From a virus (taxonomy: Duplodnaviria > Caudoviricetes), in IMG/VR virus record IMGVR_UViG_3300032233_001815, positions 1-28,056 of that record: a stretch of 28,056 nucleotides of DNA. One strand, given 5' to 3'. The translations under genes were made by a program, and so were the position numbers. Positions within the stretch are counted from its first letter, which is position 1. Every line of letters starts with the position of its first letter. The notes under the pieces were generated by a model. The model had not been told where the DNA came from, did no database searches, and worked only from the letters and a program-made list of their open reading frames with translations. Below are positions 1 through 28,056 of the stretch, in pieces.

Positions 1-1
1 C

Positions 2-493
2 AACTCCGGCGATGTGCAGATCAAATCTGGTGCAGTGAGCGGCACTGGTGTTCGCGGTAAGGTGCTTGTTGACGCAACCTACCTAGATATGAACAGCAAG
101 AAGATCCAGAATCTTTTGGATCCAGCATCGGCTCAGGATGCTTCGACCAAGGCATACGTCGACAGCTCCGTGTCTACCAAAGCATCGAGCGCATCGGTCA
201 CCGCTCTGACGACTCGCGTTTCTACCGTTGAGGCCCTTAAGGTTCAGGTTCAAGCGTATGAGAAGTTCACGCTTGGAGCTGGTGACCTTTCCTCGATCTC
301 TGTCTCGGCAGCGATCAAGGGAACCCCATGGGTCATGCGCGAAGGGATCATGGGCAGACCCGGCACCGACTTCACTTTCAGTGGGTCCACCATTACCTTT
401 GTCGGTCAATGGATTCACCCGAGCGGAGTTAGCTCGGTCGAAGAAGGCGACGAAATCTTTGTGTTCTACATGAAGGAAGTAAGCGCGTTCTAA
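2..493 (+). CDS. C-terminal part of a virion fibre/structural protein (5' truncated by window edge)
   Basis: Frame is open from base 2. KKIQNLLDPASAQDASTKAYVD resembles the trimeric fibre/YadA-stalk neck motif. C-terminal REGIMGRPGTDFTFSGSTITF...GDEIFVFY resembles a beta-sandwich common in virion proteins. Confidence 0.6.
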   Translation, partial: NSGDVQIKSGAVSGTGVRGKVLVDATYLDMNSKKIQNLLDPASAQDASTKAYVDSSVSTKASSASVTALTTRVSTVEALKVQVQAYEKFTLGAGDLSSISVSAAIKGTPWVMREGIMGRPGTDFTFSGSTITFVGQWIHPSGVSSVEEGDEIFVFYMKEVSAF

Positions 494-497
494 AAAG

Positions 498-580
498 TGA
501 ATTGGTCGGGATTCTTCTTCTCGCGTTGCTCTGCGGCATGAGGTAGAAGGCTCGGACAATCAGCATTGTCCTCCAATTCA
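498..580 (+). ncRNA. Candidate structured RNA (multi-stem junction) upstream of a terminator
   Basis: TGAATTGG (498-505) pairs with CCAATTCA (573-580); GGACAAT-cagc-ATTGTCC hairpin (554-571); long GU-rich hairpin at about 506-553. Confidence 0.35.
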
Positions 581-586
581 ATGCGA

Positions 587-628
587 GCGGGGGAGTGATC
601 CGAAAGGGTTGCTCCCCCGTTTCTTTTT
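587..628 (+). terminator. Rho-independent terminator
   Basis: GCGGGGGAGTGATCC-GAAA-GGGTTGCTCCCCCGT, a 15-bp stem with GNRA loop, followed by TTCTTTTT. Confidence 0.85.
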
Positions 629-666
629 GCTTGCGCGAAGGCCGTGTCCGACTGATTCTCTAGGAC

Positions 667-1908
667 ATGATCGTTCATTGCCCACATGACAGGCTCGTGC
701 CCGTTAAGGAATTAAAGGCTCACCCACAGAACCGAAACCAGCATCCCAAGGACCAGATCGAGAGGCTTGCCAAGATCCTCGACTATCAGGGTTGGAGATA
801 CCCGATCAAGGTCAGCAAGCAATCCGGGTTCATTACTTCGGGCCACGGTAGGCTGGAGGCTGCGAAGCAACTCAAGCTCAAGGAAGTGCCGGTCAGCTTT
901 CAAGACTATACGGACGAGGCTCAGGAATACGCCGACCTACAGGCAGACAACGCCATCGCCTCGTGGAGCGAGCTGGACCTGAGCGCCATCAACACGGACA
1001 TCGGAGACCTTGGGCCTGACTTCGATATTGACCTTCTCGGGATCAAGGATTTCGTGATTGAGCCAGCGGACAAGTTAGAGCCTCAGTGCGACGAGGACGA
1101 GGTTCCCGAAGCACTTCCGGAGCCTAAGGTCGTGCGGGGAGAAGTCTACATCCTTGGGAATCATCGACTGATGTGCGGCGACTCGACTGCGATCACGGAT
1201 GTTGAACGGCTGATGGATGGGAAGAAGGCCTCGGTGTGGGCTTCTGATCCGCCGTATGGGATTAGTTATGTGGACGGAGTAGCGAACGAAAAAGGACAGG
1301 CAAAGGGTTATAAACCCATCGCAAATGACGAGCTTCAAGATGAGAAATTAAAAGAGTTTATTTACCAGTCGATAACGACAAGCTTGCCATTCATGAAAAA
1401 GGGGTTTGCCTTCTATATGTGGCACGCAATGAAAATGCAGGCATACTTTTCGCAGGCGGCGGCGGCGGCGGCGGGTATTCTTTTTCATCGACAGATTATA
1501 TGGGTTAAGCCTCAGTTTGTTTTTGGTCGCGGTCAATATCACTGGCGTCACGAATTGTGTCTGATGGGATGGCTCCAAGGTAATGAGCCCCCATTCTATG
1601 GCGAAAGAAATCAAAGCACCGTTTGGGAGATTGGGCGAGAGAACGACAAAATTCACCCGACTCAAAAGCCGATTGCAATCTGGGAACCCAGCATTTTGAA
1701 TCACACTAAGCCCGGAGAAATTGTTTATGAGCCTTTCGCCGGCAGCGGCAGCAATCTGATTGCCTGCGAAAAGAATTCGCGCGCCTGTTATGCAATGGAA
1801 CTTGAGCCCGCCTATGTGGGCGTGATCCTCGACCGCTGGCAGAAATTTACCGGAAAGAAAGCGCATCGCGAGGACGGCAAGCTCTGGGATGAGATCAAGG
1901 TGCAGTGA
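667..1908 (+). CDS. ParB-like N-terminal domain fused to beta-class N6A/N4C DNA methyltransferase
   Basis: N-terminal LKAHPQNRNQH...ITSGHGRLEAA...LQADN (ParB/Srx-like), LGNHRLMCGDST, catalytic SDPPY, HPTQKP, SAM-binding EPFAGSGS. Typical position upstream of terminase. Confidence 0.92.
   Translation: MIVHCPHDRLVPVKELKAHPQNRNQHPKDQIERLAKILDYQGWRYPIKVSKQSGFITSGHGRLEAAKQLKLKEVPVSFQDYTDEAQEYADLQADNAIASWSELDLSAINTDIGDLGPDFDIDLLGIKDFVIEPADKLEPQCDEDEVPEALPEPKVVRGEVYILGNHRLMCGDSTAITDVERLMDGKKASVWASDPPYGISYVDGVANEKGQAKGYKPIANDELQDEKLKEFIYQSITTSLPFMKKGFAFYMWHAMKMQAYFSQAAAAAAGILFHRQIIWVKPQFVFGRGQYHWRHELCLMGWLQGNEPPFYGERNQSTVWEIGRENDKIHPTQKPIAIWEPSILNHTKPGEIVYEPFAGSGSNLIACEKNSRACYAMELEPAYVGVILDRWQKFTGKKAHREDGKLWDEIKVQ
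1456..1473 (+). repeat. (GCG)6 trinucleotide run encoding Ala6 in the methyltransferase
   Basis: cag-GCGGCGGCGGCGGCGGCG-ggt read directly from the sequence. Confidence 0.9.
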
Positions 1909-2264
1909 TGGCCAGACCCAAGAAGCAGATCGACCCGAAAATAGTGCAGGATCTCGCGGCCCTTGGCTGCAAGACCAATGAGATCGCAGTCACCCTTGGC
2001 TGTTCCACCGATACTCTCGAGCGGCGTTTTGCGGCAGAACTTTCAAAAGGACGAGAGAACCTGAGGATCTCGCTCAGGAGATGGCAGCTCGAGGCGGCAA
2101 AGAAGGGCAACGTCGCCATGCTGATCTGGCTTGGCAAGCAGATGCTAGGCCAGACGGAGAAGGTCGAACAGACGAGCGAGGTCAAGGCCCACGTCGAGGC
2201 GATTGAGTACGTCGCAAGCTGGGGTGGCACCAGCGAGCCCACGGGCCCGGGGCATGAAGGCTAG
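1908..2264 (+). CDS. terS: Terminase small subunit
   Basis: MARPKKQID...HTH-like segment...KGNVAMLIWLGKQMLGQ motif; TGATG coupling to the MTase; directly upstream of TerL. Confidence 0.85.
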   Translation: MARPKKQIDPKIVQDLAALGCKTNEIAVTLGCSTDTLERRFAAELSKGRENLRISLRRWQLEAAKKGNVAMLIWLGKQMLGQTEKVEQTSEVKAHVEAIEYVASWGGTSEPTGPGHEG

Positions 2265-3570
2265 GCTTAGGCTTTACAACCCGCATCGGAAGCAACTGGA
2301 GTTTCACTCGAACCCAGCCCGCTATCGGGTGGCCTCATGGGGACGTCAGAGCGGGAAGTCTACGGCTTGCCTGAACGAGCTAGTACGAAGGGCATGGGAG
2401 AACCCGGGGACCAAGTACTGGTTCGTGAGCCCGACTTATCCTCAGGCCCGAATTCAGTATCGCCGGCTTGTAGGGATGCTCTGGTCCTGCCCCGAGGTCG
2501 TGCTCAAGAAGAACCAGACGGAGCTTCGGGTCAAGCTCGCGAACAATTCGGAAATCAGTTTCAGGTCGGGGGAGAATTTCGATAACCTCCGCGGGGAAAC
2601 CCTGCACGGGGTCGTGGTGGATGAGGTGCGCGACCAGCACCCGGAGCTATGGCCTCAAGTTCTCCGCCCCATGCTTACGACCACGAAGGGATGGGCGGCC
2701 TTCGTTTCTACGCCTTCGGGCTTCGATCAGTTCTTTGATCTCGCGGAGCGGGCCAAGTTCGATTCGGACTGGTCGTTTATGTCTGCTCCGTCGACCTGTA
2801 ACCCGTTGTTCACCTATGAGGAGTACGAAGCGGCCAAGCGTGAGCTATCCGAGGCCGAGTTTGCTCAGGAGATCAACGCCGAGTTCCGGGATCTCCACTC
2901 GGGCTCGGTCTACATATGTTACTCGGACGCCAACCTTAGGAACGACACGCCGTTCTCCCGGGAACCCGGTAAACTTTACACGCCTCACCTCCCGATCGTC
3001 ATTGGCCTCGACTTCAACCTCTCGCCCATGGCTTGGGTTCTCGGGCAGGAGCGTTCTGGGGACTTCTACTTCTTTGACGAACTTTTCCTGAAGAAGTCAC
3101 ACACGCAGGAAGCGGCCCTAGAGTTAATCCAAAGGCTCAAACGCTTCGAGGTGTCCCTACCTACCCAAGTGATCCTGATCGGCGACGCCACGGGCAAGGC
3201 AGGGCAGCGTGCGGCCGCGGGGAAGTCCGACTATGCGATCCTGACCGAGATGCTGACCCATGCCGGCATCCGTTGGGAGAACCGAACCCCTGAGGCCAAT
3301 CCCCAAGTCCGGGACCGAATCAACGTAGTCAACGCAAAGCTCAAGAGCGCGACCGGAACGCAGCACCTATGGCTGAACCCCCAGACCTGCCCGAACCTCA
3401 AGCGCGACCTTCAGCGCGTCGTCTGGAAGCAGGGGGCGACCTTTACGCTCGATCAGGGCACGAACCCCGACCTGACCCATATCTCCGACGCGATGGGTTA
3501 CGCCGTCCACGGGATGAGCCGAATGTGGGAACCTTCGGCTGGAGGACTCCGTGTCATTCGCAGACAATAG
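2254..3570 (+). CDS. terL: Terminase large subunit
   Basis: Walker A WGRQSGKS, LRG, Walker B VVVDE, motif III STP, nuclease IGLDFN...HISDAMGY. Start placed at ATG 2254, overlapping the TerS end. Confidence 0.96.
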   Translation: MKARLRLYNPHRKQLEFHSNPARYRVASWGRQSGKSTACLNELVRRAWENPGTKYWFVSPTYPQARIQYRRLVGMLWSCPEVVLKKNQTELRVKLANNSEISFRSGENFDNLRGETLHGVVVDEVRDQHPELWPQVLRPMLTTTKGWAAFVSTPSGFDQFFDLAERAKFDSDWSFMSAPSTCNPLFTYEEYEAAKRELSEAEFAQEINAEFRDLHSGSVYICYSDANLRNDTPFSREPGKLYTPHLPIVIGLDFNLSPMAWVLGQERSGDFYFFDELFLKKSHTQEAALELIQRLKRFEVSLPTQVILIGDATGKAGQRAAAGKSDYAILTEMLTHAGIRWENRTPEANPQVRDRINVVNAKLKSATGTQHLWLNPQTCPNLKRDLQRVVWKQGATFTLDQGTNPDLTHISDAMGYAVHGMSRMWEPSAGGLRVIRRQ

Positions 3571-3574
3571 CCTT

Positions 3575-3660
3575 GGCCCCGTAGCTCAGTGGCAGAGCAC
3601 GGCGTATAGCAGGGACGCCTGCCGTCGTGGGCGCGGGGTTCGATTCCCCCCGGGGCCGCC
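3575..3660 (+). tRNA. tRNA-like element with non-canonical anticodon arm (no assignable isotype)
   Basis: Acceptor GGCCCCG/CGGGGCC, U8A9, D-arm GCTC-AGTGGCA-GAGC, T-arm GGGG-TTCGATT-CCCC. There are 34 nt between D and T arms instead of about 22, and it ends G-CC-T with no encoded CCA. Confidence 0.75.
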
Positions 3661-3718
3661 TTTTATTGTTCGGGTCGGTTGCGCTATCGTAGCAACTACT
3701 CTAGGTTTGGGGGACTCG

Positions 3719-4849
3719 ATGAAACGCAAGACACCTGCCCATCATGCTACCCGGTATCGCGCGTTCACTCACAACCGAGACTTGATGCTTGAGGCCCTTC
3801 ACATCAAGGCCCATCAAATGATTAACGACATTCTCCGGGGCTGCTTCACGCACGTCATCGAGCGGATCGTTTTTCGCTACACCATGGCCCCGCCTCAGTC
3901 GATGCTTGCCGACCCAACCCGTTTCGCAAGTCTTGTCGACAACGACATTGCTCAGGAGTTTCTCCGCGCATCTAGAGAGGTGGCGGCCGTTCTTGCGAGG
4001 CTAAAGATTCATGCTTATACCGTGGCCTTGGTGGGCGAGGCTGAGGCGATCGGTCGAGCCGAAGATCAGGCAACCCTCTATTCGGTAGACCGAAAGGATA
4101 TAGAAGAAAACGCCTTGTACGACTACGACGGCAAGCCGATCACCACGCGCATCGACTTCGCCTTCGACAAGCTACGGCGTAAAATCCTCAACGCGGTGCA
4201 GCTATCCCGAATCAACGAGGACTCTACAAAGGACATGATCGAGCGCGTCCAGAGGGCCCTTCCTCCAAACCGTGCGGTGAAGCGTCCAGCGAAGATCCTA
4301 AAGGGCCTCAGAGAAGCGCGCGTCATGTCCAATGGTCAGGAGATGACGATCCTCAACATCGGGGACAAAGACCCGGACACCGTCAACCTTTCTACGGGCT
4401 TCATGGATGAGGACCTTTGGTCCGAGATCATCGAGGAATACACCAAGGACTACGTCCCATACTACCGCGAGCCAAAGATCGTCGAGGACGTGCCGGTGGG
4501 CGGCCTTATCGAAGAATGGTATGGTTGGGAAATTGAGCAGTACATCACGCACGAGTTCGTGACGCAGGTGCGCGCGGGACAGAACGAGGCCGCGAGGCAA
4601 AACGGAATCAAGGACTTCATGTGGATCGCCATCATCGACGACAAAACGGACGAGTGCTGCGCGTGGCGAGATGGCTTGACCTCTGCGCAGATTGAGGCGA
4701 AATTGAAGCAGCACAAGGACGAGGATTGTGACGTGATCGTTCCGCCAGCGCATTTTAATTGTCGCTGCACGATGGCCCCAATGCTCAACACCATGACCGA
4801 CGAGCCGGTCAGCAACGTGACGGAGTTTGAAGAATGGCTGAACAGCTAG
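3719..4849 (+). CDS. Head morphogenesis protein, SPP1 gp7/Mu gpF family
   Basis: C-terminal WIAIIDDKTDECCAWRDG...PPAHFNCRC signature. Start moved to ATG 3719 (GGGGGA RBS) because the longer ORF runs through the tRNA-like element. Confidence 0.85.
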   Translation: MKRKTPAHHATRYRAFTHNRDLMLEALHIKAHQMINDILRGCFTHVIERIVFRYTMAPPQSMLADPTRFASLVDNDIAQEFLRASREVAAVLARLKIHAYTVALVGEAEAIGRAEDQATLYSVDRKDIEENALYDYDGKPITTRIDFAFDKLRRKILNAVQLSRINEDSTKDMIERVQRALPPNRAVKRPAKILKGLREARVMSNGQEMTILNIGDKDPDTVNLSTGFMDEDLWSEIIEEYTKDYVPYYREPKIVEDVPVGGLIEEWYGWEIEQYITHEFVTQVRAGQNEAARQNGIKDFMWIAIIDDKTDECCAWRDGLTSAQIEAKLKQHKDEDCDVIVPPAHFNCRCTMAPMLNTMTDEPVSNVTEFEEWLNS

Positions 4850-6522
4850 ACAACCCGGTAGCCTCGCAGACGATCAAGGCCAAGGTCGAGGCATACGACC
4901 TCGACGACTCGTTCCATCACAGCCGCGACCCGAAGAACATCAAGTCCGTTCAAGAGCTGCTCGATCTTTTGGAGCGCGACCAATCGGTACAGGTCGAGGC
5001 CCGCGTCCTTTCCTACAACCCCAAGACCGGCGCAAAGGGAGTCAAGAAGCTCGACCGCTCGGGCTTCATGGAAGCCTTTCGCAACGCCGAGAAGAACCTA
5101 GAGGCCGTCAATCTCCGAGAGGCAGAGGACGCTTTCGGTGTAGATGCCGGCGGATACGGCGACCCCGGGCTAGTTGGGCAATCGGACTTCGTTCCGCTGA
5201 TGGGCGGCCCGTTCTACAAGAACCTTTATTTTTACGACTACATTCGTCAGGCAAACGCCGCGTTCTGGGCTTGGAACCACGACCCGATTGCACACCAAGC
5301 GGTAAACATCATCCGAGACTTCACGCTCGGCCGTGGGTTCCGCGTGGACTCGGACAACGAGGCAGCCCTGACGCTCTGGAGGGCCTTCGAGAAGGTCAAC
5401 GACGTTCAGAACTTAATGAAGCAGATCGCCCTCGAACTCTCCCTGTATGGCGAGACGATGATCTGGAAGCTCCCGAACAACCAGACGAAGATCGTTCAAC
5501 GCCCGACCATCGGGCAGGAGATTCCCAAGGGCTTGATTCCTCGCGTGCGCCTCATTGACCCGACTGTCATTTGGGAAGTGGTGACGTGGCCGGAAGATAT
5601 CACCAAAGTTCTCTATTACGTTTGGGTCGCGCCCACGCAGTATCAGGTTTACTCGGGGCTCGAAAAGGACAAGCCGGTCAACTCGTTCAAGTTCATCTTC
5701 CAGACGCTACCGGCCGAGGAAGTGAGCCACTACAAGGTCAACCAAGTATCGAACGAGAAGCGCGGACGCTCCGACCTGTTCTCGGTTCTTGGATTCCTAA
5801 AAAGGCTGCGCGACTCGGTTAGCTATTCTGTCGTGAGCCTTCAAAAGCAAGCGGCGTACTGTATTGACACGACCATCGCAGGGAGTCAGGCCGACATTCA
5901 GGCATACATCGACGACCAGCAGTCGGTTGGGACCATCGCGCCCGCGGGCTCGGAGTTCGTTCACACGGACAAGATCCAGCGCAAGTACATGGGCGTCGAG
6001 GGCGGCAGGGTAGGCCAAAGTCCGACCTTCGATTGGTGCCTCTCTATGGTCGCCTCTGGAATGGGTATTCCCATCTCCTACTTCGGCACGCACATGAGCG
6101 GCGGACAGACGAGGGCCTCGGCCATCGTTGCAACCGAGCCGGTGGCGAAGCGGTTTGAGATGCGCCAAGCGGTTTACGAGCGGATCGTTCTAGACCTTTG
6201 GGACTACGTCATGGAGTGGGCCGGCCTCGGTAACGTCGAGTGTGAGGTGACGTTCCCCGAGCTGATCACACAGGACCGCAGCCAAAAGCTCAAGGACTTG
6301 ATGGCAGCCGAAGCACAGGGCTGGATCTCCAAGGAGCGCGCGGCAAGCATCGCGGCCAAGGAACTCAACATCACGAACTACGACTACGAGTCGGAAAAGA
6401 AGGACATTGACGCGGCCCAGATGGATTTGGGCGCACTTATGCCGCTTTCCTCTGAACCCAAGGAACCGGGTGGTGCAATCCCCGGGGCAGAGCGCAAGAA
6501 AGTGAAGGACGAAAATGTCTAA
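4834..6522 (+). CDS. Portal protein
   Basis: 562 aa in the head module; PIAHQAVNIIRDFTLGRGF, ELSLYGE, EKRGRSDL, GIPISYFG and VTFPELIT are portal-like segments. Confidence 0.85.
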   Translation: MAEQLDNPVASQTIKAKVEAYDLDDSFHHSRDPKNIKSVQELLDLLERDQSVQVEARVLSYNPKTGAKGVKKLDRSGFMEAFRNAEKNLEAVNLREAEDAFGVDAGGYGDPGLVGQSDFVPLMGGPFYKNLYFYDYIRQANAAFWAWNHDPIAHQAVNIIRDFTLGRGFRVDSDNEAALTLWRAFEKVNDVQNLMKQIALELSLYGETMIWKLPNNQTKIVQRPTIGQEIPKGLIPRVRLIDPTVIWEVVTWPEDITKVLYYVWVAPTQYQVYSGLEKDKPVNSFKFIFQTLPAEEVSHYKVNQVSNEKRGRSDLFSVLGFLKRLRDSVSYSVVSLQKQAAYCIDTTIAGSQADIQAYIDDQQSVGTIAPAGSEFVHTDKIQRKYMGVEGGRVGQSPTFDWCLSMVASGMGIPISYFGTHMSGGQTRASAIVATEPVAKRFEMRQAVYERIVLDLWDYVMEWAGLGNVECEVTFPELITQDRSQKLKDLMAAEAQGWISKERAASIAAKELNITNYDYESEKKDIDAAQMDLGALMPLSSEPKEPGGAIPGAERKKVKDENV

Positions 6523-6886
6523 GCTCGCGAAACTGAAGGAACTCGACGCCCAATATCTGTTCGACAACCCGCAAGAGTTCGGGCTTCCGACCTTCGACGA
6601 GTTCCGCCGCAACCCCGAGAAGTACATCGGCCGCGACGACGAGCGGCTGGAGGAAGTGGACCGCGGCGGCGAGCATATCCGGAGCGTAGTCCAGCGGCAC
6701 ATCTATGAGATCGAGGGATACCGCTGCAAGACCCTCGAAGAAGTTGAACGCATCGCGTCAAGTCAGGGTATCCCGCTCAGGGAACTAGACTATCGGCCCG
6801 AGGTAGTTCCCTCTTCCGCGGGGAAGTGCGATCTTTTGGTAAGGTTCGTCAACAAGAATACGCGCGCACGCCGGGACGCATGGTGA
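6515..6886 (+). CDS. Hypothetical head-module protein (123 aa)
   Basis: AAGGA RBS, overlaps both neighbours, phage-typical codon use; no recognised motif. Confidence 0.75.
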   Translation: MSKLAKLKELDAQYLFDNPQEFGLPTFDEFRRNPEKYIGRDDERLEEVDRGGEHIRSVVQRHIYEIEGYRCKTLEEVERIASSQGIPLRELDYRPEVVPSSAGKCDLLVRFVNKNTRARRDAW

Positions 6887-8892
6887 AGAAAAAGAAACCT
6901 CAGGCCATCAAAGAGGCCGAGCCAGCTTTGAATAAACCCTTTCGGACTCCCGATGGTCCGAAGAAGTTCGCCGTGTATGTGAAAGATCCGAGCAGCGGGA
7001 ATCGCAAGAAGGTCACTTTCGGCGATCCCGGCATGAGCATCAAGCGTGACGATCCAGAAGCGCGTAAAAATTTCAGGGCTCGCCATGGATGCGATGACCC
7101 GGGGCCAAAGACCAAAGCGAAATACTGGTCATGCAAAATGTGGAGCACTAAGCCGGTGAGCAAGATTACGAAAGAAGCGGGCCCTAAAGATCAGCCCGGG
7201 ATTCGTCAAAAGTTTTGGTTCTATGGCTGCGAGGCGTTTAGCCCGAGTGTTCAGCCTCCGACCTCAAGCGGAAAGGCCCCAGAAGAACAACCACAACCAG
7301 CAAAACACGAGCCGTCGGTAGACGAGGAAATCGCCCGTATGCTGATCGACAACCCCGGGATCACCGGGGCAACGATGGTCAACCTTTTGAGGGCGAAGGG
7401 TTTTAAGATCGTTGACGACAAGCAGATCGAGGCCGACGGTCTGTCGACCGCCCTTCCCGTGACCCGCGCAGAACCTAAGGAAGCTGGGGCCATTCTGGAC
7501 GGTTTCATCAACGCCCGCTTTCTTGAGTCCGCTCGCGACAACGGCGTGGGCCCGGTTCGATTCAAGGTCGCCCTGATTCAAGAGGGTCTCGGCAATCTTC
7601 GGGACGCTTTCTACTATACCCGCGAGGCAATCGAGTCCGGCGTCTTGGCCTTCGAGGGTAAGAAGTGCTACGCCGACCATCCATCCCGCTCTGAGGAGTC
7701 CGACCGCCCGGAGCGTTCGGTTCGCGATATCATCGGGCACTTCGAGAACCTGCACGTTGAGGAGGGCGATCAGGGTCAGGCCATGCTTTGCGCTGACCTC
7801 GTCATGCTTCCCGACCCCCCCTTCGAGTGGGCCCGATCGCTCGTGCGCCATTCCATCGGATACAGCTCGACGCATCACGACAAGGAGTTCGTCGGTCTGT
7901 CGATTAACGCAGCCGGCGACGCTGAAGCAATGTCGGCCGATCAGTTCGTCAAAGAAGCGAAGATTCCAGACGGGGCCTTGCCAAAGATCAAGCAAGCAAT
8001 GCAAGATGGCCTCACACAGATTCGCGTCGTCTCTGCCATTAAGGACGCCGTGTCAACCGACCTCGTCACCGAGCCGGGGGCTCGCGGAAAGGTCCTAGAA
8101 ATCCTAGAAAGGGAACAGCCCATGTCGAAGAAAAAGATCGCCCTTTTTGCCGAGGACGAGAAGAAGCTCCCGGCGAAGCAGGAAGAAGCGAAGCAGGAAG
8201 AATCTAAGCAGTCCGAACAGGAAGGCGAGGAAAAGAAAGAAGAAGAAAAGCCCGAAGGTGAAGAAGATCACGAGGACGTCGAGCAGGACAAGGCTCTGAT
8301 CCTCGACATGATCAAGAAGCACATGGGCGAAGCATCCGAAGGTATGGAAGCCGAGGGTGAAGAAGCAGCGCACCAAGCCTACGAAGCCTACAAGGAAATG
8401 GGCAAGGGCCACGAAGAGGCCATGAAGTGCGCCGCCGAAGCCATGAAGCTCGCAAAGCACATGAGCGCAAAGCAGACCGAAGCCGAGAAGCGCGAGACCG
8501 ACGAGGCCGCTCATCCCGCTGGCCCCGCTGAAAGCGAGAAGAAGGAATCCGAAGGCGAAGAAAAGGCCAAGGAGTCTGACGTCGTTCGCCTGACCGCCAA
8601 GGTCGCCATGCTGGAGCGTGAACTCAAGAAGCGCGAGCTGGTCGAGTTCCTCGACAAGAAGCTCCGCGAGTCCGGCCTTGGCCGCGCCGAAACCGACAAG
8701 TTGCGTTCGCTTATCGGCGAACCCAAGTCGGAAGGCGACGTGGAAAACACTATCAAGATTTTCAAGGAAGCGTTCACGCTGCGCGGAGGTGAGTCCAAAG
8801 CTGCGTCGATTTTCGTAACTTCCGTGGAAAAACAGGCACCCGTTGAAAAGTCCACCGTCAAGGTGAACTTCGGCGAGTGTTTGAAGAAGTAA
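6880..8892 (+). CDS. Prohead maturation protease-scaffold fusion with extra N-terminal domains
   Basis: Central CYADHP...VGLSINA...STDLVTEPGARG (His/Ser/Asp pattern of capsid maturation proteases) and an E/K-rich coiled-coil C-terminus; lies between portal and capsid. Start placed at ATG 6880. Confidence 0.8.
   Translation: MVKKKKPQAIKEAEPALNKPFRTPDGPKKFAVYVKDPSSGNRKKVTFGDPGMSIKRDDPEARKNFRARHGCDDPGPKTKAKYWSCKMWSTKPVSKITKEAGPKDQPGIRQKFWFYGCEAFSPSVQPPTSSGKAPEEQPQPAKHEPSVDEEIARMLIDNPGITGATMVNLLRAKGFKIVDDKQIEADGLSTALPVTRAEPKEAGAILDGFINARFLESARDNGVGPVRFKVALIQEGLGNLRDAFYYTREAIESGVLAFEGKKCYADHPSRSEESDRPERSVRDIIGHFENLHVEEGDQGQAMLCADLVMLPDPPFEWARSLVRHSIGYSSTHHDKEFVGLSINAAGDAEAMSADQFVKEAKIPDGALPKIKQAMQDGLTQIRVVSAIKDAVSTDLVTEPGARGKVLEILEREQPMSKKKIALFAEDEKKLPAKQEEAKQEESKQSEQEGEEKKEEEKPEGEEDHEDVEQDKALILDMIKKHMGEASEGMEAEGEEAAHQAYEAYKEMGKGHEEAMKCAAEAMKLAKHMSAKQTEAEKRETDEAAHPAGPAESEKKESEGEEKAKESDVVRLTAKVAMLERELKKRELVEFLDKKLRESGLGRAETDKLRSLIGEPKSEGDVENTIKIFKEAFTLRGGESKAASIFVTSVEKQAPVEKSTVKVNFGECLKK
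8122..8892 (+). CDS. Putative nested in-frame scaffold protein (internal start)
   Basis: GAAAGGGA-N7-ATG at the protease/scaffold boundary; the same RBS precedes the major capsid gene; analogous to lambda C/Nu3 and Mu I/Z. Confidence 0.6.
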   Translation: MSKKKIALFAEDEKKLPAKQEEAKQEESKQSEQEGEEKKEEEKPEGEEDHEDVEQDKALILDMIKKHMGEASEGMEAEGEEAAHQAYEAYKEMGKGHEEAMKCAAEAMKLAKHMSAKQTEAEKRETDEAAHPAGPAESEKKESEGEEKAKESDVVRLTAKVAMLERELKKRELVEFLDKKLRESGLGRAETDKLRSLIGEPKSEGDVENTIKIFKEAFTLRGGESKAASIFVTSVEKQAPVEKSTVKVNFGECLKK

Positions 8893-8916
8893 TCAACCAA
8901 CCTAGGAGAACCAAAA

Positions 8917-9411
8917 ATGGCAACGACTGCGAAAAATCGCATCACCCGTTCGGTTCGCCCCGCCTCCGCGTTTGAATCGGCCAAGTCTGTGATCAGCTCG
9001 GCATCAACTTGGAATCAGGGCGACCTCGTTTATTTCGATGACACTGCAAACGTCCTTAAGGCCGTGACCTCTGACGCAAACTGCGCCACCTTTTGTGGCA
9101 TTGCGCGTCAGTCCGTCGTGGCTGGCAAACTCGTGTCCTCGTATCAGGGCACGGCAGTTGACGCTGCTCAGGCAATCGAAGAGCTCGGAGGCCCTCAGTA
9201 CGGCGTCATCGCCAAGCTGAAGCTGAAGTCCGGCGATACCTTTAATCCCGGCGACCTCGTTTACGGTGACTCCACCGACGCGCAGACCGTTTCCAGCGCG
9301 GGAACGAACGCCATCGGCATCTTTCAGGATGCTACTATCGTCGCAAGCTCCGGTTCCGAAGGACAGATCCTCTTGGGTCTCCGCCTCCGTACCAGCGGCC
9401 TCGTTATCTAA
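8917..9411 (+). CDS. Capsid decoration/cement protein
   Basis: 164 aa between scaffold and MCP, strong AGGAG RBS, duplicated GDLVY beta motif typical of beta-tulip decoration proteins. Confidence 0.7.
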   Translation: MATTAKNRITRSVRPASAFESAKSVISSASTWNQGDLVYFDDTANVLKAVTSDANCATFCGIARQSVVAGKLVSSYQGTAVDAAQAIEELGGPQYGVIAKLKLKSGDTFNPGDLVYGDSTDAQTVSSAGTNAIGIFQDATIVASSGSEGQILLGLRLRTSGLVI

Positions 9412-9427
9412 GGAAAGGGACCAGAAA

Positions 9428-10612
9428 ATGAGTGAATCTACCAAGCTCTATGGCCGCAACACGGTCGAGCAAAACCGCGAAGCACTTAAAAATGCAACGT
9501 GGCAGTCGGAAGAAGAAAAGCAGCTCATCGAGTCGATGCAGGCAAAGTTCGGCATCGACATTCGTGACCCGAAGGCTTTCCCGGTCCTTGAGTCCGGATT
9601 CTCTTGGAAAAAGACCAAGCAGAAGCTCGCCGAAGCTGACAGCCTTAGCTCTTTTTCGCAAGTACTAAGGGCCGGAATTCAGAGCAGCGTTAATTCCATG
9701 TATTCCACCGTGCCAACTACTTTTGAGGACTGGGCGCACGTCATCAACTCCAGCCGCCTCGAAGAACTGTATGCCCCTATTCAGGGCCTCGGTTTCATGA
9801 GTGCGGTCGGCGAGAACGAACTGTATCCGGAAACGGGTGCGGCCGGTCTCGATATCAAGCTCCGTAACCGCAAGTACGGCGTGATGTTCCCCGTGTCGAA
9901 GGAACTTCTCGAAGATGACCAGACTGGTCAGTTCCAGAAGCTCTCCGGCCTTATGGGTCAGTACGCTAAGCAGGTTCTCGAAGTCCTCTGCTACGGCAAG
10001 CTCGCTTCGGTCGCCAACATGAAGTACGCCCAGCTTGAGGTTCCGCAGTCGGAAACCAAGCCGAGCACTGAATCCGTTTATCCTTGGTCCACGAGCCTGA
10101 CCGGCGGCGGCGCAACCCGTCCTGCCAGCTACGGCGCGCTGACTCAGGCGAACATTCAGTCGGCCTTCATCGCTCTCATGAACCAGAAGAACCTTCTGGG
10201 CCTCAAGATGGGCGTTCAGCCTGACCGCCTCGTGATCTCGCCGAAGTACAACTTCGACTTGTCCGTGCTTCTCCACTCGGCTTACTATCCGAGCGGCGCA
10301 GCATCGTCCGGCAGCGTCGGTGGTGCTTTCGCGATCAACCCGATTCAGGGCATTGCAGACAAGACGGTCTCGCGTTTCATGTTCAACTACGACGGAACGG
10401 TCGATGGATCGACCTCTTCGTGGTACCTCATGGACTCGAAGGCACCTTGGTTCGTGTGTCAGATCCGCGAAGCAGCAGCAGTCGAAGTCGAAAATCCGAC
10501 CTCCGGTCGCAGCTTCGACAGCGACGTCATTCGCTTCAAGGTTCGCATCCGCGCCAACGCCGACCATATCGACCCGCGCTTCGCCTTCCAAGGCAACGAC
10601 GGTTCGGTCTAA
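9428..10612 (+). CDS. Major capsid protein (Mu gpT-like, HK97 fold)
   Basis: IKLRNRKYGVMFPVSKELLEDDQTG, PDRLVISP, SWYLMD, RSFDSDVIRFKVR; strongly biased codons; start at ATG 9428 after a GAAAGGGA RBS. Confidence 0.92.
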   Translation: MSESTKLYGRNTVEQNREALKNATWQSEEEKQLIESMQAKFGIDIRDPKAFPVLESGFSWKKTKQKLAEADSLSSFSQVLRAGIQSSVNSMYSTVPTTFEDWAHVINSSRLEELYAPIQGLGFMSAVGENELYPETGAAGLDIKLRNRKYGVMFPVSKELLEDDQTGQFQKLSGLMGQYAKQVLEVLCYGKLASVANMKYAQLEVPQSETKPSTESVYPWSTSLTGGGATRPASYGALTQANIQSAFIALMNQKNLLGLKMGVQPDRLVISPKYNFDLSVLLHSAYYPSGAASSGSVGGAFAINPIQGIADKTVSRFMFNYDGTVDGSTSSWYLMDSKAPWFVCQIREAAAVEVENPTSGRSFDSDVIRFKVRIRANADHIDPRFAFQGNDGSV

Positions 10613-10634
10613 GTCTGAGTTGAAAAAACCTCTT

Positions 10635-10668
10635 GCGGGGGAGCGTGGGGCAACCTACGCTCCCCTGT
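10635..10668 (+). terminator. Strong hairpin after MCP (attenuator or mRNA 3' stabiliser; lacks U-tract)
   Basis: GCGGGGGAGCGTGGG-GCAA-CCTACGCTCCCCTGT, 15-bp stem with GNRA loop. Confidence 0.6.
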
Positions 10669-10680
10669 ACGGGGGATCCA

Positions 10681-11100
10681 ATGGGAAGAAAAGCTACAAG
10701 CATCGCTGTTATCGCTCCAAAGAAGGTCGTTCAGGCGACCGAGTCGCCGGTCGAACGGCGCGTTCGTGACGATCGCACTAAGTCCGTCGCAGAGTTCAAG
10801 ACCCTGCCGGATCAGATCGCCAAGAGTTCTATTTACTTTAAGAACTGGTACTGCCCCGAGCTTCGGGAGAAGTACAACTTTCTCGACCGGATGAAGCGCA
10901 TTGACCGGGTTTATCCCTATGCGAAGCTCTCGGAGAACGGCGCGCCGACCATGCTTCTCGTGGACGAACCGGCCACCGATTACGACATTGAAATCTGTTC
11001 GAAGAAGCTGACCGTCATGCAAAAGCTCGGCTACAAGTATTGTTATGTCGAGAAGGACTCGACGGTATATGACCTGCTCTCGCAGTTGGGGGTCGTATGA
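10681..11100 (+). CDS. Hypothetical protein, weak resemblance to DUF559/Vsr-like fold
   Basis: GGGGGA RBS before ATG 10681; ATGA coupling to the next gene; RIDRVYP...LLVDE...MQKLGYKYCYV pattern. Confidence 0.6.
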   Translation: MGRKATSIAVIAPKKVVQATESPVERRVRDDRTKSVAEFKTLPDQIAKSSIYFKNWYCPELREKYNFLDRMKRIDRVYPYAKLSENGAPTMLLVDEPATDYDIEICSKKLTVMQKLGYKYCYVEKDSTVYDLLSQLGVV

Positions 11101-11759
11101 GCTGGACGACGTCGCTTACCGACATGAGGCTGAAGCTCTCGGACGGATCGCAGGATAAGCTTCGCGCGTTCAAGCGAGTGTTCGGACAGATTGACGGTTC
11201 TAATCGGGTATTTAAGACCTTCGAGTTCCGTCGGGTCACGGATTTCACCTCGGCCGCCGCGCCACTGGGGATCTACAAGAACCAAGTCCGCCTGACTGCC
11301 GCCGACGTGTCGAGTGATGACCTCACGACGGGCTATTTCACGCTCACAGTTGCCCCACAATCGACCGACGTGATTGAGGCGACATACTATCTTCAATTCT
11401 TCTACGACAGCGAGCTACAGGGCTTTCTGAGGCTCTCAACGAATTGGCTCGGGCTCGGCGATGACTACACCGGGATTCCCGAGGGCCTTCGCCCTGCCGC
11501 GCTGCAATATGCTTGCGGCGAGGCTTACCAAAAACTCGCAATGCGTTTTGCCGAACACCTGTCGGAGACCTACCGCCTTGAGGACAGCCCGGACGGTGAT
11601 CGTTTCCGCCTCGTGGATGAGTACAAGCGCATGGCCGAGGACTGTCGCAAAGAGGGACAGAACCTCCGCGACCAGTTCTATACCCGTCAGGGTCAAAGCC
11701 TTCAGCCGCTTTTCGGGGTCAACCTCGGGCGCGTGCGGAACGTGGAGCCAAGCCGGTGA
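11097..11759 (+). CDS. Putative head-tail adaptor with inserted beta-sandwich domain
   Basis: Position after MCP; helical MRLKLSD...FFYDSELQGFL adaptor-like segments flank a GQIDGSNRVF...APQSTDVIEATYY insert. Confidence 0.65.
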   Translation: MSWTTSLTDMRLKLSDGSQDKLRAFKRVFGQIDGSNRVFKTFEFRRVTDFTSAAAPLGIYKNQVRLTAADVSSDDLTTGYFTLTVAPQSTDVIEATYYLQFFYDSELQGFLRLSTNWLGLGDDYTGIPEGLRPAALQYACGEAYQKLAMRFAEHLSETYRLEDSPDGDRFRLVDEYKRMAEDCRKEGQNLRDQFYTRQGQSLQPLFGVNLGRVRNVEPSR

Positions 11760-12235
11760 GTGCGCGCTTGCGGACTATCAGCGACGGAGTCCAGAAGCGA
11801 CTCAAGGGTCTGATCGACCGCGAAAAAGCCATGCAAGGCTTCCTAAACCGCGACGTCGTCGAGGCATACCGAAACATTCAACGCAAGCGATGGGTCACGG
11901 AGAACGCCTCAGAAGCCGGCGAGAGTGGCCGATGGGACGCCCTAAACCCGGCATACGCGCGCGCGAAGCTCAAGCGGTTTGCCGGCTACGAAGGCGGCGG
12001 AAAGAGAATGCTGATTGCGACGGGCAAACTCTATAAGTCCGTGATCGGACCCGGGGCTGGGTTTCGCAAGGTGGCGACCAACAAGAGCCTAACGATTAGC
12101 ACATCTGTCGAGTACGCCCAGCACGTTGACGAGGCGCGTTCATTCACGACCTACGGCAAGGACTCGATCAAGGGCCTTCGCACGATGATCCGGGATTTCA
12201 TGTTCTTCAACAAGCTGGGGGTATTTAAGAAGTGA
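11756..12235 (+). CDS. Virion morphogenesis/neck protein (Mu gpG-like)
   Basis: RWDALNPAYARAK...MLIATGKLYKSV...STSVEYAQHV pattern; GTGA overlap with the upstream gene. Confidence 0.7.
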   Translation: MSARLRTISDGVQKRLKGLIDREKAMQGFLNRDVVEAYRNIQRKRWVTENASEAGESGRWDALNPAYARAKLKRFAGYEGGGKRMLIATGKLYKSVIGPGAGFRKVATNKSLTISTSVEYAQHVDEARSFTTYGKDSIKGLRTMIRDFMFFNKLGVFKK

Positions 12236-12735
12236 GCCGGCACCTTGTTGAAACAGCCGTTGACGCCATCATTGGCAAGCTAAAGACCGACCTCCCGACC
12301 GCCCTCGCGGACGTTCGCCTGAACCGAGGCGATAACCTCGTGACGATGGAGGCCCCCCGGGATTACTACGTGTATCCGCGGGCGAAGGGCTACAGGTCTC
12401 CGGCCGTCTTTGTCATCGGCGACCGGATCGACTTTCAGAAGGATCGGAAAGGCGCGAACCATGTGAACGCGGCCATCCGCGTCAATGTTTCGGTGCTTGT
12501 CGAGGACAAGGACGCCGAGCGGTTGATGCGTAAGTCCTACAGGTATCAGGCGGCCGTTCATCAAGTACTCGATCAGCAGCCCTTGACCAGTCTCGATGGC
12601 GCAGTGAGAATGACGCTAGTTATTCAAAACGCTGCGTTTTCGGGGCTATACTCGAACCTTGAGCCGGGCGATCCGCAAGCAGTGTATCGGCAGGAGATCT
12701 CGCTGGAGCTTGATTGCTTCCAGTTTGAAAACTAG
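12232..12735 (+). CDS. Putative tail terminator/completion protein
   Basis: 167 aa directly before the tail tube gene; SPAVFVIG and alternating beta-strand pattern; assigned mainly by synteny. Confidence 0.6.
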   Translation: MSRHLVETAVDAIIGKLKTDLPTALADVRLNRGDNLVTMEAPRDYYVYPRAKGYRSPAVFVIGDRIDFQKDRKGANHVNAAIRVNVSVLVEDKDAERLMRKSYRYQAAVHQVLDQQPLTSLDGAVRMTLVIQNAAFSGLYSNLEPGDPQAVYRQEISLELDCFQFEN

Positions 12736-12747
12736 GAGAACTGAAAA

Positions 12748-13278
12748 ATGAGCAACGCAGTCGTAACTACTTCCTCGATGGAATTGACCCCGATGCGGGT
12801 CACCTACAACGGCGTGGACCTTGGCGGAACGCTGGGCAACGTCGTCGTCAATGCAAAGTACGTCAAGAGCGAGATCAAGGCCGATCAGAGCGGTTCGACC
12901 GTTCGCGATCGTCGCGTGTCCGGCATTGAAGTCACGGTCACGACCGAGCTCACTGAGATCAAGAACAAGGACGTCTGGGCTGTCGTGTTCCCGCACGCAA
13001 CCAAGATCGCAACCGGCACTGCCGCGATCGACTTCAAGTCGAACATTGGCGATGGCGACCTAACCCACGCCGCAGCACTGATCCTTCACCCACTTTCGGC
13101 TGCTGACGCCGACGTCACGACCGACTACAAGTTCTTCAAGGCCGTCGCATCCGCCGAGTCCTCGATCACCTACGGCCCGACCGAACAGGCGAGGCTCAAG
13201 ATCGTTTGGAACATCCTCCCGGATGAGTCCGCCGTGCCGAACAAGTTCTTCCGCTACGGCGACCCCGCGCTCGTCTAA
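12748..13278 (+). CDS. Major tail tube protein
   Basis: VDLGGTLGNVVV...EIKADQSG...VTVTTELTE, terminal RYGD; strong RBS; precedes chaperone and tape measure genes. Confidence 0.85.
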   Translation: MSNAVVTTSSMELTPMRVTYNGVDLGGTLGNVVVNAKYVKSEIKADQSGSTVRDRRVSGIEVTVTTELTEIKNKDVWAVVFPHATKIATGTAAIDFKSNIGDGDLTHAAALILHPLSAADADVTTDYKFFKAVASAESSITYGPTEQARLKIVWNILPDESAVPNKFFRYGDPALV

Positions 13279-13290
13279 TAGGAGATTGCG

Positions 13291-13671
13291 ATGGGACTCT
13301 TTTCGCTCAAGACGGGTAAGGCAGTCGACGGTCCCGAGGTCTCCGTGATCTCGGACCTCGACGCTATGGTAGCCGACCGCGTGGCCTTCAGGCTACACGG
13401 CAAGGTTCACTATATTCGCCCGATTTCGGTGAAAGAGTTCTTCGCGTACACGAACGCACTCGTGGCGATTCAGTCTCTTGAAAAAGCCGAGACTATCGAA
13501 GCGAACCACGTCGTAGAACTCTATCACGGGCTGATCAAGTCCGTGTGCGAGTCTGTGACGAAAAAAGACGTTCAGGACATGACTCAGCCACAGGTTGCGG
13601 CACTGATCCAACTCGTCTCGGATTGCATCACCGGCAAGGCTCACGTCGGGGCGACCGAAAAAAAAAACTAG
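13291..13671 (+). CDS. Tail assembly chaperone (gpG analogue)
   Basis: Between tail tube and tape measure; ends EKKN* on a slippery A-tract. Confidence 0.85.
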   Translation: MGLFSLKTGKAVDGPEVSVISDLDAMVADRVAFRLHGKVHYIRPISVKEFFAYTNALVAIQSLEKAETIEANHVVELYHGLIKSVCESVTKKDVQDMTQPQVAALIQLVSDCITGKAHVGATEKKN

Positions 13672-13686
13672 AAACTGAGGAGTTTC
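13658..13686 (+). promoter_or_regulatory. Programmed -1 ribosomal frameshift site
   Basis: A10 tract giving A AAA AAC immediately before the TAG; -1 frame open to 14042; GAAACT-GAGG-AGTTTC hairpin just downstream. Confidence 0.85.
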
Positions 13687-14042
13687 AGCCCATCCGGCTT
13701 ACGATTTCGGCTTCCGATATCGTTGCCGAGGCGTGTTTGCTCTACAAGTGGACGCCCGAGCACGTCCTTGGGATGCCGGCCGTTCGGTTCTTTGCCCTCC
13801 TACAAAGCGGCCGAAAACTCGAAGCAAGGCAGCGCGCGTGGGAGTCTGTCCGTGAGTGCGACATTGCGTCAATCGCGCTTGGCGATGCAAAGTACTATCA
13901 AGAGATGCGAAAGCACTACGAGCTGGTGGCATTGGGTCAGGCGGAACGGGCACGAAAGGATCGCGTGCTCAACGCCGCTGATCCGGCGACCGGGGCACTG
14001 ATCACGGACCTGTTCAACCAAGTCCAGAACCTCAGGGGGTAG
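13665..14042 (+). CDS. Frameshifted C-terminal extension of tail assembly chaperone (gpGT analogue)
   Basis: -1 frame relative to 13291; YKWTPEHVLGMPAVRFFALL is typical of gpT-like segments; no obvious RBS/start of its own. Confidence 0.8.
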   Translation, partial: KLETEEFQPIRLTISASDIVAEACLLYKWTPEHVLGMPAVRFFALLQSGRKLEARQRAWESVRECDIASIALGDAKYYQEMRKHYELVALGQAERARKDRVLNAADPATGALITDLFNQVQNLRG

Positions 14043-14045
14043 CGG

Positions 14046-16022
14046 GTGGCAACGGAAAAGGAAACACTCAAGCTAGACCTCGACGCCACTGACCTGATCC
14101 TCGGAGCCAATAAAGCATTAGCCTCGATTGAAAAAATTGGTGACGCAAAGAACGTCGCTGGCCTCGTGACCGGCCTGAAGAACGTAACCGCGGGACTCGC
14201 TGCGGTCGGCGTTTCCCTTGGAGCTTTCAAGCTCGCCCTCGATGCCGTCATGGAAACGGAAGCCATCGAACGTATCAACAAGCAGTTCGATACGCTGGCC
14301 GAGGGCGCGGGCCTATCTGGGGACGCTATCCGAAGCAAGCTGGTCGGCGCGGCGCAGGGCCTTGCCGATGACGAGGAGATCCTACAGGCGGCCAACCGCG
14401 CCATCGTTTCCATGGGAAAGAACGCCGAGAAGCTCCCAGAGTTAATGGAACTTGCTCGCAAAGCCACAGCCGTCATGGGCGGCGAGGTCGTCAACAATTT
14501 CGAGATGATCTCGAACGCCGTTGCGTCCGGGAACACACGCGCCCTCCGGCAGCTCGGAATCGTTGTTGACCTTGAGAAAGCTCAACAAAAGTACGCGCTC
14601 GCGCACGGCGTCACGATCTCGCAGTTGACCGACGAGCAGCGAAAACAGGCGATGCTGAACGCCGTCCTAGCAAAGCGCGACGAAGCGTTCAAGGGCATCG
14701 AGATCGCTGGAAATAGCGTAACGATTCTCATCAAAAAAATCGGCGTTGAAATTGGTCAGAGCCTTGAAGTCATCACCGTTTGGGTTGGCAAACTTATCGG
14801 GCCCACGTTTCAAAAAGTGTTTGGAGCGATCAAAGAATACGCGACCGACGCCCGGCTGTTTCTCGAATCAAAAATGGGAGACGCCGCTACCCGTGCAAGT
14901 GCCGACTATGACCGGCTAATCCGCAAGCAAGCGGACATGAAAGAGGACCTAGTTAGGCTTCAGGAGCTTCAAGAGAAGTGGGGTCGTGGCGATCCAATGC
15001 TCGCTCAACGCCGCGCCGCAGATATTGAACGGCTACAAAAGGCCCTGACCGACATTGTTCCAAGGCTAGAAGCAGCGAGGGAAGCGAAAGAAAAATTCGA
15101 AGCGCCGGGTAAAGAGGGGGAGGCCGCCCGAGTTGATACGACCGCAGCCGACCTTCAGAACCTTGAGCGCAAGCGCGAGATCGAGGAAAAGACCCTCGCA
15201 CTCAAGGTCCAGACCGCCACCTCTGAAGAAGAAGTCGCAGCCCTATCCGCAGCCCGCAAGCTGGCAATCGAGCAGGAGCTTGCCGCGAGTATCGAAACCC
15301 TAAGGGCACAGGGCGCGCGCGGCGAGATCACGAACGTGGCCGAGCAAGAGGCGTTGCTTCGCGAACAGGCGGCGCAACGCATCATGCAGATCAACGACGG
15401 TTTGGTTGCAAATCAGACCGCAGCCCTCGACCGTCAGCAGAAGGCAAACACAACTTTTTATCAAGGTTGGAAAAACCAAAGCGCACAGGCCGCGCTCGCC
15501 CTTTCTCGCGATCAGATGACGTGGGCGAAGGCCGGAGCGATCGCAAACGATACGCTCACCAAGACAATGGCCGCCGGGTTTTTGAATATCAGCAAGGGCT
15601 CAAAAGAGGCCCTTAAGGCGATGAAGAATCAATTCTTCCTAATGATCGCGGACAAGGCTCAAGCCGAGGGTATGCTTCACATGGCCGCCGGTATCCTGAA
15701 CCCGGTTGAGTTCGGAGTCGGTGGCGCACTGCTCGCCTTGTCCGGGCTTATTCGCGGACTTGCTGGTGGCGATCTCGGGGCCGCTGGTGGTGGCGGCGCG
15801 GTATCCGGTGCGGCCGGTGGCCTGTCGATCCCGGAAACCCCTGCGCCGCGCCCGGAGGCGCAGCTATCCCCTGAAGCCGGCAGGCCCGGAAGGTCCGTTA
15901 CGATCGCGATTCAGGGTCACTACTTTGAAACCGAGCAAACTCGTCGTAGCTTGATGGAGATGATCCGCCAAGAGACAGACGCGACCGAATTCAAGTATGT
16001 TCAAATCCCTCAGAGCGGGTGA
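14046..16022 (+). CDS. Tape measure protein
   Basis: 658 aa Ala/Leu-rich helical protein after G/GT; GNTRALRQLGIVVD motif; C-terminal VTIAIQG. Confidence 0.9.
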   Translation: MATEKETLKLDLDATDLILGANKALASIEKIGDAKNVAGLVTGLKNVTAGLAAVGVSLGAFKLALDAVMETEAIERINKQFDTLAEGAGLSGDAIRSKLVGAAQGLADDEEILQAANRAIVSMGKNAEKLPELMELARKATAVMGGEVVNNFEMISNAVASGNTRALRQLGIVVDLEKAQQKYALAHGVTISQLTDEQRKQAMLNAVLAKRDEAFKGIEIAGNSVTILIKKIGVEIGQSLEVITVWVGKLIGPTFQKVFGAIKEYATDARLFLESKMGDAATRASADYDRLIRKQADMKEDLVRLQELQEKWGRGDPMLAQRRAADIERLQKALTDIVPRLEAAREAKEKFEAPGKEGEAARVDTTAADLQNLERKREIEEKTLALKVQTATSEEEVAALSAARKLAIEQELAASIETLRAQGARGEITNVAEQEALLREQAAQRIMQINDGLVANQTAALDRQQKANTTFYQGWKNQSAQAALALSRDQMTWAKAGAIANDTLTKTMAAGFLNISKGSKEALKAMKNQFFLMIADKAQAEGMLHMAAGILNPVEFGVGGALLALSGLIRGLAGGDLGAAGGGGAVSGAAGGLSIPETPAPRPEAQLSPEAGRPGRSVTIAIQGHYFETEQTRRSLMEMIRQETDATEFKYVQIPQSG

Positions 16023-16025
16023 CGC

Positions 16026-16802
16026 ATGGCACTAACAACGACCAGCGCATTTTTCTACGGCCTTGAGGTGACAACGGTTAATCGCGCGCTCGACTTTCAA
16101 GTCGGCGCAACGGCTTATGCCGCGACCCTAAATATCGGCAACTATACGGCGACCACGCTTTGCGCCGAGATCGTCCGCGCCCTACAGGCCGCCGATATTG
16201 TGAACACCTACACGGCGACCTATTCGCGGACAGTCGTGGGCGGCAATATCCAGACGCGCATCACGATTGCGAGTTCGACAACGACCTTCAAACTTCTATT
16301 CGGCACCGGGGTCCGCCTAACCATCTCATGCGCCGACCTTCTGGGCTTCGCCTCGACCGATACTGCTGTCGGCAGTACATTCACCGGGTCGATGGACTTT
16401 GGCACGACGATCGAGTCCGAACTCGTGGGATATACCTACCTCCCGCCCGAGGCTATGCGCAAGATCAACGGATCGCTGAATGTCGCGGCAAGCGGAGTCA
16501 AGGAAGCGGTCATCTTCAGTGTTCAGGAATTCTTTCAGGTTGAATTCAAGTATGAGCCCGAGGCCAAGACGATGACCGAGTGGGCTGACTTTCTTCGATA
16601 CGCAACGCAGCAAAAGCTGATCGAGTTCGCCGAAAGTGCGGCAAGCCCGGGGACGACGATTGATTGCACTCTGGAAAAGACGGACTACGACGGCAAGGGA
16701 ATGGGATATCAGATGAAGGAGATGCTTCCTGACTTTCCTTTCTTATATCGCACAGGCATCATGCAGTTTCGAGTGAGGCCGACGGCGGCCTCGATCATTT
16801 GA
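16026..16802 (+). CDS. Tail tip protein (distal-tail position)
   Basis: 258 aa beta-rich protein immediately after the tape measure; synteny only. Confidence 0.55.
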   Translation: MALTTTSAFFYGLEVTTVNRALDFQVGATAYAATLNIGNYTATTLCAEIVRALQAADIVNTYTATYSRTVVGGNIQTRITIASSTTTFKLLFGTGVRLTISCADLLGFASTDTAVGSTFTGSMDFGTTIESELVGYTYLPPEAMRKINGSLNVAASGVKEAVIFSVQEFFQVEFKYEPEAKTMTEWADFLRYATQQKLIEFAESAASPGTTIDCTLEKTDYDGKGMGYQMKEMLPDFPFLYRTGIMQFRVRPTAASII

Positions 16803-16810
16803 GGTGAGCA

Positions 16811-19294
16811 ATGGGCGTCATTAACGGGACTCCAGTCAACGCAAGCAACACAAACGCGGCGTTCTTGAACAAGAACCAAGCCGACCAGATGACGTTCCCC
16901 CTAAGCCTCACCTCAACGCTTGCGATCTCGAAGCGAGATGAGTCCAGTGCGGCGACAATCAATGCGCTTGCAACCTCAACCGCTTTGGTCAGGATTACGG
17001 GTACTGTAGCTACACTAAATGGTGCAGTAGCTCCAACAACTTACACCGACGGATCGCTGCTGATCGTCTCGAACGCAAGCGCGAACACGATCACGATCAA
17101 CCACGAATCCGGATCGGCGACCGCCGCGAATAGGTTCGCGCTCCCCGGGTCAACGCTTTTGACGCTTACCGCCGGACAAGCGGTTCAATTCTACTACGAC
17201 ACGACCGCCGCCCGATGGAGGGCCGCCGCTGGGTCTGGGGCCGGGGGCGGAGGGGCTTCCGCGTGGGCCACGAGCTACGCATATCAGGCCGGTAATTCGG
17301 TGACGTATTCTGGCAACCTTTTCCTTGCACTGACCAACCACACCTCGGGCTCGACGTTTGAAGCGGATTTTGCTCTGGGCTACTGGCGCATAATCAATCG
17401 CCCAGTGCTGGCAAAGAACTACTTCGATGTGGGTTCGAACTTTGAATCGAATACCGTGTCGGGTTGGCAGCTATTCACGACAACCTTAACCGGCGTGATC
17501 CCGACCGGATCGTTGACGCTTGGGACGGCCGCTTCAATCTCAATCGCAGCAACATCGACAAGCCCGCTCTCGGGAACCTATAGCCTCGCGGTCGGCAACA
17601 CGGCATCGACCAACATCACGGCCGGTCAGGGAATCATCTCGCAAGTCTACGCGCTCGATCAGGTAGACCAAGCCAAGGTCCTAGCGACTCGCTTCGCGTA
17701 CAAGGCAGCGGCGAACCTTTCGACCGCGCTCATGAACTTCTCGGGCACAAGCTCGAACACTTGGGCAGTCTATATCTACGACGTGACGAACTCCGCGTGG
17801 ATCCAGCCCGCCGGCGTCTACAACCTTGTTCAGTCCTCTGGCGTCGGGATCCAGACCGGCACATGGCAGACGCCCTCGAACATGTCGCAGTTTCGCATCG
17901 CGCTCGTATGCGTGAACTCAACGACCGGAACGACTCCGGCCGCTAACGCTTATCAGATGATCTTTGACGAGTTCTATGTCGGGCCACAAGCTCAGGCGTC
18001 AGGCCCGTTCGTAGGCGACTGGCAGGACTTCCCGAGCGTCGCCGCCGGGACTTTGCTTACTGCCACGACTAGCAACCCGACCTACGGAACGGTTCAGCAC
18101 AACAAGGCGCAGTGGCGTCGAGTTGGAAGCGACATGGAAATCCGTTGGGACTTCAGGCAGTCCACCGCAGGAACAGGGGGAAGCGGAACCTATCTGTTCA
18201 ACCTCCCCGCCGGATATCAGATGGATTCGTCCAAAGTCACGATCAGCGCGACCAACGACGACTCCAAGAGCGTCGGCGTATTCGACTATAAAGACGGCAC
18301 GACAATCGGGACCGGATATTTAGTGGCGCATACTTCTATCGCTATGCGCTGGGTAATGCAGTTCAATAATGCCGGCACATCGTATGGAACCGGCACAATC
18401 AATTCGACATTTGGTCAGCTAACAAACGCGCTTGTCGAGTATTCAATTAAGGCTCGCGTTCCGATTCTTGGATGGTCCTCAAACTCGGTTCAAAGCTCGG
18501 ACACTGACACTCGGGTGGTGGCGGCTAGGTATTATCAGGCGTCAAACACAACACAGGGCGCAAATTTCCTAGATTGGCCAACAAAAGATTTTGACACTCA
18601 CTCTGCCGCTACAACAGGATCAAACGTATGGAAATATACGGTCCCTGTTGCTGGAACATATAGAGTCACCGTTGAATTTTCGGGCGTAGCAAACTCGAAC
18701 ATTTATCTGTATAAAAATGGATCACAAGTAACGGCAGGAAGGCTGATTTATACTCAGTCAACTGGAAATGGGAACGGAAGTCAGACCGTTTTTTGCGTTG
18801 CTGGAGACTATCTTCAGGTTAGTTCGGGTGGGGCTAACCTATATAATGGCGCAATTTGCATCGAACGCATCTCCGGTCCGGCCACCATCGCCGCGAGCGA
18901 GCAAGTCGCTGCGGCATATTGGGCAAGCGCAAACGGAACCGCAAATACCACAACCCCAATTAACTTCGACTCGAAAGAGTTTGACACTCACGGAGCTGTG
19001 ACGACCGGCGCAAGTTGGAAATTCACGGCACCTCGCTCGGACATTTACACTTTTGGATTTGTGGCGAATCAATCCGCTGGAGCCACGATCTATTGGCATG
19101 TGTATAAAAATGGCACAATTTACAAGTTGCTAAACTACGCGACGGCCCCGCCCGGATTTAACTTCAGTTGCTCGACTCAGGTATATTTGAACGCCGGTGA
19201 ATACATCGACATTAGGTCGTCTGCCTCAGCGCCATATTCCGGCGGTGCCCTTTCGTCAAACAGTGGGTCCAACTTCTGGATTCGCACGAGGTGA
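16811..19294 (+). CDS. Tail fibre/receptor-binding protein with CBM5/12-like motif and two C1q-like domains
   Basis: Ser/Thr/Gly-rich 827 aa; AWATSYAYQAGNSVTYSGNLFLALTNHTS; tandem FDTH...WK(Y/F)T.P...YKNG...G(D/E)Y(L/I) domains. Confidence 0.8.
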   Translation: MGVINGTPVNASNTNAAFLNKNQADQMTFPLSLTSTLAISKRDESSAATINALATSTALVRITGTVATLNGAVAPTTYTDGSLLIVSNASANTITINHESGSATAANRFALPGSTLLTLTAGQAVQFYYDTTAARWRAAAGSGAGGGGASAWATSYAYQAGNSVTYSGNLFLALTNHTSGSTFEADFALGYWRIINRPVLAKNYFDVGSNFESNTVSGWQLFTTTLTGVIPTGSLTLGTAASISIAATSTSPLSGTYSLAVGNTASTNITAGQGIISQVYALDQVDQAKVLATRFAYKAAANLSTALMNFSGTSSNTWAVYIYDVTNSAWIQPAGVYNLVQSSGVGIQTGTWQTPSNMSQFRIALVCVNSTTGTTPAANAYQMIFDEFYVGPQAQASGPFVGDWQDFPSVAAGTLLTATTSNPTYGTVQHNKAQWRRVGSDMEIRWDFRQSTAGTGGSGTYLFNLPAGYQMDSSKVTISATNDDSKSVGVFDYKDGTTIGTGYLVAHTSIAMRWVMQFNNAGTSYGTGTINSTFGQLTNALVEYSIKARVPILGWSSNSVQSSDTDTRVVAARYYQASNTTQGANFLDWPTKDFDTHSAATTGSNVWKYTVPVAGTYRVTVEFSGVANSNIYLYKNGSQVTAGRLIYTQSTGNGNGSQTVFCVAGDYLQVSSGGANLYNGAICIERISGPATIAASEQVAAAYWASANGTANTTTPINFDSKEFDTHGAVTTGASWKFTAPRSDIYTFGFVANQSAGATIYWHVYKNGTIYKLLNYATAPPGFNFSCSTQVYLNAGEYIDIRSSASAPYSGGALSSNSGSNFWIRTR

Positions 19295-19297
19295 TCA

Positions 19298-19729
19298 ATG
19301 CTCAAAATCAAAGTAACTGAAAAATCTGGGGCCTCGATTGAATACTTGAGCGAGCAAATGCTCGACCTATCGAAGTTCGGGCACGGTCGCCCGGAGCGGT
19401 GGCAAAAGGAATACCGCGAGTTTGATCTTGCTCCCGGTGTTGAACCGTATGATAGGGCCGATGTGATTGCCGAAGAAGATCGGCCGAGCCCGGTCGATCC
19501 CGAGACTCTTGAACACTGGGTCAAACTCAAGGCCGACTACTCGGTCGAGGTCGAGGACGTCACCTATGCGCACGAGCTTGCACAATGCATTGCGAATCGC
19601 AAAGCCGAATACCCGACTCCCGAGCAGTTCTTGAACGCGTTCTTTGACGGCGGACAGTCGGAGTTAGACGCGCTTCACGCCCAGCGTCTTGAGATCAAGG
19701 CAAAGCACCCAAAGCCACAGGCTGAATGA
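19298..19729 (+). CDS. Putative tail fibre assembly/accessory protein
   Basis: Follows the fibre gene; C-terminal RKAEYPTPEQFL...IKAKHPK resembles the R..EYP....QLD...IK.KYPK motif of phage fibre chaperones; GAGGTG RBS. Confidence 0.6.
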   Translation: MLKIKVTEKSGASIEYLSEQMLDLSKFGHGRPERWQKEYREFDLAPGVEPYDRADVIAEEDRPSPVDPETLEHWVKLKADYSVEVEDVTYAHELAQCIANRKAEYPTPEQFLNAFFDGGQSELDALHAQRLEIKAKHPKPQAE

Positions 19730-22203
19730 GCACGAATAATTACCCCGCAAACTTTTCTGCGCTGAACAGCTCGCAGAGCAAGGCCCTGAATCTCGTCCTT
19801 GAGATTGACGGGCTCGGGGTCACGTTCTCGCTCCGGCAAACCTATAAGCGCGCCGACTATGGCGACCCGGGACTGGTGTACGGACTCGCCGGCCTGACCT
19901 ACGGCGGCCTGTATATTGACGACACTTCATTGCCGTATATATCGACGGAAAGCAGCCTCAGCATCCAGCAGAGGCTAGAGCCTGAGCAGGGCCGCGCCTC
20001 CATCTCACAGATGAGCATCGTGCTTATTGACAAAGACGGATACGTCTCGAACATCGTCAGCCCGGGGGGCTCGGTGCTCCCTGAGATTCTCGGCCGTTCG
20101 ATCAAGATCAGAGTCGGATACGAGCAAAGCGGGTACCCCGACGACTATTACATCGCTTACCGCGGGATCATCACGACGGTCACGACGCAAGCCGGACGCG
20201 TAACGCTGGGCTTCGGGGACGCAAACCAAAAGAGAAGGCAGGCGGCATTCAAGCTCGCAAAATCCACGCTCGATGTGGCGATCACCGGGCTCCCGACAAC
20301 GATCTATACGGATACAGATAACTTCTACCAGATTGGGCGCACCGGGATTGACCCGATTGATTTTGACACGAAGTGTTACCTAAAGATCGACGACGAGGTG
20401 ATTCAATACGGAAACATTCCGTTCTCGGGTCAGGTCACAAGCCTCACCAGAGGCCAGCGCGGAACGACTTCGGCAAATCACGCGTCTGGCGTGGACATTC
20501 TGAACACGATTCAAATTCAGGGGCACCCGATCACGGTTGCCCTAAAGATTATGCTCTCGGGTTGGAATGGCCCCTATCTGTCCGGTGAGACTTTTCAAGC
20601 TCTCGGGACGAACGGTTCATCGAGCCTGACGAACGGGATTCTGCTCAATTCTGAAAAGGACGCGGTTCTCGATTATGGTTTAAGCGTTGGAGATTCTGTT
20701 ACGGTAACCCGGCCGGACACGACGTTTTCCACCTACATGATCACGGCCATTGAGGGCGGGCAGGGCCTACAGAACAGGGTGCTTCGCACCGATAGTCCAA
20801 CGGGATATCTTGCCGACGCAACAGGATACACGCTTTCATTCCGGTCGCAGTTCGACACGCTCCCGGTTCTCGCTGGCCTCAAGATGAGCCCGCAGGACGT
20901 TGATGTTGCCGGTCATATCGCGATCAGGGACACAGATCTCACGGATGCGTCCTACTACGTTCAGTTATACGTTCAGAGTCAGCAGGTCGGCAAAGAGTTC
21001 ATCGAGCAGCAGCTTTACCTACCTTTTGGACTGTATTCACTGACCAAATTCGGAAAGCTGTCGGTAGCCCTGACAAAAACGCCGATTGCGACGAGCGACC
21101 TAGTATTCCTTTCGGTCGACAATATCCTAGAGGCGGAGAACATCACGCAGACCCGTTCGATGAACTCGCGAAAGTTCTTCAACGAAATTCAATTCAACTA
21201 TGATCAGGCGGATGACGGAAAATATCTCAGCGTCAGGCGTTCTCTCGACACGGACTCGCTGAATGAAATTGGAATTTTGAGCATCCTTCCTATCTCGTCG
21301 AACGGCCTCAAGACCTCGCTCGGGGCCGCTACGGTCGTGACAAATATCTCGACGAAGTTGCTGAACCGATACAAGCGCGGGGCCTACGAGATCAAGGTCA
21401 AGGTCAACTTCGGAACGGGTGCCGAGATCGAGGTTGGCGACGTCGTCGCAATTCAGGACAACGGGACGCTACACATCACGAACTTCGACACGGGCGAGCG
21501 CGACCTTGAAACGACGCTTTTCGAGGTCATCGACAAGACGATGGACGTTAAGTCGGGGACCGTATCGCTCGGGCTGATCTCGGGACAATTCGGATCTGCC
21601 GCGGATCGGTTCGGGACCATCTCGCCGAGTTCCGTCGTGGCGACTGGCAGCACCGCGTCAAGTATCCGAGTCGCCACGAGCTACGGGGCGGCACTTGAAC
21701 AGGACAAGTGGCAGGACTACATCGGTCAGCCGATCATCATTAGGGACTCGGACTGGACGAGCGTCACGCAGGTGACCTTGAGCAGCATCGACACGGCGAC
21801 GACGCCCATCGCTCTCAATGTCTCCCCGGCCTTGGGATCCGTCCCTCCGGCGGGATACATTGTGGACATTCCGCCATATCCGAACACGACCTACCGCGCA
21901 GAAAACTCGCTCTATAAGTCGCTTCACGGGTTCATGGACCCGTCTGTTCCATGTCTTGCGGGGGGCTCAGCTTTCGGTTTCGTCGTGTCTGGGGCTGATA
22001 TCGACCAGTTTCTGGTAGGAGCAACCCTGCTTGTGCGGGACACGAACTGGAGCACGGTGAGCCCGGAGGTCCGGGTCGCTGCGGTCGATCCGGGAACAAA
22101 TACCGTGACGGTTGCGGCCTCTCTTGGATTTTCCCCCGGCGTTGGCTACTATGCTGAAATCGTAGGCTTCAAGGACGGAGGCGCGGGCTACCGCGTATAT
22201 TGA
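19726..22203 (+). CDS. Tail hub/central tail-tip protein
   Basis: 825 aa; YLKIDDEVIQY...LTRGQRGTTSANH and IEVGDVVAI hub-like motifs; duplicated C-terminal RD..W...LG..P..GY repeats. Confidence 0.7.
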   Translation: MSTNNYPANFSALNSSQSKALNLVLEIDGLGVTFSLRQTYKRADYGDPGLVYGLAGLTYGGLYIDDTSLPYISTESSLSIQQRLEPEQGRASISQMSIVLIDKDGYVSNIVSPGGSVLPEILGRSIKIRVGYEQSGYPDDYYIAYRGIITTVTTQAGRVTLGFGDANQKRRQAAFKLAKSTLDVAITGLPTTIYTDTDNFYQIGRTGIDPIDFDTKCYLKIDDEVIQYGNIPFSGQVTSLTRGQRGTTSANHASGVDILNTIQIQGHPITVALKIMLSGWNGPYLSGETFQALGTNGSSSLTNGILLNSEKDAVLDYGLSVGDSVTVTRPDTTFSTYMITAIEGGQGLQNRVLRTDSPTGYLADATGYTLSFRSQFDTLPVLAGLKMSPQDVDVAGHIAIRDTDLTDASYYVQLYVQSQQVGKEFIEQQLYLPFGLYSLTKFGKLSVALTKTPIATSDLVFLSVDNILEAENITQTRSMNSRKFFNEIQFNYDQADDGKYLSVRRSLDTDSLNEIGILSILPISSNGLKTSLGAATVVTNISTKLLNRYKRGAYEIKVKVNFGTGAEIEVGDVVAIQDNGTLHITNFDTGERDLETTLFEVIDKTMDVKSGTVSLGLISGQFGSAADRFGTISPSSVVATGSTASSIRVATSYGAALEQDKWQDYIGQPIIIRDSDWTSVTQVTLSSIDTATTPIALNVSPALGSVPPAGYIVDIPPYPNTTYRAENSLYKSLHGFMDPSVPCLAGGSAFGFVVSGADIDQFLVGATLLVRDTNWSTVSPEVRVAAVDPGTNTVTVAASLGFSPGVGYYAEIVGFKDGGAGYRVY

Positions 22204-22739
22204 TGGGAACACCGATCACACCAAGCCGTAATAATATCTACATCGAAGGCGCGCAATTCCGCTCCGCGATCTCCGAGGATCTAGTCCAGCGCGTCGGATC
22301 GTCGATCAACTTCATCAACTCGTATCAGTATTCAGAGAAGCAGTTCTTCATCAACGGTCTTTATGGGACAGCCACGACTCCGGTGCTTGGAGTTGATGGC
22401 CTCGCAGTGTTCGAGTTTGACGCTTACATCATCGACGCGTGGATGTTCAACATCGTCAACGGATCTTCCGGTACCACGGAGTTAGACTTGAAGATCGCAA
22501 CGACTTCAGGTGGGGCTTTTACTAGCATCTTTTCGACGACCCCAAAAATCACGACCGCAGCCGGCAACAATGTTTGGGTGGGATCTCCGAGCGGAGCATA
22601 CACTCCGCCCACAGGAACGACTCAACCTGTGTTTGCGACGCGAAACATCAACGCATATACGGCAATTCGTCTAGATCTTTTGCAAAAGCAAACGGGCGGA
22701 CAGAACTGCGGGATCATCATCCACTACAGGCCGAGGTAA
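22203..22739 (+). CDS. Putative tail-tip structural protein
   Basis: TGATG coupling to the hub gene; beta-rich with an SIFSTTPKI segment. Confidence 0.6.
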   Translation: MGTPITPSRNNIYIEGAQFRSAISEDLVQRVGSSINFINSYQYSEKQFFINGLYGTATTPVLGVDGLAVFEFDAYIIDAWMFNIVNGSSGTTELDLKIATTSGGAFTSIFSTTPKITTAAGNNVWVGSPSGAYTPPTGTTQPVFATRNINAYTAIRLDLLQKQTGGQNCGIIIHYRPR

Positions 22740-22742
22740 TTC

Positions 22743-23117
22743 ATGGCAACGTACTCGACAAACACGACATTGAAAGTAAACGCCGCTATTTCTTCGAATA
22801 GCGGTACAAGAACCGGTGCCGGAACCTATTCGATTTATACTTCGCCAGCTAACGGATACTCTGTGGTCAATGTTTTTTTAACGTCAAGTGGGCCAAACAC
22901 CAGCAGCGTCGAAGTTGTTGGGGCAACTATTTTCTATCAAAACACATCATCAAGTTGGGCGTCCTCTGCTGGGTCAAATACTGGAACGACCGGCTATAAT
23001 CTTTTTTGTGGGCAAGCATACTTAGGTCCCGGCCAAACAATTTCGCTAAAAATTCAATCAATAACCTCGGGAGCTGTCCGCTGTGATGTTTCCGGAGTAG
23101 AATTCTTGAACAGCTAA
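22743..23117 (+). CDS. Small Ser/Thr/Gly-rich putative receptor-binding or tail accessory protein
   Basis: GAGGT RBS; last gene of the tail operon; visibly AT-richer than flanking genes. Confidence 0.6.
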   Translation: MATYSTNTTLKVNAAISSNSGTRTGAGTYSIYTSPANGYSVVNVFLTSSGPNTSSVEVVGATIFYQNTSSSWASSAGSNTGTTGYNLFCGQAYLGPGQTISLKIQSITSGAVRCDVSGVEFLNS

Positions 23118-23530
23118 GACTTCACCGTCAGGGTGAACTCCTGAGCGTCACCCTGTAAGCGCATAAACTTATCGAAGGCGAGTTTCGAGCCCACGATCAT
23201 CTTCTGCTTTCCGCTCGTCCATCCGAGGCCCGTGCCGACGAGAACGCAGCCCTGCGAGTCTCGGTTGTAGTTCCCGACATGGAACAGAATCCCCCAATGC
23301 CCTTCAACGCCCTTGATCTCGAAGGTGTCGAACGAGTCGCCGTCGGCCTTGAGCTTATGGGGCCCGCGGACGCAGGTATAGACGCCATCTTTGACCTTGG
23401 GAAGCCACTCGTCGTTGTGCTGGTAAGCGTGCTCAAGAGCGGAAAACAAAAACGCTCCGGTTTTCGCGCAAAAAATATCGCTGAAGATTCCATCCGGTCG
23501 GTATTCCGCGCGCTTTAAGATCAAGTCCAT
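23114..23530 (-). CDS. DUF5675-like protein (L,D-transpeptidase-like His/Cys motif), candidate endolysin
   Basis: LILKR...ALE...GVY...GILFHVGNYNRDSQGCVLVG; GAGGG RBS; adjacent to holin/spanin-like genes. Confidence 0.8.
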   Translation of the reverse strand: MDLILKRAEYRPDGIFSDIFCAKTGAFLFSALEHAYQHNDEWLPKVKDGVYTCVRGPHKLKADGDSFDTFEIKGVEGHWGILFHVGNYNRDSQGCVLVGTGLGWTSGKQKMIVGSKLAFDKFMRLQGDAQEFTLTVKS

Positions 23531-23548
23531 GCGTTGCCCTCTGCTTCA

Positions 23549-23617
23549 ATGGTTGCGCCCGGGCGCGTCATGGTCAACCCGTGGCGGGTTTGAAATTCCA
23601 AAAAACTAGGTCAAAAT
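23549..23617. promoter_or_regulatory. Candidate back-to-back sigma70-like promoters with palindromic operators
   Basis: Minus strand TTGACC (23572-77)-N17-AACCAT (23549-54); plus strand TTGAAA (23590-95)-N16-CAAAAT (23612-17); palindromes GCGCCCGGGCGC (23555-66) and AACCCG-tgg-CGGGTT (23576-90). Confidence 0.45.
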
Positions 23618-23657
23618 GGGCTCATAGGTCAGACCACACCGCTGACCCTTCCCTGCG

Positions 23658-23690
23658 CGGGGCCGGACTCATGGATGAGGCCGCGCCCCG
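23658..23690 (+). promoter_or_regulatory. 5' leader hairpin with CsrA/RsmA-type site (UCAUGGAUGA) at its apex
   Basis: CGGGGCCGGACTC-ATGGAT-GAGGCCGCGCCCCG; matches the (A/U)CANGGANG(U/A) consensus; second GGA in the SD at 23701. Confidence 0.5.
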
Positions 23691-23711
23691 GCAAACTTTT
23701 GGAGCTCTCAA

Positions 23712-23912
23712 ATGGAAAAGATTTTGGAACTGTTAAGCGTATCGCCCTCCATCCTCGCTGCTATCAGCATGGCAATCGAGCTTGCTTGCCGCCTTGCCCA
23801 GACGGAAAAGCCAATGGGCATCCTCCACGGCATCGCCGCAATCCTCCGGAAGCTGGCCGATCTTTCGGACTCCGTGCTTCCGCAGCGTATCAAGCAGGTG
23901 GATCACGAATAA
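23712..23912 (+). CDS. Putative holin-like small membrane protein
   Basis: 66 aa with two moderately hydrophobic/amphipathic helices, GGAG RBS, first gene of the cassette. Confidence 0.5.
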   Translation: MEKILELLSVSPSILAAISMAIELACRLAQTEKPMGILHGIAAILRKLADLSDSVLPQRIKQVDHE

Positions 23913-24094
23913 TGCTCGGGACCATCGGCGCGATTGTCGCGTTGCTCTCTCAGCTTCTTGAGCTTCTCAAGGGGCTGAAGAAAACACCCGCCGAAAAGGT
24001 CGCCGCAGTCATCGCGCGCGTGCGCGACGCTTCGCGCAAGACGGACGAAACCAAGGGAGATACCTCCGAGTATGAAGATGTTCTCCGCAAGTAG
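23912..24094 (+). CDS. Putative inner-membrane spanin-like protein (60 aa)
   Basis: TAATG coupling; N-terminal hydrophobic MLGTIGAIVALLSQLL followed by a charged helix; overlaps the lipoprotein gene. Confidence 0.55.
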   Translation: MLGTIGAIVALLSQLLELLKGLKKTPAEKVAAVIARVRDASRKTDETKGDTSEYEDVLRK

Positions 24095-24341
24095 GGGATT
24101 CGTCCTCGGGCTGATCTCTGGCCTCATGACCGGGCTCGCCTCATGCGGGCACGCGGGATTGAAGGCGAAGGTCTACTATCTCGACGCGGCGCAGGGCGGA
24201 TTGGTTCGGCAGCAATCAAGCGAGGTCATCCCGTTTGATCAAGCGACGGGCTATCGCTGCATGAGCCCCGCGGACTTCGATGCGGCCCTGACGCTGCTTC
24301 GGAGTTGCCTTGAGCAAAAGGGGGTCGATCTTGGCCCGTGA
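24072..24341 (+). CDS. Lipoprotein, putative outer-membrane spanin
   Basis: Signal peptide with lipobox LAS-C, two further Cys residues, overlapped with the preceding membrane protein gene. Confidence 0.65.
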   Translation: MKMFSASRGFVLGLISGLMTGLASCGHAGLKAKVYYLDAAQGGLVRQQSSEVIPFDQATGYRCMSPADFDAALTLLRSCLEQKGVDLGP

Positions 24342-24540
24342 CCTCAAGGATCGAGACATAGAATACCTCATGCAACTCATCGTCATGGTTGCTGGCCTCG
24401 TGGCCGGCGTATCGGTTTGGGCATACTCGACCTTTGAGACCGAGGAGCACGCCGAGCAACAGAAGACCACGATCGAGCGGCGTCTGGAGCGAATTGAAAA
24501 CAAGGTTGACGAGCTGCTTCGCCGCTCTAGTGGCCCGTGA
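24331..24540 (+). CDS. Single-TM coiled-coil protein (holin/XhlA-like)
   Basis: TM segment LIVMVAGLVAGVSVWAY then IERRLERIENKVDELL. Start uncertain (TTG 24310, TTG 24331 or ATG 24370). Confidence 0.55.
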   Translation: MARDLKDRDIEYLMQLIVMVAGLVAGVSVWAYSTFETEEHAEQQKTTIERRLERIENKVDELLRRSSGP

Positions 24541-24547
24541 CGAAGGA

Positions 24548-24575
24548 TTGACATTCACGCAAAACCGGCGACGAT
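24548..24575 (+). promoter_or_regulatory. Candidate promoter for a leaderless phosphoesterase transcript
   Basis: Perfect TTGACA, N16, weak -10 GACGAT, ATG 7 nt later with no SD. Confidence 0.4.
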
Positions 24576-24582
24576 AGCCACA

Positions 24583-25545
24583 ATGGACAATGACCTGTTG
24601 CATCGCGCGGTAATGGCCGTCAAGGACTTGGCTCTCGAACTCGGGCGATCGCCCACACGGGCTGAGTTCATTTCCCGAGTCGCCGGGGCCGAGGGAATCC
24701 TGAAAAGGGTCGGCGGCCTGACGATCGTTCTCAAGGCGGCCGGCCTCGACACCTACGAGGAACGGCGCACCGGAAAAAAAACCAAGATCAATAACCGGGT
24801 GTTCGAGGTCTCGATCGAGCAACATCTCGAAGCTTACGAACCGCGCGAGCCACGACCGAAGCAAACGTGGCCTCGAATCGCTGTCATCTCGGACATTCAT
24901 TGGCCCTTTCACTCACAGCGCGTCCTCGACGCGTTCTATGCGTTCATCGAGAAGCACAAGCCCGAGCATGTCATCATCAACGGGGACGCGTGGGATATGT
25001 ACTCGCACGCGAAGTTCCCGCGCTCACACAACGTATTCACGCCGAAAGAAGAACAGACAAAGGCCCGCGCCTCGAACGAAGAGTTTTGGAAGCGCGTTAA
25101 GGCCGTTTGCCCGAAGGCGAAGTGTTACCAACTGCTCGGCAACCACGACGTAAGACCCCTTAAACGGGTTCTGGAAAGCTATCCCGAAGCCGAGCACTGG
25201 GTCCAGCGCATGATGGAGGAGCTATTCACGTTCGATGGAGTGAAAACCTTCCACGACCCGCGCGAAGAATTGATGCTCCCGGGCGATATCTGCGTGCATC
25301 ACGGGTACCGCTCAAAGCTAGGGGACGCCCGAGATTACACGCGATTCAATTCCATCGTTGGGCACACACATCAAGGGGGCAGTGTATTCCGTCAGCTACG
25401 CGGCGAAGTCCTGTGGGAGTTGAACTCGGGAGTATCGGGAGATCCTGAGGCGAAGGGATTGACCTACACGCCCCAACGGATCACGAACTGGACGCCGGGC
25501 TTTGGCTGGGTCGACGAGTTTGGGCCTCGCTTTGTATCGGTATAG
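24583..25545 (+). CDS. Calcineurin-like metallophosphoesterase with N-terminal homing-endonuclease-associated-repeat-like domain
   Basis: Motifs SDIH, GDAWD, GNHD, HHG, GHTH; N-terminal ELGRSPTRAEF...GGLTIVLKAAGL. Confidence 0.88.
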   Translation: MDNDLLHRAVMAVKDLALELGRSPTRAEFISRVAGAEGILKRVGGLTIVLKAAGLDTYEERRTGKKTKINNRVFEVSIEQHLEAYEPREPRPKQTWPRIAVISDIHWPFHSQRVLDAFYAFIEKHKPEHVIINGDAWDMYSHAKFPRSHNVFTPKEEQTKARASNEEFWKRVKAVCPKAKCYQLLGNHDVRPLKRVLESYPEAEHWVQRMMEELFTFDGVKTFHDPREELMLPGDICVHHGYRSKLGDARDYTRFNSIVGHTHQGGSVFRQLRGEVLWELNSGVSGDPEAKGLTYTPQRITNWTPGFGWVDEFGPRFVSV

Positions 25546-26020
25546 GATTTAGCTCGTCGATCCTCACGTTGTAGCAGTCAGCGCGCACGGTGTACCCGTT
25601 GGACGGGTCGATCTCGCCCGCGCGCAGGTGACGCGCCCGCGCGAAGAACTCGTTGGGAGATAGGTAGCCAAGAAGGTACGCCGATTGATAGCCCGCTTCG
25701 GTTCGGTACAGGCTCACGAAAAAATAGAAGTCGGTTTTCTGCGTCGCGTTGTAGTTTGAGACCGAGCACTCGTGATGAGGCTTCGGCTGAACCGTTCGGT
25801 CTTTGGTTTTGATCTCGACCCGCTTTCCGTTGAGCAGGATATCGAAATCGTAGGAATCAACCCGGACGGCCTCGGGATAGGCTTTCAAAAAGGCCAGCTC
25901 CCCGAGAATCCCGGCGACGTTGCCTTGTCCCTGCCGGATGGAGTTCCGAAGCTCGCCCATGGCGGCATCGAGGCGGGCGGCCTCGCGGATCATCGCGGGG
26001 GTCAGATCAACCTTCAGCAT
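25481..26020 (-). CDS. PD-(D/E)XK nuclease-like protein
   Basis: GILGELAF...YDFDILLNGKRVEIKT catalytic pattern; DFYFFV. Confidence 0.7.
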   Translation of the reverse strand: MLKVDLTPAMIREAARLDAAMGELRNSIRQGQGNVAGILGELAFLKAYPEAVRVDSYDFDILLNGKRVEIKTKDRTVQPKPHHECSVSNYNATQKTDFYFFVSLYRTEAGYQSAYLLGYLSPNEFFARARHLRAGEIDPSNGYTVRADCYNVRIDELNPIPIQSEAQTRRPSQSPASSS

Positions 26021-26357
26021 TTTGCTCCGAGATGGGGCGATACATCCTGCCGTTTGAGCCCGAGAGATTCACCGGATACACGAGCCCGAGGTCTCGGGCG
26101 CGGCAATATAGCCTGTGATTCAGTTCCTCGACGTTGACCGGGTCGTTCGCGTACTTCTTCGCCCGCCGCTTGCGCTCAAGGAGAATCGCAACGGTGATGA
26201 TATCGTCCCAAGTATAGCGTTGGATCATCCCGGTCCCGGACGGGAGCGTGGGGGTTAGCTCGGCCTCACGGTCGATCGTCTTTGCGCGAAGCGTTTTAAG
26301 GCTCACGGCCGCGCACTGGACGATCTTCTGAACCTGCTCTGCATCGAAGGTTTGCAT
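26007..26357 (-). CDS. Hypothetical protein
   Basis: Start moved to ATG 26357 because the longer ORF crosses a terminator; overlaps the nuclease-like gene start. Confidence 0.55.
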   Translation of the reverse strand: MQTFDAEQVQKIVQCAAVSLKTLRAKTIDREAELTPTLPSGTGMIQRYTWDDIITVAILLERKRRAKKYANDPVNVEELNHRLYCRARDLGLVYPVNLSGSNGRMYRPISEQNAEG

Positions 26358-26384
26358 GCCCCAAAAAGTAGTCGAAAAGAACGG

Positions 26385-26419
26385 AAAGAAAAACCCCCGA
26401 AGGCCAATCCCTCGGGGGT
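26385..26419 (-). terminator. Rho-independent terminator after ssb
   Basis: Minus strand ACCCCCGAGGG-ATTGG-CCTTCGGGGGT followed by TTTTCTTT. Confidence 0.85.
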
Positions 26420-26467
26420 CCAATCGGTCGGCAGTCTTTAACACGCTTCTCAAGAAGCGCCGCCCGA

Positions 26468-26845
26468 TCAGAACGGAATGTCATCGAAGTTGATGTTGCT
26501 TTGAATCGGGGGCGGCGCATCCTGCGCGAGAGTGTTGACCACGGGGCCGGCAAGGATGCCGACCTCACGGGCGATCATCTCAAGGACGGCCGCGGCCTTC
26601 CCCGTCTTGTCCGTATACCCCCGGGCCTGAGGTTCTCCGGTGAGGCTGACGAGCTGGGTCTGTTGAAGCTCGTTCGCGAGCCGGCCGGCCTGTTGACCGA
26701 ACACTGTGACGCCGACCCGCTTCGGGTAGCGTCCGGCTTCGGTGGCCGGGATCTCGACCTGAAACTTAAGGTACTGGGTTCCCTTTGCCGATTGCGCCAA
26801 AGTAGGTTGCTTGCTGATATAGCCGACGACGTTTAGATTGAGCAT
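26468..26845 (-). CDS. ssb: Single-stranded DNA-binding protein
   Basis: OB-fold pattern VVGYISKQP...VTVFGQQA...VSLTGEPQARGYTDKTG and acidic tip FDDIPF. Confidence 0.93.
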   Translation of the reverse strand: MLNLNVVGYISKQPTLAQSAKGTQYLKFQVEIPATEAGRYPKRVGVTVFGQQAGRLANELQQTQLVSLTGEPQARGYTDKTGKAAAVLEMIAREVGILAGPVVNTLAQDAPPPIQSNINFDDIPF

Positions 26846-26847
26846 GG

Positions 26848-27636
26848 TTACCCTTTCTGGTTCTTGTTCGATGCGTTCTGAGCCGATTGTGCGCGTCTCG
26901 CGGCCTCTGCCGAGATCGCCGTGAGTGCCGTCTTGATCGGAGCGGGTGCGGTCTCGATGGTCAGGCCCTTGTCGTGCAGTTTGCCTTCGAGGGTCAGGCC
27001 ATACTCGGATAGTTCCCGAGCGTCGAGGTCGGACACTGCGCGGCCCTTGAACGGCCCGTCCGGGAATTTGTACGACGTGTCTTGTTCGGCCTTGCGGCGG
27101 GCAAGCATCGCTGCGCCCGGGCCCACGTCGGCCTGAGCCTTCGAGAGTGCGGCGTCGATGGTCTTGCCGATCTCGGCCTGAGCCCTGACGACCTCGTTGA
27201 TTTTGGAAACCGGGGCAACAGTAGTGGCGGCCTGAGCGACCGGCCGACGCGCCTGAGCGGTCTCTGCATCGTCGTCGGTCTGGTAGACGCCCACGATCGC
27301 GGCCAGCGCGTAGCGGCGAGCGTAGGAGATAGCCGACCCAAGGGCCTGAGGCTCATTCTTCAGCGGCAGGATGGGCATCCGGCCTGTGATGAACTCGCCC
27401 GATTCGTGCGCCAAGGTGGTCACGAGCTGCGTGCCCTGAGTCGTCTCGTCGGTGGTCTGGATCACCGCCAAACCGTTGGCGGTCAGGGGTTCGCGGCACG
27501 CGTCCCAGACCGACTGAAGGTCGGCGTAGCTCGACTTGAAGAAGGGGTTGGCGGAGTCCTTCACGGCCCCGCGGATCTTGGCTTGAGCCTTTGCGAGTGC
27601 GCCGGCGAGATTTCCGATGGTTTGAGATTGGTTCAT
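26848..27636 (-). CDS. erf: ERF-family single-strand annealing recombinase
   Basis: KDSANPFFKSSYADL...LAHESGE...PQALGSAISYARRYALAAIVG...DDDA; GGAGG RBS. Confidence 0.95.
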   Translation of the reverse strand: MNQSQTIGNLAGALAKAQAKIRGAVKDSANPFFKSSYADLQSVWDACREPLTANGLAVIQTTDETTQGTQLVTTLAHESGEFITGRMPILPLKNEPQALGSAISYARRYALAAIVGVYQTDDDAETAQARRPVAQAATTVAPVSKINEVVRAQAEIGKTIDAALSKAQADVGPGAAMLARRKAEQDTSYKFPDGPFKGRAVSDLDARELSEYGLTLEGKLHDKGLTIETAPAPIKTALTAISAEAARRAQSAQNASNKNQKG

Positions 27637-27658
27637 ATAGCGTTGTCCTCCGAAAACG

Positions 27659-27687
27659 GTCTTACCGGCAATATGGCCTCAAAGCAA
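27659..27687 (-). promoter_or_regulatory. Candidate sigma70-like promoter for erf-ssb
   Basis: Minus strand TTGCTT-N17-TAAGAC just upstream of the GGAGG RBS. Confidence 0.35.
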
Positions 27688-27692
27688 GAGAA

Positions 27693-27917
27693 TTATTCAG
27701 CCCCACGACGAGCATAAAATCGCGATTTATCTAAAGAAAGAACCGCTACTGCGATCGCCAAACGGATCGCTTCTTTAGGGCTCATTCTCGGATAAAGGGC
27801 CGCGTAACCATAATCACGGGCGCAGTAGGGGCAGGTTTCATGCTGTAACTCGCCTTCAGGAGTCACGAATTCAGATTCCCGCGATCCGAGACACATAGAA
27901 CAGGATTGCTCGAACAT
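27693..27917 (-). CDS. Small Zn-finger-like protein
   Basis: CSMC...CPYC pairs; GGAGGACAA RBS identical to that of erf. Confidence 0.65.
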   Translation of the reverse strand: MFEQSCSMCLGSRESEFVTPEGELQHETCPYCARDYGYAALYPRMSPKEAIRLAIAVAVLSLDKSRFYARRGAE

Positions 27918-27984
27918 AGAATTGTCCTCCAGATGCAGAAAGGACTAGACCGGAGCGATTTGGTTGTCTACTTGATTCGGGAAG

Positions 27985-28034
27985 AAAAAATCCCCGAATG
28001 GTTTGCCGCTTGAAAGGCTCTGCCATCCGGGGAT
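27985..28034 (-). terminator. Probable Rho-independent terminator
   Basis: Minus strand ATCCCCGGATGG...CCATTCGGGGAT stem followed by TTTTT; large, partly paired loop. Confidence 0.55.
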
Positions 28035-28056
28035 ATAGACTTAGGTGCTGAAACTA

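Follow-up and report, generated by a model that had tools for sequence, protein, structure and literature searches.

Several phages encode stable RNAs that look like tRNA and do not act as one: species 1 and 2 of phage T4 (rnaC and rnaD), RNA1-3 of phage T5, and the TLD-only tmRNA of mycobacteriophage DS6A. They resemble the RNA considered here in being phage-encoded, in having tRNA-shaped ends, in not decoding, and in having a role that is still open. They are unlike it, and set apart by their descriptions, in that they lie within tRNA clusters or lack a D or anticodon arm. Such look-alikes were described long ago with no function assigned to them, and they receive wrong labels from annotation tools.

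The DNA analysed here (the window) is the whole 28,056-nucleotide stretch of a Caudoviricetes record, IMGVR_UViG_3300032233_001815. Its + strand carries terS-like, terL, MuF, portal, capsid, and tail genes and, between terL and MuF, a gene for an RNA of the general kind just described.

A tRNA-shaped gene between terL and MuF

Four nt separate the gene from the terL stop (3570), and 57 nt lie between its end and the MuF start (3719). Rfam finds only RF00005 (tRNA) for it, at 3575-3658, with 39.5 bits against a gathering score of 29, and in the alignment 18 bases take the place of the model's 7-nt loop. This is the sole tRNA match in the record, and Rfam classes the entire family as tRNA only. 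A preliminary description of the window, made from its letters, had seen near-canonical acceptor, D, and T arms at this place; the Rfam score and the covariation of the stems bear this out. The parts of the gene and its neighbours are as follows (percentages and pair counts refer to the alignment described below).

2203..3570, + strand: terminase large subunit gene, terL (PF03237, phrog_2)
3575..3661, + strand: tRNA-shaped non-decoding RNA gene; G73 at 3658, then CCT instead of CCA
3575-3581 / 3651-3657, + strand: acceptor stem, 7 bp; 93.8% of cells paired, two-sided change in 7/7 pairs
3584..3598, + strand: D arm with a 4-bp stem; G18-G19 retained, Levitt pair (15 with 48) covarying
3600-3604 / 3623-3627, + strand: stem at the anticodon position, 5 bp; 93.3% paired, two-sided change in 5/5 pairs
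3605..3608, + strand: 5' bulge, 4 nt; consensus AAUA, second base A in 20/21 and never U
3609-3613 / 3618-3622, + strand: apical hairpin, 5 bp; 91.7% paired, two-sided change in 4/5 pairs
3610..3617, + strand: CANGGANG match of the preliminary description; its A, N, and first G predicted paired
3614..3617, + strand: GACG tetraloop, the conserved tip; in 24/28 RNAs of both groups, with three kinds of closing pair
3633..3650, + strand: T arm with canonical loop, C3634 bulged
3661..3669, + strand: U-rich tract after the 3' end, like that of a tRNA precursor; putative processing role
3719..4849, + strand: MuF-like head morphogenesis gene (PF04233)

Similar U-rich tracts follow the RNA in many homologues. 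The possibility that the RNA is a coding extension of MuF was rejected, as the frame, open in the window and three other loci, is interrupted by stops in 15/18 homologous loci. Just 3' of the RNA, before MuF, there is often a reading frame that is hydrophobic and short, about 20-30 codons as judged by eye, for instance in L007, L130, L131, L132, L134, L136, and L556. In the head region, a 688-aa frame (window 6826-8892) is split in two in four of nine relatives (G001, G006, G007, and G010).

Homologues and fold

Homologous loci were gathered through terL alone, blind to the RNA, and the DNA past the terL stop was then read. Among loci with enough downstream DNA, duplicates included, the RNA is present in 24/27 whose terL is at least 58% identical, in 1/29 at 50-58%, and in 0/28 at 40-50%. 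The comparison used 21 distinct RNAs of this family (family A), each between terL and MuF and each starting 2-42 nt beyond the terL stop. In a quick tree of terL, built without partial rows such as L134 and L180, 19 of the 21 rows of one clade (SH-aLRT 99) have the RNA, which has been lost in L150 and L166; the copy in L162, which lies outside this clade, is divergent. Searching 100 + 86 sources with a covariance model gave no further copies next to terL. The metagenome scan covered 20 of 64 parts and met mostly distant terL, and one homologue-pattern search gave 122 matches, 101 of which were dropped as having no T loop. BLAST of 3400-3800 against named phages matched nothing. In all four near-complete family-A records, the RNA is the sole tRNA-like match; it is absent from all five complete relatives with the same head module, none of which has any tRNA at all. 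In a 50% relative, another tRNA-like gene with an extended arm precedes terL by about 1.2 kb (L203:1236-1318); it has neither GACG nor GGA. Judged from these homologues, the tRNA-shaped RNA of the window is no product of chance, and phages conserve its gene.

A plain MAFFT alignment of the 21 RNAs (median identity 59%; 17 clusters at 85%) supports a single fold: 94.9% of 532 cells are paired and 24 of 26 pairs show two-sided changes, values reached by none of 500 shuffles. Controls in which the partners were slid gave 41-51%, and RNAalifold returned the same fold from the alignment unprompted. The folding of the single sequence is no better than that of its shuffles (z-score -0.15), so the support for the fold is comparative, not thermodynamic. 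What stands in the place of the anticodon arm is a 5-bp stem, a 4-nt bulge, and a 5-bp hairpin capped by GACG. The pairs around the bulge are kept in sequence (C-G in 17, G-C in 17, then G-C in 14 of 21) while neighbouring pairs vary freely, and two bases of the bulge are A in 16/21 and 20/21.

The preliminary description was right that the window RNA offers no 7-nt anticodon loop. The two arms that it drew fare poorly: with acceptor, D, and T stems fixed, they give -32.5 and -34.3 kcal/mol against -41.3 for the supported arm. The stem 3600-04/3620-24 with its 15-nt loop, some 9 kcal/mol worse, has 42.9% of cells paired (210/500 shuffles as high), and the alternative with a 9-nt loop has 44.7% (144/500). 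The C:C mismatch that it placed in the T stem is better drawn as G3633-C3650 with C3634 bulged, a bulge found in 6/21 RNAs.

A tRNA core without decoding

Family A keeps what tRNA needs for its shape and loses what it needs at the ribosome. G18, U54, C56, and A58 are invariant in the 21 RNAs, the D stem is 96.4% paired, the Levitt pair is present in 18/18 cells (G-C in 13, A-U in 5), and the 7/5 acceptor branch is retained. G73 is found in 16/21 and an encoded CCA in 11/21. U33, on the other hand, is found in none: position 33 is A in 20 RNAs and G in one, and the strands of the stem at the anticodon position are 14-20 nt apart. Across the family, the calls of ARAGORN range over Cys, Pro, Leu, Phe, Val, and His, with some RNAs of unknown type and some not called at all, and no anticodon is common to them; the window RNA, for which an undetermined or pseudo call had been foreseen, is called tRNA-Cys by a forced fit. 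Because of the covariation, the Levitt pair, the invariant bases, the missing U33, and the scattered anticodon calls, the tRNA core is evidently under selection, and the RNA evidently cannot read codons. The earlier idea of a non-decoding tRNA mimic thus gains from the comparison, given also the frequent encoded CCA and the fixed position. The gene almost certainly encodes a functional non-decoding RNA.

A genuine tRNA, be it one that carries a short intron, one whose anticodon is non-standard, or one in decay, is suggested by the Rfam score and by the calls of ARAGORN, yet it is barely credible in view of the absent U33, the lack of a common anticodon, and compensatory changes inside the supposed insert. 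An intron of the bulge-helix-bulge type does not have its bulge solely 5' of the helix, as is the case here, and removal of the insert restores neither a loop with U33 nor a conserved anticodon; an intron-bearing tRNA was largely rejected on that account. Against these readings stand also related strains in two other assemblies, with 17 differences in the flanks and no difference in the RNA (p about 0.06, a hand estimate). A tmRNA and its TLD-only form lack a D stem and have G3-U70. Both identities were ruled out by the well-paired D stem and by G3-U70 in 0/21 RNAs.

The end of the molecule, CCA included, is probably uncharged. Charging would be unlikely because there is no G3-U70 and no long variable arm, and the systems that aminoacylate tRNAs with G73 need the anticodon or such an arm, as described in PMC9976931.

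A second phage group

The pattern RGGACGCY placed before a T arm, a search biased to the loop, gave one further family-A RNA, at L556, and four others (L506, L507, L534, and L535). These four belong to 34-36-kb phages with an SU10-like capsid, unlike the Mu gpT-like capsid of family A, and their RNA lies a few bases past the gene following the capsid gene. A second scan, blind to the loop, looked for class-I D arms with a long middle; it covered 6 of 64 parts (about 1600 stretches, by estimate) and gave 113 distinct arms. Two of these, L435 and L466, are at the second group's site, so that the group has six RNAs.

L506:1466-1548, + strand: second-group RNA
L507:1483-1565, - strand: second-group RNA
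L534:1483-1565, - strand: second-group RNA
L535:724-807, - strand: second-group RNA
L435:1486-1564, - strand: second-group RNA
L466:294-372, + strand: second-group RNA

L435 and L466 both have a GACG tip; the closing pair is U-A in one and C-G in the other, and neither loop contains GGA. Such a GACG loop is thus found in 2/2 at this site and in one of the other 111 arms (Fisher p 0.0005, a guide only, the two loci being relatives). Bulges in the second group are 1-3 nt long or are replaced by an internal loop, and GACG is retained. Position 73 is a pyrimidine in 6/6, and acceptor identity is hence not the feature kept; in 5/6 this base could pair with base -1. L506-type arms, those of L506, L507, L534, and L535, carry CAAGGACG. 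Lysis-like, phosphoesterase, terS-like, and tail genes are common to the second group and the family-A phages, and BLAST of the second-group RNA against named phages gave only partial matches to the T arm. Overall, the RNA is the sole tRNA-like gene in 6/7 near-complete records. As far as the compared RNAs tell, what is common to both groups is the tRNA core and GACG, neither an amino-acid identity nor a CsrA site.

Other unusual tRNA bodies were met along the way. IMG/VR has many whose middle is long (L380-L498; about 1600 stretches, by estimate); the acceptor stem is intact in 104 of the 113 arms (13 class-II-like, 26 resembling intron-bearing Tyr/Lys/Ile tRNAs, 65 other). L398, near 1500 on the - strand, has a tRNA-like gene with a 7-bp GACG-capped hairpin at the position of the variable arm, in a phage with no protein in common with either RNA-bearing group. 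A CCA-ended tRNA-like gene at L016:1492-1564 has a shortened arm (4-bp stem, 5-nt loop); the same kind occurs in L021, L028, L053, L080, L087, L100, L103, L121, and L123, and in L016 and L021 it has further tRNA genes nearby.

Hints of a host

Named phages give terL at about 34% and weak capsid matches only, so no host emerges from them. Nine terL loci are in genome contigs, the best at 47% (Cytophagales in the title) and 45% (Bacteriovoracaceae in the title, a 38.7-kb contig), and neither of these has the RNA. Some genes of the second group match the same 38.7-kb contig, and the Bacteriovoracaceae-titled genome encodes CsrA. In its phylum, 3/401 genomes have a terL match at 1e-40, and a loose pattern for a chromosomal copy matched 49/401, 30 of which were inspected with no family member among them; those of the 30 that could be identified proved to be tmRNA or ordinary tRNAs, or looked like coding sequence. 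None of the sequencing runs is listed as holder of the RNA. The csrA of that genome adjoins a putative fliW. In 24 flagellin leaders of the genome and its relatives (L569-L598, L568), CANGGANG is enriched, 10 against 0.87 expected, in line with the control of flagellin by CsrA described for Campylobacter and Bacillus (PMC4894983). All of this amounts to a hint only of a Bacteriovoracaceae-type host.

The CsrA question

The preliminary description had supposed that the loop displays GGA and that the RNA may be a CsrA sponge. Such a sponge would titrate host CsrA through GGA, in the long-arm form once the top pairs have opened. The letters CAGGGACG are indeed present at 3610-3617, but A3611, G3612, and G3613 are predicted to be paired, with an unpaired probability of 0.00. 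High-affinity Csr/Rsm sites, as described in PMC4005645, are ANGGAX loops on a stem with an irreplaceable core, and occlusion of GGA causes the largest loss of affinity. Freeing the hexamer would cost 6.6 kcal/mol in the window RNA and 2.3-8.8 in the other long-arm RNAs. An open register is possible in 81% of family-A cells, yet with one two-sided change, and 243/500 shuffles score as high. It had been expected that CANGGANG would be conserved while the stems covary. The stems do, but the motif, which occurs 16 times on the + strand of the window and 5 times on the -, is in just 4/21 family-A RNAs, with A(N)GGA in 6/21 and GGA in 17/21. Over both groups, GGAYG is in 22/28 arms, A(N)GGA in 10/28, and CANGGANG in 8/28, four of these eight having come from the pattern biased to the loop. 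Three lineages (four RNAs) retain GACG and have lost the GGA of the loop: L137/L138, whose closing pair is flipped to C-G, L435, and L466. Outside the RNA, GC-closed CANGGAYG is about as frequent in the phage genomes as chance would give, none of nine phage records has a CsrA gene, and GGGACG is found 0 times in the flagellin leaders, whose wealth of CANGGANG would speak for the sponge if the hint of a host were right. With a single site per RNA besides, the sponge is quite improbable for the window copy.

Elsewhere in the family it may stand. In L131:3790-3914 and L136:1930-2056 the arm is shortened and ends in CANGGAUG as an open loop. Both have another CAAGGAUG upstream and, as a third site, an internal A(N)GGA, and their D loop has decayed; the shortening is a single event nested among long-arm forms. 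With three sites in or just before each RNA and a GC-closed ANGGAU loop that would cost 0.5-0.7 kcal/mol, these two are the best candidates for a CsrA sponge, and a role with CsrA is plausible there, the balance as read from the sequence being nearly even. Such a role is plausible also for the open CANGGANG loops of L506-type arms, whose two predicted folds, one with a CsrA hexaloop and one with a GACG loop, lie within 0.6 kcal/mol of each other. If CsrA does bind the short-arm forms, phages have RNA sponges of a global regulator.

The GACG tip and a possible decoy

A hairpin capped by GACG is found in 24 of the 28 RNAs, closed by G-C in 20, by C-G in three, and by U-A in one; it is absent from L129, L131, L136, and L162. 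The comparison thus isolates a selected element, four bases at a tip kept across two phage groups amid change, and the four RNAs without it are natural controls, which makes the question of function now testable. Kissing of GACG loops is said to have been first reported by Kim and Tinoco (2000). In gammaretroviral RNA, as described in PMC7357161 and PMC5874298, GACG loops stably homodimerise through two C-G pairs with their adenines stacked. One might therefore predict that the tip of one phage RNA pairs with that of a second copy to form a two-headed tRNA dimer, which would display two elbows and two CCA ends. Host enzymes that mature tRNA (RNase P and those of 3' processing) would likely release the RNA from the late transcript of the head genes; we infer this maturation, with CCA addition, from the features of the tRNA core and from the precedent of YrlA, as described in PMC4201824. 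The dimer would then likely be a stable decoy, tying up a host factor that binds or damages tRNA during head assembly. The gene, the fold, the intact tRNA core, the lost anticodon, the fixed position, and the conservation of GACG are what the aligned loci present; that the excised RNA pairs with itself by the tip and serves as a tRNA decoy is a tentative reading, held with somewhat less than even confidence.

The gene is dispensable, as shown by its loss in two of the 21 rows of the terL clade and its absence from relatives with the same head module. A search for a partner gene found one real family present in 5/5 RNA-bearing and 0/5 other records, a small membrane protein. The family is in 9/10 RNA-bearing records of both groups (the tenth is a 10.5-kb fragment) and in 0/6 others below E 0.001; in the window, it is at 24310-24540, with one helix, among lysis-like genes. 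It may be a marker of the host group. To be dispensable, late, and tied to a gene pool is what one would expect of a counter-defence gene, and it suits a decoy aimed at some host factor binding the top half of tRNA. Defences of the sort exist: Cas12a3, as described in PMC12851939, cuts the CCA tails of diverse tRNAs. The preliminary description had also thought of a decoy for anticodon nucleases, which is weak as put, there being no anticodon loop to offer; factors that bind the elbow or CCA fit better. Weighing against the dimeric decoy are the four RNAs without GACG, the eight with full CANGGANG (open, with extra sites, in L131/L136), the failure to find a partner gene in the phages, and the chance that the link to the membrane protein is one of shared ancestry or gene pool only. 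Moreover, as described in PMC12445682, the phage tRNAs that were tried against P2-OLD rescue by replacing the lost tRNA, not as decoys. If the decoy is nonetheless true, phage tRNA genes have a non-decoding route against tRNA-directed immunity beside the route of replacement. A wider account would have phages make of a tRNA a self-dimerising device with the GACG kissing loop of gammaretroviruses. The device would have passed among unrelated head modules within one group of hosts, would at least once have been retuned as a CsrA sponge with several sites, and would act as a counter-defence or assembly RNA; this account is rather doubtful.

Alternatives to the dimer

The bias to G-C closing in 20/24 tips and the conserved bulge look like recognition by a protein, beyond what kissing alone would ask for. 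Perhaps, then, the RNA is a natural aptamer, in which bulge and GACG hairpin bind one protein other than CsrA, of host or phage, with no dimer, and the tRNA body provides merely stability and clean ends. The kept pairs flanking the bulge amid varying neighbours, and the adenines within it, are as such a reading would have them, and RNAs inserted in engineered tRNA scaffolds can build up in E. coli, although many chimeras fail to, as described in PMC4402540. The second group, however, has a different bulge with the same GACG, and no co-occurring RNA-binding gene was found, which leaves the aptamer unlikely.

The position of the RNA, always just past a stop codon in the head operon of both groups, invites two further readings. 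It may punctuate processing, an RNase P cut 2-42 nt past the terL stop parting terminase from the head-gene message, with the odd arm doing no more than shielding the released piece from ribosomes and anticodon nucleases. Neither a promoter-like nor a terminator-like site was seen within 3000-3900, and a tRNA-like module with a 7-bp acceptor stem, as described in PMC4201824, is cut by RNase P and gains CCA. But punctuation leaves the GACG of 24/28 RNAs unexplained, the site differs by group (past terL in one, past the gene following the capsid gene in the other), and relatives with the same genes do without the RNA, so that this reading is distinctly improbable. Or the RNA may serve head assembly or packaging, possibly in the virion, in the manner of the phi29 pRNA, which oligomerises through kissing loops as described in PMC7357161. 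Its place among terminase, MuF, portal, and capsid genes would suit such a role, but complete relatives with the same head genes lack it (5/5), two unlike capsid types have it in common, and one self-complementary loop would give dimers, not rings; a packaging role is very improbable.

Comparison with known systems

The tip of the phage RNA is like the SL-C and SL-D kissing hairpins of gammaretroviruses, as described in PMC7357161, PMC5874298, and PMC516450, in having a GACG tetraloop with self-complementary CG on a stable stem. Those hairpins are in the genomic RNA leader of animal viruses and not on a tRNA body, and the likeness is one of motif only. With the Csr/Rsm sRNAs (CsrB, RsmZ), as described in PMC4005645, the family shares GGAYG in most arms, open CANGGANG in L131/L136, and one of the two L506-type folds; it is unlike them in its tRNA body, its single site, the paired first G, and the A missing from most. 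The Y RNA YrlA, found in bacteria and phages and described in PMC4201824, has its T arm before its D arm and is near Ro60. Identity with YrlA was ruled out: the window RNA has its arms in tRNA order, a TROVE (Ro60) gene is in none of five records, and the YrlA-type motif GNCGAAN0-1G is in 1/27 RNAs.

Similar in design is the engineered tRNA scaffold reportedly introduced by Ponchon and Dardel (2007), in which an RNA is inserted in the anticodon arm. It too is a tRNA body with a foreign hairpin replacing the anticodon loop; the phage RNA, by contrast, occurs in nature and has been selected for a single tip sequence. Irregular cloverleaves are also found among allo-tRNAs and E-loop tRNAs, some of which translation does not use, but as described in PMC5389517 they have 8/4 or 9/3 branches and anticodon loops, in contrast to the 7/5 branch of the phage RNA and its lack of any such loop. 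Among the papers listed by full-text searches, none dealt with this family or with a phage CsrA sponge; subscription papers and supplements lay outside that search, and large tables of candidate RNAs may include the family. The kind is already known from T4, T5, and DS6A. Compared with their RNAs, that of the window has a full cloverleaf core and a lengthened, bulged arm, and it is typically the sole tRNA-like gene of its phage; this architecture and its selected tip appear to be new.
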